A stretch of 64,000 nucleotides of DNA from Candidatus Undinarchaeales archaeon (GTDB taxonomy: Archaea; SpSt-1190; JASMDC01). Under the pieces are notes generated by a model. The model saw nothing but the letters and a program-made list of their open reading frames with translations, was not told the DNA's origin and did not search any database. The position numbers and the translations under genes were made by a program. The DNA is taken from NCBI GenBank assembly GCA_030753015.1, contig JASMDC010000007.1, forward strand, positions 1-64,000. The letters are read 5' to 3'. Of the stretch, positions 1-64,000 are shown piece after piece (position 1 is the stretch's first letter; every line of letters begins with the position of its first letter).

Positions 1-62
1 TCAACTGGGTGGTCGACCTGACTGTCGAAGAGGACAAGGGATTGGAGCCGAGAAAAGGTTAG
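1..62 (+). CDS. 3' end of a CDS entering from the left edge (partial)
   Basis: Open frame NWVVDLTVEEDKGLEPRKG* ending TAG at 60-62. Confidence 0.35.
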   Translation, partial: NWVVDLTVEEDKGLEPRKG

Positions 63-110
63 TTATGCAACAAAGCAGATTTCTTCATTGATAAGATCCT
101 CTTCCCGAAG

Positions 111-1181
111 ATGATCATGATCGATACTCCTGGGCGAATCGAGAGCTATGTTCAGCGGCCGTTCGGGAGCATACGGAGCAGACGCCGGTTGGTGTTCAAC
201 TGGGAAAGGGTCCTCGCAGATGTTGAGATCGCGGCCATCAAGACACTCGGGAAGGATGAGGCCGAAGGTATATTCTACCGAACCGGTAAGGAGCTCGGGC
301 TGCGGTACATGTATTTCGGCGGGAGGGCGGTTCCCTCCTTCCTCGCACCTCGGGTCGTCAGATATCTCTTCAGCACCTGGAAGACCACGGGATTCACCAT
401 TGCAGAGAACCTCGAGTTCGATCCTGTCGACAAGAGATTGGTGCTCAATGGAGATGACAATTACATCTGCAGGTTCAGCGGCGGGGGATCCCTTTTCGCA
501 GGATTCGCTGCAGGGATCTTGACATATATCTATGGGATCGAATTCGAGGGAGTTATTACTAAGTGTTCTGGAAGGGGGGATGATGGTTGTGAACTTATCA
601 GTCAGCCCCGGGAGAACGGGGGGATGAGTTATACCTATACGGTCGATGTCGAAGATATCAAACCGGTAAAGGGATATGACGGGAGGAATTTCATCAGCAC
701 GACCTCCAAAGAGCGCATCCCTTCGATCACTGACCTTATCAAGCAGAAGAAGGTAGTCCACGACAAGGAAACTTCCCGCTTCTCCTTGGGTGGGGAGTGC
801 ATCATCCCCATCGAGGTCGGATTCACGGGGATGCTTCTAAAGAACATCGAAGAACAAGGTGCGGAATTCGATGTCCGTATGGAAATCGTGGACAGCGCTC
901 GCGCTATCGGAAAGGATCAATTCCCTCCTAGAGTACCTGAATCCACGAATCTTGTCAAGCTCCGCTCTATCCTGTCGTCCTTCGGATATGGGCTGCCCTT
1001 CATAAGCGTGAAAAAAGACCGCGTTGTCATCGATCTACTCAATCCTCCGTATAGCGGATTCGGTTTCCAATGGAATATTCTCGTGATTCAGGGATTACTC
1101 TCCAGTATTCTCGATTCAAGCCTCAATCTGGAAGAAGTGAAAGAGAAGCGTTCGAGCACAGTACTGCACTTCTCAAGATAG
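111..1181 (+). CDS. V4R (4-vinyl reductase)-domain protein
   Basis: C..F..G..AG.L....G.EF....TKCSGRGDDGCEL V4R signature; a second degenerate V4R-like half. Confidence 0.7.
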   Translation: MIMIDTPGRIESYVQRPFGSIRSRRRLVFNWERVLADVEIAAIKTLGKDEAEGIFYRTGKELGLRYMYFGGRAVPSFLAPRVVRYLFSTWKTTGFTIAENLEFDPVDKRLVLNGDDNYICRFSGGGSLFAGFAAGILTYIYGIEFEGVITKCSGRGDDGCELISQPRENGGMSYTYTVDVEDIKPVKGYDGRNFISTTSKERIPSITDLIKQKKVVHDKETSRFSLGGECIIPIEVGFTGMLLKNIEEQGAEFDVRMEIVDSARAIGKDQFPPRVPESTNLVKLRSILSSFGYGLPFISVKKDRVVIDLLNPPYSGFGFQWNILVIQGLLSSILDSSLNLEEVKEKRSSTVLHFSR

Positions 1182-1212
1182 GGATATCGCCCTTTCCGTG
1201 TGAATAATGGGC

Positions 1213-2181
1213 TCACGGGAGAACGGCGTGTGCCAGATGGCGCTTGAGATAGAAGCATCGGGTATCGCTGGAGATCTCGGTCAATAGGCTTGGGCTGTAC
1301 AGGGTGAAGAGAGCCAGGAACGGGATGAGGATCTCGTATTTCGTCGTACTTATCAACGCGATTCCGAGGATGAATGTCACATACAGGAATCTGGAAAGGT
1401 CGAGGGCCTTCTTCATCCTGTTCAGGTTTATCCTCGCTATGCATATGGACGTCAGAATGACCAATGCCGCCGAAACGGCCAGGAACAGGTTCGGGAGGTC
1501 GAACATGAAGTAGGCGACCGACATAAATACGCATGATATCGCGATGCTCCTTTTCGCATGTGACACGCCCTTGTCCGAGGACTGGACGACGAGGGTTGCG
1601 TACTTGTTCCGGGCATCCTTCTCAAAGTCCTTCAGGTTCTTCATATGGATCAGGAACCAGCATGTCATGAAGAAGAAGCTCCCGATCCCCAATGCCTTCG
1701 TAAACGGCAATCCTAGGAGCAATGCAGAGGAGAATGCAGGGAGTGCGTGGTGCGTAATGGCGCATATCGTGACGTCCGCCATAAGGACGAAGCGTGAGAT
1801 CGTATTGTAGATATAGCCGAGAATGGCCCAAACGAGGAACGTCATGAATATCACCTCGTTCCTCAGTGCCAGCACGAACGACACCAGCACAAGCAGGTTG
1901 ATCGCGTGCTGGTGATATCCGGGGAGGTCGTAATCCCCGTCGAGCTTGGCATTATGGATCGCAACGGCGGCGTATACGAACACCCATGTGCTCCCGAGAA
2001 AGAGCAGGTCAAGACTGACTTTGTTGACAAGGGCCGCCACTACGAGGATGGAAGTAAGACCTGTGATAGTGCGAAGTATCCTCATCGATTTCAGAAGCTC
2101 TCGAAAGGTTCCCTTCTTTATTCCCACGATAGGTTTCTGTCCCCCCGATCGCGAGCTTCGCCGAATGACCTCGCTCGACAT
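1213..2181 (-). CDS. UbiA prenyltransferase family membrane protein
   Basis: Multiple TM helices; degenerate NxxxDxxxD motifs (HNAKLDGDYD, KNLKDFEKD..NKYATL). Confidence 0.7.
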   Translation of the reverse strand: MSSEVIRRSSRSGGQKPIVGIKKGTFRELLKSMRILRTITGLTSILVVAALVNKVSLDLLFLGSTWVFVYAAVAIHNAKLDGDYDLPGYHQHAINLLVLVSFVLALRNEVIFMTFLVWAILGYIYNTISRFVLMADVTICAITHHALPAFSSALLLGLPFTKALGIGSFFFMTCWFLIHMKNLKDFEKDARNKYATLVVQSSDKGVSHAKRSIAISCVFMSVAYFMFDLPNLFLAVSAALVILTSICIARINLNRMKKALDLSRFLYVTFILGIALISTTKYEILIPFLALFTLYSPSLLTEISSDTRCFYLKRHLAHAVLP

Positions 2182-2230
2182 GGAACGGGAAGTTATCTCG
2201 GTGATATTTTAATATTTCGGTGAATATATA

Positions 2231-2253
2231 ATCCCATTTTATATTAATGGGAT
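2231..2253. promoter_or_regulatory. Palindromic operator-like site in the AT-rich promoter region of the UbiA gene
   Basis: ATCCCATT-N7-AATGGGAT perfect inverted repeat among TATA-like tracts. Confidence 0.45.
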
Positions 2254-2450
2254 ACACGCCACTTTCACACTCGCCCACGAAGCAGCGCCCTGATACGCTC
2301 CTCAAGGGGGGTGGATTGATGTACTCGTCTCCATAACGAGATCACTTTCAGACACCAGCTACCTAGGTGTAGGCCCAGCTGTGTCTATACCTGTTTGGAC
2401 TTGACGGGAACACTCGGACGTGCCGACACGCAGGAAAAGTGATAGAGCCG

Positions 2451-2492
2451 AGAAAAAAGAAATGATCCGGGAGGAGCGTACCCCTCCCGGTC
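2451..2492 (-). terminator. Hairpin plus U-tract downstream of tldD paralog 1
   Basis: Minus strand CCGGGAGGGG-TACG-CTCCTCCCGG followed by ATCATTTCTTTTTT. Confidence 0.6.
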
Positions 2493-2507
2493 TATCCGTT
2501 CGTGGAC

Positions 2508-4526
2508 CTAATCGAGCTTCTTCTCCTTCCAGGGAGTATCGAGCTTCTCGACCTGGCGGTGCTGGCCGGCGTCGACCTCGGACTCGGGGCCGAGGTACAT
2601 ACCGTCGTGCTCCTTGATCTCCTCGCGGATGGACTGGTGGCCTACCCTGTCGAACGGTGTGCCCTGGACGACTATGTCGTCGAGGCGGATGGCGGGCCCT
2701 GCGCACTCGTTGGGCACGCCCTGGCCACCCTTACCACAGGTACCACCGAAGCGCTCGTAGGTGTCGGCGTTGCCGATGGCGCTGATGTTCTTGAGCGCCT
2801 TGAGGGTGTTGTCCATGAGGATGGTACCCTTGATCGGCTGGTCGTACTTGATCTCGCCGTCCTCGATCTTGTAGGCCTCCTTGGGCCAGAAGGCGAAGTT
2901 GCCGTTGAGCTCGACATAGCCGCCCCAGGAGCCGGTCATGTAGATGCCGTCCTTGACGTCCTTGACCATGCCCTCGGTGTCCTCTCCCTTCTCATTGGGA
3001 AGGATCATGGTGTTGGTCATGCGGACCTGGGGCACAGCGTACCAGGCCTCGGCGCGGGCGTTCCCGGTGGACACGAACTCGCGCTTGTCGGCGGCCTCCC
3101 ACGCGCCCTGGATCTCCTGCTGCTTGGCCATGATCTTGGTCATGGCACCGGTCTGGATCTTCTGGAGCTCCTGGCCGATGGCTTCCTGGAAGCCCTCATC
3201 CTGCTGCTTGGTCATCATGTACATGGCCACTTCTTGTTCTGAGGGATCGTCGATGTTATCGTGGTCCTTCATGTAGGTCTTGGCGAAGTCCATCACGGAC
3301 TCCTGGACCTCCTTCTCGATCTCCTTGGAGAGGTCGAAGGTGGACGAGTCGAAACCCTGTTCGCGCATGAACTCGCCCTTCTGGTTGTGGCCGTAGAGGG
3401 CGGCGTCATTGTTGCCCATCAGGTAGTTGGTGAGCACGCCGTCCTTGATGATCTCGGTGCGCTGACTGGGCGTACCCTCATCATCGAACTTGTACGAGCC
3501 GCGGGCCTTGCCGGTGAGCACACCCGTCTGGAGGGCGCGGGCGTCGTCGACCACGTTGAGGCCGTCGACACCGACCTTCTCGCCGAGCTTGCCCTTGAGG
3601 ATGCGGGCGTCGTGGTGCGTGTACATGTCGGCCTCGGTCATGTGACCGAGGGCCTCGTGGATGAACACGCCGGCCATTTCGCCGTCCATGACAACGGTCG
3701 TAGCCCCGGAGGTGAACCGCTTGCCGCCGATGACCTTGAGGGCAGCATCGGCAACGTCCTTACCACGCGCGGTGGTGTCCTTCTCCGTGAGGGCCTTTGC
3801 CACGAGCTCGTAGCCACCTTCGCCGAGGCCGAAGCTGTCGAAGTTGGTGAAATCGATGGGCGTCTCGTACGCAGGGTCCTGCTTCTGTGCCGTGGCCGAG
3901 ATACCGGCGTACGGGCGCGGGATGACCTGGGTGATGTTCGAGCCGTTGGTGTCCACGAACCAGCTCTTGCGCTCGGTCTCCTTGTAGATGCCGCGGGTGT
4001 TGACGATGCCGTCCTTCATGGCAGCCGTCGAGAGCTCCTCGACGAGATCCTGCTTCTCCTTGGCGGTCACGCTGTCGAAAGGCTGGCTCGTCGGGGCCTC
4101 ATAGTGGTCCTGCACCTTCGCCTCGTTCTTGAATGCGTAGATCTTATGGGGTACGGATAGATAGACGCCCGACGCTCCGGCAGATACGAAGGCCTTGCTG
4201 ATGCTCTGGATCGAGTCACCGGACTGGAGGGTCTGCACCGCGTAGGCAGCGAGCTTCTCGAGCCCGTCCTTGGTGGTGTCCTGGGTGATGCCATAGACCT
4301 CCCAGGCCATGCCCTCCTGGTCGAAGCCCACCACGTGGGCCCGGGCACCCTTCATCATCGACTCGCCCTTGCCGTTGAGCTCTCCATCGGTCGCGATATA
4401 AGTAGAGGAGGCGTTCTCCTCGACCGTGAGGGACAGGTAGATCCCCGCCTCAGCGTACTGGTTCACGACCCCGCTCGCAATCTCTGTCTTGGGGGCCATC
4501 TCGCCGTGTACATCATACGCCATCAT
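2508..4526 (-). CDS. tldD: TldD-family metalloprotease (paralog 1) with large insertion
   Basis: FIHEALGHMTEAD (HExxGHxxE), DDEG, TGNAR, RMTNT, CGKGGQ motifs. Confidence 0.9.
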   Translation of the reverse strand: MMAYDVHGEMAPKTEIASGVVNQYAEAGIYLSLTVEENASSTYIATDGELNGKGESMMKGARAHVVGFDQEGMAWEVYGITQDTTKDGLEKLAAYAVQTLQSGDSIQSISKAFVSAGASGVYLSVPHKIYAFKNEAKVQDHYEAPTSQPFDSVTAKEKQDLVEELSTAAMKDGIVNTRGIYKETERKSWFVDTNGSNITQVIPRPYAGISATAQKQDPAYETPIDFTNFDSFGLGEGGYELVAKALTEKDTTARGKDVADAALKVIGGKRFTSGATTVVMDGEMAGVFIHEALGHMTEADMYTHHDARILKGKLGEKVGVDGLNVVDDARALQTGVLTGKARGSYKFDDEGTPSQRTEIIKDGVLTNYLMGNNDAALYGHNQKGEFMREQGFDSSTFDLSKEIEKEVQESVMDFAKTYMKDHDNIDDPSEQEVAMYMMTKQQDEGFQEAIGQELQKIQTGAMTKIMAKQQEIQGAWEAADKREFVSTGNARAEAWYAVPQVRMTNTMILPNEKGEDTEGMVKDVKDGIYMTGSWGGYVELNGNFAFWPKEAYKIEDGEIKYDQPIKGTILMDNTLKALKNISAIGNADTYERFGGTCGKGGQGVPNECAGPAIRLDDIVVQGTPFDRVGHQSIREEIKEHDGMYLGPESEVDAGQHRQVEKLDTPWKEKKLD

Positions 4527-4712
4527 GAGAACCGGCGGCCCAAGGCGCGGAATATATAGTTTTCCTTTACGCTTTCACGACAGAATCGTAACGATACGGA
4601 GGCTGCCGAGCTCAAGAATCGATGGACTGCGACCGTGACACACGGTGTCAGTCCGCTCGGAGCCGGAAAATACGTCCTTTTTTCGGTCAGAAAATAGGCT
4701 ATCTGAGAAGTG

Positions 4713-4743
4713 GCTCCGGGAGGGAGCTTACCACTCCCGGAGC
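4713..4743 (-). terminator. Hairpin downstream of tldD paralog 2
   Basis: GCTCCGGGAG...CTCCCGGAGC inverted repeat related to the paralog-1 hairpin. Confidence 0.55.
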
Positions 4744-4754
4744 TTCCAGCTGTC

Positions 4755-6776
4755 CTAGATGGTCTTCTCCTTCCAGGGTGTCTTGATCTTGTCCACCTGG
4801 CGGTATCCGGCGGCCTCTATCTCGGTCTCGGGGCCGAGGTACATGCCATTGTTGTCCTTGATCTCCTTCCTTATCGCTTGGTGGCCCACCTTGTCGTGGG
4901 GAGTGCCCTGGACGACTATGTCGTCGATGCGGATGGCGGGGCCGGAGCACTCGTTGGGCACGCCCTGGCCGCCCTTGCCGCAGGTGCCGCCGAAGCGCTC
5001 GTACGACTCACCGTTACCGATGGAGCTGATGTTCTTGAGCGCCTTGAGGGTGTTGTCCATGAGGATTGTGCCCTTGATCGGCTTGTCATACTTGATCTCG
5101 CCGTCCTCGATCTTGTAGGCCTCCTTGGGCCAGAAGGCGAAGTTACCGTTGAGCTCGACATAGCCGCCCCAGGAACCGGTCATGTAGATACCGTCCTTGA
5201 CGTCCTTGACCATGCCCTCGGTGTTGGGGCCTTCCTTGTTGGGGAGGATCATTGTGTTGGTCATGCGGACCTGGGGAACAGCGTACCAGGCCTCGGCGCG
5301 GGCGTTGCCCGTAGGGGCGTACTCGTGCTTGTCGGCCTTCTCCCACGCGGCCTGGATATCCTGCGCCTTGGACGCGATCTTGGTCATGAGGCCGGTCTGC
5401 GCCTCCTGCATCACCGGAGTGTAGGCCTTGATGAACGCCTCGTCAGTCTTCCCGTGATCGTTTATGTAGGCGAGCACCGCCTCCTCAGTGGGATCCTTGA
5501 TGCCCTCGTTCTCCTCCATGTAGGTGCGGGCGAAGTCCTTCGTGGTCTTGTTGATCGCGTCGGCGATCTCCTTGGCGAGGTCGAAGCTCTCACCATCACC
5601 CATGCCGTTCTCCTTGACGTACTTGGCGAACTCCTTCTTGGCGTAGATGGATGCCTCGTTGTTGCCCATGAGGAAGTTGGTGAGCACTCCGTCCTTGATG
5701 AGCTCGGTGCGCTGCGAGGGAGTGCCCTCATCATCGTACTTGAATGAGCCACGGGCCTTACCAGAGAGCACGCTGCGCTCGAGCGCGCGGCCATCATCGA
5801 CCACGTTGAGGCCGTCGACGGCGATCTGCTCGCCGAGCTTACCCTTGAGGATGCGCGAGTCGTGCTGGGTGTAGTGGTCGGCCTCTGTCATGTGGCCGAG
5901 GGCCTCGTGGATGAATACGCCGGCCATCTGGCCGTCCATGACCACGGTGGTGGCGCCGGAGTCGTACCGCTCGCCGTTGATGACCTTGAGGGCCGTTTCG
6001 GCAACCTCCTTCCCGCGGGCGGTCGCGTCCTTCTCCGCAAGCGCCTTGGCCACGAGCTCGTAGCCGCCGGAGCCGAGACCGAAGGAGTCGAAGTTGGTGA
6101 AGTCGACGGGGTCCTCGTACGCGGGATCGTCCTTCTGTGCCGTGGCCGAGATACCGGCGTACGGGCGCGGGATGATCTGGGTGATGCGCGAGCCGTTGGA
6201 GTCGGCGAACCAGCTCTTGCGCTCGGTCTCCGCGTAGATGCCACGGGACTTGACGATGCCGTCCTGCATGGCACTTTTTGAGAGCCCCTCCACGAGCTCC
6301 TGCTTCTCCTTGGCGGACACGGAGTCGAATGACTTGCTGGCTTTTGCCTCGTAGTGGTCCTCCACCTTTGTGGTGTTCTCGTAGGCGAGGATCTTGCGGG
6401 GGATCGAGAGGTAGACGCCAGAAGCTGCGCCGGAGACGAGGTTGGAGCTGATGTTCCTGATGGAGTCGGGGGAGCTGATGTTCTTGACGGCGTAATCGGC
6501 GAGCTTCTCCAGACCATCCTTGGTGGTATCCTGGGTGATACCGTAGGCCTCCCACGACATACCGGTCTGGTCCTGAGCCACGACATGCACACGGGCACCT
6601 TTCATGAGGGAGTCGCCCTTACCGTTGAGCTCACCATCGGCGGCCACGTAGGTCGACGATGCGTTCTCCTCGATGGTCAGCGACAGATAGACGCCCATCT
6701 CAGCGTACTGGTCGGCGATCTTGCCGACAGCCTCCATCTTGGGCGCCATGTCACCGTGGATCTCATATACCATCAT
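4755..6776 (-). CDS. tldD: TldD-family metalloprotease (paralog 2) with large insertion
   Basis: Same motifs as paralog 1 with high identity; start placed at MMVYEIHG by alignment to MMAYDVHG. Confidence 0.9.
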   Translation of the reverse strand: MMVYEIHGDMAPKMEAVGKIADQYAEMGVYLSLTIEENASSTYVAADGELNGKGDSLMKGARVHVVAQDQTGMSWEAYGITQDTTKDGLEKLADYAVKNISSPDSIRNISSNLVSGAASGVYLSIPRKILAYENTTKVEDHYEAKASKSFDSVSAKEKQELVEGLSKSAMQDGIVKSRGIYAETERKSWFADSNGSRITQIIPRPYAGISATAQKDDPAYEDPVDFTNFDSFGLGSGGYELVAKALAEKDATARGKEVAETALKVINGERYDSGATTVVMDGQMAGVFIHEALGHMTEADHYTQHDSRILKGKLGEQIAVDGLNVVDDGRALERSVLSGKARGSFKYDDEGTPSQRTELIKDGVLTNFLMGNNEASIYAKKEFAKYVKENGMGDGESFDLAKEIADAINKTTKDFARTYMEENEGIKDPTEEAVLAYINDHGKTDEAFIKAYTPVMQEAQTGLMTKIASKAQDIQAAWEKADKHEYAPTGNARAEAWYAVPQVRMTNTMILPNKEGPNTEGMVKDVKDGIYMTGSWGGYVELNGNFAFWPKEAYKIEDGEIKYDKPIKGTILMDNTLKALKNISSIGNGESYERFGGTCGKGGQGVPNECSGPAIRIDDIVVQGTPHDKVGHQAIRKEIKDNNGMYLGPETEIEAAGYRQVDKIKTPWKEKTI

Positions 6777-6941
6777 ATTCACTCCATCATGTCGCATGTC
6801 GAGCAGTCGCCCTGCCCAACAAGCTTGACAATATATGGCATTGGAACTATATAAATGTTACCCTTATGGAGTAGTAACTGGGGCCCTTTTCGCGGTTCTG
6901 TCCTCTAAGAAGATAAAAAAGTCCTGATAGAAGGGATTTCC

Positions 6942-7124
6942 CTACTCCTCTATATCGATGCTCTCTGAGGGGCACTGGACCTCGCAGGAGCGGCAACCGA
7001 TGCACTCCTCTCCGTTCACCACCTTGGGAACGTCGTCCTGCATCTCGATGACCTCGTTGGGGCACACCTCGGCACAGGTGCCGCACCCATCGCATTTCTC
7101 AAGGTCAATAATGGGCTTGGCCAT
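6942..7124 (-). CDS. 2[4Fe-4S] ferredoxin
   Basis: Two CxxCxxCxxxCP motifs. Confidence 0.93.
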   Translation of the reverse strand: MAKPIIDLEKCDGCGTCAEVCPNEVIEMQDDVPKVVNGEECIGCRSCEVQCPSESIDIEE

Positions 7125-7189
7125 TCATACACCGGACATGCCCTCCGCACCTCATTCTTAAAAAGATTCTCCCACGAGTGGACCGTAGT

Positions 7190-8458
7190 ATGCGTATCGC
7201 TTATTTCGTCTGGGAGTTCCCTCCAAAGATACTCGGGGGTCTTGGGACCTATGCGATGGAGGTGACCGACCAGCTGCAGCGCATGGGCCATGACGTGGTC
7301 GTGTTCACGCTCAACTACGAGGGCGAGTTCAAGACGCGGGAAGTTTTCCCTAACGGGGTCGAGGTGCATCGCCCGAAGATCACTGACTGCTCCACTGTCA
7401 CACCGCTCTTCTTCGGTGAGGGCATACGCAAGTGGGGTGCTGGAGCCATCCGCTTCTTCTCCGATCTTCTGTGCTACAACGTCATCACAGCAACGAAGCT
7501 CGTGCATAGTGTTGCAGAGAAGAAGAAGTTCGATGTCATTGTCGCACACGACTGGTTATCGGCGATCGGCGGCATGATCGCGAAACGGGAGTTGGGGCTG
7601 CCATACGTGCTGCACATACACTCGACCGAACACGGAAGGAGTCAGGGGAAACCATCCGGAGTGATACAGGACATCGAGATGACCGCGGCGAAGGAGGCGG
7701 ACCTGATAGTCACCGTGTCCTACGCCATGCGCGACGAGCTGGGCGGGCTCGACTTCCCTGGTGAGAAGGTGCGCGTCATCTGGAACGCAGTGGACGCTTC
7801 GAAGTATGATCCTGCACGCTTCTCTGACGGGGAACGGGCCGAGGTCAGGCGAAGGCTCGGTGTGGAGGACGACGAACAGCTCATCTTCTTCATCGGCAGG
7901 CTGTCCACCGTAAAGGGACCGGACGCGCTCGTCCGGGCCATGCCGACACTGCTCCGGGAGTTCCCGGGGGCAAAGCTCAACATCGTGGGTCTGGGCGAGC
8001 AGCAGCGCGACCTCGAGATGCTGGTGAAACGCCAGGGGCTCGATGAGCACGTCATCCTAGAGTACAAGTTCATACCCGAGAGCGAGCGCATCCTGCGCTA
8101 TCTCGCAGCGGACGTGGTCGTGTTCCCGTCGAAGTACGAGCCCTTCGGTATCGTGTGCACCGAGGCGATGGCCATGGAACGTCCAGTGGTCGTCGGCGGC
8201 ACCGGTACGTCGGGACTGCGGGAGCAGATCATGCCCTCAGGACCGAACCACTGCGGCTTCCACATAAATCCGCACGATCCCTCGGACATCGCCTGGGGGG
8301 TGGGCGAGTGCCTTCGCGATCCCGAACGCGCCCGAGAGCTGGGGAAGAACGGCCGCAAACGTGTGCTCCAATACTTCACCTGGGAGCAGGCGGCAAAGGA
8401 CACGCTCGAGCTGTACCTGTCGTTGGTTCCCGGGAATGACAAGAAGGACGCAGAATAG
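7190..8458 (+). CDS. GT4 glycosyltransferase (glycogen synthase-like)
   Basis: WEFPP..GGLG, HDW, HSTE.GR, EPFGIVCTEAMA. Confidence 0.9.
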   Translation: MRIAYFVWEFPPKILGGLGTYAMEVTDQLQRMGHDVVVFTLNYEGEFKTREVFPNGVEVHRPKITDCSTVTPLFFGEGIRKWGAGAIRFFSDLLCYNVITATKLVHSVAEKKKFDVIVAHDWLSAIGGMIAKRELGLPYVLHIHSTEHGRSQGKPSGVIQDIEMTAAKEADLIVTVSYAMRDELGGLDFPGEKVRVIWNAVDASKYDPARFSDGERAEVRRRLGVEDDEQLIFFIGRLSTVKGPDALVRAMPTLLREFPGAKLNIVGLGEQQRDLEMLVKRQGLDEHVILEYKFIPESERILRYLAADVVVFPSKYEPFGIVCTEAMAMERPVVVGGTGTSGLREQIMPSGPNHCGFHINPHDPSDIAWGVGECLRDPERARELGKNGRKRVLQYFTWEQAAKDTLELYLSLVPGNDKKDAE

Positions 8459-8524
8459 GACGTGCGGACCTTTCGCACCGACCACATCGTTATAAACGAG
8501 CGTCGCTATCATCTGGATGGCACC

Positions 8525-9715
8525 ATGACGCGCTCCGCTCCCGCCATCCTCCTGGCATGGTTCCTCGTGGCCACTTTGGTAGCGGGGGCCGGTGCCATGC
8601 CGGTCGTAACGGGGGAGCTCGTCATCGATCCGTCACAGGTACCGCCCTCGGTGGGACGTGGATCGTCACTCCCACCCGGCTCCCTGGACTGTGCCCACCG
8701 CGTCACCCTGAGCGCATGCACGCGACAGCCCATCTGCATCTGGACGGACGATGGATCATGCGTCCACGCCGGGCTCGACCAGTGGTTCAAGGACAATCCC
8801 CCGCAACCGATCGGGAAGGTATCGGTCCGTGTATCTGTTGAGGGCATCACCGCGGACGCCGCGTTCGATGCGGCCCTGTTCATCGGGACGGGGTTTGCTC
8901 CTGCTGTCGTGCTCACCTTCCCCGCCGGGACGGGACGCGTGGAGCTCTCGACCCACAACCTCCTGTTCGGTCCAAGCGGGGCCTTGGTGCGCTTGTGCCT
9001 CAACACCACTCCCTGTGATGGGTGGCCGCAGGAATGCGCTGCATGCGTCGAACGTCCTGTCGAGATCGATGAACAGCCGCCCGATCCTTCCCCTGGTCCG
9101 GACGGCACCCGGCCCAAGGTGCGGCTCCATGCGCCCTTCTCCCCGGAGCCCTCCTGGGCGCTCGAGGTCATCCGGGCGGTCGAAGCGCACGTCGAGGTCC
9201 TGGAGCAGGGCTCGGCATGGACGGGCCGGTGCACCCTCAGGCGTGTGGGTGCACCCGATGCCTTTGAGGTCTGCCTCACCGGGGAGCTCAATGTGGATCC
9301 GTGCCCCCCGCTCAAACCGACCGGCCCGAACGGCACCGTGCACAATATACGGTTCACGGGCAACGACGTCGGTGGCTGGTCGGAGGGCAGCTACGAGCTC
9401 TGGTGCACCGTCATCGACGGCTCCGAGAACGAGGACACCATGGCAGAGGTGTTCAAGCTCGTGGGTATCCGGGGGCCTTCCGAGATGGACGGTCCCGAGG
9501 CCACCCCCATCCGCCTCCCTGCCCGTTGCGGCGACGGGGTATGCTGGAGCGGCGAGGACATGGGCTCCTGCTGTCGGGACTGCGGCTGTCCTGTGGGCCG
9601 TGAGTGCGTGGACGGTTCATGCACATCTCTGCGACGGGGCCGGACGCTCGTGCTCTATCTCGTGGCCGGTGCCGTGCTCGCGGTGTCCTGGCTCGCTCTC
9701 CGAAAACGACGGTGA
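8525..9715 (+). CDS. Secreted, C-terminally anchored Cys-rich surface protein
   Basis: Signal peptide, CGDGVC..EDMGSCCRDCGC module, C-terminal TM helix plus RKRR. Confidence 0.7.
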   Translation: MTRSAPAILLAWFLVATLVAGAGAMPVVTGELVIDPSQVPPSVGRGSSLPPGSLDCAHRVTLSACTRQPICIWTDDGSCVHAGLDQWFKDNPPQPIGKVSVRVSVEGITADAAFDAALFIGTGFAPAVVLTFPAGTGRVELSTHNLLFGPSGALVRLCLNTTPCDGWPQECAACVERPVEIDEQPPDPSPGPDGTRPKVRLHAPFSPEPSWALEVIRAVEAHVEVLEQGSAWTGRCTLRRVGAPDAFEVCLTGELNVDPCPPLKPTGPNGTVHNIRFTGNDVGGWSEGSYELWCTVIDGSENEDTMAEVFKLVGIRGPSEMDGPEATPIRLPARCGDGVCWSGEDMGSCCRDCGCPVGRECVDGSCTSLRRGRTLVLYLVAGAVLAVSWLALRKRR

Positions 9716-9719
9716 TGGC

Positions 9720-10964
9720 TCAGGGCCAGACGCCCCGTCGCATCTGTGCCTCGACCAGTCGGCCGACACTAAGGACATAGGCCGCGGTCCGCAGGTCCAG
9801 GTCACGCTCTCTCGCGATGGCGTTGACGTCGTCGTAGGCCTGGAGCATGAGGTCACGGAGCCGTACAGCGATCTCGTGCTCGCTCCAGAAGAAGGACGAT
9901 GTGTCCTGGACCCACTCGAAGTAGGAGGCGGTCACCCCGCCCGCGCTGACAAGGATGTCCGGGAGTACAATGATCCCCCGCTCGTGGAGGGCGCTCGCTG
10001 CCTTGGACGTGACGGATGCGTTGGCCGCTTCCACGATGATGCGGGCATTGACCTTAGCCTGGTTCTTGCTGGTGACCGTCAGTTCGCGTGCTGCTGAGAC
10101 GAGCACATCGATGTCCATGGCAAGGATGTCGTCGTCCGTGACGGGCTCCGCTCCCGGGAATCCCTTCACGGTACCCTTCTCCTCCACCCACTCCCGGAGA
10201 GCGTGGATGTCGAGGCCGGAAGGATCGTGGATCCCGCCGTGGCGGTCCGAGGCGGCCAGGACCTTGCACCCCTTGCGCGCCAGATGGTGGGCAGCGAAGC
10301 TCCCGACGTTACCGAACCCGATACAAGTGACCGTGGATCCCTGGAGAGGGATGTTCGCGTCCTCGAGCGCCCGCCGGGTGATGAACATGACGCCGCGACC
10401 CGTGGCATCCTTCCGCCCCCTGGTGCCGCCGACCTCCACGGGCTTGCCGGTGACGACGCCCGTGATGGTGTGACCATGCATGGTGCTGAATGTGTCCATG
10501 ATCCAGCTCATGAACTGGGCATCCGTACCTCGGTCGGGTGCGGGGATGTCCTTCTTGGGCCCGATGAATGGGAGCAGCATATATGTGTAGCGTCGGGCAA
10601 CCCGCTCCAGCTCACCCCTGGAGAGCTTATCCGGATCGCACGAGATAGCGCCATGGGACCCGCCCCATGGGATGTCCATCGTCGCGCACTTCAGGCTCAT
10701 GATGGCCGCAATAGCTTTGAGCATGTCCGGCTTGACATCGGGATCCAGCCTGATACCGCCCTTGAAAGGGCCACGGGCGTTATGGTGCTGGACGCGGTAG
10801 CCCGTGAACACCTCGATGGAGCCGTTATCCCGAACAAGGGGCACGGCCACCCTGATCTCGGCGCGGGGATGCGCGAGCCGGGCGACGTGGTCAATGGGGA
10901 GCCCGATGATCTTGGCGGCCCGCTTAATGTCCTTAACGACCTCTTTGAAATAGTCATGACCCAT
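9720..10964 (-). CDS. gdhA: Glu/Leu/Phe/Val dehydrogenase homolog, catalytic Lys replaced by His
   Basis: GYRVQHHNARGPFKGGIR, PAPD, VTGKP, GFGNVG, SYFEWVQ; GGSH in place of GGxK. Confidence 0.88.
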   Translation of the reverse strand: MGHDYFKEVVKDIKRAAKIIGLPIDHVARLAHPRAEIRVAVPLVRDNGSIEVFTGYRVQHHNARGPFKGGIRLDPDVKPDMLKAIAAIMSLKCATMDIPWGGSHGAISCDPDKLSRGELERVARRYTYMLLPFIGPKKDIPAPDRGTDAQFMSWIMDTFSTMHGHTITGVVTGKPVEVGGTRGRKDATGRGVMFITRRALEDANIPLQGSTVTCIGFGNVGSFAAHHLARKGCKVLAASDRHGGIHDPSGLDIHALREWVEEKGTVKGFPGAEPVTDDDILAMDIDVLVSAARELTVTSKNQAKVNARIIVEAANASVTSKAASALHERGIIVLPDILVSAGGVTASYFEWVQDTSSFFWSEHEIAVRLRDLMLQAYDDVNAIARERDLDLRTAAYVLSVGRLVEAQMRRGVWP

Positions 10965-11051
10965 GGGCGATTCCTGGCGGCCGAGCGATCTATCATTTAA
11001 ATATATCACGGGGGAGGTGCTTGCCCGCCGAGAGCGGAAGGTGATGAGCCA

Positions 11052-12305
11052 ATGGATATCATGCGCCAGCGCGTTGTCGAGCGGTTCCTCGCGTACGTGC
11101 GGGTGGACACGACCTCGGACGAGGGTTCCCGACATCGCCCCTCCTCCCCCGGACAGATGGCGCTGGCCCTGCACCTCATGGACGAGCTGCGGGACCTGGG
11201 GCTCGTCGACATCTCCCGCGACCACCGGGGGCGGGTGTTCGCTTCGCTGCCGTCCAACCTCCCGGAGGGACGAACGGCGCCGGTCATCGGACTGATCACC
11301 CACATGGACACCTCTCCCGAGGTCTCGGGCAAGCACGTCACCCCCCTCGTCCACCACTACACTGGAGGCGATATCCAGCTCCCTGCCGGAGGGACCATCT
11401 CTGTCGCGGACACCCCGCGCCTTGCCGAGTTCGAGGGCGACGACATAATCACCAGCGACGGCAGCACCCTTCTGGGCGCCGACGACAAGGCGGGTATCGC
11501 AGAAGTGCTCACAGCCATAGAGCATCTCGTCCACCACCCGGACATCCCCCGCGGCACCGTCCGCGTGGCCTTCACGACCGACGAGGAGATCGGTGAGGGT
11601 ACCGATGGTTTCGATGTGGAGGGCTTTGGTGCCGACCTCGCCTACACCGTTGACGGCGGACCGCTCGGACAGCTCGAGCTGGAGACCTTCAATGCGGCCG
11701 AGGCGACGTTCACCATCACGGGCTTCAACCTCCACCCGGGCTACGCCAAGGGGAGGATGAAGAACGCACTCCTCATAGCTGCCGAGCTCATCGCCTTGTT
11801 CCCTCCCGGGGAGCGTCCATCGACGACCGAGGGGCGAGATGGCTTTTTCCACATCACCCGGGTCGAGGGGAAGGTAGAGGAGGCCAGGGTGAAGCTCATC
11901 GTCCGTGACTTCGACGTCGAACGATTCGAGGAGCGGAAGTGGCAGCTGGCCGTGTACGCCGACCAGCTGAACCAGCTCCACGGAGAGGGCACAGTGGCCC
12001 TGACGGTAGCGGACTCCTACCGGAACATGCGCGAGGTGCTCGACGAGCATCCGCAGGCGACTTCGCTCGCCGAACGTGCCATGCGCGAGGCGGACGTGGA
12101 ACCGAACTTGGTCCCCGTGCGCGGCGGGACCGACGGCGCGCGCCTCTCCTTTATGGGGCCTCCGACACCGAACCTCTTCGACGGTGGCCACAACTTCCAT
12201 TCACGTATGGAGTTCGTCCCTGTGAAGAGCATGGTCAAAGCCTGCGAAGTGCTGGTGAACATCGTCCGGCTGGCGATCGACGTCCAAACCGAAACCCTTA
12301 AATAG
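11052..12305 (+). CDS. pepT: Peptidase T (M20B tripeptidase)
   Basis: HMDTSP, LGADDKAG, DEEIG, FNAA, RGGTDG, HNFH. Confidence 0.93.
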   Translation: MDIMRQRVVERFLAYVRVDTTSDEGSRHRPSSPGQMALALHLMDELRDLGLVDISRDHRGRVFASLPSNLPEGRTAPVIGLITHMDTSPEVSGKHVTPLVHHYTGGDIQLPAGGTISVADTPRLAEFEGDDIITSDGSTLLGADDKAGIAEVLTAIEHLVHHPDIPRGTVRVAFTTDEEIGEGTDGFDVEGFGADLAYTVDGGPLGQLELETFNAAEATFTITGFNLHPGYAKGRMKNALLIAAELIALFPPGERPSTTEGRDGFFHITRVEGKVEEARVKLIVRDFDVERFEERKWQLAVYADQLNQLHGEGTVALTVADSYRNMREVLDEHPQATSLAERAMREADVEPNLVPVRGGTDGARLSFMGPPTPNLFDGGHNFHSRMEFVPVKSMVKACEVLVNIVRLAIDVQTETLK

Positions 12306-12330
12306 AATTAACTACTTATTAGTGGTGACA

Positions 12331-13317
12331 ATGTATTCGACCGAGGTCGGTCCGGATGAGAACATAGTCTGCAAGTTGGATCTATATCGCGGACGGGAAC
12401 CGTACCTCCAGTTTGAGACGGACATCATGGACCGGATCGGCATCGACGCAGAGATCAACACCCATACCTACGAAGCGCTCGACACCCAGCTGCGCGCGAC
12501 CAAGGACATGCCACTGCGCACGGTCCACCTTCGTGCCGATCCGGGCGAGCCGTTCAACTACAACTTCAACACCCCGGACCAGCAGGTAGCTAGGGACAGT
12601 GCCTACCGCCTCTCGGAGCTCTTGGACACCTACGGGGACAAGGCCCGTGGCTTCATCCTCCATGAGGAGCGAGGTGGAGAAGGGCGCATGACCGAGGCCG
12701 AGAAGGATAACTATGCCGCAGCCCTCAGCAGGATCGACGGTAAGGGCACCCTCTTCCTTGAATACTGTTCCAGCGATCCGGACGACTGGGTGGACGTGAT
12801 CTCGCGGGTGACATCGGACAGCGTGTCCGCGTGCGTCGACATAGGCCACCTTTACCAGCACTTCAGGGCCCAGAAAGGCCTCGACCGCGACGGAGCGGTG
12901 GAGCGGACCCGGGACGTGGTGGACCGCGTATCCAAGATCGGCAAGCCCGTACACTTCCACGTCCACGACTGCGACATGACCCAAGGCCATCCCTGGTACG
13001 GGATCCCGGACCATCTCCCCCTGGGGGACGGAGAGCTAGGGCTCGAGGGAATCAAGGACGTAATCGAGCCGGCCTACCGGAACCTTGGTACCGATAAGGT
13101 CACCTACAACATCGAGATCCTTCTCAGACCGGAGTACTCACAGGCGCTCTCGAAGGAAGAGGCCGACGACATGGAGCGTTACGCCGTCGAGAGCGGGAAG
13201 GACCGGAAGGAGATAATAAATGACGCCGAGATGATCAAGGGCACCTACGAGTCCATCGCAACTGAGGTCGGCGAGTTCCGCGAGATCCTTGACGAGCTCT
13301 CGGGCAAGGGCGCCTAG
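12331..13317 (+). CDS. Xylose isomerase-like TIM barrel (AP endonuclease 2 family)
   Basis: LFLE, CVDIGH, HFHVHD, DHLPLGDG, NIE metal motifs. Confidence 0.75.
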   Translation: MYSTEVGPDENIVCKLDLYRGREPYLQFETDIMDRIGIDAEINTHTYEALDTQLRATKDMPLRTVHLRADPGEPFNYNFNTPDQQVARDSAYRLSELLDTYGDKARGFILHEERGGEGRMTEAEKDNYAAALSRIDGKGTLFLEYCSSDPDDWVDVISRVTSDSVSACVDIGHLYQHFRAQKGLDRDGAVERTRDVVDRVSKIGKPVHFHVHDCDMTQGHPWYGIPDHLPLGDGELGLEGIKDVIEPAYRNLGTDKVTYNIEILLRPEYSQALSKEEADDMERYAVESGKDRKEIINDAEMIKGTYESIATEVGEFREILDELSGKGA

Positions 13318-13416
13318 ATCCATTCTCCGCTGTTCCTGACCCGGAGTCCCATACCTACGCCCAAACACAAGCTATATAAGGGCCTTGAGGTAGCCGGTGG
13401 CCTCAGGTGTTTGCTC

Positions 13417-13935
13417 ATGGAAGAACTCGTCCGAGCTGAACTGAACTATGCAATCGACAGGGACATCAGGACCTACTCATGCATCGACTTCCCAACCCAC
13501 GTGGTCACCGCCTATCCGCAGAGGGCAGATGAGTTCGGATCGCCCCTCGTCGACGTCGTGGAGGCAATGGCTGCCGACGGGTACCAGATAGATGTGACCG
13601 TCGAGCCCTACGAGAAGAGCCTGAACAGCTACTCTCGCGCCCTCATGACCATGGGTGAGGAGTCCGGTACGGCCGTCACCTACGTAGGATCCAAGGAAGA
13701 CCTCGAGGAACTGGTGAGTCGTGTCGCCGAAGCTGACCTGGGCGTGCCAGAGACAATGTCGCCGTTGGCCGACTGGAAGCATCCCATCCAGAGCTTCAAG
13801 GGCTACCGCACAGCGCTGAAGAAGGCGCACGATGTGGAGGACAGTTTTCTCACCTCGACCGTCGAATCGACGTACACAGATGACTTCAACCGCGAGGCCA
13901 CCGCCGTCAAGGTGATGTTCGGCCACGAGGAGTAG
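13417..13935 (+). CDS. Acidic hypothetical protein
   Basis: Own TATA (TATATAA ~13373), coding-like codon bias. Confidence 0.7.
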   Translation: MEELVRAELNYAIDRDIRTYSCIDFPTHVVTAYPQRADEFGSPLVDVVEAMAADGYQIDVTVEPYEKSLNSYSRALMTMGEESGTAVTYVGSKEDLEELVSRVAEADLGVPETMSPLADWKHPIQSFKGYRTALKKAHDVEDSFLTSTVESTYTDDFNREATAVKVMFGHEE

Positions 13936-13961
13936 TCACTGACGCATCGCGGGGAGGGGCG

Positions 13962-16019
13962 CTACGTGCGCCCCTTCTTCCCTTTCTTCTTCCTCTGAGG
14001 GGAGTTGTCCTTGACCTCAACAGGGCCGGACACGTCCTTCGCGCTGGCGATATCCTCCGGAGCCTTCTTTTCCCCACTCTTGGAACCCCGTCTCATCTTC
14101 AACCGCACGATGGCCAGGACGACGAGCGCGATCCCCAGCGGGATCTCCCACCTGAAGCGGGGCTTGAACGGGGACACCTCAAGGGCAACCATGTCGGTCT
14201 GCTGGCGACGCGTGCGCTCACTGCCCTCCTGCCACGCGATGACCACTTCCAGCGGGTAGCTCTGGGGCGTCGCCTCCGCGTCCACGTCCACGTGGAACAC
14301 GACCTCCTCCCTCTCGCCGGGCGGGAGCCGCGGGATGTAGGCCGTGCGCCCCGCCGGGGTGATCGGGTAGGACGCCATGAGGGTGAGACTCACCTGCTCG
14401 GCGGTGGTTGTGCCTGTGTTCCGGACCACGAAGGTGACGGGCTGGCGTGTGTCGTCCCGCAGGAGCGGGCGGTTCCTTCCCCTGATGGCGAAGTCGGCGA
14501 CTTCCGCGATCGTGAGGGTGATTGTGCCCTCCACCGTGCCCGATCGGTGGACGAGCTTGACTGGTACGGTGTGGTCTCCCGCTGTGGCATTGTCATCCAC
14601 CTCGCCGGCGACGGTGGCGGTGGCCACTCCACCGGGTTGGAGTATACCAAGTCCCTGCTCCCGCCCGGCCGCGTGGAAGCTGAGCGCGTCCGTCGAGGCG
14701 ACGGAGGCCACCACGTCCAGGGCCCTGTGGTGAGGGGCGGCGCCGATGTTCACCACGCGTAGGGTGACCGTGAAGGGCTCGCCGGGACGCAGGGAGGGGG
14801 GCTGGGAGCCCACCGCGGACACGCTCAACGAAGGGGAGGGCGGCGCGACGCCGAGGAGCACCGTCGACGCCAGCTGCTGGGTACGCCCGTCCCGGGTCCA
14901 CGTGATAGTGAGCGGAAGGCTGTGCTCCCCCTGCTTGGCGTTGCGCAGGACCTCGCCGGTGAACGCGGCCGTGATCGCAGCATTGCCAGGCAAGGTTCCG
15001 AGCACCTGCTCGCGTCCAGAGGCGTCCACACGCACCTGATTGGTCGGACCGAGGGACAGGGTGATCCCCTCGGCAGCGTCCGCAGGATCGGTGGCCGAGT
15101 TCACTACCCTCACGGTCAGGGAGAAGGGGCCACCGGGGATGACCACAGCAGGCAGGGATGACACTCCGGAGACTGCTATAACGGGCTGAGCGGGACGGAC
15201 GTCGACAACGACCTCCATGGTACTTGAATAAGTGTCGGCGTCACCGGCCCACGAGAGGGTGAGCGGGAGAGCATGCTCTCCGGTCCCGGCACCCTCGTCG
15301 ATGGTACCGACAAGGGTGATGGCAGCAGCTGCTCCCGGCGGCAGGTCGCCCACGAACTGGTCGGCGAACCCCCATTCGGCGCTGAGCTTGTCCGTGTTCT
15401 GGGCCGTGATCCGTAGGTCCTCGGCGATGTCGGTCCCGTTGTTCACCAGGCGCAGGGATGCTGTGAACCGGTCGCCTGGGTGGATGTCACGGAGGTCACC
15501 GGCGGCCACAGCACCCACGACCTCGGGCTCGCCATGGACACGGACGTTGATGAGCTTGGTGAAGGAGTAGCCTGTGGTCTTCATCTCCAGGAACCGCGTG
15601 CCCTGGACCGCCTGGGCGGTGGCCTCCATGGAGACGATGACCGTGAGCGGGTACACACCGGCCGGTGTATCCTCGTCCACCTGGAGGCGGAACGAGGCGG
15701 GTGCGGTGGCGTTGGGCCTCATATCACCTATGTATACATAGCTGGCGCCCAGGTCATCGAACGGCCCGGTCACCGAGAGCTCCAGGTGCATGTCCTCCAT
15801 CTCCACGTCGAGGATGTTGCGCACATCGAAGGAGAGGGTGAAGGGCTGGCCCGGGCGGACCTGTGCGGGAGAGAACCGCAGGTCGTCGAACTGCGCCCAC
15901 ACCGTCTGGGTTCCCTGGGTCTGGCCGCAGGCAAGGGACACCACCAGCAGGGCGGCAAGGATGAGGGCTTGTGCCCCCCGTCGTCCATCATGTCCGTGTG
16001 TATGGCTCTCGTACATCAT
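13962..16019 (-). CDS. COG1361/CARDB S-layer-domain protein
   Basis: Signal peptide, repeated Ig-like PG..F......N.G units, C-terminal TM and basic tail. Confidence 0.8.
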   Translation of the reverse strand: MMYESHTHGHDGRRGAQALILAALLVVSLACGQTQGTQTVWAQFDDLRFSPAQVRPGQPFTLSFDVRNILDVEMEDMHLELSVTGPFDDLGASYVYIGDMRPNATAPASFRLQVDEDTPAGVYPLTVIVSMEATAQAVQGTRFLEMKTTGYSFTKLINVRVHGEPEVVGAVAAGDLRDIHPGDRFTASLRLVNNGTDIAEDLRITAQNTDKLSAEWGFADQFVGDLPPGAAAAITLVGTIDEGAGTGEHALPLTLSWAGDADTYSSTMEVVVDVRPAQPVIAVSGVSSLPAVVIPGGPFSLTVRVVNSATDPADAAEGITLSLGPTNQVRVDASGREQVLGTLPGNAAITAAFTGEVLRNAKQGEHSLPLTITWTRDGRTQQLASTVLLGVAPPSPSLSVSAVGSQPPSLRPGEPFTVTLRVVNIGAAPHHRALDVVASVASTDALSFHAAGREQGLGILQPGGVATATVAGEVDDNATAGDHTVPVKLVHRSGTVEGTITLTIAEVADFAIRGRNRPLLRDDTRQPVTFVVRNTGTTTAEQVSLTLMASYPITPAGRTAYIPRLPPGEREEVVFHVDVDAEATPQSYPLEVVIAWQEGSERTRRQQTDMVALEVSPFKPRFRWEIPLGIALVVLAIVRLKMRRGSKSGEKKAPEDIASAKDVSGPVEVKDNSPQRKKKGKKGRT

Positions 16020-16026
16020 GCTCACC

Positions 16027-17094
16027 TCATACCTGTCGTTTGAACCTACGTGTGGCGAAGGCCACCATGAGCGAGGAGAAGAACGCGAGATAGGCGATGT
16101 CCACCGCGATGGACTCGAGGATGACGCCACGGGCCATCACGGCGCGCATGGCATCGATGGCGTAATGGAGGGGATTGAACGGCACCAGCCATCTCAGATA
16201 GGCGGGCTGGGACTCCACCGGGTATATGCCCCCGGAAAGGATCCACAGCGGCATGAGGAAGAGTTGGAACACCAGCAGGAACACCTGCAGCTCCGACACG
16301 GAGGAAGCAATGGCGATGGAGGCACCGATGATGGCGAACCCGAGCAGGGTCATAACGAGGATGAGCATGAGGATCTCGGCAAGGCCCGTTCTGAGCCCGG
16401 TCCCGATGAAGATGGCGACCAGGAGCGCGATGGTCCCCCCGGTGACCGCCTGTGTGACGCCCGACAGGAGCTTGCCCACGAGGATGGACTCCATCCGCAC
16501 GGGGGCGAGCAGGGTGGCGGCAAGGCTTCCCTTCTCCCTGTCCTGCAGCAGACCGATGCCCCCGGCGAAGATGCCCGTGAACGCCACGACCATCATGATG
16601 GCGGTGGGGACGAGGAAATCCACGTAGTCGAGCCCGTACCCGTAGAGCACCTCCTCCTGCAGCGCAGCGTCGTTGCGGGCGAGAAGGGCCTGCTTGACGC
16701 GGCCGGCGATGGCGCTGCGCACCGTAGGCGAGGTCCCGTCCACCAGCAGTCGCACCCCACGGGGGAAGTCCGCGGTGACGACCACGACGGCCTTGACCTT
16801 CTGGGCCCGGAAGAGTGACAGCGCCTCGTTGTAGGACGTGTCCGTGGCCATCTGGAGCGTTGGTCCCTCGAAGACGTCGGCGATGAACGCGTCGCCGGCA
16901 GCGCTCGCCCCCAAACGCACAACGGCAACGGGCAGGTTGGACACATCGCCGCCGATGGCCCGGGCGAACACTAGAAGGAAGATAATCCCAAAGATGGCCG
17001 AGCGGGCTATGCCGATGATAGGATTGCGGAGCCACACCACCATCTCTTTGTGCCAGATGGTGTACACGTCCCCGAGGTCGTCGGCGATGCTCAT
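16027..17094 (-). CDS. ABC-2 type exporter permease
   Basis: DREKG.L...L.AP, LSGGIYP, NPLHYAIDAMR. Confidence 0.9.
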   Translation of the reverse strand: MSIADDLGDVYTIWHKEMVVWLRNPIIGIARSAIFGIIFLLVFARAIGGDVSNLPVAVVRLGASAAGDAFIADVFEGPTLQMATDTSYNEALSLFRAQKVKAVVVVTADFPRGVRLLVDGTSPTVRSAIAGRVKQALLARNDAALQEEVLYGYGLDYVDFLVPTAIMMVVAFTGIFAGGIGLLQDREKGSLAATLLAPVRMESILVGKLLSGVTQAVTGGTIALLVAIFIGTGLRTGLAEILMLILVMTLLGFAIIGASIAIASSVSELQVFLLVFQLFLMPLWILSGGIYPVESQPAYLRWLVPFNPLHYAIDAMRAVMARGVILESIAVDIAYLAFFSSLMVAFATRRFKRQV

Positions 17095-18026
17095 TCTCGC
17101 ATAGACCTCCCTGTGAAGTGGATGAACACGTCCTCGAGCGTTGGTTCATGGAGGGCGATCGAACGGATGTGAACCTTACCGGCACATGCTGCCATGAGGT
17201 CGGGGATGCGCTCCTCGCCCCGGTCGGTGTGCAGCCGCAGCCGCCCCTCGTGGGAACGCGCGGTCATCCCGAGCTCCTTGGCGATGGCCGCAAAGCGGTC
17301 ATCCTCTTCGTTGTCTAGAGAGATGTCGATGATGTCGCCCTCACCGATCATGTCCTTGAGCTCGGCGGGCGTACCTTCGGCGATGATGCGGCCGTGGTCG
17401 ATTATGGCCAGCCGGTCGCACAGGGCGTCGGCCTCTTCCATGTAGTGGGTGGTCAGAAAGATGGTGAGCCCCTGGTCCTTGTTGAGGTGGCGGATGTACC
17501 GCCAGATGGCCTGCTTGGTCTGCGGGTCCAGGCCCGTTGTGGGCTCGTCCATGAAGATGAGGCCGGGCCTGTGGAGGAACGAGCGGGCGATCTCGAGCCG
17601 GCGCTTCATCCCGCCGGAGAGGTTCTTGACCAGCTCGTCTGCTTTATTTGTCAGTCCGACGACATTGAGCACCTCGCACACGGCGTCCGGGATATCGGCA
17701 GGGCCCATGTGGTTGAGCCGGCCGTAGTACTCTAGGTTCTCGCGGGTTGTGAGCTCGGGCTCCAGGGAGTTGGTCTGCATTATGACGCCGATGGAGGCGC
17801 GGATCCTGTCAGGGTCCTTCGCCACGTCCCACCCGGCCACGGATCCCGAGCCCGCGGTGATGGGGAGCATGGTGATGAGCATGTTTATCGTTGTCGACTT
17901 GCCCGCACCGTTGGGGCCCAGGAACCCGAACACCTCGCCCTTCTTCACCGTGATCGAGACGTCGTTGACGGCGACCAGGTCACCGAACTCCTTGCGGAGC
18001 CCCTTGGTCTCGATCATGGCGTCCAT
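17091..18026 (-). CDS. ABC exporter ATP-binding protein (DrrA-like)
   Basis: GPNGAGKST, LSGGMKRR, DEPTTGLD, TTHY. Confidence 0.93.
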   Translation of the reverse strand: MDAMIETKGLRKEFGDLVAVNDVSITVKKGEVFGFLGPNGAGKSTTINMLITMLPITAGSGSVAGWDVAKDPDRIRASIGVIMQTNSLEPELTTRENLEYYGRLNHMGPADIPDAVCEVLNVVGLTNKADELVKNLSGGMKRRLEIARSFLHRPGLIFMDEPTTGLDPQTKQAIWRYIRHLNKDQGLTIFLTTHYMEEADALCDRLAIIDHGRIIAEGTPAELKDMIGEGDIIDISLDNEEDDRFAAIAKELGMTARSHEGRLRLHTDRGEERIPDLMAACAGKVHIRSIALHEPTLEDVFIHFTGRSMRE

Positions 18027-18030
18027 GGAC

Positions 18031-18840
18031 TCACAGTCCCCAGATCTTTGCGAAGGGCAGCTTGTGGAGGTTGGCATGGATCCGGCGGATGATGCGGTTG
18101 ATGGTGGACAGGTGCTGGTAGTGGACTGAAAAGACATCGGTGAGGCGCTCCTCATCGAAATCGCCGGCCACGATGCATGCGTCGGTCTCGTCGACGACCA
18201 GGAGCTTGACGGGCGGGGACATGGGGAAGGCCGCGGGGAGGGCGAGCACACGTACTCCGGGGATATCTTTGGCCAGCTCCCGGGCGTCGTCGACGGATAC
18301 CTGCTCATCGTAGATGGTGTTGTGGACGAAGTACGCGTGGAGGGTCACACCCCGGGCAGCTGCCTTGCGCAGAGCGTCGAAGATGATCGTGGCCTCTGTC
18401 CTTGAGCACCAGCCGATGAGGGTGATCGCATCCTCCTTCGCCTGGGCCATGACCTCGGCGTACTTGCCCGCACATGGCATGAGGTCGCGATTGATCCACA
18501 CCTGCGTGCGCTTGGCCGCCGGGGCGGAATAGAGCTGCTCGAGCTCCTCGCACACCGACTCACGCGCTTCCTCGAGCCGACCCTTAAGCCCCTCGACCAG
18601 CGCGGCGAGAGCGGTCCGGGGTCCCTTTGCCCGGTATCGCTGGGGCCGCACGGGGAACGACTCCACGAGCCCCTGAGCGACGAGCGCGTCCAGCAGGGCG
18701 TACACCGCCGGTCGGGCGATACCCGCATCCTTGGCCACCTCCGATGCGGTTGCCTCGCCGCTCGCAAGGAGGGCGAGGTATAGATCGGCCTCGTTGCGGG
18801 AGAGGCCAAGGTCCGTGAGTCGTTCGGCAAGGTCGACCAT
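18031..18840 (-). CDS. TrmB-family transcriptional regulator
   Basis: LGLSRNEADLYLALL...ASEVAK..GIARPAVY..L..L...GLV wHTH plus PLD-like C domain. Confidence 0.85.
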   Translation of the reverse strand: MVDLAERLTDLGLSRNEADLYLALLASGEATASEVAKDAGIARPAVYALLDALVAQGLVESFPVRPQRYRAKGPRTALAALVEGLKGRLEEARESVCEELEQLYSAPAAKRTQVWINRDLMPCAGKYAEVMAQAKEDAITLIGWCSRTEATIIFDALRKAAARGVTLHAYFVHNTIYDEQVSVDDARELAKDIPGVRVLALPAAFPMSPPVKLLVVDETDACIVAGDFDEERLTDVFSVHYQHLSTINRIIRRIHANLHKLPFAKIWGL

Positions 18841-18853
18841 GAGGAGCACCACT

Positions 18854-18922
18854 TGTTGTAAAATAACTAACAACATTAGCCCCCGCAGCTATTTATACTT
18901 TGTTGTAACGGACGTAACAACA
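18854..18922. promoter_or_regulatory. Two palindromic operators flanking the TATA box of the trmB-ABC operon
   Basis: TGTTGTAA-N6-TAACAACA at 18854-18875 and 18901-18922; minus-strand TATAAAT between them. Confidence 0.7.
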
Positions 18923-18934
18923 AAAATAACAAAG

Positions 18935-18953
18935 AACTTTGAAACGCAAAGTT
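18935..18953. promoter_or_regulatory. Palindromic operator upstream of the membrane protein/wHTH operon
   Basis: AACTTTG-N5-CAAAGTT abutting TTAAAATA. Confidence 0.5.
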
Positions 18954-18982
18954 AAAATAGTAGGAGAGACTTAGAATAGACC

Positions 18983-19624
18983 ATGGGAGAGAGCGAGGCA
19001 AGCGAGATGGACCTGAAGGCGCTGGAGCAGAAGATCTATACGCGGTTCCACGATGACGGGCTTGCGGACATCCTGGTGGGAATGTGGTTCCTGGTGGCGG
19101 GAATGGGGATCGCCTATGATATATCGTTCCTCATTAGCATCACACCACCGTTGGCCGTTCCTGTCTGGGTTGTGGCCAGGAAGCTCATTACAATCCCAAG
19201 GATGGGGAATGTCAAATTCGGCATCGAGCGCCAGAAGAAGCTTGCGCGGGCAGAGTGGTTCTTACCCGTGATCGGTTTTGTCGCTCTCGTTTGCTTATCC
19301 GGGTTCTACTTCCGCGTTGCGGGTAATCCTGAGTACATTACCTGGCTGCGCGAGGATGTCCAGCTATCAGCGGTATCACCCTTGCTGGTAATAGTCGCTG
19401 GACTCATCGGCCTGATCGGTAGCCTGCTGGACCTGCCGCGCTTCTATAAGTATGCTGGCTTCATCGTGGCCTTCGTCGTTGTAGGTCATGTGTTGAGATT
19501 GACCGAACTGGTCTACATGTTCTCCTTGGGCGCGCTCATCGTGCTCAACGGTTCGAGGATGCTCAACAGGTTCATTGTGGATAATCCGCTCCCTGAAATG
19601 AACGGAACAGAGGAGGCGATCTGA
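18983..19624 (+). CDS. Multi-pass membrane protein
   Basis: ~6 TM helices; DDGLADI and KKxITIPRxG motifs shared with next gene. Confidence 0.8.
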   Translation: MGESEASEMDLKALEQKIYTRFHDDGLADILVGMWFLVAGMGIAYDISFLISITPPLAVPVWVVARKLITIPRMGNVKFGIERQKKLARAEWFLPVIGFVALVCLSGFYFRVAGNPEYITWLREDVQLSAVSPLLVIVAGLIGLIGSLLDLPRFYKYAGFIVAFVVVGHVLRLTELVYMFSLGALIVLNGSRMLNRFIVDNPLPEMNGTEEAI

Positions 19625-19625
19625 C

Positions 19626-20309
19626 ATAGCGAACGATAGTGAAGACGACAAGAACGATATCAAGACGGCCACCGGGCTCGACCTCATCGCACTCGAACAC
19701 AGGGCCTACATCCAGTATCACGAGGACGGGATTGCAGATATCGGAATAGGTCTGTTCCTGATAATATGGGGATTTACCTTCGGAACCACCATGGGCGGGA
19801 TGGTGGCGATCCTAGCCGCTGTTGGCATGCCGTTCTGGATAGCTGCGAAGAAGCTGATCACCATCCCCCGACTTGGAGTGGTGGAGTACTCACCGGAGCG
19901 GAAGGCGCAGGAGAAGGACAAGATAACGATGCTGACCATGCTCCTAACCATGACTGCTCTGGGGGGCGGAGTCGTGTTCATGGGCGTGTCCGGTGCCGGC
20001 GGCATCCCCCCCGGAATCGTGACGGCCTTTCGGGCGAATGCTCTCCTGTCCTTCGGCTTCACCCTCGCCATCGTTGTTGCTGCGGTGGGGCGCGTCACCG
20101 GGCTCAAGCGTATGTACGGGTACGCAGGCCTCATCGTGGGTTCGTTCCTCTTGCAGAAGGTTGTGGACATCCACCCCCGCGTCTCCTTCTTGGTCCCAGG
20201 CGTTCTCATTCTGGCTAGCGGGCTTCTAGTACTATCCCGCTTCCTGCAGGAGAATCCGATACTGGCCGACGCCTTGTCCGTCGAGGAGGCCGTCGATGCC
20301 ACAGAGTGA
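19626..20309 (+). CDS. Paralogous multi-pass membrane protein, probable ATA start
   Basis: Homology to previous gene (DLIALEHRAYIQYHEDGIADI) extends upstream of the first ATG (19791); AGGAGG precedes ATA at 19626. Confidence 0.75.
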   Translation: MANDSEDDKNDIKTATGLDLIALEHRAYIQYHEDGIADIGIGLFLIIWGFTFGTTMGGMVAILAAVGMPFWIAAKKLITIPRLGVVEYSPERKAQEKDKITMLTMLLTMTALGGGVVFMGVSGAGGIPPGIVTAFRANALLSFGFTLAIVVAAVGRVTGLKRMYGYAGLIVGSFLLQKVVDIHPRVSFLVPGVLILASGLLVLSRFLQENPILADALSVEEAVDATE

Positions 20310-20625
20310 GCCCTCTGAGGGCGTGACGTCCCCGATAATGGACATCGACCGGGTGATCCACGCACCGGCCCGACTGCTCATCCTCTCCCTCCTGTACGTG
20401 GTGGAGAGCGGGGACTACGTGTTCCTCATGCGCCAGACCTCCCTCACCTGGGGCAACCTCTCCACCCACATGACTAAGCTGGAGAAAGCGGGGTACGTGG
20501 AGGTCGTCAAGGAGTTCGTTGACCGAAAACCGCACACCATGGCGAAGCTCACTCCCGACGGCCGCAGGGCCTTCGACGAGTACCGCACGAGCATGAAACG
20601 AGTGCTCGAGGGCGTCCCCGGGTGA
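20296..20625 (+). CDS. Winged-helix transcriptional regulator (HTH_34/MarR-like)
   Basis: DRVIHAPARL.I...L...TWGNLSTHMTKLE.AGYV...K.F....P.T...LT..GR.AF..Y. Confidence 0.88.
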   Translation: MPQSEPSEGVTSPIMDIDRVIHAPARLLILSLLYVVESGDYVFLMRQTSLTWGNLSTHMTKLEKAGYVEVVKEFVDRKPHTMAKLTPDGRRAFDEYRTSMKRVLEGVPG

Positions 20626-20713
20626 ACAAGAGGACTCTAAACCCCTCTTTCTGCTCTCTTCAGAGCATGTTCCTTTCTTCTCGGCCCCATCAGAAAACTA
20701 TAAATAGCAGGAA

Positions 20714-20794
20714 TGTTATATACTTCTAACATGATGTTGGAAAAAGCCAACAAAATGAGCGAAATAATCAACAATATGTGCGAGATAGCTAACG
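20714..20794. promoter_or_regulatory. Four tandem 18-bp operators at 21-bp period
   Basis: TGTTA-N8-TAACA-like units at 20714, 20735, 20756 and 20777, downstream of TATAAATA. Confidence 0.7.
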
Positions 20795-20807
20795 GAGGGC
20801 GCTACCG

Positions 20808-21254
20808 ATGAAGAGGGTGATTTCGATACCGTGGGAGGTTTTCTACAGGGGGCTCGTTGCGGTCCCGGTCCTCATCTTGGCCATCGCGCTGGTGACCCAG
20901 GGTGTTAACCGCTGGGTCGTTCGGGCGCTGATCGTCCTCGTGATGCTGGCCGTGGCCGGTGTGGTCAAGCACATGAGGTACGGGGAGGTGCAGAGGGATG
21001 AGCGGACCGAGAGGATAGGGTTCTTGGCCTTGTCCTACTCGTGGGTCGCCACGCTGCTTGTGATCGGGGCGCTCATGGGGCTGGACGTGACGGGCAGGGT
21101 ACAGCTGACCGCGCTAGAGGCCCTTGCGTCCACCGCGTACGTCATGCTCCTGGTCGCCGAGTGTGTCGTGCTCTATCATCAGATGAACGATCAAAAGGAG
21201 ATGGGTGAGTTGGAATCAGAATATGACAGGCTAACAGGAGGATCCGACGAATGA
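20808..21254 (+). CDS. DUF2178-like membrane protein
   Basis: DERTERIG..A..YSW motif, 4 TM. Confidence 0.75.
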   Translation: MKRVISIPWEVFYRGLVAVPVLILAIALVTQGVNRWVVRALIVLVMLAVAGVVKHMRYGEVQRDERTERIGFLALSYSWVATLLVIGALMGLDVTGRVQLTALEALASTAYVMLLVAECVVLYHQMNDQKEMGELESEYDRLTGGSDE

Positions 21255-21724
21255 CAAATGATAATGACAAGGACCGGATGAGGTTCTACGGTATAGCGAT
21301 GGTCTTCGTGCTCGTGATAAGCACTGCACTGCTCCTCGCAGCAACGCTTGCGAAGAAGGGACAGGCCCAGGATGCTGTCCTGCCCATGGTGGCGGCGGGG
21401 GTGCTCGCCGTGTTCGCCGCGCGGTTCCTCGGGGACGCGTGGGAGAAGGTGAAGAACGGCATCCCCCTGGAGGACGAGCGCGCCCTGCGGTTGAAGGACA
21501 AGGCGGGAGCCTGGACGTTCTATACGTCCATATACATGCTCCTGGCAACAGGGTGGTATCATGACTATCTAGTGGACCAGGGCCTGTCCGGACTGGACGT
21601 GCGCCACGTCACCGTCGGCGCCATCATCGCCATGGCCATGCTATTCGGGTTCTGGTCGTGGTACCACGGTCGAAGGGACGAGGTCGAATGGGGACACGCA
21701 TCAGGGCGTTCGGACGCCATATGA
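21251..21724 (+). CDS. DUF2178-like membrane protein
   Basis: [21 protein letters not shown]. Confidence 0.8.
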   Translation: MTNDNDKDRMRFYGIAMVFVLVISTALLLAATLAKKGQAQDAVLPMVAAGVLAVFAARFLGDAWEKVKNGIPLEDERALRLKDKAGAWTFYTSIYMLLATGWYHDYLVDQGLSGLDVRHVTVGAIIAMAMLFGFWSWYHGRRDEVEWGHASGRSDAI

Positions 21725-21752
21725 TCCGATCCAATAACAGGAGGGCTAACGA

Positions 21753-22199
21753 ATGACAACGGACAACGACAAGGACCGGATTCGATTCTACGGCATAGTG
21801 AGCGTGGTGGCGCTCGTGGTGATGACGTGGATCATCTTTGCGGCCACCGTGGTGAAGAACGGGAACACCCAGGGAGCGGTCGTCCCGGGCATCATCGCTC
21901 TGTCCATCGCCGCGCTCGGTGCGAGTTTCCTCAAGGGCGAGTGGGGGAACGTGCGCGACGGTATACCTCTCGATGACGAGCGCTCGCAGCGGGTGAAGGA
22001 CAAGGCGGGCGCGTGGACGTTCTACTCGGGCATCTACCTGATGCTCGCCATGAGCTGGTACGACGACTACATGCTGGACTCAACCGGTACTGCCGCGTTC
22101 AGGGACGCCTCGCAGGCGCTCGGGATAGCGATCATCTGTTTGGCGGCCCTATTCGGGTTCTGGTATTGGTATCACAACCGAACGGGGGAGGTCGCATGA
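21753..22199 (+). CDS. DUF2178-like membrane protein (tandem duplicate of previous gene)
   Basis: [21 protein letters not shown]; RBS and N-terminal DNA duplicated. Confidence 0.8.
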
Positions 22200-22405
22200 G
22201 AACCCGCATCAAGGAGCTGCGGGCCCGACACGACCTGACCCAGGAGGATCTGGCCAAGAAGGTCGGTGTCCGCCGGGAGACGATCGTGTTCCTGGAGAAG
22301 GGCAAGTACAATCCTTCGCTGTTGCTGGCCATGAAGGTCGCCCGGGCGCTGGAGATCGGCGTGGAGGAGCTGTTCCTCTTCGAGGACGATGAGCTGGAGG
22401 TGTGA
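22196..22405 (+). CDS. XRE/Cro-C1 HTH regulator
   Basis: [38 protein letters not shown]. Confidence 0.92.
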
Positions 22406-22698
22406 TGAGGATGTCAGCGTACGACCAACATGGAGCCGAGAATGCCCGCCACTGCTCGGTTTGCGGGTGTGCTGTTGCAGAGGAGTGGGAGTACCTGGAG
22501 TGTACCGGGTGCAGCGCGGTTGTGTGCAGCGCCTGCATCCGTCGCGTCGACGGGCGACGTATATGCCCGGTCTGCTCGGTAGAGCTGGTACCCGGTACAG
22601 GACATCCATGCACGATCACCGGTGTCATCGAGGAAGGTCCACGCCCGTTGATCACGTGGCCCATCTTCGCTGAGCGCGCCCGGCTGCCCTCGCTATAG
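22402..22698 (+). CDS. Small Zn-finger protein
   Basis: Four CxxC pairs. Confidence 0.6.
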
Positions 22699-22762
22699 CG
22701 GACCGCCCCTTACCCCTCATGCATTTATTGGTTTCCTGTCCCCATCATGACAGGGGACGACC

Positions 22763-24010
22763 ATGACCGACTGGGAAACCGAGATCGCTTCATGGCGCAA
22801 GGCCGCACAGGCCGCCCCGAACGATCCACACATCATCTACAACCTCGGCTGGGCGCTCGTCAACGCCCACGAGGGCGCGCTCCTGAACTACGAGCTTGAC
22901 GACGCTTCGCGCGCGGCGGTGGACGAGGCAGAGCGCATGCTGAAGCGGGCGCTAAAGATCGATCCTACCCACATCAGGGCCACCATCCTCCTCGGCCAGC
23001 TCTACCGCCATGTCAAAAGGTACACAAAGGCCATCACCTTCGCCCGGCGCGGCATGTCGCAATCTCCCAAGACCCAGGACTGGTTCAACGCCGCTGAGAC
23101 CGTCGCTTCCTCGTACATGCTGCTCGACCACATCGAGGGTGCGATCCCGGTGCTGGAGGGGATGATGGAGCATTATCCCGAGCATCCCATGGTGCTGCTC
23201 AAGCTGGGCAGCTGCTACTGGCACCTTGGCCGCATCCACGACGCCGAGCGCGTGTTCGCCACACTTGTGCGGTGCGATCCGGAGAGCGAGGAGGGGCACA
23301 CCTTCCTCGGCCAGGTGCGCGATCAGATCGAGCAGGAGCGGCTGGCGGCCGAGCGGACGGCCGTCCACCAGGAGGATCCCCGGGCTGAGGATATCGAGGA
23401 CTGGGACGCCGAGGTGGCGCGATGGACGAAGAAGAGCGAGGAGGAGCCCGAGAACTCCGACATCCACTACAACCTCGGCTGGGCCTTGGTGCACGCCCAT
23501 CCGGAGAAGGTGCGCGGTACCGACGAGGGCCCCGGAGCGAAGGCGGTCGTCAAACGGGCGGAGCTCGCGCTCCTGCGGGCCTTGATGCTGGACCCGGACA
23601 ACCTCCGTGCAAGTGTCCTTTTAGGCCAGCTGTACCGCCACATCCAGCGCTACGAGGAGTCGATCCGGTTCACGACGCCGGCGCTCGCACTCCCCCCGGA
23701 AGAAAGGGACTGGTACGCCGCCGCCGAGACGGTCGCGTCATCGTACATGCTGTTGGACCAAGTCCCTGAGGCTCTGTCCGTGCTCGAGCAGATGAAGGAG
23801 CACCATGCCCGCGACCCGATCGTCGCGTTCAAGCTTGCCAGCTGCTACTGGATGCTCGACCATCTCGAGGAGGCCGAGCGCGAGTTCGCCCTCGTGGTCG
23901 AACTGGAGCCGGGGAACGAGCAGGCCCGGACCTTCCTCCAGCACGTGCGCGACCAGCGTTCCGCTGTGAGCGAGCCTCCGCCCGCTCCGCTTACGCCACA
24001 AGACGCTTGA
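22763..24010 (+). CDS. TPR protein with two-fold internal duplication
   Basis: YNLGWALV, LLGQLYRH, AETVASSYMLLD and KL.SCYW each occur twice. Confidence 0.85.
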   Translation: MTDWETEIASWRKAAQAAPNDPHIIYNLGWALVNAHEGALLNYELDDASRAAVDEAERMLKRALKIDPTHIRATILLGQLYRHVKRYTKAITFARRGMSQSPKTQDWFNAAETVASSYMLLDHIEGAIPVLEGMMEHYPEHPMVLLKLGSCYWHLGRIHDAERVFATLVRCDPESEEGHTFLGQVRDQIEQERLAAERTAVHQEDPRAEDIEDWDAEVARWTKKSEEEPENSDIHYNLGWALVHAHPEKVRGTDEGPGAKAVVKRAELALLRALMLDPDNLRASVLLGQLYRHIQRYEESIRFTTPALALPPEERDWYAAAETVASSYMLLDQVPEALSVLEQMKEHHARDPIVAFKLASCYWMLDHLEEAEREFALVVELEPGNEQARTFLQHVRDQRSAVSEPPPAPLTPQDA

Positions 24011-26006
24011 GCTTGGCCAGCGCGCTCTCATCCTTGCGGGCCAGGGGGACCAGCCCCGCGCTCCGCTCGTTGATGGTGGTCTGGATCTTCTCCTTGTCCT
24101 TCTCCAGCGTCTCGAACCGTGCCTCGATCTCTTCGATGCGCGTCTCCTGGACCTTGAGCTTGCTCACGTACATCTGGCGCACCTCGTTCTCGCTCGAGGA
24201 CGTGCCCAGGGAGGACAGGTTATCTTTGTACCGCGTCTGGTGCTCGAAGATGCGGTTGCGCTCCTCGTCGAGCTTCTGCCGCTCCTCGTCGAGCCGGGTG
24301 ATCTTCCGGTAGAGCTCGAGGATGGCCCTGATCTCGTCGGCCACGGTCTGGGTGATGAGACTGTTATCGTAGTACCACGTCACGTCCCGGGTGGACATGT
24401 TGCGGACGTAGATACGGGTGCGTTCGAGCTTGCGCTCGGACACCATCAGCTTGATGGCCTTGGTCTTTGGCTTAAGGGAGAGCTCGAACCGGCGGTAGTT
24501 CTCGGTCTCCTCGGTGGGCTTGATCTCGCTGGTGATCTCGTACCCGTTCTCCTTGGGGTGCTCGATGAACAGCGGCACCTCCTTGTCCACCGTGTCCTTG
24601 ACGTAGTAGATGGTCTCCTTCTTGCGATAGCTGAGGCCCACCAGCGCCCCGCTCTCGACCTGGACCTCCTGGATGGACTCGCCGGTGTACCGCTCCTCCT
24701 TGGTGACCTTCACCCGCAGCTCGACGGCGTAGGACAGGGTGCGGTCTCCGTCCTTCTTGAGGAACGGGAGCATGGTCTCGCCCACGTACGTACCCTTGTC
24801 GAGCACCGTGGCGGGGCCCTCCTCGAGGGCGAGGCCGGTGTCGTTGGTGAGCTTGAGGCACGCCATGGGATTGTCTGCGCGGCCGGCCTCGTTGTACACC
24901 AGGATCTTCTTACCGGATACCTCCTGCTGAAGGATGGGGACCAGGGCCGACTGGTTGCGCAGCACCGTCACCGGCTCGGCGACGTCGTAGGCGAACACCT
25001 CGCCCATGTCGCGCCCCACGGCGGATGCCTTGAAGCTGTCCTTGGCCATCTGAGCTCGGGGGGGAGGTGCCGGGGCCGGCCTGCTGCGCATCATCATCCT
25101 GCTGACCTCCATTACCTTCTTGCACGGCTTCTCGTCATCGAATTCCTCGTCGTCATCGTAGTCCTCGACGCCCTCCATGGCCTCCTCGATGTCCATCGGC
25201 CGAACTCCCATGTCCAGTTTCACGGCTATCTCGGGGCGGAAGGCGTACCGGGGAGAGTAGAGGTCGTTGCGGAAGGACACCGGCAGGCCGGCGACCAGGG
25301 ACAGGTCCACGCTCTTCCAGTCGTCGTCCATGACGTTGTCCACGATGGCCCAGCCCTGGAGGGTGATCTTTCCCTTGTCGTCCACCAGGAGGCGGTAGGA
25401 GGTCTTCCATACCGGGCACTCGACGACGTAGGCGCAGGCCACATCACGTGAGTCCTTGCCCTTGGTGTACACCGTGACGGTCTTCTTGTCGCGACGGGTG
25501 GCGGCGAACACCGTGTCCAGGTAGAACCGCAGCTCCCGGGCCAGCGTCTCGTCGGTGGGCCGCAGCCAGGCGATCTCCTCCAGCGGGACGGTCCTGACCT
25601 TGCCCACGTCGTCCAGCAGCATCAGCTGGCGCTGCTTGTGCTCACGGTCGTTCTCCACGACGGTGCGTGTCTGGATGCCGGTCACGGTGGCTGTGAGCGT
25701 CTTGCCCCCGGTGGACACCTCCACCTCTGCGCCCTTGAGCTGGCCCACCAGCTCGGTGAGGTTCTCGTCGCCGTCGAGGCGGAACGAGACTTCCTCCAGC
25801 GCCTTTGCCACGGGCTTGAACGCGTCGTAGGAGATGCTGGTGACAGCACCCTTCCCGGAGTCCAGGAAAGTGAACGACTTGAGCACGTCATTGATCTCAG
25901 ACTGGCGAAATGTGAACGTGAGCTGCTGCGAGCCCTTGACCTTCCCGGCGCGCTCGAAGTAACCGACACCGTGCTTGTACAGGACGACCTTCTTTATCGG
26001 GAGCAT
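23991..26006 (-). CDS. DUF4139-domain protein
   Basis: LPIKKVVLYKHGVGYFER, NDVLKS, WKTSYRL, LQGWAIVDN...DW..V.LSLVAG. Confidence 0.8.
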   Translation of the reverse strand: MLPIKKVVLYKHGVGYFERAGKVKGSQQLTFTFRQSEINDVLKSFTFLDSGKGAVTSISYDAFKPVAKALEEVSFRLDGDENLTELVGQLKGAEVEVSTGGKTLTATVTGIQTRTVVENDREHKQRQLMLLDDVGKVRTVPLEEIAWLRPTDETLARELRFYLDTVFAATRRDKKTVTVYTKGKDSRDVACAYVVECPVWKTSYRLLVDDKGKITLQGWAIVDNVMDDDWKSVDLSLVAGLPVSFRNDLYSPRYAFRPEIAVKLDMGVRPMDIEEAMEGVEDYDDDEEFDDEKPCKKVMEVSRMMMRSRPAPAPPPRAQMAKDSFKASAVGRDMGEVFAYDVAEPVTVLRNQSALVPILQQEVSGKKILVYNEAGRADNPMACLKLTNDTGLALEEGPATVLDKGTYVGETMLPFLKKDGDRTLSYAVELRVKVTKEERYTGESIQEVQVESGALVGLSYRKKETIYYVKDTVDKEVPLFIEHPKENGYEITSEIKPTEETENYRRFELSLKPKTKAIKLMVSERKLERTRIYVRNMSTRDVTWYYDNSLITQTVADEIRAILELYRKITRLDEERQKLDEERNRIFEHQTRYKDNLSSLGTSSSENEVRQMYVSKLKVQETRIEEIEARFETLEKDKEKIQTTINERSAGLVPLARKDESALAKLKRLVA

Positions 26007-26054
26007 GGGCTGCTGTATGCAAGTAGATGTTTTAAGGGTTGGGAACGGACCTGC

Positions 26055-26267
26055 TCACTCCACTACCTTGAGCAAATTCTTGTACTCCTCTTCGTCGATC
26101 TCGCCCCAAGCGAGGCGTCGCTTCAGGATGTCTCCGGGGGACGAGGACACCGTCCGCGACCGCTCGTGGTCCCGGAGCGCCCAGATGATGAGGCCCAGCG
26201 TCACGACGAAGAACAGGATGTTGAATCCCATCGCGTACATGCCGTAGCCGAGACCGTATCCGTACAT
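26055..26267 (-). CDS. SHOCT-domain membrane protein
   Basis: Gly/Tyr N-terminus, TM, ILKRRLAWGEIDEEEY. Confidence 0.85.
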   Translation of the reverse strand: MYGYGLGYGMYAMGFNILFFVVTLGLIIWALRDHERSRTVSSSPGDILKRRLAWGEIDEEEYKNLLKVVE

Positions 26268-26349
26268 CCCCAACACCTCGCGTATCCTCGGGGGGGCGGG
26301 GGTTCTTTCAGACCCCCACCTCCCCGGACGATGGACGTTCCTATTGTGC

Positions 26350-26820
26350 TTATTGCTGGAAGCGCCACCCACGGCCCCGCCCGCAGCCGCCGCAACCACC
26401 GGCAGCGATGTTGTCGCACTGGCCATCGCCGTCCGCATCGACGAAGCCGCCGCCATTCATTCCACCACCACGGCCGTATCCCCGGCCGCGTCCCTGCCCG
26501 AGCCCGAGCTCGGCGCGGATGGTAGCGGCCAGGTCGAGGTCGCCGGATTCCATGGCCTCATGGACCTTGGAGAATCGTCCGAAGGTCTCATCGGTGACCA
26601 TGTCCACCACACGTGGGCGACGGCCGTTCTCGGTCATGAGGGTCTTCCATGCCTCGTAGTCGTTCTCTTCGAATGCCTTCTCCATCAGCTCGTGTCGCTC
26701 ATCACTGTGATAAGGGCCGTAGCCGGGGGACGGCACATCCGTGGCACCCACAACACCCGCGGACAGGAGCAGCCCCGTCGCAGCGAGGGCCGCGAGCACC
26801 ATGATAGATGTCGTCTTCAT
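26350..26820 (-). CDS. Secreted Gly-rich protein with EF-hand-like loop
   Basis: Signal peptide, DYEAWK..M, FVDADGDGQCD. Confidence 0.75.
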   Translation of the reverse strand: MKTTSIMVLAALAATGLLLSAGVVGATDVPSPGYGPYHSDERHELMEKAFEENDYEAWKTLMTENGRRPRVVDMVTDETFGRFSKVHEAMESGDLDLAATIRAELGLGQGRGRGYGRGGGMNGGGFVDADGDGQCDNIAAGGCGGCGRGRGWRFQQ

Positions 26821-26872
26821 CTGTATCACATCCTGGCCGCCCCCCGGGGGGACGACCATAAGGAACGTAGGT

Positions 26873-26964
26873 TGAAACCATATAACCAACTTGCTGAAAC
26901 CGTTGTACGGAAAGCTGAAACCATAGGGTGGTTCCGTGAAACCATGGGCCTTCCACATGAAACC
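26873..26964. repeat. Five TGAAACC heptamers at 21-22 bp spacing (regulatory array)
   Basis: Copies at 26873, 26895, 26916, 26937 and 26958. Confidence 0.75.
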
Positions 26965-27062
26965 CTCGGGCCCGCTGCGCACGGTTTTAACCGGTCTATG
27001 CGTGAGAGGGCGTCCGCTACCCTGACTCTAGCTTAATAAATGATGGCGGGTCCTCGCGTCCC

Positions 27063-28667
27063 ATGGCCCCCTCCCGTACACGCTTATCGCTTTTCATGCT
27101 CGTCGTGGTGTTCGCAACGACGGTCCCAGCGGTGTCGCTGGACACCACCGAGTTCCTGAGCAACCTCACCATCAACGGCTCAAAGGAGTGCGGTCCCGAG
27201 ACCGACTGGGACTGCACCACCGCAGAGGCCCAGGGCAAGATGATCATGGCCTACTCGGCCATGTACAAGGCCACCGGCGTGACCATGTACAAGAACCGCG
27301 CCAAGAACCTGGCCAACGCCAAGGTATCGGGCGCCGCCGGGTGCGCTGCGTGCGCCTGCGACAGCGCGGGCGATTTCGACTGCGGTACGGCGACCGACCA
27401 GGCGACGCTCATCCTCGGTCTGTTGTCGGCCTTCGAGTACACGGGGGAGCCACTGTACTACTCCCGGGCCCTGCTGCTGGGGAACACGGCCACGTCCGAA
27501 TGCGGACCCGACGCGGAGTTCGACATCGGCGGGTCCGACTGGGAGTGCGCCGACGTCAGCTCGCAGAACCTCATGATACTGGCGTACGCGCGGCTGTTCG
27601 AGGACTCCGGCGAGGAGGACCACCTGGACGCTGTGAAGAAGCTGGCCGATAACTGTAACGGTGTGCAGTTCCAGGGCTCGCTCCACCCCTGCTCCACGGG
27701 CCTCGTCCGCGCCTACCACCTCACCCGGGACACCCGGTACAAGGACCAGTTCTTCAGCTCGGTGCGCGAGCAGGATGGGCTGGGGAAGCTCCTTGTGGAC
27801 AACCTCGTGTACTACCGGTTCACCGGCGAGGACCAGTACCTCGAGCTCGCCGTCTCGTCCGGGACCGAGGGGAGCTCGCTGTGCGGGCCCGGGACGGACG
27901 ACTGGGACTGCGACTACCCGGCCACCCAGGGCTGGTTCATCACCTCCTACGCTGCACTGTACGAGTTCACCAACGACACCACTTACAAGGGCTACATGGA
28001 CAAGCTGGCCGACGTCGACCAGCCATGCGGCTCATACGAGGACGGCGACGCATGGGAGTGCGCCACTGCCACCGAGCAGGCCCAGCTCATGATCGGCCTC
28101 GCCTCGGCACTGGTCGAGAAGGACCTCCACACCGCCCAGTGGGGCCTTGACGACCTAACCTCCGTGGCAGTGGCCCGGAAGGACGCCGGTGACGCCTGCA
28201 TGTCCAACGCCGATTGCCTTTCCGGCAACTGCAAGAGCCAGGTGTGCTGTCTTGCCGACCAGGTGTGCTGCACCAAGGACGCCCACTGTCCGCCGGATAA
28301 CACGTGCGACACGGAGAGGTCCTACTGCATCGAGGCTCTCACTGTGGAGCCGACGGCGGTCCCTGGTCCCTCGGTCGAGCCCCAGTGCACGCCGTGCCCC
28401 GAGGCCACATGTCCCGAGGTAACCCCTGAGGTCGTCGAGAGGATCGTGGAGAAGAACGTCACCGTGACCGTCACCGTGCCCGCCGAGACCACGCCCTGTC
28501 CCCCCGCACCGAGCTGTGGTCCGCAGGCGACCGCGTGCCCCTCCTGCCCGTCCGCCGAATCTGCCCCGTCCACTCAGTCCTCCAGCGGCTCCGTTGCCGT
28601 GCTGGGGGCCGTGTTCGGGCTGCTGGCCGGGCTGGTGTTGAGCGCGATGATGACCGTGAACAAGTAA
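27063..28667 (+). CDS. Secreted Cys-rich repeat surface protein, C-terminal anchor
   Basis: Signal peptide; repeated CG...WDC..A..Q..MI.AY..LYE.T....Y units; Pro/Thr/Cys linker; TM. Confidence 0.8.
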   Translation: MAPSRTRLSLFMLVVVFATTVPAVSLDTTEFLSNLTINGSKECGPETDWDCTTAEAQGKMIMAYSAMYKATGVTMYKNRAKNLANAKVSGAAGCAACACDSAGDFDCGTATDQATLILGLLSAFEYTGEPLYYSRALLLGNTATSECGPDAEFDIGGSDWECADVSSQNLMILAYARLFEDSGEEDHLDAVKKLADNCNGVQFQGSLHPCSTGLVRAYHLTRDTRYKDQFFSSVREQDGLGKLLVDNLVYYRFTGEDQYLELAVSSGTEGSSLCGPGTDDWDCDYPATQGWFITSYAALYEFTNDTTYKGYMDKLADVDQPCGSYEDGDAWECATATEQAQLMIGLASALVEKDLHTAQWGLDDLTSVAVARKDAGDACMSNADCLSGNCKSQVCCLADQVCCTKDAHCPPDNTCDTERSYCIEALTVEPTAVPGPSVEPQCTPCPEATCPEVTPEVVERIVEKNVTVTVTVPAETTPCPPAPSCGPQATACPSCPSAESAPSTQSSSGSVAVLGAVFGLLAGLVLSAMMTVNK

Positions 28668-28671
28668 CGGT

Positions 28672-29451
28672 TCAGCTGCGCCAGTTGCGCAAGCAGGCCG
28701 TTCGCGCAGCGTCCTCGGGTATGGCGTCGCAGTGGGAGACGTCCCCGGAATAGCGGGCCAGCCTCGACCTGCAGAAGAACGGGAGCGGCATCCTGACCCC
28801 GCCAAGTACGGCAGAGGCGCCGGTGTCGACCGTGTCGCAGTCGAACGTCCTGTTGTTGTCAAGAGAGACCTTCACGGTGTCGCTGATGCACAGGGCCCGG
28901 GCCGTGGAGTACGTCCCGCCCGCTGTAGTGTTATCCCCGCCGATCATCGCGCAGTAGGCAGCGTCCTGCTTCACCTCGGCGAAACGGGCAAGGCAGAGGT
29001 CCCGGTCCCGGTCGCTCAGAGTGTCCAGGAACGTCACGTTGTCGGCGTTGGCCGCGCGCTGGCAATAGCAGATGGTGCGCAGGTCGCTGGACGCCTTGGC
29101 CGCGAACGGGCTGGTCTCCATACCGGTCTCGGTCTGGGTGAACATGTCGCACGAGAACGACGCCGAGGCCGACGCACGCCACACGTCGGTCAGGCATGCA
29201 TCGTGGCAGTTTACCTCCGGCCCGCGGTCGCAGGAACCGAGAATTGCGCAGAGGTACAGGTCCATTGTCTCGGTGGAGTTCATCCTTGTCGGGGCCTGGT
29301 TGTACCGCCACAGCGCGCACGGTCCCATGGAGACCACCGAGCACACATCGGGATTGCCCGACGAGACGGCGAGGTGGAGCAGGCCCTGCTCGATCACGGG
29401 GATCGCCACCGCGATTGCGAGCAGTGCAAGGACAATGACCTTCTTCCCCAT
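28672..29451 (-). CDS. Cys-rich membrane-anchored or secreted protein
   Basis: N-terminal hydrophobic helix; C..I......C...A repeats. Confidence 0.65.
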   Translation of the reverse strand: MGKKVIVLALLAIAVAIPVIEQGLLHLAVSSGNPDVCSVVSMGPCALWRYNQAPTRMNSTETMDLYLCAILGSCDRGPEVNCHDACLTDVWRASASASFSCDMFTQTETGMETSPFAAKASSDLRTICYCQRAANADNVTFLDTLSDRDRDLCLARFAEVKQDAAYCAMIGGDNTTAGGTYSTARALCISDTVKVSLDNNRTFDCDTVDTGASAVLGGVRMPLPFFCRSRLARYSGDVSHCDAIPEDAARTACLRNWRS

Positions 29452-29596
29452 GGTGGGCCCGTGCCCCTTCAGGCTTTTATGCGTGTCGGGTAAAAGGCGG
29501 CCCTCGGGTGCCGTCACTGGCCTCCAGGGACGGTGTGTCCTCCACGGGTTAACTATAAATACGAGCTATCGTGCGACTCTATGACAGGCGATAGGA

Positions 29597-30763
29597 ATGG
29601 TTGCACTCGACGAAGAGGATTTCAGGGATAAGAACGACACGGAGGACCAGCCGAAGCTGGAAGAAGTCTCCGTGCCATCTTACGGTGCCTCTGAGTACTC
29701 CGTCGACGAGCAGGCCGCCCAAGAGGAAGCGGCCGAGGAACCTGACCTCAAGTGGTACCACAAGTTCGGCAACTATCTCAAGGACCGCTATGAGCACGTC
29801 CAGGACTTCGTCAGCACCGTGGGCGAGACCATGTTCGGCGACGTCCGTGGCCTCACGGGCAACGTGGGCGCGGGTATCGGCGCGTACGTGGGCAGCCACT
29901 TCGGCCCGGGTGGGCTCGTCATCGGGCTAGGGATCGGGGCGCTCACCGGCGCGTACGTGGGCAAGTACCTCAAGAAGGATCTCGGGAACACCGAGTTCGA
30001 CGTCGTCTGCAGCAACCTCAACAAGCAGGACCACACCGACGTGACCGGTACTCTCACGAAGCTCCGGTCCACTCTCCAGTCCAAGGAGGGTACCTGGGAG
30101 ACCAGGCTCGACGTGCTCAAAGAGACCATGTCCAACCTCTATGCTAACATCGACGGCGAGGTGGGCGGCATGGACGAGAGCTTGGGCAAGTCCTTCATCC
30201 TCGACGTGTCAACGGCCCTCAACTACCTCGAGAAGGGCTACCTCGGCTACAAGGCCGAGTCCACCGACGTGCTCCTCGCAGAAAGGGCCAAGGGCTACTC
30301 GTTCGAGGAGAACGTGGACACCTTCAAGGAACTCTACGCGGACGTCGGCGAGCGGCCGCCCTCCGCGCTCCTCTCCACCATTGATGGGATCAACGACTCG
30401 GGCTACTCAGGCATCGGCCAGAACGTCGGCGACCTCTCCACGGTGCTCTACCAGGGCAAGAAGGAGACCACCTACCACCGATGGAGGACGCGTATCGACT
30501 ACCTCAAGTCGGGCATGGGCGGGCTCCGCAAGCACATGGACGCCGCCATCGACGACATCGAGGGCCACGAAAAGGAGGTCAAGAAGCTCTACCTCGACGT
30601 GAGCACCTCACTCAATGTGATGTCCAAGACATACCTCGACAAGCGCGACATGGCCGCCGTCCGGTACGCCGAGCGTTCCACGGGCTACAACTTCGAGCAC
30701 GACGCCAAGGAGTTCCGGGACACCTACGGCGAGAAGGTCGCCGACCTCGGCCTCGAGCTCTGA
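29597..30763 (+). CDS. Acidic glycine-zipper protein with duplicated helical domain
   Basis: GAGIGAYVG...GLGIGALTGAYVG; LDVST.LN...K.YL...AER..GY.FE occurs twice. Confidence 0.75.
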   Translation: MVALDEEDFRDKNDTEDQPKLEEVSVPSYGASEYSVDEQAAQEEAAEEPDLKWYHKFGNYLKDRYEHVQDFVSTVGETMFGDVRGLTGNVGAGIGAYVGSHFGPGGLVIGLGIGALTGAYVGKYLKKDLGNTEFDVVCSNLNKQDHTDVTGTLTKLRSTLQSKEGTWETRLDVLKETMSNLYANIDGEVGGMDESLGKSFILDVSTALNYLEKGYLGYKAESTDVLLAERAKGYSFEENVDTFKELYADVGERPPSALLSTIDGINDSGYSGIGQNVGDLSTVLYQGKKETTYHRWRTRIDYLKSGMGGLRKHMDAAIDDIEGHEKEVKKLYLDVSTSLNVMSKTYLDKRDMAAVRYAERSTGYNFEHDAKEFRDTYGEKVADLGLEL

Positions 30764-30926
30764 GCGTACGTCCGGACCTCTAGGGATCCACTGTCGTAGA
30801 CCGTGCTCTATCTGGATGGTGTAGATCGGACCTATGGACCACCGTGGCCCCGTCCCCTCCACGCTAAACTGTCATCACTCCCCCGTGGCAAAATATAAAA
30901 GGGCACACCTGTCGCCGAACTGTCCG

Positions 30927-31829
30927 ATGTACGGCCCCAGCGCGGACGTCATGGGATGCGAGGAGCTGGTGGACACTCTGGTCTCCTACATCGAGGAGAG
31001 CTTCGGCGTCGAGTACGGCGCCGTCCCCGAGGTCGTGCATGCCAGCATCGCCGACGTCGAGTCGTACGTGCGCGACAGGGACCGCGCTATTACCGGTGTC
31101 GAGCCTGACGCAGCGACGGTGCACGAGCGCGCGAAGCACGTGTACGGGTCCACTTCCGGCATCTACGACGGCATCAACCACCGCGTGCTGGTGATGGACA
31201 ACGCCGCCCGCCCTCAGGTCCTGGACGACCTGGGCCAGGGGATCGAGGTGGACCCCACGACCATGGCGGACCAGGGCGAACTGGTCTACATCCTTGCCCA
31301 CGAGCTGGTCCACGGCTACCAGCGCAATCATGGGGCCCCCTCGGAGCCCGAGCTCATCGTCGCCAGCGCCCGCTCGATACAGCAGGAGAATGGCTCGATC
31401 ACGGGCAGGCTCGCAGGCCTCTTCAGGGCCAACCACATGTCCGAAGGGATGCAGTTGGTGTACGGCGCCCTCCCCGCCCTCACGGTCATCGAGGGACAGG
31501 CCGACTACATGGCCATGGGCGCGCTCCTCGCTCACAAGGACGAGCTGCCCGAGGCCGCGGCCTACGCCGCTCAGAAGTACGTGGAGCAGACCACCGATTC
31601 GGGTGACGGTGACTATCGGACCATGGTCAAGGGCCTTCTGGTGGCCAAGCAGCAGATGGAGGCGGGCAAGGCACCCGAACTCTGCACGTCGCCGCAGTTC
31701 GCCCACGCGCTCAAGGACGCCCAGTACATAATCGGGTTCGACTACATCGCCGAGACGGCACGAGACGAGGGCCACAGCATGGACTGGTTCGTCGAGAACC
31801 TCCCCGACAAGCTAGATGCCTTTCTCTGA
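30927..31829 (+). CDS. Zincin-like metallopeptidase
   Basis: YILAHELVHGYQ plus downstream IEGQADY; leaderless start after TATAAAA. Confidence 0.75.
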   Translation: MYGPSADVMGCEELVDTLVSYIEESFGVEYGAVPEVVHASIADVESYVRDRDRAITGVEPDAATVHERAKHVYGSTSGIYDGINHRVLVMDNAARPQVLDDLGQGIEVDPTTMADQGELVYILAHELVHGYQRNHGAPSEPELIVASARSIQQENGSITGRLAGLFRANHMSEGMQLVYGALPALTVIEGQADYMAMGALLAHKDELPEAAAYAAQKYVEQTTDSGDGDYRTMVKGLLVAKQQMEAGKAPELCTSPQFAHALKDAQYIIGFDYIAETARDEGHSMDWFVENLPDKLDAFL

Positions 31830-31893
31830 ACCGATTGCACTCCGGCGAGCGGTGGACAAAAGCTTTTTAGTACCCAAGGCGTAAGAACGGCCA

Positions 31894-32487
31894 ATGGGGT
31901 ACGACCGGGATGCCGGTCTCGAGCTCATGGAGTCCTATCTGGGCGCTGACGAGCTCGCGACCAAGCTCGAGCACTCGCAGGGCGTTGGTGACTTCGCCTA
32001 TATCGTTGCCGAGCGTATCAGTGAACGGAACCCCGAGCTGGGGCTCGATCCGGAGCTGGTGGGATACCTGGGGTACGTCCACGACATCGGGTACGTCGCC
32101 GGGCCCGAGAAGCACGAGCTCGCTTCCATCGAACTCCTCTTGGCGGAGGGTGTCGATCCAGACATAGCCAGGATGGCCATGCACGGCCAGCTGGCCGAGC
32201 AGTACGGCGAGGCCGAGGGAGACGTCGACCAGTACCTACCGATAGGTCTGGAGGGCATGCTCCTCACCTACGCGGACATGTCCGTGCGCGTGGGCAGGGC
32301 CATCCCCGTCCGGGAGCGCGCGGCCGAGATCGAGGACCGGGTAAACGGCCTCCCTATCCCGCAGGACATCAAGGACACCATCATCGAGAACCTCCACAAG
32401 GCGATGCCGCGGTTCGAGCGGTACGAGGAGGCCATGCTGGCGCTGGCCGGTGCGGACTCGGTGGACGACTTCTACGACGAGCGTTGA
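31894..32487 (+). CDS. HD-domain phosphohydrolase
   Basis: HS..V, VHDIG, H, LTYAD. Confidence 0.85.
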   Translation: MGYDRDAGLELMESYLGADELATKLEHSQGVGDFAYIVAERISERNPELGLDPELVGYLGYVHDIGYVAGPEKHELASIELLLAEGVDPDIARMAMHGQLAEQYGEAEGDVDQYLPIGLEGMLLTYADMSVRVGRAIPVRERAAEIEDRVNGLPIPQDIKDTIIENLHKAMPRFERYEEAMLALAGADSVDDFYDER

Positions 32488-32545
32488 ACCTTACTTTCCG
32501 TGGCTCCGGGCCCTACGTCCAGCAGTCCCGGCGATCTGCGGAAGG

Positions 32546-33154
32546 TCAGATCACGGAGAGGAGGAAGATGACGCACACGAGCCATCCGACACCTGCCGCG
32601 AGGATACTTATCGACCTCTTGATGGCCGAGCAGGCCAAGATCGTAAGCGGTAGACTGAGGATCGGACCTACCACACCCACGCCGAGGCCCATGTACGCGG
32701 CGTGCCTCGTCGATTCGCCTTGCACCTTCATCAGGCCCGCGAAGCTCAGGGACAGCGCCAGGAACAGACCGACCGTACTGACCCAGCGGGCGTTCTCGAA
32801 GACGGCCTGATAGAACAACCGCAGACCGTCGCCGAGCTTGTCCAGGAAGAGCGCCTGCCGGATCCAGCCGATGATATCGGAGTGCAGACGTATGATGTGG
32901 TAGCGATGGTCGTTGTAGGTGACGCTTCCCACGATCTCGCTCGAGTTCATCTCGATCGCCAGGTCCCTGAGCGTCCTGATTATGTACTTCGTTGCAGGCA
33001 CCTTGTACTTGTAGCTACCGACGGCACCGGAGGGGTAATAGAACTCTGACGAGCCCTCGAACTCCATGATGACCTCGGTCCCGTTCACGTCATCGGGCGG
33101 ATCGAGCGAGGAGACGATGAAGGTCTGGAACGCGTGCCTGAGAACAGATGTCAT
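32546..33154 (-). CDS. Hypothetical membrane protein
   Basis: Three C-terminal TM helices; N-terminus uncertain. Confidence 0.55.
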   Translation of the reverse strand: MTSVLRHAFQTFIVSSLDPPDDVNGTEVIMEFEGSSEFYYPSGAVGSYKYKVPATKYIIRTLRDLAIEMNSSEIVGSVTYNDHRYHIIRLHSDIIGWIRQALFLDKLGDGLRLFYQAVFENARWVSTVGLFLALSLSFAGLMKVQGESTRHAAYMGLGVGVVGPILSLPLTILACSAIKRSISILAAGVGWLVCVIFLLSVI

Positions 33155-33287
33155 CCACGCGCCTTCCTTCTTTCCGTCGCCTTATCATCCAAAGCCTGAG
33201 CTTAGCAAGATCACGCTTCATAACTTACCACAGGAAAAAAAGAGAGACTCAACATCAAGAATGTCCAACATGTGGTGAGGAACTACA

Positions 33288-34175
33288 CTAGCGCCGGTAG
33301 TACTTGTCTGCGATCGGCATGTCGTCACCCTTCCGGATGAACGTCCCCGCCCGCAGCTGGGCGAACGCCGTGTCCAGCTCCTTTTGTGTGTTCATCACGA
33401 TGGGGCCGCGCCAGGCCACCGGCTCGTCCAGGGGCGGACCGGAGGCGAGCAGGAACCTGATGCCCTCCCCGCTGGCCGTGACCTCGACCGCGCCGCCGTC
33501 ACCCAGGACGACCAGATGCTCGGTGCCGACGCGCAGCTCCTCGGGCCCGAACTGTCCACCGCCCTCGAAGACGTACGCGACGACCTTGTGACCGAGTGGG
33601 ATGGTGCGCTCGAACAGCACGCCCGGGGGTACCGTGACGTCGATGTACTCCACGGGGACGACGAGGTCCTCGACGGGGCCGCGTGTGCCTTCCACCTCTC
33701 CTGCTATGACCTTTACTGTGATGCCGTCGTCGAGTTTGACGGTGGGGATGGTCGCCGCCAGCACGTCCCGGTACCGCGGTTCCATCATCTTCTCGGCCCG
33801 CGGGAGGTTCACCCAGAGCTGGAACCCGCGCATGGTGCCCTCGTAGCGCTGGGGCATCTCCTGATGGATGATGCCGCCACCAGCGGTCATCCACTGGACG
33901 TCGCCCGATCCGATGACGCCCTCGTTCCCGATGCTGTCGCCGTGCTCGACGGCCCCCTCAAGGACATAGGTCACGGTCTCGATGCCGCGGTGGGGGTGCC
34001 AGGGGAACCCTGCCATGTAGTCGTCCGGGTCGTCGGAGCCGAAGTGGTCGAGCAGGAGGAACGGATCGACGTTGGGGACCTCGTGGAAGCCGAACACGCG
34101 CTTGAGCCGGACACCCGCGCCCTCGATGGTAGGCCTGCTCCGGGAGATGTAGGTGACGGGTCGTGGACCGCTCAT
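33288..34175 (-). CDS. Pirin-family protein
   Basis: DPFLLLDH, GFPWHPHRGIETVTY, MTAG.GI.HQE, QLWVNLP. Confidence 0.95.
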   Translation of the reverse strand: MSGPRPVTYISRSRPTIEGAGVRLKRVFGFHEVPNVDPFLLLDHFGSDDPDDYMAGFPWHPHRGIETVTYVLEGAVEHGDSIGNEGVIGSGDVQWMTAGGGIIHQEMPQRYEGTMRGFQLWVNLPRAEKMMEPRYRDVLAATIPTVKLDDGITVKVIAGEVEGTRGPVEDLVVPVEYIDVTVPPGVLFERTIPLGHKVVAYVFEGGGQFGPEELRVGTEHLVVLGDGGAVEVTASGEGIRFLLASGPPLDEPVAWRGPIVMNTQKELDTAFAQLRAGTFIRKGDDMPIADKYYRR

Positions 34176-34182
34176 GGTGTCC

Positions 34183-34389
34183 TTATAGGCCGCTCGATTT
34201 TAAAATCTCTTTGACCCTGCCCACCTGGCCGTCGCGCAGGCGGACCTTGATACCGTGGGGATGAGTGGGCGAGCCTGTGAGGATGTCCTTGACCACGCCC
34301 TCGGTGAGCTTCCCGGACCGCTGGTCCTTCTTGAGCACGATCCGGACGGTGATGCCCGGGCGGATGTCCTTGCGGTGGCGTCCGTCCAT
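34183..34389 (-). CDS. YwbE/DUF2196-family protein
   Basis: IVLKKDQRSGKLTEGVVKDILT.S..HPHGIKVRL.DGQVGRV. Confidence 0.9.
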   Translation of the reverse strand: MDGRHRKDIRPGITVRIVLKKDQRSGKLTEGVVKDILTGSPTHPHGIKVRLRDGQVGRVKEILKSSGL

Positions 34390-34462
34390 GGTGACCAGTA
34401 GGAGGCCAAAGGCATGAGTTAAAACCTTAACGCATCGATACGCTCGACAGAGGAGACGTCCC

Positions 34463-35176
34463 ATGTCCGAGCACCTCACCGTCCTTGCCATGACGGCCGC
34501 GTCCCTGGGATTCCTCCACACCCTGTTCGGTCCCGACCACTACCTGCCCTTCCTCGTGATGTCGAAGGCACGGGGCTGGTCGCGCACGCGCACGCTGGGC
34601 ATCACCGCACTCTGCGGTCTGGGGCACGTCCTCGGCTCATTGATGCTGGGCGCCGTGGGCATCGCTGCTGGCCTTGCGGTGTCGCGTATGGAGGTCCTCG
34701 AGGGCGTCAGGGGCGACCTTGCGGCATGGGCGCTCATCGCATTAGGGTTCGTCTACGCCGCGTGGGGCCTCAAGCAGGCGTTCCGCGACCGTACGCACGA
34801 GCACGCCCACGCTCACGTCGGCGGCGTGGAGCACGAGCACGTCCATACACACCACCAAGCGCACACGCATGCGCACCTGGGCACAGACGCCGCCGATGTG
34901 ACGCCGTGGGTGCTGTTCACTGTGTTCGTCCTGGGCCCGTGCGAGCCTCTCATCCCCCTCCTCATGGTGCCTGCCGCACAGCAGAGCCTGTTCGGTATCA
35001 TCGTGGTGACGGCCATATTCTCGGTGGTCACCATCATCACCATGCTCTGCACGGTATCGCTGGGCCTGGCCGGCGTGGACCGTCTCCCACTGGGCCAGCT
35101 CGAGCGCTTCGGCCACGCAATCGCAGGTACCACCATCGGCCTGTGCGGCGCGAGTATCGTGTTCCTTGGGCTGTAG
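34463..35176 (+). CDS. Ni/Co transporter-like membrane protein (NiCoT/UreH/RcnA-like)
   Basis: HTLFGPDHYLPF, His-rich loop, GPCEPLIP. Confidence 0.8.
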   Translation: MSEHLTVLAMTAASLGFLHTLFGPDHYLPFLVMSKARGWSRTRTLGITALCGLGHVLGSLMLGAVGIAAGLAVSRMEVLEGVRGDLAAWALIALGFVYAAWGLKQAFRDRTHEHAHAHVGGVEHEHVHTHHQAHTHAHLGTDAADVTPWVLFTVFVLGPCEPLIPLLMVPAAQQSLFGIIVVTAIFSVVTIITMLCTVSLGLAGVDRLPLGQLERFGHAIAGTTIGLCGASIVFLGL

Positions 35177-35287
35177 GATCTCACGGACGGGCGCCCCTTA
35201 CCGCGTTCTGGAAGTGACAGCGACGACGGACGGCCGCCCCTTCATGACAATTTATAAACATGCGGTCATCCCCGTGCACCCATAGCG

Positions 35288-36310
35288 ATGGTGGAAGGAG
35301 AGCGGTCGGCGGACCATGACCATTCCCACGGGCATGACCATGATCACGGGCACGCCCACATCCATGGCGTGGTGGACCCGACCATCCTCACCACCGAGCG
35401 GGGCATCTGGGCAGTGAAGTGGTCGTTCGCTGGTCTCTTCGCCACGGCCCTCCTCCAGGTGGTCGTTGTCGTCCTCTCCGGGAGCGTCGCGCTGATGGCG
35501 GACACCATCCACAACATCGGCGACGCTGCCACGGCCATCCCTCTGTGGGTGGCGTTCCGGCTCCAGCAGCGGAAGCCCTCGCGTGTTTACACCTACGGGC
35601 TGGGCCGCGTGGAGGACCTGGCCGGTGTTGCCATCGTGCTCACTATTCTTGCAAGCGCCCTCATCGCCGGGTACGAGGCCGTGGACCGGCTCCTCCATCC
35701 ACAGGAGATCGCGTACCTCGGGGCCGTCGTGGTGGCCTCTGTAGTAGGGTTCATAGGCAACGAGCTGGTCGCCGTGTTCCGCATCAGGATCGGACAGGAG
35801 ATCGGCTCAGCGGCCCTTGTGGCCGACGGCCATCACGCCCGCGTGGACGGGCTGACGAGCCTTGCTGTCCTCCTCGGCGCCATCGGCGTGTGGATGGGAT
35901 ACCCCATGGCCGATCCCCTGATCGGGCTTGTCATCACCATAGCCATCCTCCGCATCGTGTGGGACTCGGGGCGAACGGTGCTCCGCCGGATGCTCGACGG
36001 CATCGATCCGGAGGTGCTCGACGAGCTGGAAGAGGTTGCGTGCCGGACCAAGGGCATCAGTGACGTGACCGAGGTCCGGGTGCGGTGGCTCGGCCACCGA
36101 CTCCTTGCCGAGATCAACATCACCGTCAACCCCGAGCTCTCCGTCAGCGATGGGCATGCCATCGCCACCGAGGTGCGCCACCGTCTTCTCCACAAGCTGC
36201 GCTACTTCTCCGACGCCACCATCCATGTGGACCCAGCTACCGCTTCAGGCGAGGTGCACCATTGCGTGGACCAGCATGAGCACGACGACCTGCCCCCGCA
36301 CGCCCACTGA
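35288..36310 (+). CDS. Cation diffusion facilitator transporter
   Basis: His-rich N-terminus, SVALMADTIHN.GD, ADGHHARVD, IHVDP. Confidence 0.92.
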   Translation: MVEGERSADHDHSHGHDHDHGHAHIHGVVDPTILTTERGIWAVKWSFAGLFATALLQVVVVVLSGSVALMADTIHNIGDAATAIPLWVAFRLQQRKPSRVYTYGLGRVEDLAGVAIVLTILASALIAGYEAVDRLLHPQEIAYLGAVVVASVVGFIGNELVAVFRIRIGQEIGSAALVADGHHARVDGLTSLAVLLGAIGVWMGYPMADPLIGLVITIAILRIVWDSGRTVLRRMLDGIDPEVLDELEEVACRTKGISDVTEVRVRWLGHRLLAEINITVNPELSVSDGHAIATEVRHRLLHKLRYFSDATIHVDPATASGEVHHCVDQHEHDDLPPHAH

Positions 36311-36484
36311 GGCTGGACGGCCTTCATCCGACGCTAGTCCGCCGGCTTGTAGGCACGGACGTTGGCGCAGAGGGCGAGCTCGTGGCCCGTGCGCGCGTTG
36401 CGCATCTGCAAGATCTTCTACGACATGGACGAGATGAACACCTGCTGCAAGGGCGACTTCTAGGCCATCGCCCGATCACGTCCG

Positions 36485-36802
36485 TCACTCAGCGATCCTG
36501 TCGATCAAGTGGCGCAGCGCCAATACAGGGTGATGGAGCAGCATGCGCGGCCCCGAGTACCGCATGACCTCCCTGATCATCGATCGCTCCGGCTCACTGT
36601 AACAATGGATCGTACAATTGGCGCACGTGGGCTTTCTCTCCTTGTTCGGGCAATGGGTGAGCCGGTCGTCCGTGTAGGCAAGAAGGGAACGGCATTCATC
36701 GCACAGACTGCCCTTTGGATGATGGTTCTTCCGACAGTAGAGGACGATCATCGCTTCCACGGTCTCACCTTCTCTTCGTATCCGGGGATGTTCACAGGCC
36801 AT
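36485..36802 (-). CDS. YgbA / nitrous oxide-stimulated promoter family protein
   Basis: MI.LYC..H....LC.EC..L..Y...RL..CP....KPTC..C.IHCY...MRYSGPRML.HHP. Confidence 0.88.
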   Translation of the reverse strand: MACEHPRIRREGETVEAMIVLYCRKNHHPKGSLCDECRSLLAYTDDRLTHCPNKERKPTCANCTIHCYSEPERSMIREVMRYSGPRMLLHHPVLALRHLIDRIAE

Positions 36803-36948
36803 TGGGACGCCTGCTGTGGTCGAAAGGCAGTAATAAATATCGCTCGTACTGATAATAAAATGGGATCTTGCTAAGAGGAGCAGGTTCTTTCTGCTTGTTA
36901 GCAGGTGAGTTAAAAGCCCGTCCGAGGCTTCAACAGTATCAAACTAAC

Positions 36949-38214
36949 TCACTCGTTCACGTTGAACCAGTTCTCCACCAGCGCCACATCGCCCCCCGTC
37001 TGTCCCGTCCCGTACACGACGATGCGCTCACCGTCGCGCAGCACGGCCGCCACGGGAGCGTACCCCTTTTCTGCAAGGTACGCCTCTGTAGCGTACGGCG
37101 GCTCCCACGCCTGATCGGAAACGGCCACGTGCGTCACTCCGTACTTATCGATGATCGGATCCACGTACACCTCGTCCGGCAGCCACCGCGCAGGCAACCT
37201 CCCATAATAACTCAGGGGCACCCATACGTCAGATAGTACCACTCCCGGCCGGAGATCGGCGACGACCAGTGCTGCTGCCGCCCGTGCCGGGAAGCCCGTC
37301 CCGACCATCCCCAGTGCAGCATGACCGTACCACGCCTGCAACAGGAGAGCGATGGCAATAGCTGGACGTCCGAGCCGGGAGAGCCCCCCCGAGGCGAGCA
37401 CGAGCGCCGCGGGAGCGACGACCATGAGGTAGCGCGCTTCCTTGTTGGCGTTGAGCGTCAGCAGCGCTATCACGAGCACTACGACCACCGGTACGACATC
37501 CCTGCGCCGGGTGAGGACGGCTGCGAGCACAGCGGGCCCTAGAGCGGGCGCCAGCTGCCCGACATAGAACATGACCGGCATCCGTGGCATCCTCTGTTGC
37601 TGCACGATCTTCGCGGTGACCGCATGCAGCGGATCGCCGAACCGGGAATAGTTGGCCGCAAGCCATGGCAGGAGCGCCAGGCCCACCACCAGGGCGATGA
37701 CCGGTACCGTCCGCCGTCGGCAGAGCGCCAGCAGCACCACGCCGGCAGGGTACCGGAACAGCACGGCCACCGCGCCCAGTATCACCCCCAGCCGCTCGTC
37801 GCGGTCCCATGCTGCCAGCGCGGCCGTGACCAGACCGGCCGTTGCGATATCGGCCTGCACCTGACCACCGTAGAGGAGCACCAGCGGGCACAATCCCACC
37901 AGCAGAACGGAGAGGATCGCTCCCTCGCGACCCCCCTCCCGCCGCGCCAGTACGGCAGCGGCCGCCATTGGCAGCACCAGGAGCGCCAGCGCAGATAACC
38001 TGAGCACAAGCAGGCTCCGCCCGCACACGCTCTGCACGGCCGCGAGCAGCGCGGGCATCCCCGGAGGTCGGATCCACTCGTAGTAGGCGCCCTCGCCCGC
38101 CATCATCCGGGCGTTGGAGAGGAACGCAAGCGCGTCCCACCCGGGAATAGAAGCGAAGGTCTGCGGCAGCTGGAGCAGGACCAGCAAGCCGATGAGCAGC
38201 GGGAGCGCTCTCAA
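36949..38214 (-). CDS. GT-C (ArnT/PMT-like) glycosyltransferase
   Basis: WD...F..NAR, RPPG.P, KEARYL, many TMs; TTGA overlap with upstream gene. Confidence 0.75.
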   Translation of the reverse strand: MRALPLLIGLLVLLQLPQTFASIPGWDALAFLSNARMMAGEGAYYEWIRPPGMPALLAAVQSVCGRSLLVLRLSALALLVLPMAAAAVLARREGGREGAILSVLLVGLCPLVLLYGGQVQADIATAGLVTAALAAWDRDERLGVILGAVAVLFRYPAGVVLLALCRRRTVPVIALVVGLALLPWLAANYSRFGDPLHAVTAKIVQQQRMPRMPVMFYVGQLAPALGPAVLAAVLTRRRDVVPVVVVLVIALLTLNANKEARYLMVVAPAALVLASGGLSRLGRPAIAIALLLQAWYGHAALGMVGTGFPARAAAALVVADLRPGVVLSDVWVPLSYYGRLPARWLPDEVYVDPIIDKYGVTHVAVSDQAWEPPYATEAYLAEKGYAPVAAVLRDGERIVVYGTGQTGGDVALVENWFNVNE

Positions 38215-38717
38215 GCCTCTTCCAGTCCGGAGAGCAGCGTGCTCATGAACTCGGGCAGTGCCTTGACATCGGTGGCGGTGACGATGCGCTCGTCAGATTC
38301 CACCGCGAGCCCGGTGTAGTCGGCCCCGGCGTTGATGATGTCGTCCTTGATGGAGAGGAACCCGGTGATCTTCTTGTTGGTGACGATGCCTGCCGAGATG
38401 AGCACCTGTGGCCCGTGGCAGATGGCCGCGATCCGGCCGCCGTGCTCGTACACCTGTGCTACCAGCTCGAGCACTTTCTGGCTCCGGCGCAGGCGGTCGG
38501 GGGCGTACCCGCCGGGGACCACGAGCACCTGGTACTTCTTGAGCAGCGCCTCCTCCACCGTTGTGTCGGCCCTGAGGATGAGCTTGTTCTTGGACGAGAA
38601 CTCTCCGGTCCGGACGGCGACCACGTCGACATCGAACCCGGCCTCGATCAGGCGGTAGTAGGGGTAGATGAACTCGGCGGCATCGACCCCGTCGTCAAGT
38701 AGTACAGCAGCGAGCAT
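38211..38717 (-). CDS. pfpI: PfpI/DJ-1 family protease or deglycase
   Basis: E..YPYYRL, VPGG.APD.LR, AAICHGP. Confidence 0.88.
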   Translation of the reverse strand: MLAAVLLDDGVDAAEFIYPYYRLIEAGFDVDVVAVRTGEFSSKNKLILRADTTVEEALLKKYQVLVVPGGYAPDRLRRSQKVLELVAQVYEHGGRIAAICHGPQVLISAGIVTNKKITGFLSIKDDIINAGADYTGLAVESDERIVTATDVKALPEFMSTLLSGLEEA

Positions 38718-38802
38718 GATTGTTCCTCCCGGTAGAATGACCTACCTAAATCTTAAAAGACTATTCCAAGACCGGGCGGGGCCCGGGTGGTGAGGTTCTA
38801 TC

Positions 38803-40425
38803 TCACCACCACAGGACGCCGTTATCGGTCACGATGTGCCGACCGAACGTCTCGCCGGACCTGCCGAAGCTTTCGAACTCGAAAGGCCGGTCGATCTTGT
38901 CCTCGGAGATGCGGGACAGGTCGGACCGGGCAAAGCCGCCCTCGCCGACGCTCATCTCGCTCACCAGCACCTCGGGGCCGACACCGCTCACCGGTGCCCA
39001 CTGCGCGGACCACCAGCCGCCCTTGCCGCAGAAGCCCACGAAGTTGTCCTCGGTGGCGTCGTCGCCCAGGGCCTCGATCTTGCCCAGGACGTCGAGCGAG
39101 TAGCCCGACACGGCCGCGGCGTCCACGGCGTACTGGATCTCGCCGTTCTCCACCCAGTAGGCCTCGGAGGCCTTGACGGCGAACTGCCCAGTGGAGGTGT
39201 AGACGTAGCCGCCGCTGGAGCCGACGATGTACAGACCGGTGCCCAGCTGAGCCAGAAGCTCCTCGTGGGTGTTCTCCCCGTTCTCCAGGATGGTGTTGCG
39301 CATCCGGGGCATGGGATCGTAGGAGCCGTCCTGGGAGCGACCGTTGCCGGTGACGCCCATGTCGATTCCCATCCGGTTCGCGAGCTCAACGGCAGTGTGC
39401 CTGTCGGTCATGAACCCGGTCACGGCGCCATTCTCCATGATGGTCAGGTCGTTGGCCTTCATCATCTCGTTGTCGTAGTAGATGTTGCCATGGCCTCCGG
39501 GGAACTGGGCTATCTCTTTGATCGTGACGAAGTCCGGCGCGATGACCTCGCCGTACTTCTGGCCCAGACGGCCGCCTTCCAGGACGGCATCTGCCTCGGC
39601 CATGTGGCCCACCATCTCGTGGATGAACACGCCGGTGACCTTGCCGCCGAACATCACGCGCACCTTCTCGCCGTCCTTGACGGGCATCTTGTGAGCGTTG
39701 TACTGGATGCGGGCCTTGTTGAGAGCGCTGTAAGCGGTGCCCTTGAGACCGTCGAGCACCAGTTCTGCGCCGGAGGTGGTGCCGATGGAGTCGAACCCGG
39801 TGACCACCGTCTCGACCTCGTTGCCCTCCTCGTCGGTGACCTTCTTGGTCAGCTCGATCTGGACCGCCAGGTGGCCGAGCATGCGCTCCTCGCACAGGTG
39901 GTTGTTCAGGTTGTCCTGGTAGTCGTCGGTGGTCTCGGTCAGGGTGTACTGCACCTTCACGGTCTTGATGTCGGGGTTGGCGGCCTTGATCTCGTCGGCG
40001 ATCTGCTTCATGTAATCCTTGACCTGCGTCTGGTACTGGTGGGGGTCCTTCTCGAACTCAGCTGCACGGTACACGGTGCCGATGGCGGGACCACGGGCGT
40101 AGATGTTGTCGAAGAACGCGTCGTCCTTGTCACCGGTGAGCCGTCCGATGGCCGAGTTGATGCCCTTCTCCACGGTGGACGCGTCGTGGCCGTAGAGCGT
40201 CTGGTAGTTCTCGGACGTGCCCCGACCGGCGAATATCTTACCGGTGGTGGCGCTTTGCGTGGTGACATCGGGCTCGTCGAACACCGGCATACCGGCGCCG
40301 ACCGCGCTCGTGGAATAGAGTATCTTCGTCTTGTTCTCGCTCTGGCGATAGACCGACAGGAAGTTGGCGTCGAAGCCGCCCAAGTCCAGCTCGTCCATCG
40401 GTCCCGTATAAAACTCTTCAAACAT
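38803..40425 (-). CDS. tldD: TldD-family metalloprotease (third copy, no insertion)
   Basis: FIHEMVGHMAEAD, TGNGR, PRMRNT, GFCGKG. Confidence 0.88.
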   Translation of the reverse strand: MFEEFYTGPMDELDLGGFDANFLSVYRQSENKTKILYSTSAVGAGMPVFDEPDVTTQSATTGKIFAGRGTSENYQTLYGHDASTVEKGINSAIGRLTGDKDDAFFDNIYARGPAIGTVYRAAEFEKDPHQYQTQVKDYMKQIADEIKAANPDIKTVKVQYTLTETTDDYQDNLNNHLCEERMLGHLAVQIELTKKVTDEEGNEVETVVTGFDSIGTTSGAELVLDGLKGTAYSALNKARIQYNAHKMPVKDGEKVRVMFGGKVTGVFIHEMVGHMAEADAVLEGGRLGQKYGEVIAPDFVTIKEIAQFPGGHGNIYYDNEMMKANDLTIMENGAVTGFMTDRHTAVELANRMGIDMGVTGNGRSQDGSYDPMPRMRNTILENGENTHEELLAQLGTGLYIVGSSGGYVYTSTGQFAVKASEAYWVENGEIQYAVDAAAVSGYSLDVLGKIEALGDDATEDNFVGFCGKGGWWSAQWAPVSGVGPEVLVSEMSVGEGGFARSDLSRISEDKIDRPFEFESFGRSGETFGRHIVTDNGVLWW

Positions 40426-40491
40426 GTACCGTACCCCGTCAAATCCAGCAAGGGTCTACTTATTTATACCTTTTGAAAGGCCGCGGGGAAC

Positions 40492-41496
40492 GTGCGCATG
40501 TTCTTTCTCTTGTCAGGCGAGCATTATCCCCTCCCTCGTATGGAGCTCGAATCCTGCCTGGCGGCCGACGGCGTGCGCTGGCAAGAGGCCGGGTCGCTGG
40601 GCCGGGTGGCCCTGCTCGACCTCGACGGACCGCCGCCCACTCGCATGGGGCTGACGCCCGAGATCGGCGAGCTTGCGTGCACCGCCGACGACGCTGAGGG
40701 GCTGATCGCCGCCGTCACCGATTCCCCACTCGAGCTCGCAGGGAGCTTCGTGGTGCGTGCCTCCACCGTGCCCAAGGCCTTCGACTGTGGGGCCACCCGG
40801 CTCGAGCCGCGGCTGGGCGATGTCATCGGCGAGCGTACGGGAGCACCCGTCGACCTGCACGACCCGGACACCGTGCTCCGGGTGATCGCCACGCCCGAGG
40901 GTGCCGTGATGGGGCCGCGGGTACACCAGCGCGGGACGTTCGATGACCGCAAGTCCGACCGCAGACCGTACTTCCACCCGTCCAGCCTGGCCCCCAAGCT
41001 CGCCCGGGCCATGGTGAACCTCTCGGGCGCCCGGTCCCAAAAGACCCTGCTCGATCCGTTCTGCGGGACGGGGGGTATCCCCATCGAGGCCGCCATGGTC
41101 GGGTGCCGGGTGCTGGCGTCCGACATCGACCCCAAGATGGTGGCGGGCACCAAGGCCAACCTCGACCACCTGGACCTGGAGGCGTCCATGGCCACCGGCG
41201 ACGCGCGGCACGTGACCGAGTTGTTCGGCGAGGGCAGCGTGGACTGCATAGCGACCGATCCGCCCTATGGCAGGGCCGCGTCCACGTGGGGCGTCGGCCT
41301 CAAGGACCTGTTCTCCGAGGTGTTCCCGGCATTGTTCGCCGTGCTCCGGCCCGGCGGGTTGATGTGCATGGGCGCGCCGCAGCAGGTACCGCTGGAGACG
41401 CTGTGCCGTGACGTGGGGTTTAAGTATTTGCAGGGTGTCCGAATCCGCGTCCACGGGAGCCTGACCCGGCACATCTGCGTGGCGGAGCGTCCATGA
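40492..41496 (+). CDS. trm11: tRNA (guanine(10)-N2)-methyltransferase Trm11
   Basis: LSGEH, THUMP region, RRPYFHP.SL.PKLARAMVNL, DPFCGTG, TDPPYG, RVHGSLTR. Confidence 0.9.
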   Translation: MRMFFLLSGEHYPLPRMELESCLAADGVRWQEAGSLGRVALLDLDGPPPTRMGLTPEIGELACTADDAEGLIAAVTDSPLELAGSFVVRASTVPKAFDCGATRLEPRLGDVIGERTGAPVDLHDPDTVLRVIATPEGAVMGPRVHQRGTFDDRKSDRRPYFHPSSLAPKLARAMVNLSGARSQKTLLDPFCGTGGIPIEAAMVGCRVLASDIDPKMVAGTKANLDHLDLEASMATGDARHVTELFGEGSVDCIATDPPYGRAASTWGVGLKDLFSEVFPALFAVLRPGGLMCMGAPQQVPLETLCRDVGFKYLQGVRIRVHGSLTRHICVAERP

Positions 41497-42395
41497 CAAT
41501 GAAACTCACCATGCTCGGGACCGCCGCAGGTGCACCGACCCCGGAGCGGGGGCACACCGGAGTTGTCCTCTCTCACGAGGGCCGTGTGTTCCTGTTCGAT
41601 TGCGGGGAGAACGCCCAGGTCAAGCTCCAGGAGGCCGGGGCCAAGTTCATGCGCATCAACGAGGTATTCATCACCCACTTCCACGGTGACCACTTCTTCG
41701 GCCTGCCCGGGTTCCTGTTCTCCATGTCGCTGGCCGAGCGGACCAAGGGCATCGCCCTCTACGGCCCCCGTGGCGCAGCCGTGGAGTTCGACCGTGTCGC
41801 CACCATGGGCCACCAGCAGCTCAAGTACGTCATCGAGTCCCACGAGGTCCGTTCCGGCGTGGTGTATTCCACGGACAGGTTCCGTGTCGAGGCCTCTCCC
41901 GTGGAGCACGGGAACGTCCCCGCCGTCGCCTACGCGTTCATCGAGGAGGACCGGTTCAAGATCGATCGGGCCAAGGCAGCGGAGCTCGGTCTGGAGAACT
42001 CGCCACACCTCTCCCGCCTGCAGATGGGCAGGACCGTGGAGCATGACGGAGGTACCGTCGGACCCGATGACGTGGCGTCGCGCGTCGTCCCCGGGCGAAA
42101 GGTCGTCTACTCGGGCGACACCCGGCCGTGCGGTGCCGTGCGCAAGCTCGCCCAGGGCGCCGATGTCCTTGTGCATGAGTCCACCTACTCGGCAACGGAT
42201 GCGGACCGGGCCAAGGAGTTCGGCCACTCCACCACCGTGGAGGCCGCCACCGTCGCCAGAGAGGCCGGTGTCAAACGATTGATACTCACCCACATCAGCA
42301 AGCGGTACGATGATCCCGACGCCCTGCTCGCAGAGGCACGGGAGGTCTTCCCCGCAACCGACATCGCTTTCGACCTTATGTCACTGGAGGTATGA
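41493..42395 (+). CDS. rnz: Ribonuclease Z
   Basis: LGT....PT.ER, FDCGE, THFHGDH, YSGDT, HEST, GHST, LTHIS.RY. Confidence 0.95.
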   Translation: MTMKLTMLGTAAGAPTPERGHTGVVLSHEGRVFLFDCGENAQVKLQEAGAKFMRINEVFITHFHGDHFFGLPGFLFSMSLAERTKGIALYGPRGAAVEFDRVATMGHQQLKYVIESHEVRSGVVYSTDRFRVEASPVEHGNVPAVAYAFIEEDRFKIDRAKAAELGLENSPHLSRLQMGRTVEHDGGTVGPDDVASRVVPGRKVVYSGDTRPCGAVRKLAQGADVLVHESTYSATDADRAKEFGHSTTVEAATVAREAGVKRLILTHISKRYDDPDALLAEAREVFPATDIAFDLMSLEV

Positions 42396-43114
42396 TCATG
42401 GAACTACGTATAGTCGTCGACAAGGAATCGCGGTTCGAGAGACCGGTGCTCATCGAGGGGTTCCGGGGCTCGGGGATGGTGAGCAATATCGCCTCCCACT
42501 ACATCTCTACAGCGCTCAAGATGGAGCGGATGGGGCACTTCGAGTCAGACATACTCCCACCCGTGGCCGTTGTGCACGAGAACACGGCCAGCCACCCGTT
42601 CCGCATCTACCAGTCGCAGCCGCATGAGCTGTACCTCATGACGAGCGAGTTCAGGATGCCGCGTACGCTGGTGTTCTCGGCAGCACGGACCATCTCGGAC
42701 TGGGCAAAGGTCCACGACGTGGGGACTGTGATCTCGATCGAGGGCGTGAAGTCCAAGAAGGAGGCCGACAACAGGGTCTACGCCATGACCAACGACCCGG
42801 GCCTGAGCGAGCGGGCCAAGGAGGCCAAGATCAACGTAATCGACCACGGGATGATCGGCGGCATCTCGGGCACCCTGCTCCTGGAGTGCACCAAGCGCCG
42901 TATCCCCACCATGAGCCTCCTGATCCGGACCCGGGAGGACTTCTCCGATGCCCGGGCCGCAGCGCACCTCATCATGGCGATCGATTCCATGTACGGTTGG
43001 GGCATCGATGCCAAGCCGCTGCTCGACGGCGCAACGCGCATCGAGGACCGGCTCGACCAGGTGATCCACGAGGTGTCGCAGAGCACACCCGACGAGCCCA
43101 GCATGTTCAGGTGA
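42392..43114 (+). CDS. Proteasome assembly chaperone (PAC2 family)
   Basis: LIEGF.G.GMV..IA, P.RIY, G.IGG.SG.LL, DARAAA. Confidence 0.85.
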   Translation: MIMELRIVVDKESRFERPVLIEGFRGSGMVSNIASHYISTALKMERMGHFESDILPPVAVVHENTASHPFRIYQSQPHELYLMTSEFRMPRTLVFSAARTISDWAKVHDVGTVISIEGVKSKKEADNRVYAMTNDPGLSERAKEAKINVIDHGMIGGISGTLLLECTKRRIPTMSLLIRTREDFSDARAAAHLIMAIDSMYGWGIDAKPLLDGATRIEDRLDQVIHEVSQSTPDEPSMFR

Positions 43115-43121
43115 CCGCACG

Positions 43122-43817
43122 ATGACCGCTCCCACCGTTGTGTTCGATGCGTCGCATGACGAGTACTTCTCCATCAGAAAGCGCGAGGATCCGTCGTACC
43201 GGCTCCTTGCCCGCCAGCTGGTGGCCGGTGGGATGGGCGTAAAGGAGGCCGGCGAGCTCGATGACGGGTTCGCGGGCGATGTGCTCGTCGTGGCGGTGCC
43301 GCGGAGGGCGTTCCAACCGGCCGAGAGCGCGGCCGTCCAGGAGTTCGTCAAGAACGGCGGCGGGCTCGTGCTCGTGGGGATGGGCGGCGGGCTCCACCAG
43401 AGCTCTCTAGTCCTCAACGCGCTGGCGTTCAGGTTCGGGATGGTGTTCGGCGAGGAGCTGCTGCACCACGATCCTGACCGGCTGAACGCGCTGCGCAAGG
43501 ACCAGGTCCACGCGGCCCATACCGTGCTCCTGCGCCACCCGGTGCTCGAGGGCGTGGGGACCGTGAGAGTGAGGTTCGGGTGCTCGGTGACCAGCGACGG
43601 GAACGCGCCGGTCTGGGTTGGCGACGAACCGCTCGAGGAGCGGTCCATGGCGGCGCTCGAGGCCGCACACTATTACCCCGTTCTCGCCCTCCAGGAGGAG
43701 GGCAAGGGCCGTGTCGTCGCCCTGGGCGACGCGTCCCTGCTCGACAGCCGCTACGTGCGCGGGAGCGCCCGGCTGGCGGGGAACATCATGACCTGGGCAG
43801 CAGGTGATACACCATGA
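43122..43817 (+). CDS. GIFT/GldG/DUF4350-like domain protein
   Basis: VFDASHDE, FV.NGGGL.L.G, GKGRVVALGD. Confidence 0.7.
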   Translation: MTAPTVVFDASHDEYFSIRKREDPSYRLLARQLVAGGMGVKEAGELDDGFAGDVLVVAVPRRAFQPAESAAVQEFVKNGGGLVLVGMGGGLHQSSLVLNALAFRFGMVFGEELLHHDPDRLNALRKDQVHAAHTVLLRHPVLEGVGTVRVRFGCSVTSDGNAPVWVGDEPLEERSMAALEAAHYYPVLALQEEGKGRVVALGDASLLDSRYVRGSARLAGNIMTWAAGDTP

Positions 43818-44314
43818 GCATGCAGAACATAGTCGAACGGTTCATGAAGAAGGAGGAGCACAGGCCGCTCGGGCCCGAGCCCAGCGCGCCGCCGCCCCCG
43901 CCGGGCACGCAGCCCACACTGGGTCCCGAGAACCCCCAGGGGATGGGAGCGCCGCCGCCGATGGCACCGCTCAACCCCTTCTCCCCGCTCAAGGAGCACC
44001 AGTCGCCGATGTCGACGCCCATGCAGCCGCCGCTGGGACCCAATGGGATGCCCCTTCAGGCGCCGCAGGGGGGCCCGCTGGCACCGCCCGGCTCGGTCCC
44101 CGGAGCGCAGCCGCAGGGCAGCATGAATGACCTGCTGGGCCTCATGCAGGGGGCCGCCCCGGCGGGCGCCGCCCCGGCCGCGGTACCGGCCGCCAGCGAG
44201 GAGGCCATAAAGCGGCTCGAGCAGCGCATCGAAATGCTCGACAAGAAGATGGACATCATCGACGGCCAGCTCAAGAACATCTGGAACCTCCTGCAGACCT
44301 GGCGGCGCGGTTGA
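43814..44314 (+). CDS. Pro-rich protein with C-terminal coiled coil
   Basis: ATGA-coupled in operon; heptad C-terminus. Confidence 0.7.
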   Translation: MSMQNIVERFMKKEEHRPLGPEPSAPPPPPGTQPTLGPENPQGMGAPPPMAPLNPFSPLKEHQSPMSTPMQPPLGPNGMPLQAPQGGPLAPPGSVPGAQPQGSMNDLLGLMQGAAPAGAAPAAVPAASEEAIKRLEQRIEMLDKKMDIIDGQLKNIWNLLQTWRRG

Positions 44315-45117
44315 TGATGGACCCGGCCGGTTTCGTGCGGACGTACTTCCTCGACCCGATCCGCACGGGCTCCGGCTACAACATGGTCAACACGACCGCG
44401 TACGCTCTTGGCTTCGTGGCGTTCATCTACGTCATCTTCGAGGGCCTCAAGCGCAAGCGCATCACGGTCGAACGGTTCGCCCTGGCGTTCGCACCGTACA
44501 TCGTGCTCACGTGCCTTGTACGCGCGCTGGTGGACATCCACGTGTACCCGCGGTCCATCTTTACCGTCAGCCCCGGTATCTACGGGACATCGTTCATCGT
44601 GACGGTCATCTCCATCGCGATCGGGTACCAGATCGAGCGCGTGAACAAGACCCCCTGGGACAAGGCGTCGGCTTACATCGGTACGGTGCTCCTGCTCATG
44701 CACCTGCCGCTGATCGTCTGGCTGCGTCCCATGGCGTTCGCTGCCATCTTCGGTCTCACTGCCCTGTGCACCCTCTTCGTGTACCAGGTGGTCGCGCTCT
44801 CCGGGCGGGAGGACCTGCTCGTCCCCGAGAACGTAGGAGTGATCGCGGGCCAGCTCCTCGACGCCTCGGCGACCTACATCGGCCTGGCCTTCATCGGGTT
44901 CAAGGAGCAGCACGTAATCCCCAACCTCCTGTTCAATATGGCCGGAACACCACTGATCTTCCTTCCGGTGAAGGCCGCGCTCGCCGTGCTGGTCGTATAT
45001 GTCGTGGACAAGGACGTGGACGACAGGCAGATGGCCCGGTTCGTGAAGCTGGCGGCGTTCGTGCTCGGGTTCGGGCCGGGGCTGCGCGACGCGTTCCAGG
45101 TTCTCATGGCGGGGTAG
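44311..45117 (+). CDS. DUF63-family membrane protein
   Basis: GYN.VNT..YA, QLLDASATYIG, EQHV, LG.GPGLRD. Confidence 0.85.
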   Translation: MMMDPAGFVRTYFLDPIRTGSGYNMVNTTAYALGFVAFIYVIFEGLKRKRITVERFALAFAPYIVLTCLVRALVDIHVYPRSIFTVSPGIYGTSFIVTVISIAIGYQIERVNKTPWDKASAYIGTVLLLMHLPLIVWLRPMAFAAIFGLTALCTLFVYQVVALSGREDLLVPENVGVIAGQLLDASATYIGLAFIGFKEQHVIPNLLFNMAGTPLIFLPVKAALAVLVVYVVDKDVDDRQMARFVKLAAFVLGFGPGLRDAFQVLMAG

Positions 45118-45204
45118 AGGTCGCGAGTGACCCTGTAATCTACTGGTATCATCTGCGCCCGTCCGGCCGATAGGGTTTTAACGCTGTTCCGATCCAACGC
45201 ACCC

Positions 45205-46314
45205 ATGATCGAGGACCTCCTCGCACGGCTCGTGGCCGTCCCCTCGCCCTACCCCGAGGAGGGGGCCATCGGGGACCTGCTCGCCGACCTGCTGCAAGAA
45301 CGCGGCTTTTCGGTCGAACGCCAGCGGGTGGCCGATGGACGCGCCAATGTCCTTGGTACGAAGGGTAGCGGCCCGTCATTGCTGTTCCTGGGTCACATGG
45401 ACACCGTGGCGCCGGAGCCGGGATGGGAGAATCCCTACGCCATTCGCAGGGACGGTGGCCGTATCCTGGGGCTCGGGGCACACGATATGAAGGGCGGCAT
45501 CACCTGCCTCCTCTCTGCGCTCGAGGGGGCCGACACACCTCATGCGGTGAAAGTGGCGTTCACCGTGGACGAGGAGAACGTCAGCCAGGGCGCCCACGTG
45601 CTCGACCGGAGCGGATTCCTCGACGACGTCGCCGGGTGCGTGTCCGTGGAGTCGGCGGAGCTGGGCGGTCTGGAGGAGGCATGCCTGGGCCGACGGGGCC
45701 GGACGGTGCTCCAGGTGGACCTGTACGGCAGGCCCGCTCATGCCGCGGCGCCGCAGGACGGGGCCAACGCCGTGACCGCGGCAGCATCGGTGCTCCTGGC
45801 GCTGGGCGACGTGCCCCTGGCCATCCACGAGCGACTTGGCCCCGCGAGCCTGACCCCGCTGGGCATCCACGCCGAGGCGCGGGGGCTCACCGTCCCCGAG
45901 CGGTGCACGCTCACCCTCGACCGGCACCTGGTCCCGCCCGAGACGCCCGAGAGCGCGCTGGCCGAGCTGCGAGAGAGGCTGCCGGACATGCTCGAGGGCG
46001 TGCGCGTGGAGGCGCGCCTGGCCGACCGGCCCACGCCCTTCCTGCGCCCGTACTGGACCGCACCGGACTCCGCCATCGCTCGTACCGTGGCCCAAGCGAT
46101 CAGGACCGTTGTCGGGAAGGACGCCGTGTGGCTTGCAGGTTCTTCCGTCGCCGACGAGAACGCGGTGGGCGCCCGGGGCATCCCCACAGTGGTGTACGGC
46201 CCCCTGGGCGGCAGGGACCACACCAAGCACGAGTGGGTGGACGCCTCCAGCCTGCCGGTGGTCCGCGACGTGCTGGCCCGCGTGCTGGCCGGATGGACAC
46301 CGCAGTTGGACTGA
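45205..46314 (+). CDS. M20 metallopeptidase (ArgE/DapE-like)
   Basis: GHMDTV, GLGAHDMKGG, DEE, H...E. Confidence 0.88.
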   Translation: MIEDLLARLVAVPSPYPEEGAIGDLLADLLQERGFSVERQRVADGRANVLGTKGSGPSLLFLGHMDTVAPEPGWENPYAIRRDGGRILGLGAHDMKGGITCLLSALEGADTPHAVKVAFTVDEENVSQGAHVLDRSGFLDDVAGCVSVESAELGGLEEACLGRRGRTVLQVDLYGRPAHAAAPQDGANAVTAAASVLLALGDVPLAIHERLGPASLTPLGIHAEARGLTVPERCTLTLDRHLVPPETPESALAELRERLPDMLEGVRVEARLADRPTPFLRPYWTAPDSAIARTVAQAIRTVVGKDAVWLAGSSVADENAVGARGIPTVVYGPLGGRDHTKHEWVDASSLPVVRDVLARVLAGWTPQLD

Positions 46315-46360
46315 GGCGCGAAGTGGTCCCCCGGGGGTCCACTAGAATGCAACGCTCGGA

Positions 46361-47323
46361 TCAGTCGTCCCCGGGAGCCTCGTTGACATCGCCGAAGAGG
46401 CCGTCCACGAGCCGCTGGCTCGCGGTCCTGACGGGAAATGAGACCACGAGCACGCATCCCGCGGAGAACAGTCCCGAGAGGCGGAGCTCGCCCAGGTACC
46501 GGGTGGCAAGGAACTCCTCGAGCACCTCCTCGACGACCAGGAATACGACGGTGAGGGCTACGCTCAGGAACGTGTACACAAAGCTCCTTCTCACGATGAT
46601 CTCGATATCGAGCAGATGGTCCTTCACGATACCGTAAGCGATCGTACCACCCGTAAGGGTCATGAACACGATCCCTACGTTCACCTTGAGCGGCAGGGAC
46701 AGGACGGCAGTGCTTATGACCATGATGCCATAGCCGATGAACGGGAAGAGGCATCCAAGGAGGAAGTACGACGACCGCCGCTTCAGCTCGGGATCCTTCA
46801 CCTGCCTGAAGGTGAGCGTGAAGATGGCGATAGGAAGGAACGACAGGAGACCCTGAGCGTTGTTGAACACCATCATGAGCCCTGATGGAGCGAGGAAGAC
46901 GCCGCTGTACAGGCCGAACATCGACTCGTCCGCCTCGACGACGTTGGCGAAGAGGCGGTCCGGGGCGAGGATGATGGCCGCGAGGAAGAGGACAGGGACC
47001 GCATAGATGACCAGGAGCCTCTTGTCCTGTAGGAAGGTGCCCCTGCTCCGGTAGAGCAGAGCAAAATGGGAGAGGACCGTGAGCGTGATGGCGGTGCTGA
47101 TGAAATGGACCGACATCCACGTGGTCCATGTGCCTATGTCCAGGCTGCATGACGCCATGGCGGCACCGACAGCGATCATGGAGGTGAAGAACAGGCACGC
47201 GGCGTTCATTTGCACGAACAGTCCTTTCTCACGCTTGTGGAGCAGGAACATCGACAGGCCGAGACAAACGAGGAAGGAGATGAAGTAGGGGACAGACCAG
47301 AGGTTGAGGAAATAGCCCGTCAT
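46361..47323 (-). CDS. HisKA_7TM-like membrane sensor without output domain
   Basis: 7TM sensor pattern ending YGIVKDHLLDIEIIVRRS, two more TMs, then stop. Confidence 0.7.
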   Translation of the reverse strand: MTGYFLNLWSVPYFISFLVCLGLSMFLLHKREKGLFVQMNAACLFFTSMIAVGAAMASCSLDIGTWTTWMSVHFISTAITLTVLSHFALLYRSRGTFLQDKRLLVIYAVPVLFLAAIILAPDRLFANVVEADESMFGLYSGVFLAPSGLMMVFNNAQGLLSFLPIAIFTLTFRQVKDPELKRRSSYFLLGCLFPFIGYGIMVISTAVLSLPLKVNVGIVFMTLTGGTIAYGIVKDHLLDIEIIVRRSFVYTFLSVALTVVFLVVEEVLEEFLATRYLGELRLSGLFSAGCVLVVSFPVRTASQRLVDGLFGDVNEAPGDD

Positions 47324-47395
47324 CGGACGTCATACCGTGGACTATCCTTAAAAGTTAGTGCGCTGCGTGCTCGCCGAGCGGCTATCGCCCTCCCC

Positions 47396-47410
47396 GTAAG
47401 GTTTATATCC
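47396..47410 (+). promoter_or_regulatory. BRE-TATA promoter with no plausible CDS downstream
   Basis: GTAAGG-TTTATAT. Confidence 0.55.
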
Positions 47411-47430
47411 CTGGATGATCCCAATCCAGC

Positions 47431-47725
47431 TACCTCCGGCCAACAGGGACTATTGTCCAGTGGCTGTAACAAGGTTCTATCCATCATCGGGGATCGCTAC
47501 CATGGCGGTCCCCTTTGGTGGCCCCTGTCTTTTCCGGCCGAGAGTGTTGCTATTCCAAGCCGTCCCTGAGAGGAGTAACCAGATGGTTGACCCTCGGCTC
47601 AGACACCTCGTGCGGCCATCGGGGACGCTGTCCCCGTACATTAACATGTGGTCTTATCATCGCCGGGGGTCGCCGATACGGTGGCCCCCGCCGGTGAAAT
47701 CGTTCTATGACGACCGGGAGGGGTA
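47431..47725 (+). ncRNA. Candidate ~295-nt structured ncRNA of unknown family
   Basis: Several long helices with G-U pairs on the + strand, 5'/3' end pairing, upstream TATA. Confidence 0.5.
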
Positions 47726-47817
47726 CTATTTCTGTATGGTCCGGCCGTGCCCTGACGCGCCCAAACAGTAACTTTTTATACCCCGTCCCCTGCCGTGGAG
47801 CGTTGGCGGGGTATGCC

Positions 47818-48531
47818 ATGTACTTGATGGAGGAGTCAAATGATGCACCCGGTGATGAGGGGACCTCGGACCTCCTAGTTCTGTACGACATGGACGGAAC
47901 CCTGTTGCAGGGGGATGGCCTGCGTAACGTGTACGAAGGCATAGGTGGCGAACCCCTGGACAACGTGGAGGAGGCACATGCACGGTACGGGAACGGCGAG
48001 ATCGGCTACTTCGATCTGCATCGGGCATCGATGGAGAACCTCAAAGGCGTCGAGGCCTCGCTCGCACAAGAGCTGGCTGGGGCGACACCTCTCTTCGAGG
48101 ACGCGACGGTGATCGTCGATTACATGGTCGCTCGTGGCTACGACCAGTCCATCCTCTCCCACAGCCCGACGGACCTCATAGCACCGCACGCCCAAAGATT
48201 GGGGATCGGGACCTACTTCGGCGTCGACATGGTCTGCGAGGGCGGTCGTTATACCGGAGATACGAACACAGCGTCCAACTACACACGGACCCTTCTGAGC
48301 GACATGGACGCCAAGGCCACGGTCATGAGGGACCTGGCACAAGGTCGGAAGGTGATCGCCTTCGGGAACGGCAGCAACGACTACAGTATGCTCGATGCCG
48401 CGGACATGGGCTTCGCCATACACGCAAACCAGCATCTTCGGGAACTGGTGGAGGACGGGGACAGCCAGAACATCTACTTGGTGGACTCGTTCGAGGAGGC
48501 GATAGAGGTCCTTGATAGGGAGCTTGGATGA
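47818..48531 (+). CDS. HAD-IB family hydrolase (SerB-like)
   Basis: YDMDGTL, LS, K, GNGSNDYSML. Confidence 0.85.
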   Translation: MYLMEESNDAPGDEGTSDLLVLYDMDGTLLQGDGLRNVYEGIGGEPLDNVEEAHARYGNGEIGYFDLHRASMENLKGVEASLAQELAGATPLFEDATVIVDYMVARGYDQSILSHSPTDLIAPHAQRLGIGTYFGVDMVCEGGRYTGDTNTASNYTRTLLSDMDAKATVMRDLAQGRKVIAFGNGSNDYSMLDAADMGFAIHANQHLRELVEDGDSQNIYLVDSFEEAIEVLDRELG

Positions 48532-48604
48532 GCGCTCTACCGGGACCGGACGTCCGCGCACCGACCAAAAACCTTTAGTACCACGAGGGACACATACCCT
48601 TATC

Positions 48605-48907
48605 ATGGTCCAGCAGGACTTAGCCGTGATCCGTGAGCGCATCCGCGTCGCGCTCGCCCCCTACAAGGCGAAGCTGGAGAGGAAGAAGCCCACCGACGGC
48701 GACATCATCACCAACCTCCTGTGGCGTTTTAGGAGCCAGCCGTCCCACCACATCGACCTTCTCGTGCTAGAAGCGTGCTCCGAGCTGAGGAACAAGGACC
48801 CGGACATCACCGAGGCCGATATCAACGCGATCATCGCCAAGTACTCCAAGAAGGCACAGGCCTTGGTGGCCGAGCTGGGCGACCTCCAGCCGGCCGGGCT
48901 GGGCTGA
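48605..48907 (+). CDS. Hypothetical protein
   Basis: TATA-like site upstream, coding-like codon bias. Confidence 0.65.
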   Translation: MVQQDLAVIRERIRVALAPYKAKLERKKPTDGDIITNLLWRFRSQPSHHIDLLVLEACSELRNKDPDITEADINAIIAKYSKKAQALVAELGDLQPAGLG

Positions 48908-48920
48908 CCCGACCCCGACA

Positions 48921-50072
48921 CTACACGAACCGCTCCGGGTGTGCTTCGAAATACTTTTCGCCCATCCGCACGAGCACGAGCCCTGATCCGAGAAGCAAGG
49001 TGAACGAGATTGCCACGGGGGCTCCGAGCATTGGCGAGTACGCAAGCGTCGCCAGGCAGGCGGACGGGACCAACGCCACCACGCTCTCGGGGAGGGGAAG
49101 CGGGGTGAGGTTGACGACGAACACCGCCGACATGGCCCCGAAGTACACGAACCGCAGCTCCTGCCGCCCGGGGACCATCGCTGCCGCCGCCAGACCCACG
49201 CCCGCCAGTAGCAGTGCCAGGGATAGCGCGTACCCGATCATGAGCACCGGATGCGCCATGTGGACGCCTTGGGTCTCGAGGAGGACGATGTACAGTACCG
49301 CCTGCGTACAGGCCAGCATCAGGGCGCCGGTCACCTTACCGCGCACCACCGTCCCAGGCGACAGGGCGTGCACCAACGGTTCCAGCTTGTGGGTCTCGGT
49401 GTCCTGGCTCAGTGCTTCCATGAGCACGTCGCCGGCGTTGATGGCCAAGAACAGGAAGATGAACGGTACCAAAAAGCCGTAGAGCGCGTGTACGGGACGC
49501 ACCGAGCGCAGCGGGGGGGCGCCGCGGTCGTCGTCGGGCGCAGGCTCGTTCACGCCCGTCACCCGTACCTGGGGCACGGCGGGCACCTCCAGCAGCAACC
49601 GCTCGAAGCCCAGGGAATAAGAGAGCTCCACCAATGCTTCCTCGAGCCGGTTCCGGGAGTAGGAGGAGAGCAGGCTGCGCGGGTCGTGGATGAGCGATAT
49701 ACCCACGTGCACCGGCCGGTCCAGCTGGTCTCCCAGTTCCGGCGGGGGCACCAGGATGACCTCGATCCGTCCCTCCATGAACGCGAACTCCGCCTGGGTG
49801 AGGCTGTCGTACCCCCGGGCGTACAGCTGCTCGCGCTCGAGAAGGGCGTTTCCAACGGATGGACGCTCGCCGTACGTCACCACGCCGATCCGCCACCCGC
49901 CCGGCGGTTCCCCGGCCTCGGACGGGAACAGGAGCGCGGCATAGTTGTGGACGATGGCCTGGGCGAACACCACCATGAGCACCTGGAAGAAGAAAAGCAC
50001 CCAGAACGTCCGGTCTCGCAGGAGGCGCTGGAGCTCGCGCCAGCCAACGAGCGCAACCGGGCCTACATCCAC
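48921..50072 (-). CDS. ABC permease (NatB-like)
   Basis: RELQRLLRDR, large extracellular loop, five C-terminal TMs. Confidence 0.8.
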   Translation of the reverse strand: MDVGPVALVGWRELQRLLRDRTFWVLFFFQVLMVVFAQAIVHNYAALLFPSEAGEPPGGWRIGVVTYGERPSVGNALLEREQLYARGYDSLTQAEFAFMEGRIEVILVPPPELGDQLDRPVHVGISLIHDPRSLLSSYSRNRLEEALVELSYSLGFERLLLEVPAVPQVRVTGVNEPAPDDDRGAPPLRSVRPVHALYGFLVPFIFLFLAINAGDVLMEALSQDTETHKLEPLVHALSPGTVVRGKVTGALMLACTQAVLYIVLLETQGVHMAHPVLMIGYALSLALLLAGVGLAAAAMVPGRQELRFVYFGAMSAVFVVNLTPLPLPESVVALVPSACLATLAYSPMLGAPVAISFTLLLGSGLVLVRMGEKYFEAHPERFV

Positions 50073-51871
50073 ATCATCACCACCGCGAGGTTGTAGGCGC
50101 CATGCAGGAGCGTGGCCACCGCCAGCGCGAGGGAGGCGCGGCCGCTACGCAGGTAGACCAGCGCGAACACCGTGGTGCACAGGCCATGGACGACCAATGA
50201 CAAGGGGAGGATGGGGAGCAGGAGCAGGGTCTCGAGGGTCTGGGCGACGCCCTCAAGACCAACGAACGGTGTGATGAAAGCGACGTTGTACAGCTTCTCG
50301 AACACCAGGAACCCCACGCCAACCGCCAGGGCCAGGGGGACCACGTCGCCCGAGTTCGAGCGCAGGCGGCCGGCGCGGTGGAGCAGGAGGAACGCAGCAC
50401 CCTTCACGGCCTCCTCCACGCCCATCAGGACCGTGACTAAGAGGATGAACGGGACGCGGACCAGGGTGGCCAAGGCCACCACCGCCACCTCGCCCGCAAG
50501 CCCCAAGAACACTGTACCGGCACCGGTGAGTATGCCCAGCAGGAGCGATGGGCGGCCGGAGGGGAGAGACTCGCGGGTGGCGAGCACCAAAGCCTCCCAC
50601 AGGGTGTGGCCCCCCGTCACCGTCCCGCGGGCGGCGCCCAGCACGCCCAGCAGCATGGCCAGTGAGAACGCGCCGGGGAAGAACAGCGACAGCCCCACCT
50701 GCTCGGCGCCCGGTGGCTCGCCTCGGAGAACGTGAAGCACGGTGGTCAGCGGCGAGTAGAACGCAACGTCGTGCACACCGGAAAGCAGGGTGGGGAGCAG
50801 CAGGCCCACCGTCCCCAGGAAGTAGGCCACTGAAAGGCTGGCCGACATGGAGGCATAGGATGAGGTGGTGACGCACACCGCCGCCGTCAGGGCGAAGAAC
50901 GTCGCAACCACCGCCGTCGTGGCCAGCACGAGGAGGGGCAGCGACGCGCGGGCGGGGGGCGCAAGGACCACAGAGAGTGTCACGGGGACCGCCACCGCCA
51001 GCAGGGCGTGGGGGGCGGCCTTCCCGGCCATGATCGAGTGCTGGGGGACGTAGGCGGAGAGCACCTCGTACCCACCGCCCAGGCGCGAGCCGGTGAGCGA
51101 CACGCCGAAGGACGAGGCGAAGAACAGTATGGGGATGAGCATGCCCAGCGGTGCCATGAGGCCCGCGATGGGGTTGGTGCCGCCCGGCTGGGGGACGGCC
51201 AGCTCCTCACCCTCCTCAATGGTATCGGGCCGTGCCAGGCGGTCGCCAAGGGCGTCGGCGGCGTAGGCCTCGCCCGGGGGCCGGGCCACCAGGAGCGATG
51301 GATCGATGGACGGCGGTGCGGGCACGCTGCCGGGGCCGGGACGTACGTTACCGCTGGGCGTCTCCTCCCGTGGTATCGGACGGAAGCCTGTCCCGCGGTC
51401 CAGCGCGTCTGCATCGATGAGGAGCGGTGCCAGGAGCACGTCAGGGAGCGGTCGCTTGGCGGCCTCCTGCTCGAACAGCCGGCGGTTGGTGACCTCGAGC
51501 ACGTCGATCATCAGCCTGCGGAGGGCACGCGACCGGTGGGACCGGCCGAACTGCGCATGCACGTCCGCGTCGTCGGTCCAGAGGTAGCCGTCGATTCGTT
51601 CCCCGAGCAGTGCCGCGTGGGCGGTATCGCGATCGGCGAGAGCCATCATCTCGATCAGCGGTGACGCGAACAGCTCGTCGGCCCGGGGATCGCCCACCCG
51701 GCCCAGCCGGTACACGTCCCGGAGCGACGGGGGCTCGCGCTCCATGCTCGTCCGCATAGCGGAGAGCACTACCAGGGAGAGCAGCGGCACCGCCAGCAGC
51801 GCCAGGGAGAGCCGACGGGAGCCGGACAGCACCCGCGCTTCCTGGCGGGACAGCTCTATAGCGCCCCTCAG
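50063..51871 (-). CDS. ABC permease fused to PrsW-like intramembrane protease, possible CTG start
   Basis: Permease half plus EEAVK, GF..FEK, H and HGAYN PrsW motifs; CTGA overlaps the ATPase stop. Confidence 0.75.
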   Translation of the reverse strand: MRGAIELSRQEARVLSGSRRLSLALLAVPLLSLVVLSAMRTSMEREPPSLRDVYRLGRVGDPRADELFASPLIEMMALADRDTAHAALLGERIDGYLWTDDADVHAQFGRSHRSRALRRLMIDVLEVTNRRLFEQEAAKRPLPDVLLAPLLIDADALDRGTGFRPIPREETPSGNVRPGPGSVPAPPSIDPSLLVARPPGEAYAADALGDRLARPDTIEEGEELAVPQPGGTNPIAGLMAPLGMLIPILFFASSFGVSLTGSRLGGGYEVLSAYVPQHSIMAGKAAPHALLAVAVPVTLSVVLAPPARASLPLLVLATTAVVATFFALTAAVCVTTSSYASMSASLSVAYFLGTVGLLLPTLLSGVHDVAFYSPLTTVLHVLRGEPPGAEQVGLSLFFPGAFSLAMLLGVLGAARGTVTGGHTLWEALVLATRESLPSGRPSLLLGILTGAGTVFLGLAGEVAVVALATLVRVPFILLVTVLMGVEEAVKGAAFLLLHRAGRLRSNSGDVVPLALAVGVGFLVFEKLYNVAFITPFVGLEGVAQTLETLLLLPILPLSLVVHGLCTTVFALVYLRSGRASLALAVATLLHGAYNLAVVMMWM

Positions 51872-52779
51872 GGCGATGGCGCGTCCACCCCCCCGATCTC
51901 GCGGAAGAACACGTCGTCGAGCCCAGGCTCCTCGACGGACACGCGGACCACCTCGCCTGACCTGGACAGGCGGCCGGTGAGCGCGGCAAAGCCCGCTGGT
52001 GTCCCCCTGTACACTACCTGCCACCGGTCCCCGGGCAGACCCTCGATCTCCAGGTCCTTGCCTGTAGGCTCCTTCCCGAGCACCTCGAGCACGTACCGCC
52101 GTTCGGCGGCCAGCGCCTCCTTGAGCACGTCCTTTGGCCCGGCGGTCACCACACGGCCCTCGTTCATGATGACCACGTCGTCGCAGAGCCGGTCGGCGTC
52201 GAGGAGGAGGTGGGTGGAAACCAGCACCGTGCGCTCGCGCTTGAGCGACAGGAGCTCCTGGTTGAGCGCTACCGAGCTGGAAGGGTCGAGGCCCGAGGCC
52301 GGTTCGTCGAGGATGAGCACCGGCGGGTCGGGGAGCAGGGTGCGCGCAAGCTCCAACCGGCGGCGCAAACCCTTGGAGAGCGCCCGGGCGGGAAGCTCGG
52401 CGTGGCCCTGCAGGCCGTACTCGCGGACCAGGTCCTCGGCACGCGCCTCCAGGTCGGTCCCGCCCATCCCAAGGAGCCGGCCGAAGAACCGCAGGTACTC
52501 CAGGGGCGCCATGTCATCGTACACATGGCTCTCCTCGGGGAGGTAGCCCATGGCCTTGCGGGCACGCTGTCGGTCGGCCCGCACGTCGGCGCCGTCCAAC
52601 AGCACCGTACCATCGTCGGGGATGAGGATGCCGCAGATGCACCGGAGGGTGGTGGTCTTGCCGGCGCCGTTGGGGCCCAGTAGCACCGTTAGCGTCCCCT
52701 CCCTCGCGGTGAGGTCCACGTCGTGGAGCACCTCCCTGTCGCCGTACGACTTGCGCAGCTTGCGCACCTCGAGCCTCAT
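51868..52779 (-). CDS. ABC ATP-binding protein
   Basis: GPNGAGKTT, LSKGLRRR, LDEP, STH. Confidence 0.92.
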   Translation of the reverse strand: MRLEVRKLRKSYGDREVLHDVDLTAREGTLTVLLGPNGAGKTTTLRCICGILIPDDGTVLLDGADVRADRQRARKAMGYLPEESHVYDDMAPLEYLRFFGRLLGMGGTDLEARAEDLVREYGLQGHAELPARALSKGLRRRLELARTLLPDPPVLILDEPASGLDPSSSVALNQELLSLKRERTVLVSTHLLLDADRLCDDVVIMNEGRVVTAGPKDVLKEALAAERRYVLEVLGKEPTGKDLEIEGLPGDRWQVVYRGTPAGFAALTGRLSRSGEVVRVSVEEPGLDDVFFREIGGVDAPSP

Positions 52780-52846
52780 CCTCGACCCTCCATGGCGCTC
52801 ACCATATCGTTCACCGATTTAAAGGGAGTGGAAGGCGGTCGACCCC

Positions 52847-53584
52847 TCAATCCGCCTCGCGCACCTGCAAGTGGAACGCCGCCGAGTCGTACCACAAGTA
52901 GCAGTCGCCCTTCACATTCCCGTCGCACTCCCGTGCGGGCCGCTGTCGACAGCTCTCAGGCTCGCACGCGTCACATCCGGCCATCGGCTCCAGGCACCAG
53001 GTCGGATCGACCGGGTCCCACTTGCGGCACGCAGGCCGGTACTCGCACACGTCGACGTTGAACGCGTACCTGCCGTTGGGCGCCTCCAGCGGGTCGTCGG
53101 GGAAGGAGAGCGTCGTTCGGAGCGCGGCCGCCTCCTGCCCGTAGACCTCGATAAAGCCGGGGCCTGAGAACCAGGTGTTCGGGCTGCAGGTGGCGACCCC
53201 CTCCCAGCATTCCGCGGGGAGGTAGCGCCTGTACTTCTTCAGGACCGCCTCGTCAAGAGGTCCACGCCGCCCCTCCAGCGTCCTGAAGTCCCGGTCGATG
53301 GTATCCTCCCGCGAGCCGGGACCATCCAGGCGGAGCAGGTGCGGGTAGGCGCAAAAGCACCGGTCGTCGGGAGCGATGTTGTTGATCGCCACCTGGATGT
53401 CACGGCGCCCGCCACGTTCCATCTTGATGGATGTCGGGATGGAGAGCATGACCTTCTCATTCCTGTTGTGGACCGTGGGCGGTGGCGGCCTTGACGGCCT
53501 CACCGGCCGCTCCTCGGACACGGCAGCGTCCACCCACACCACCACCAGCACCAGGGGGACGCACACCAGCATGATGATGTCCAT
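52847..53584 (-). CDS. Membrane-anchored Cys-rich hypothetical protein
   Basis: N-terminal TM helix, Ig-like Cys-rich body. Confidence 0.6.
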   Translation of the reverse strand: MDIIMLVCVPLVLVVVWVDAAVSEERPVRPSRPPPPTVHNRNEKVMLSIPTSIKMERGGRRDIQVAINNIAPDDRCFCAYPHLLRLDGPGSREDTIDRDFRTLEGRRGPLDEAVLKKYRRYLPAECWEGVATCSPNTWFSGPGFIEVYGQEAAALRTTLSFPDDPLEAPNGRYAFNVDVCEYRPACRKWDPVDPTWCLEPMAGCDACEPESCRQRPARECDGNVKGDCYLWYDSAAFHLQVREAD

Positions 53585-53760
53585 GGTCGTGACCCCCTTG
53601 AGCAGCGAGCGCTTTCGTCCCGTCAGTTCCACCAGAAAGGACGACACTGGGGCGGTTGAAAAACACGGTGTTAGGGGTGATAGTGAGGGCGCTCACACCG
53701 CGCGAGTACCGGCACGCCGGCCTGCCGGCTTTCTTGACCCATGAGCGGCTAATCTCTACC

Positions 53761-54426
53761 ATGGCGCTTCCATGGGAGCACGGGGCCCGGCAGCCGTTCC
53801 TGGACCGGACCGATCCCTCCGATGTCCGCCGGGAGGCAGTGGCGCTTCCCCTGGCGCCCGGCCGGGTCACCGTGCTCCGACCCACCTCCTTCCCCGTGTC
53901 CCTGGCCCTGGCCAGGGCGGCGCTCGCGCCCGGGGGGGAGGTGCGGGCCGTTGTGGTCGACGGCGGTAACCGCTTCGATCCATCAGCCCTGGCGCGATGG
54001 GCACAGCACCTGGGCGCGCCGCCGCGGAGGGTGCTGGAGGCCGTGGCCGTGTCCCGGGCGTTCACCTGCCACCAGCTGGCCCGGCTCGTGACCGAAAGGC
54101 TGCCCCGGGAGCTGGCGGTCACCGGGGCGCGGCTGGTGGCGGTGCTGTCGCTGACCAGCTCGTTCACCGACGTGCCCGCACGGGAGGGCGTCGCCCTCTT
54201 CCGCCGCACCCTGGACGCCCTCGCCCGGGCGGTGCGTTACGCGAACGCCGCGTGCCTGGTCACCCTGGACCGGGAGCCCGAGGGGTACCTGGAACGACTG
54301 GCCCGGCGGCGTGCCGTGGCGTGCGCCGAACTGCTCCCGGGGCTGCGGCTCCAGCTGGAGGGAGGGCCTGCGGTGCCGCTGGGGGCGACACCCGCCCCCT
54401 TTCCCTGGGCTGTGGGTGGTGCCTGA
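53761..54426 (+). CDS. Inactivated RadA/RecA-like protein (iRadA) of the PolB2 cassette
   Basis: VDGGNRFDP, V.RAFTCHQL; no Walker A. Confidence 0.8.
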   Translation: MALPWEHGARQPFLDRTDPSDVRREAVALPLAPGRVTVLRPTSFPVSLALARAALAPGGEVRAVVVDGGNRFDPSALARWAQHLGAPPRRVLEAVAVSRAFTCHQLARLVTERLPRELAVTGARLVAVLSLTSSFTDVPAREGVALFRRTLDALARAVRYANAACLVTLDREPEGYLERLARRRAVACAELLPGLRLQLEGGPAVPLGATPAPFPWAVGGA

Positions 54427-54427
54427 C

Positions 54428-54706
54428 ATGGGCCGGACCGTGGCCACGTTCCGCCACCTGCTGGCAATCGAGGAGTCGCGCTGGCGCCCCTTCCGCGACG
54501 GGCTGCGGCGACGGGACCGGGAGGCCTTCGACCGGCTGTTCGACCTGGCCCGGGGCCACGCCGCTGCTGCCACCATGGCGGCCAGCCCGCTCGCCATGGA
54601 GCCGGTGGTGCTGGCGGTGCTCCTGGAGCACCAGAAGGCGCTCGAGCGGCTGACCGCGCGGCTGGCGGAGGTGGACGAGGGTGAGGGGGACCGGCTGGGT
54701 CCTTGA
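54428..54706 (+). CDS. PolB2-associated small protein (arCOG07300-like)
   Basis: MGRTVATFR......W.PFR..LR..DRE.FDRLF..AR.HA.A. Confidence 0.85.
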   Translation: MGRTVATFRHLLAIEESRWRPFRDGLRRRDREAFDRLFDLARGHAAAATMAASPLAMEPVVLAVLLEHQKALERLTARLAEVDEGEGDRLGP

Positions 54707-56795
54707 CATCCACGCCGACGGGGGCGAGGTCGCCCTCTGGGTGAAGCGCGAGCGGGGCGGTACCGTCCGCCTCGCAGCATCCTACCGTCCTCCCTTCTAC
54801 GTGCTCCCGCGGACGCAGTCCCTGGACCGGCTCCTTCCCCGCCTGCGCCAGCTCCCCGGGGTGGGCCGGGTGACGACGGCACGGCGCTCGGACGTGTGGA
54901 CCGGAAGTGAGGCCGCAGTGGCCGAGGTCCATCCCGCCGATCCGGCACGGATGAAGGCGACGGCGGCCCGGGTCCGCGACGACGTGGGGACGGCGGGAGA
55001 GGTGTGCACCTGCGACGTGGCGCACGAGACGCGGTTCCTCATCGAGCGGGGGCTGTTCCCCCTGGCCAGGGTGCGCTTTGCGGCCGACGACGACGGGCGG
55101 TTGCGTGACGTGGCGCTCGACGGCGACGCTGCCGATGCCATGGAGTACCCGGTGCCCCGTCTTGAGGTCGTGGAGGTGTCCCGTGGTAGGAGCGCACGGG
55201 CGGCCTGCATCGGCCGGGACCCGGACGTGGTGATCACCCGGGGACCCTGCGCCGACCTCCATCTGGTGTCCCGTGAGCCCGTGGAGGCCGTGCGACGGCG
55301 CGCGCGTTCCTACGTCTCCTACGGACGAGTGGTGTACAAGCCGCCGTTCCAGCACCTGCACGGCCGCTGGCACGTTGATGGCGACCATTCCTTCTTCGTG
55401 CGCCGGTGCGGGCTGGAGGGGCTCATCGAGCTCTCCCGGCTCTCCTGCATCACCCCCCAGCGCATGGCTCATACCTCGCCGGGCACGGCCATCAGCGCCA
55501 TGGAGGTGGCCACGGCGCTGCGGCACGGGATGCTGGTGCCCTGGCGCAAGGGCGAGCCCGAGGCGTTCAAGACCGCCTGGCAGCTGGTGCAGGCCGACCG
55601 GGGTGGCCTGGTGCTGGAGCCGGTGCCGGGCGCCGTGGAGCAGGTGGCGGAGATGGACTTCGCCTCCATGTACCCCACCATCATGGACCACCACAACATC
55701 TCGCCCGAGACCGTCCAGTGCACGTGCTGCGGGGACGACGGTAGTGCGACGGTGCCCGTGCTGGGCTACCATCTGTGCAGCAAGCGGCGCGGACTGGTGC
55801 CCGAGACCATCGCACCGCTCTTGGAGCGGCGGCGGCACTACAAGCGACGAGCGCGGGCCACGCGCGGTGCGATGCGCGTGGGGTACGAGCGGCGGCAGCA
55901 GGCGCTCAAGTGGATGCTGGTGACGTGCTTCGGGTACCTGGGCTACCGCAACGCCCGTTTCGGCCGGATCGAGGCACACGAGTCGGTGACCGCCTTCGGC
56001 CGGGACAAGCTCGTGCGCGCGGCGCGCATGGCCGAGGAGGCGGGCTTCGCGGTGGTGCACGGCATAGTGGACTGCCTGTGGCTGCGGCACGAGGATGGGG
56101 ACACCCTCGCGGGGCGGGAGGACGAGCTCGCCGACCTCATGTCGTCCATCGGCAGCGCAGTGGACGTGGAGCTGGAGCTGGAGGGGGTGTACGGGTGGCT
56201 GGCCTTCTCCCCCTCGCGCCTCCACCCCGGGGTCGCGGCGGCCAACCGCTACTTCGGCAGGTACGTCACCGGAGAGCTCAAGGTACGTGGGATCGAGTCG
56301 CGACGCAGGGACGCGCCGGGTGTGGTGCGCCGGCTCCAGGCACGTATCCTGGGCATCCTTGCTGGCTGCCCCGACCTTGCCGCGGTGCGCGACTCCCTGC
56401 CCGGTGCCGTGGAGGTGGTGCGCCTGGCCGTGGACGGGGTGCGGGCCGGTGACGTCCGGTCCGATGAGCTGGAGGTGTGCACGGTAGTGTCCCGCTCCGA
56501 CTACCGCGGCCGCTCGCCGACGGCGGTCGTGGCCACGGCACTGCGCGACGAGGGCGTCGAGCTCCTCCCCGGCCAGAAGGTGCGGTACGTGTGGGGTGCC
56601 GAGGGCCGGCCCGTGCCCGCGAGCGAGGCCGACGGGTACGCCCACGACCGGTACACTGAGCTTCTAATCAGGAGCGCGGGGACCCTTTTAGCGCCCTTCG
56701 GGCTCCCTGCCGAGGCGCTCGCCCGGCGCCTGGCCCCCGGCGGCCATCAGCTTACCCTTGCCGCGTGCGTCGCGCGCAGAAGACGGGCGCGGTGA
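54681..56795 (+). CDS. polB2: Family B DNA polymerase, PolB2 subfamily
   Basis: DFASMYP, KWMLVTCFGYLGY.NARFG.IEAHE, HGIVD in place of YGDTD, KVRGIE.RRRD; degenerate exonuclease. Confidence 0.9.
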   Translation: MRGTGWVLDIHADGGEVALWVKRERGGTVRLAASYRPPFYVLPRTQSLDRLLPRLRQLPGVGRVTTARRSDVWTGSEAAVAEVHPADPARMKATAARVRDDVGTAGEVCTCDVAHETRFLIERGLFPLARVRFAADDDGRLRDVALDGDAADAMEYPVPRLEVVEVSRGRSARAACIGRDPDVVITRGPCADLHLVSREPVEAVRRRARSYVSYGRVVYKPPFQHLHGRWHVDGDHSFFVRRCGLEGLIELSRLSCITPQRMAHTSPGTAISAMEVATALRHGMLVPWRKGEPEAFKTAWQLVQADRGGLVLEPVPGAVEQVAEMDFASMYPTIMDHHNISPETVQCTCCGDDGSATVPVLGYHLCSKRRGLVPETIAPLLERRRHYKRRARATRGAMRVGYERRQQALKWMLVTCFGYLGYRNARFGRIEAHESVTAFGRDKLVRAARMAEEAGFAVVHGIVDCLWLRHEDGDTLAGREDELADLMSSIGSAVDVELELEGVYGWLAFSPSRLHPGVAAANRYFGRYVTGELKVRGIESRRRDAPGVVRRLQARILGILAGCPDLAAVRDSLPGAVEVVRLAVDGVRAGDVRSDELEVCTVVSRSDYRGRSPTAVVATALRDEGVELLPGQKVRYVWGAEGRPVPASEADGYAHDRYTELLIRSAGTLLAPFGLPAEALARRLAPGGHQLTLAACVARRRRAR

Positions 56796-56810
56796 GCACT
56801 TGTAATGTCA

Positions 56811-57297
56811 GGCACGTATATATGCTATCCACACCATGACCCTTCTGAGGAAAATGGCAAACACGCCTCCCGGGGGGACGACAAAGGATGGGTCTCTCGT
56901 TTTTTTTCTGACCATCCTTGGCTGCCACCACCGCCCCCCGGGCCTCTTTCTCCCTTAACTTCTATCGGAAAGATGCCTTCGGAAGGTATTTATGCTATAC
57001 ACGACTAAATAGTATGGGGGGAATGATGGTCATTCTTCCCCCGGGGGACGGGATGGAAGGTTCACCTAATAATAGAATAATAGCACTTCTTAGTCTTCCT
57101 TTGGCTGCCACCTCCGCCCCCCGGCACTATTCTCCCCGTTCCTGATCCGAAAGGTAAATAGGCCATCCACACCTGATTAAGGACCGGGGGGAACGGGAAC
57201 CCAGTTCCTATGCTCTCCTGGGGGGCGGGATGGGGAAGTGCTGCCTATTTCTGTTTACGCTTTCTCGCTGCCACCCCCGCTCCCCGAACCTTCCCTG
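56811..57297 (+). ncRNA. Array of three promoter plus structured small-RNA units (~170-bp period)
   Basis: Conserved TATA-GCYATMCAC promoter, G-rich 5' hairpin, second hairpin with invariant GCTGCCACC and variable loop, pyrimidine tail. Confidence 0.6.
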
Positions 57298-57314
57298 ACC
57301 CAGAAGAACATGCA

Positions 57315-58451
57315 CTAGGCACGTTCATCGAGCAGGTCGGCGGCGGCCTCGAGGTCGAGCACGCGGTACTCGATTGTGAGGCTCTGCCAGGGGCGGAGGA
57401 CGTTGCTCGCTGCCTCGTGGCCCGAGGAAAGGAGCACCTCCTTGATCTCGTCGTTGGACAGTCCGTTGTACTGGGACTTGATGGCCGCCACGGCACCCGC
57501 CACCAGGGGTGCGGACATGGACGTGCCCGTCCATGTCGTGTAGCCGCCGGGGACCGGGGAGAGGATGTCCACGCCGGGCGCGACGATGTCGAAACCGAGG
57601 TTCGTGGAATTGTACAGGCGGTCCTTGTCCTCCCATGATGCGCCCGCGGTGAACACGTCGGGGCAGGAGCCGGGCGACGTCCTGCTGAGACCAGTCGCCG
57701 GATCGGCCGTCTCCCGGGCGTTGCCGGCGGACGCCACGAGGAACACTCCCGCGTCGTACACACGTGAGCATGCCTCGTTGATGAGGCGGTCCACTTCGGC
57801 CTTGGGCCGTCCCTCGAAGTCCTCTGCGGTCTCCATGCCGAAGGACATGTTGACTACGTCCATCCCGTCCGCCACGGCCTTGTCGAGTCCGCGCAGTGCG
57901 ACCGAGAACCCGTCATCGCCTTTGCCCGTGACGACCTTGTAGCTGTACAGCTCGGCCTCGGGCGCGATGGTGTGGACGATACCGGCGACGTGCGTGCCGT
58001 GGCCGTGGTCGTCGTACGGGTCGGGTTTGTCGTAGACGAGGTCGGTGAACCCGCGGTAGGCGTCGATGAGGTAGGGGTGGGACGCGTCGATGCCCATGTC
58101 GAGGATGCCCACCTTCACACCTTCACCGGTGAGCCCCCGGGCGTTCGCCTCGGCGGCGTGCACACGCCGGTAGCCCCAACCCTGGGCCACGTCCTGTGGT
58201 CCGACGCCAGTGGCGAGCTCGTAGGGCCGGTCGCTGTGCGTGATGGTGATCGCGCGTTCGTCACCGTAACAGGTGATGACCCCAGCTGTCCGGAGGTCGG
58301 CGAGCTCCCTGGCATCGGCATCCATAACGAGTGCGGCGTTCAGTGACGTGTACGCCTCCTCGACGGCGAGACCATGGGACGCGAGATCGTACGCGCCATG
58401 ACCCTGCTCCAAGAACACGACAGTGCGCTCGACACCTGCAAGCTCCACCAT
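57315..58451 (-). CDS. S8 subtilase (no signal peptide)
   Basis: ILDMG, HGTHVAG, SAGN, GTSMSAP. Confidence 0.92.
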   Translation of the reverse strand: MVELAGVERTVVFLEQGHGAYDLASHGLAVEEAYTSLNAALVMDADARELADLRTAGVITCYGDERAITITHSDRPYELATGVGPQDVAQGWGYRRVHAAEANARGLTGEGVKVGILDMGIDASHPYLIDAYRGFTDLVYDKPDPYDDHGHGTHVAGIVHTIAPEAELYSYKVVTGKGDDGFSVALRGLDKAVADGMDVVNMSFGMETAEDFEGRPKAEVDRLINEACSRVYDAGVFLVASAGNARETADPATGLSRTSPGSCPDVFTAGASWEDKDRLYNSTNLGFDIVAPGVDILSPVPGGYTTWTGTSMSAPLVAGAVAAIKSQYNGLSNDEIKEVLLSSGHEAASNVLRPWQSLTIEYRVLDLEAAADLLDERA

Positions 58452-58521
58452 GCTGGCGCTGCTGGCGAGGGTGCTTTTATTCCTTCCCCGGGGGACGGGG
58501 CGTGGGCCGTCCTGTCACGGA

Positions 58522-59706
58522 TTACTCGGTGTCCTCGAGCAGGTCGGCTGCCGCCTCGAGGTTGAGCACCTTGTACTCCTGGAGACCGTGGTAGTAGGTG
58601 TTGTGGCTAGCGTCGTCGGCCGAGGCGATGAGCGCGTCCTTGATCTCGTCGTTGGACAGGTCGCTGTACTTGGATTTGACGGCCGCAACGGCACCCACCA
58701 CGAACGGGCAGGCCATGGACGTGCCGTCCCATGTTGCGTACCTGTCCCCGGGGATCGAGGAGAGGACCCGCGCACCGGGTGCCGAGATGTCGAACCCGAG
58801 GTTTGTGAAGTACGCCAGCTTGTCGTTGTACTTGCTCATGGCGCCTACAGCGAAGACGTCCGGCCCCGACGCGGGAGCGGACCTGCTGCGGCCGGAGGCC
58901 GGGTCGGCGGCCTGGCCGTCGTTGCCGGCAGCCGCCACGAGGAACACGCCCGAGTCGTACGCACGCGAGCAGGCCTCGTTGAGTATGCGGTCGCCTTCCT
59001 CCTTGGAGTATCCCTCGCGTTCCTCGTCGGTGTCCAGACCGAAGGACATGTTCACCACGTCCATACCGTCCTGTACTATGGTGTCCAGGCCGCGGAGGAT
59101 GTCCGAGATGCGGTTGGCGCCATGCGACATATGGAGCTTGTAGCCGTACAGCTCCACCTTGGGAGCGACGGTCTTGACGATCCCGCCGCAGTGGGTGCCG
59201 TGACCGTGGTCATCGTACGGATCGGGCTTGCCGTAGGGCAGGTCGGTGAACCCGGCGTAGTTGTCCTTGAGGTACTCGTGGTCCGCGTCGATGCCGGTGT
59301 CGAAGATGGCGACCTTGACACCAGCGCCGTCCAGACCCTTGGTGTTGGCCTGGGCCGAGCGCACCCGGAGGTAACCCCAGTCGTTGGGGACGTCGCGTGC
59401 CTCGGGCTGATCGCCGGTGTCGTACGGATCAGGGGAGATGCTGCCGGGGCCGTGTGTTCCCTTGTTGTACGGACCGCGGGTCTCGTCGGAGATGGTCACC
59501 TCATGGTCCTCGGCGTAGTCCGAGACCACACCCACCAGCTGCAGCGTGGCCAGCTCCCGCGCGTCAGCTCCGGTCACTATCGCAGCGCCCAGACCGGCGT
59601 AGGACTCTTCCACCTGTATGCCGTAGGACTCGAGCTCCTCGGTGGCGTTGCCGCCGTAGGACCTGTCGAAGAAAACGATCGTACGCTCACTGCTCTCAAT
59701 ATCCAT
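58522..59706 (-). CDS. S8 subtilase paralog (no signal peptide)
   Basis: IFDTG, HGTHCGG, AAGN, GTSMACP. Confidence 0.92.
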   Translation of the reverse strand: MDIESSERTIVFFDRSYGGNATEELESYGIQVEESYAGLGAAIVTGADARELATLQLVGVVSDYAEDHEVTISDETRGPYNKGTHGPGSISPDPYDTGDQPEARDVPNDWGYLRVRSAQANTKGLDGAGVKVAIFDTGIDADHEYLKDNYAGFTDLPYGKPDPYDDHGHGTHCGGIVKTVAPKVELYGYKLHMSHGANRISDILRGLDTIVQDGMDVVNMSFGLDTDEEREGYSKEEGDRILNEACSRAYDSGVFLVAAAGNDGQAADPASGRSRSAPASGPDVFAVGAMSKYNDKLAYFTNLGFDISAPGARVLSSIPGDRYATWDGTSMACPFVVGAVAAVKSKYSDLSNDEIKDALIASADDASHNTYYHGLQEYKVLNLEAAADLLEDTE

Positions 59707-59829
59707 CCCGTACACCCATGGGGACCACTGTCCCCTCAAGTGATATCTAGCGGGGTCGCCGGAATATAAACCTTCGGTCTTCGGCAAGTGGAGGACTCGC
59801 GGCCGGACCGGTCGCGAGGCAAAACTTCA

Positions 59830-60352
59830 GTGAACTACCCCTCCCTAAGTCGAGGGGCTTCCCGCTTCGACGCTGTTCCCATCTCCACGGGCGCATCGGG
59901 TGGTCCCCACCCTGATCGATCCTGAATGTAGATCGCAGCGTTCAGGTCGCAGTTTATCGTCAGCCTGAGGGTGATCCGGCCCAGACCATCGATGGAAACG
60001 TTCAGATTTCCTTCCGTTATCAGACCGGGTCGAGGCATCTGCACATCCACGTGCACGAAGACCTCCCTCAGAGCGCACCGTGCTATGAGCATCCATCACC
60101 CTGCCCCTGGAAAACCATGACCCCGACCGATCAGCCAGCATTCTCACCTTTGCTAAACGTTGGCCGGATTTAGGTCTCCAGGACGCGACTGTTATCGCTT
60201 CTGTTCAATGATCGTCCTTGGTGGTCACCCCTAATAGGTATTAGGCCGTTCATCATTATATCCCAAAGGGAGGTGGCGTGCCGGTACTCGTCCGGAAAGT
60301 AACTTTCGGCTCCATCCCCTCCCTACCGGAAGGGGACTTCCCGCTGAAAACG
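59830..60352 (-). mobile_element. Non-autonomous IS200/IS605 (IS1341-like) element
   Basis: Minus strand: TTTAT|left-end hairpin GAAGTCCCCTTCCGGTAGGGAGGGG ... right-end hairpin GAAGCCCCTCGACTTAGGGAGGGGTAGTTCAC. Confidence 0.8.
59835..60010 (-). pseudogene. tnpB: Decayed tnpB 3' end
   Basis: LTINCDLNAAIYI...PVE...KREAP resembles TnpB DRDxNAAxNI...EAP; SERFHRW in another frame. Confidence 0.7.
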
Positions 60353-60393
60353 ATAAAGAGTTAAATCGTCAGAACATAATCTCGCTCCTACGC

Positions 60394-61203
60394 ATGGCTC
60401 CATACCACTGCTTCCCCGGCAAGGACCCGCGCATCGTGTACGAGGAGCTGCTCGACGCCACCATGATCGTGGACTGCCACACACACCTGGGGGAGGACAA
60501 GGACGGCATGCATCAGGCGATACCGGAGCTCGTCCGCGTCATGAACAAGCACAAGGTCGACCGAGCGGTGGCGTTCCCGTTCAACATGCCGGGGCCGGGA
60601 CGGGGCTTCCACAAGGCCAACGGGATCATCGCTAAGGCCTACGAATCACACAAGGACCGCCTCATCCCCTTCATGCGCCTCGACCCCCACTCTCCGGCGT
60701 GCATGAAAGAGATGCAGGAACGACTGGACCAGGGATTCCGCGGGATAAAGCTCCATCCACGGGCCCAGAGCTTCTCCATCGATGAGGAGATCGCGTTCAA
60801 CATCTACGATGCCGCCCAGGACAACGACATCCCCATCATCATCCATACCGGGCTCATGCGCCGCATGAAGATCGGTGATGCCCTCACGAACATCATAAAG
60901 GAGTTCCCCAAGCTCAAGATCATCCTCGCCCACGGGGCCTACGTGGACATCGTCCGCGTGGTGTACTCGCTCAAGGGGGCCCACAACATCCTCTTCGACA
61001 CCTCGGTGGCCCCCATCTACGATATCTATGAGCTCATCTATACGGTGGGTCCCGACCGGGTGGTGTACGGCTCCGACACGCCGTACGGGCACATGGCCTC
61101 GGCGCTGGAGGCGGTGGTGGACATCGCCCTCTCGCTCCACCTGCCCAAGGAGAAGATCGATATGATCCTGGGCCAGAACATACTCGAGTGGGTGGGACCA
61201 TGA
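60394..61203 (+). CDS. Amidohydrolase_2 family metal-dependent hydrolase
   Basis: DCHTH, GIKLHP, IHTG, LAHG, DTS, YGSD.PY. Confidence 0.9.
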   Translation: MAPYHCFPGKDPRIVYEELLDATMIVDCHTHLGEDKDGMHQAIPELVRVMNKHKVDRAVAFPFNMPGPGRGFHKANGIIAKAYESHKDRLIPFMRLDPHSPACMKEMQERLDQGFRGIKLHPRAQSFSIDEEIAFNIYDAAQDNDIPIIIHTGLMRRMKIGDALTNIIKEFPKLKIILAHGAYVDIVRVVYSLKGAHNILFDTSVAPIYDIYELIYTVGPDRVVYGSDTPYGHMASALEAVVDIALSLHLPKEKIDMILGQNILEWVGP

Positions 61204-61772
61204 GCCCCGAGGAGGAAGTGTTCGGGGGGTTCTCGAAAAAGTCGCTGGACCGCATCCGCTCGAGCATGCACCCCGAGGAGGTGCGCGTGGTGGACAGCGT
61301 CATCTTCGTGCGCAAGCTGGGTTCGGAGTACCCTCACATGGCCGACGATGAGGTCGAGGCTCTTTTGGACCGCTCCTGCCACGAGGGTATCGACATCGAC
61401 GCCGTGGTCGTCCTCACCGACGACAAGGAGTACAACCTGGTGCTCCCCCGCCGTATCCAGGTGATAAAGTACATGCGCATCCTCGACAGGCTCAGCTGGA
61501 TCTTCATCCTCCTCAAGATCATCCGCGACCTGGAAGGCGATTCCCGGCGAGCGGCCATGCGCAAGGTGCGCCACACCATCAGCCTAATCCTGACCCTCCT
61601 GGAGGTAGAGATCGAGCTCAACATCAACGAGCGTCCCCACCTCTATGATATAAGGGCGTTCATGGAGAAGATGACAGAGGCCCTCGACCACGGGAACTCC
61701 GGAAAGGCATGGACCAACCTACAGGTGGCCATCAATATCGCATCCATACGACTGCTCAAGCAGGTCAAGTAA
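61200..61772 (+). CDS. Hypothetical protein
   Basis: ATGA-coupled to amidohydrolase. Confidence 0.7.
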   Translation: MSPEEEVFGGFSKKSLDRIRSSMHPEEVRVVDSVIFVRKLGSEYPHMADDEVEALLDRSCHEGIDIDAVVVLTDDKEYNLVLPRRIQVIKYMRILDRLSWIFILLKIIRDLEGDSRRAAMRKVRHTISLILTLLEVEIELNINERPHLYDIRAFMEKMTEALDHGNSGKAWTNLQVAINIASIRLLKQVK

Positions 61773-61831
61773 GGCGCAAGTGGTCGCGAGCCACATTTCT
61801 ATATAAAGGATTAAGTCAATCTTTTGACACC

Positions 61832-62905
61832 ATGGTTAAGGGACGTTTCGCCATTGGCAAGTTTGCCATCGAAGCGGGCGTGACCTCGGGAAGGATATTC
61901 GTCGAGTCCGTGCGAGAGATCTGGGACTCATTCCCGAAGTTCATTATAAACCTGCTCATAGCGTTCATCGTGTGGACGGTCGGTGGTTACCTCTTCCTGA
62001 AGTTCGCTCCGTTCCAGGTCTTCTACGGGGTATCTGCCTTCCAGACGATCGGTGCGATCCTGCTGGTGGTCATCTGTATCCTGCTCTCCAAGGCGCTGTC
62101 GGAGATCCGCGATATGGCGGAGGCCGCATCGGGACTGCTAACGGTGGTGACAGCTGACGAGGAGTTCGAGCGCAAGCTGCGCAACTACAACTTCTATCTG
62201 CGCACACTGTGCCTCTTGACGTTCCTGGCGATCTTCACGTTCTTCATCCTGACCCTCGGCCAGGGTGAGGGAGAGGAGCTCGGCCTGTTCTCCGGGCTCG
62301 CCCTTGTGTTCCTGGTGATCATCATCCTGGTGCACACCTTCGTTCCCGCCGATACCATCAACAAGATCGGTGGCGTCGTCTACGGGCCCATGGACACATT
62401 CAGTCAGCAGCAACAGATCATCGCGGTCGTCGCGTTCGTCGGCCTGGCGCTGGTGGTCGTGGGGATGTTCTACTCCTTCGCCGCCAACGTGGTCACGGAC
62501 AAGGACTGTGTACCCGGTATCACGACGGATATCTCGAAGCTCGCCCCGGAAGACGTGGACAAAGCGTGCGGTGTCGATGAGTTCTGCTACGCCAAGGACC
62601 GCAAGTGCCGTAGGAAGGTGTCCGGCGAGCGCCTGGTGTTCTCGACATTCGGGTTCTCGCTGTTCATGCTGCTGGCAGCATTGTTCGTGGACCGCATCGT
62701 CACCAATCTGGCCGACGAGATCAGCCGGCACACCGAGATCCCCGACGTCCTCCAGGAAGAGGAGGAGGGGAGTGGTGGCACTGACGAGATCGCAGACTAC
62801 ATCTCTAAGTGCAAGGCCCAGGGGATGCCCATGGACAAGATCCGGTCGTCCCTCCTGGAAGCGGGCTTCACCGAGGCCAACGTCGCCAAGTACTTCCCGA
62901 AGTAG
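61832..62905 (+). CDS. Multi-pass membrane protein with C-terminal small helical domain
   Basis: ~6 TMs, Cys-rich loop, IADYISKCKAQG..MDKIRSSLLEAGF. Confidence 0.75.
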   Translation: MVKGRFAIGKFAIEAGVTSGRIFVESVREIWDSFPKFIINLLIAFIVWTVGGYLFLKFAPFQVFYGVSAFQTIGAILLVVICILLSKALSEIRDMAEAASGLLTVVTADEEFERKLRNYNFYLRTLCLLTFLAIFTFFILTLGQGEGEELGLFSGLALVFLVIIILVHTFVPADTINKIGGVVYGPMDTFSQQQQIIAVVAFVGLALVVVGMFYSFAANVVTDKDCVPGITTDISKLAPEDVDKACGVDEFCYAKDRKCRRKVSGERLVFSTFGFSLFMLLAALFVDRIVTNLADEISRHTEIPDVLQEEEEGSGGTDEIADYISKCKAQGMPMDKIRSSLLEAGFTEANVAKYFPK

Positions 62906-62979
62906 GCATATGGAACGCGGCCCTCGTCATGGGGGCCGCTTCTAACTTTTTTCTGAGCAGTCTCAGTTCCAGGCAGCGC

Positions 62980-64000
62980 TCAGGCATCCTTCACGAACGT
63001 CAGGACCTCGGCGCACACGCGCTCGATCTCCTTTGCAGTATGGACGGCCGACATGGGGAGCGAGAGAATTTCCTTCGCGAACCCCTCGGTCACGGGGAAG
63101 GAGCCCGGGACCTCCAGGCAGGGCTGGCGGTGGAGTGGGACGGGATAGTGGATGCCGCAGGAGATGCCGCGCCCCTCGAGGTGTGCCCGCAGGGCGTCAC
63201 GGTCGGGATGCCTGATAACATATAGGTGGTAAACGTGAGTGCCCCAGTGCACCCGGGGTGTCACCACTGCATCGCCGAGCAGCTTGTCGTAGAGCGCGGC
63301 GTTCTTCCGGCGGGCATCGTTGAAACCGTCCAGCATCCGTAGCTGGACGCGGGCTATGGCGGCGTACATCTCGCACAGCTTGGCGTTGTATCCCAGGACC
63401 TCAGCGGTCCCCGTACCCGCGTTGGCACCGTACGCACGGAGCAGGCGCACCTTCTCGGCGAGCCCATCGTCGTCGGTGACGAACATGCCGCCCTCGCCGG
63501 CGACCGTCATGTTCTTGGAGGGATAGAACGAGAAGCAGCCCGCGTCAGCGAGCGAGCCGGTGCGAGCGCCCTTGTAGGTGGCGCCGTGCGACTGGCAGGC
63601 GTCCTCGAGCAGGAACAGCCCGTGCCGCTCGGCGACCTCGCGGACGGGGTTCATGTCGCAGGTGTGGCCGTAGAGGTGGACCGGGATGATCGCCTGGGTC
63701 CGGGGAGTGATGGCCGCCTCCAACTTGGAGGGATCCATGGTATAGCTCCTGTCCACGTCCACGAGACGGATCGACGCACCACAGTACGAGATGGCCAGGG
63801 CCGTGGAGATGAATGTGTTGGGGACGGTGATGACCTCGTCACCCGGGCCGATACCCGCGGCCTTGAGGGCCAGGTGGAGCGCGTCGGTGCCCGAGGAGAT
63901 GCCGACGGCGTTATCGACGCCCATGTAGGCGGCGAACTCCTTCTCGAGCGCGGCGAGCTCGTCACCCAGCACGAACCGTCCACTGTCCAGCACGCGGCAT
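62980..64000 (-). CDS. DegT/DnrJ/EryC1/StrS aminotransferase (5' partial)
   Basis: SGTDAL, PVHLYG, EDACQSHG, SFYPSKNM. Confidence 0.93.
   Translation of the reverse strand, partial: CRVLDSGRFVLGDELAALEKEFAAYMGVDNAVGISSGTDALHLALKAAGIGPGDEVITVPNTFISTALAISYCGASIRLVDVDRSYTMDPSKLEAAITPRTQAIIPVHLYGHTCDMNPVREVAERHGLFLLEDACQSHGATYKGARTGSLADAGCFSFYPSKNMTVAGEGGMFVTDDDGLAEKVRLLRAYGANAGTGTAEVLGYNAKLCEMYAAIARVQLRMLDGFNDARRKNAALYDKLLGDAVVTPRVHWGTHVYHLYVIRHPDRDALRAHLEGRGISCGIHYPVPLHRQPCLEVPGSFPVTEGFAKEILSLPMSAVHTAKEIERVCAEVLTFVKDA

Follow-up and report, generated by a model that had tools for sequence, protein, structure and literature searches.

Three tandem units at positions 56811-57300 (+ strand) of a 64,000-nucleotide stretch of DNA from an uncultured marine archaeon, here called the window, raise the question of whether they are separate genes for small structured RNAs and what such RNAs could do. 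The genome of the window (G000) comprises 3.85 Mb in 117 contigs, and a congeneric sister genome (G001) was available for comparison. The array is an island of low GC content, with 47-60% in 200-nt windows over 56811-57300 versus 64-74% in the flanks. It sits between a gene for a family-B DNA polymerase and a convergent subtilase gene, in the following setting:

53656-54426: divergent RadA/Rad51-like ORF preceding the polymerase (Pfam Rad51, 1.9e-5)
54681-56795, + strand: family-B DNA polymerase (Pfam DNA_pol_B, 9e-26), the upstream neighbour, outside the RNA family
57315-58451, - strand: subtilase (Peptidase_S8; Pfam, 7.5e-43), the downstream convergent neighbour, which is the same one in G001

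The polymerase scores under the cut-off of every NCBIfam type-B polymerase model. Together with the RadA-like upstream gene it matches the plan of the iRadA-PPB2-PolB2 operon given in the main text of PMC11791011, a text from which the terms 'non-coding', 'ncRNA' and 'small RNA' are absent. The original prediction had treated a link between the array and this cassette as speculation, rightly so: the position beside PolB2 is most likely incidental because other members of the RNA family sit elsewhere. The units probably adjoin a PolB2 translesion-synthesis cassette by chance alone, and recording the association as such averts a false functional annotation. No toxin gene was seen among the Pfam-annotated neighbours of the array. 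The contigs covering the locus were identical in three DNA runs and therefore revealed no population variants. One poly-A metatranscriptome yielded 0 RNA contigs for the locus, a result which is uninformative on expression.

Architecture of the three units

Each unit consists, in this order, of a promoter, a GCYATMCAC box, a 5' hairpin (H1), a long hairpin (H2) which follows at once, and a pyrimidine-rich tail. The RNA predicted from each unit has a size of about 95-115 nt. The features are listed below, with the number of positions identical in G001.

Unit 1
56811-56846, + strand: promoter, BRE/TATA TATATATG from 56817, box GCTATCCACAC, predicted start about 56847; 31/36 identical
56847-56868, + strand: H1, with GGC 56856-58 facing GCC 56865-67 and GAGG 56847-50 facing CCUC; 21/22 identical
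56869-56942, + strand: H2 (covariance model, 76.7 bits), outer stem CCCGGGGGG/CCCCCCGGG, inner stem AGGAUGGG.UC/GACCAUCCU, T8 run in the apical loop at 56900-56907, GCUGCCACC in the 3' internal loop at 56921-56929; 68/75 identical
56943-56957, + strand: pyrimidine tail CCUCUUUCUCCCUU, predicted 3' end; 13/16 identical

Unit 2
56981-57015, + strand: promoter, GGAAGG TATTTATG CTATACAC, predicted start about 57016; 26/35 identical
57016-57040, + strand: H1, GGGGGGAAUGA / UCAUUCUUCCC, changed in sequence in G001 with a hairpin still predicted there; 17/25 identical
57041-57124, + strand: H2 (covariance model, 81.5 bits), outer stem CCGGGGG.CGG / CCG.CCCCCGG, inner stem GGAAGG/UCUUCC, long AU-rich apical part with a 7-nt indel versus G001, GCUGCCACC at 57104-57112; 70/85 identical
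57125-57139, + strand: tail CACUAUUCUCCCCGU; 6/15 identical

Unit 3
57149-57183, + strand: promoter, GAAAGG TAAATAGG CCATCCACAC, predicted start about 57185; 26/35 identical
57184-57219, + strand: H1, GGGGGG...GGGAAC CCA GUUCC...CUCUCC, in which the changes of the ortholog preserve pairing via G-U; 27/36 identical
57220-57285, + strand: H2, outer stem GGGGGGCGGG/CCCGCUCCCC, inner stem GGGGAAGUG/CGCUUUCUC with three G-U pairs, GCUGCCACC at 57267-57275; 59/66 identical
57286-57300, + strand: tail GAACCUUCCCUGACC; 11/15 identical

The tandem organisation was recovered by a repeat finder in full agreement with the 170/168 spacing and the common promoter motif proposed at the outset. A 20-nt family, the promoter box, occurs at 56816, 56986 and 57154 (spacing 170 and 168) as GTATATATGCTATCCACACC and two variants that are 80-85% alike. 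A second family of 31 nt, containing the invariant GCTGCCACC, occurs at 56918, 57101 and 57264 (spacing 183 and 163); the hairpins are unevenly spaced because the inner loops vary in length. Mean column identity in the three-way alignment of the units was 67%. A regular expression for the motif and the outer stem (GCTGCCACC.CCGC.CCCCG) matched at three places in the 3.85-Mb genome, all in the array. The expression for the promoter box had its only genome-wide matches at the same three places, and a looser form agreed, with all three matches of the strict form lying in the array.

Folding reproduced the succession of a 5' hairpin and a long hairpin at 56869-56942, 57041-57124 and 57220-57285. 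By itself, the folding energy is only moderately unusual: on the + strand, units 1 to 3 had z-scores of -2.69, -1.15 and -1.04, the last two being modest, and the corresponding values for the - strand were -2.25, -2.25 and +1.14. H2 follows a common plan. A G/C outer stem (GGGGGG.CGG / CCG.CCCCCC) leads into an internal loop with 1-5 unpaired nucleotides in its 5' strand and 9-13 in its 3' strand, the latter bearing GCUGCCACC; beyond the loop come a unit-specific inner stem and a variable apical part. With the motif constrained to be unpaired, 11 of 13 sequences folded into the outer stem, a short 5' linker, the inner helix and the 3' loop. This set covered six of the seven loci and four orthologs, the exceptions being the two rows of a weak pair termed 'U5' (see below). 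The copy on contig C26 showed a branched inner part in its constrained fold. The inner stems differ in sequence among the paralogs and still pair, and the repeats together with the constrained folds bear out that an invariant 3' side accompanies them.

The outer stem had also been said to show compensatory variation, which was examined over nine pairs in nine sequences. The claim is weak: only the closing pair changes on both sides, five of the nine pairs are constant, two vary on one side (G-C/G-U) and one departs via unpaired cells only. Overall, 96.3% of the cells are paired, versus 55-74% with the partner strand slid. The outer stem is near-invariant and therefore offers little covariation, and an invariant stem is silent on structure. 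The family is present in two genomes of one genus only, and covariation is thin.

Predicted promoters, strand and conservation

Transcription of the units from their own BRE/TATA promoters is predicted, as are the starts, the ends and expression as such. A purine-rich BRE-like stretch precedes the TATA element in unit 1 (GGCAC-GTATATATG), unit 2 (GGAAG-GTATTTATG) and unit 3 (GAAAG-GTAAATAGG). The same BRE/TATA layout was found in G000 ahead of the SRP RNA (gaaaGGTTTATAAtcgcatcc...) and the RNase P RNA, and before many of the 36 tRNA genes detected by ARAGORN (e.g. cgAAAGGTTTAAAAAA, gAAAAGGTTTTAAAg), where the mature 5' end comes about 30-40 nt later. In the four loci bearing an H1 (the three units and a locus on contig C29), H1 begins 29-31 nt past the TATA start. 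From the orientation of the BRE/TATA elements, the predicted strand of transcription is the + strand. No clear oligo-T terminator was found 3' of the hairpin in units 1 to 3. The T8 run of unit 1 could stop transcription ahead of the motif.

The substitutions between orthologs were evaluated over five ortholog pairs including U5, taking the minimum free energy (MFE) structure of each genome as reference and counting both directions. On the + strand, 66 MFE pairs were changed, of which 40 were kept, 19 lost and 7 gapped; on the - strand, the 61 changed pairs divided into 22 kept, 29 lost and 10 gapped. Pairwise alifold energies (+/-) favoured the + strand for U3 (-49.1/-27.4), U4 (-32.8/-25.6) and slightly U2 (-40.8/-38.5), and the - strand for U1 (-37.0/-42.1) and U5 (-41.2/-46.9). 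The case for the + strand is thus built chiefly on the promoters and on the inner stem of unit 3, whose three G-U pairs allow pairing on that strand only. Judged from promoters and folds, the units resemble genes for structured ncRNAs on the + strand, each with its own promoter and with a constant scaffold, as initially proposed. A G/C-rich hairpin directly follows about 10 of the 36 tRNA genes (counted by eye). Such hairpins are thus common in the genome, so that some of the scaffold could reflect a generic structural tendency.

The sister genome holds the whole array at 80% identity, between the same two flanking genes. Identical columns amounted to 197/226 in H2, 65/83 in H1 and 83/106 in the promoters, and reached 65/69 in the motif together with the 3' strand of the outer stem. 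The apical loops (51/70), the tails (30/46) and the spacers between units (23/46) were compared with third codon positions, which are identical in 317/400 cases for the polymerase and 281/377 for the subtilase, i.e. 75-79%. Relative to synonymous sites, conservation is higher in the hairpin bodies and highest in the single-stranded motif, but not in the spacers; sequence change in the apical loops is close to neutral. Several 1-nt indels and the 7-nt indel within the units break every reading frame relative to G001. Since these indels are not multiples of three, a conserved reading frame is excluded, in line with the earlier statement that no peptide is conserved.

Members of the family and known RNA classes

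Additional members were sought by nhmmer and with two covariance models (R1 and R2). The family counts about seven loci per genome, is previously undescribed and was found in this genus only. It is made up of four covariance-model loci, one of them on a small repeat contig, and two divergent ones recognised by eye. Outside the array, the following loci were found in G000:

C29:30067-30154, - strand: found by covariance model and nhmmer; ortholog at G001:C4:158029-158116
C115:144-237 (C115a): found by covariance model and nhmmer, on a 1.6-kb AT-rich contig
C115b: divergent copy with loop CUGUCCUUA, found by eye and constrained folding
C26:about 520-620: divergent copy with a 15-bp outer stem and loop GACUGCCUUGACC, found by eye and constrained folding

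The C29 locus has its own TATA 31 nt ahead of H1 and an outer stem GGGGGGCGG/CCGCCUCCC. Its loop is AGCUGCCAGUU (AGCUGCCACCU in G001), with a T5 run behind it. The locus lies behind a gene with a 2-oxoacid:ferredoxin-oxidoreductase-like C-terminus (read by eye), with no polymerase nearby. C115a has 25 identical bases in common with unit 1. Like the C29 locus and its G001 ortholog, it is preceded by a TATA of its own and flanked by T-rich sequence at the 3' end. C115b and the C26 copy are only probable members because the models gave them no score. The C115/C26 relatives occupy an AT-rich repeat region, and two metagenome contigs connect C115 to the start of C26, so that C115 represents no separate organism. 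The motif reads CUGCCAG, CUGCCUU and CUGUCCU in divergent members. UGCCACC occurs a second time in three members: in the H1 loop of the C29 type, and in the 5' leader of both C115b and the C26 copy. The weak 'U5' pair (C48:9266-9361 and G001:C18:85870-85965) is counted merely as a possible relative, since it lies just past a stop codon and the stems are missing.

The distribution was assessed in collections that are samples of each group, so that absence means not found in those searched. R1 matched 2 of 17 genomes of the class, namely G000 and G001 only. R2 matched 6 of 151 related genomes at E<=0.01, with true members in two; the four matches outside the genus, inspected by eye, were coding-like sequence with neither hairpin nor motif. 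A pattern scan for motif and outer stem gave 8 loci in genome contigs, one being the G001 array (three matches) and the other seven single matches in GC-rich bacterial contigs in which the architecture was missing. In metagenome contigs it gave 10 loci, two of them identical copies of C115a and eight GC-rich singles. Scans of viral contigs gave 2 + 2 loci, with the architecture in none. A self-made scan of the genome for a hairpin plus CTGYC produced 288 matches, mostly spurious.

Assignment to a known class was pursued in several ways. At the gathering threshold, Rfam gave 0 matches in the window; for 56500-57600 at E<=10, the only matches were two miRNA-precursor models, which scored 17.1 bits (cut-off 97) and 16.5 bits (cut-off 58), and the other family loci returned nothing relevant. 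An Rfam hit exposing the units as a known MITE or terminator repeat had been named as decisive against them, and no Rfam family matches any member. ARAGORN found 0 tRNA or tmRNA genes in the window and 0 in C115. CRISPR arrays consist of identical repeats of 24-40 nt at regular spacing. A k-mer scan for repeats spaced 45-110 nt detected no CRISPR-like array in the 117 contigs, and the units, about 170 bp long and 67% alike, were rejected as CRISPR or solitary repeats. Box C/D sRNAs have terminal C (RUGAUGA) and D (CUGA) boxes in a K-turn, internal C'/D' boxes and 12-nt guides. This class was set aside as direct reading found such boxes inconsistent over the three units, with no Rfam C/D match. 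ORB repeats, split or permuted tRNA halves, BHB motifs, K-turns, SECIS elements and ribozyme cores were dropped on reading, with Rfam as the formal check. Together with the comparison with box H/ACA RNAs given below, these results uphold the initial view that the units are none of CRISPR, C/D, H/ACA or tRNA.

Archaeal H/ACA sRNAs, encoded by a handful of genes, consist of serial hairpins in which a GC-rich lower stem of roughly 9 bp is topped by an internal loop and an upper stem. About 14-15 nt separate the pocket from an ACA box immediately 3' to the lower stem, the upper stem carries a K-turn or K-loop, and the guide pocket is bipartite and variable. The units are alike in the GC lower stem, internal loop, upper stem, hairpins in series and small number of genes. 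Unlike H/ACA sRNAs, they have neither an ACA/ANA box (CCUCUU, CACUAU and AACCUU come after the lower stem in the three units) nor a K-turn, K-loop or G-A tandem. The 5' side of their loop measures 1-5 nt, the 3' pocket strand is invariant among paralogs and thus no guide, and Rfam offers no match.

ToxI-like antitoxin RNAs of type III consist of identical repeats of about 36 nt under one promoter, directly upstream of the gene of the endoribonuclease toxin that processes them. Tandem direct repeats of a structured RNA unit are found in both cases. The units differ in being about 170 bp long and 67% alike, with a TATA promoter each and with DNA_pol_B and convergent Peptidase_S8 genes as neighbours, and this class was rejected.

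Interpretation of the array

On balance, the units are probably separate genes for structured ncRNAs, i.e. tandem sibling sRNAs of a genus-restricted family. Among the paralogs, GCUGCCACC is invariant and the outer stem constant, and inner stems and loops diverge, as in sibling sRNAs. Each gene would be transcribed from its own archaeal BRE/TATA promoter with a start 30±1 nt past the TATA, which coincides with the start of H1. The GC outer stem and the unit-specific inner stem would keep the 9-13-nt 3' strand of an asymmetric internal loop unpaired. This strand begins with (G)CUGYC and has the sequence GCUGCCACC in most members. The invariant loop may serve as the recognition surface for a partner that is the same for all siblings, and the stems and apical loops would chiefly provide folding and stability. 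The three copies of the array are probably switched together, which would raise the dosage; co-regulation is probable because the promoter-proximal box GCYATMCAC is common to all three and rare in the genome.

A protein, bound for RNP scaffolding or titration, is a somewhat more likely partner than a common RNA target. The motif complement GGUGGCAGC and its 7-mers were absent from the 16S and 23S rRNAs of G001 and from the SRP and RNase P RNAs of G000, and showed no enrichment upstream of crude ORF starts. The lean towards a protein follows from these two results and from the free variation of the base beside the motif. In the portions of the literature covered, the motif string occurred in cloning primers only.

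The units could instead be DNA-level repeats, either REP/MITE-like palindromes or bidirectional terminators between convergent genes, with fortuitous TATA-like strings. The location between convergent genes agrees with this, as do the near-perfect G/C palindrome of the outer stem, which folds on either strand, the G/C hairpins behind many tRNA genes and the C115/C26 relatives in a repeat-rich, assembly-breaking region. Such repeats are nevertheless unlikely, as only about seven loci exist and the four that allow comparison, the C29-type locus and those of the array, occupy orthologous positions in G000 and G001. Mobile repeats of the MITE/REP type are marked by many copies, by terminal inverted repeats with target-site duplications and by presence/absence polymorphism among relatives. 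The promoter strings are moreover conserved, in the right orientation and at a fixed 30±1 nt from H1, and the G-U pairs and the substitution pattern favour one strand. Above all, the best-conserved part is the single-stranded 3' loop, which neither a terminator nor an inverted repeat explains.

The original prediction had also favoured a variable payload, in the manner of guide-type RNAs with a constant protein-binding scaffold whose variable loop pairs with host, virus or plasmid targets. Inner stems and apical loops that are wholly different among paralogs on a constant scaffold would fit such a function. The payload is nonetheless unsupported because the loops drift neutrally (51/70 identical between species, about the synonymous rate, with one 7-nt indel) and complementary sites are missing in the genome, where blastn-short with whole units gave no match of the variable loops of at least 14 nt elsewhere. 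The genome has no CRISPR array, and no effector gene is common to the loci in their partly annotated neighbourhoods. This part of the prediction was not sustained, and a guide function is very unlikely.

Anti-Shine-Dalgarno riboregulation of the kind seen in CU-rich bacterial sRNAs, in which ribosome-binding sites of the form GGAGGUG would base-pair with unpaired C-rich stretches (CCACCUCC and the tail UUCUCCC), is judged just as improbable as a guide function. Unit 2 of G000 and the C29-type copy of G001 read CCACCUCC, which contains CACCUCC of the 16S 3' end, the organism has GGAGG/GGUG motifs upstream of starts, and LhrC sRNAs act in this manner according to PMC5880928. The likeness to the 16S 3' end and the mimicry as a whole are weak, as the position facing the A of GGAGG varies freely (A, U or C) and is A in all three G001 copies, and half of the site lies buried in the outer stem. 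GGTGGCA was present in only 8 of 4499 crude upstream regions, and no convincing conserved target was found.

A still bolder reading takes the CUGYC-start asymmetric internal loop as a new archaeal RNA-protein recognition module and the trio as co-regulated decoy or scaffold RNAs copying the anticodon loop of tRNA-Gly(GCC); its probability is lower again. In this module the loop beginning with CUGYC would be clamped between a G/C stem and a stem that is free to vary, and the RNAs could sequester an anticodon nuclease or an enzyme that binds tRNA. If true, the trio would act as an antitoxin or regulator at the RNA level, a type undescribed in archaea. Least probable of all is a decoy or antitoxin role on its own, in which an anticodon-loop look-alike would serve to titrate an anticodon nuclease or an enzyme that binds tRNA: CUGCCAC in the motif equals the anticodon loop of G000 tRNA-Gly(GCC) and UGCCACC recurs in the C29 H1 loop and in the C115b and C26 leaders, but the likeness was noticed post hoc, the motif lies in an internal loop rather than in a 7-nt hairpin loop on a 5-bp stem, the divergent members depart from it, two of them with a non-purine at '37', and the array has no adjacent toxin gene.

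For tandem sibling sRNA genes, the closest likeness in organisation is bacterial. In bacterial siblings each sRNA has its own promoter, and lhrC1-4 lie in tandem. PrrF1/PrrF2, OmrA/OmrB, AbcR1/AbcR2 and some csRNAs are named as tandem siblings in PMC4211561, and LhrC is described with three CU-rich single-stranded regions in PMC5880928. As in PrrF, OmrA/B, AbcR and LhrC1-5, the archaeal units are putative paralogous sRNA genes of about 80-115 nt in one intergenic region, with near-identical segments in common and the rest different; in the bacterial RNAs the common single strand is the functional contact. Unlike the bacterial siblings, the units have archaeal BRE/TATA promoters, no Hfq system and no Rho-independent terminators, and their conserved element lies in the asymmetric internal loop of a long hairpin. 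The resemblance is one of organisation, with no sequence relation or homology.

A second parallel is provided by CsrB/RsmZ, paralogous sRNAs which display one short single-stranded motif on hairpins, the remainder being variable. The paralogs described here likewise present one short unpaired motif on hairpins. These carry, however, one or two motif copies per RNA, and (G)CUGYC/UGCCACC is unrelated to GGA. We know of no CsrA system in archaea.

To our knowledge, few regulatory or scaffold sRNA families have been defined comparatively in archaea, and we are aware of no report of tandem sibling sRNA genes outside bacteria; the parts of the literature covered by a search on this topic contained none. 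The reach of the finding is limited by the confinement of the family to one genus of uncultured marine archaea. In that genus, a lineage-restricted family of structured-RNA genes is real and previously undescribed, and the locus represents a compact testable case: its three predicted promoters have a box in common, the start is precisely predicted, and the invariant loop measures 9 nt.

Genome size and the repeat region

The source genome of the window and its sister genome of the same genus measure 3.6-3.85 Mb each (~99% complete, 5% contamination), against 0.6-1.2 Mb for the other 15 genomes sampled from their class. Small genomes are mentioned in the description of Candidatus Undinarchaeota (PMC7414124). 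The two genomes represent either an outlier with a large genome or a bin that is chimeric or was misplaced.

A further copy of the small-RNA family is located on contig C115 of the source genome, and probable divergent copies on C115 and C26. The two ends of C115 (1-1636) overlap by 77 nt (1-77 = 1560-1636), and two metagenome contigs link C115 to C26. C115 has modules of ~50-450 nt in common with the start of C26 (1-870) and with C53, C82 and C87, for example CGGCCTTCTAGCTCCGG..CCGCT...GGCCCTCCGCC. The C115/C26 region is AT-rich and repeat-rich, harbours several small-RNA-like genes and causes the assembly to break.

Possible unit 1 product and hairpins behind tRNA genes

The apical loop of unit 1 includes a T8 run (window 56900-56907), which is T7 in the sister genome. 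Archaeal transcription is normally terminated by oligo-T, and the product of unit 1 may therefore be a short RNA devoid of the family's invariant motif. Another possible role of the run is that of a U-rich protein site.

Short G-rich/C-rich hairpins were observed directly 3' of about 10 of the 36 tRNA genes in the source genome, for example GGGAGGGG-loop-CCCCTCCC. They resemble hairpin H1 of units 1-3 and may be terminator or processing hairpins of the organism.

Motif and promoter box outside the core family

Two loci displaying related sequences were identified:

G000 C48:9266-9361 and G001 (sister genome) C18:85870-85965, conserved stretch with AUUGCCACCAA and CGCUGCCAC
G000 C76:~2399, minus strand, hairpin GGCAUCACG...CGUGAUGCC followed directly by CUGCCACCU, with a TTAATATAGG box upstream

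The C48/C18 stretch lies directly 3' of a stop codon and of the hairpin GGGGUCCGG/CCGGACCCC. It is devoid of the family's stems and possibly represents a family relative within a 3' UTR. The C76 locus may be another small RNA gene with the same motif on display. The anticodon loop of tRNA-Gly(GCC) on contig C22 of the source genome, CUGCCAC, is identical in sequence to the core of the invariant motif.

A box of the type YATMCACR, similar to that of units 1-3, was found right behind the TATA element in a few other promoters of the source genome:

C24:~62387, minus strand, YATMCACR-type box
C27:~5290, minus strand, YATMCACR-type box
C77:~12212, plus strand, YATMCACR-type box
C39:~6612, minus strand, YATMCACR-type box

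Promoters with this box could form a small regulon with a common repressor or operator site.
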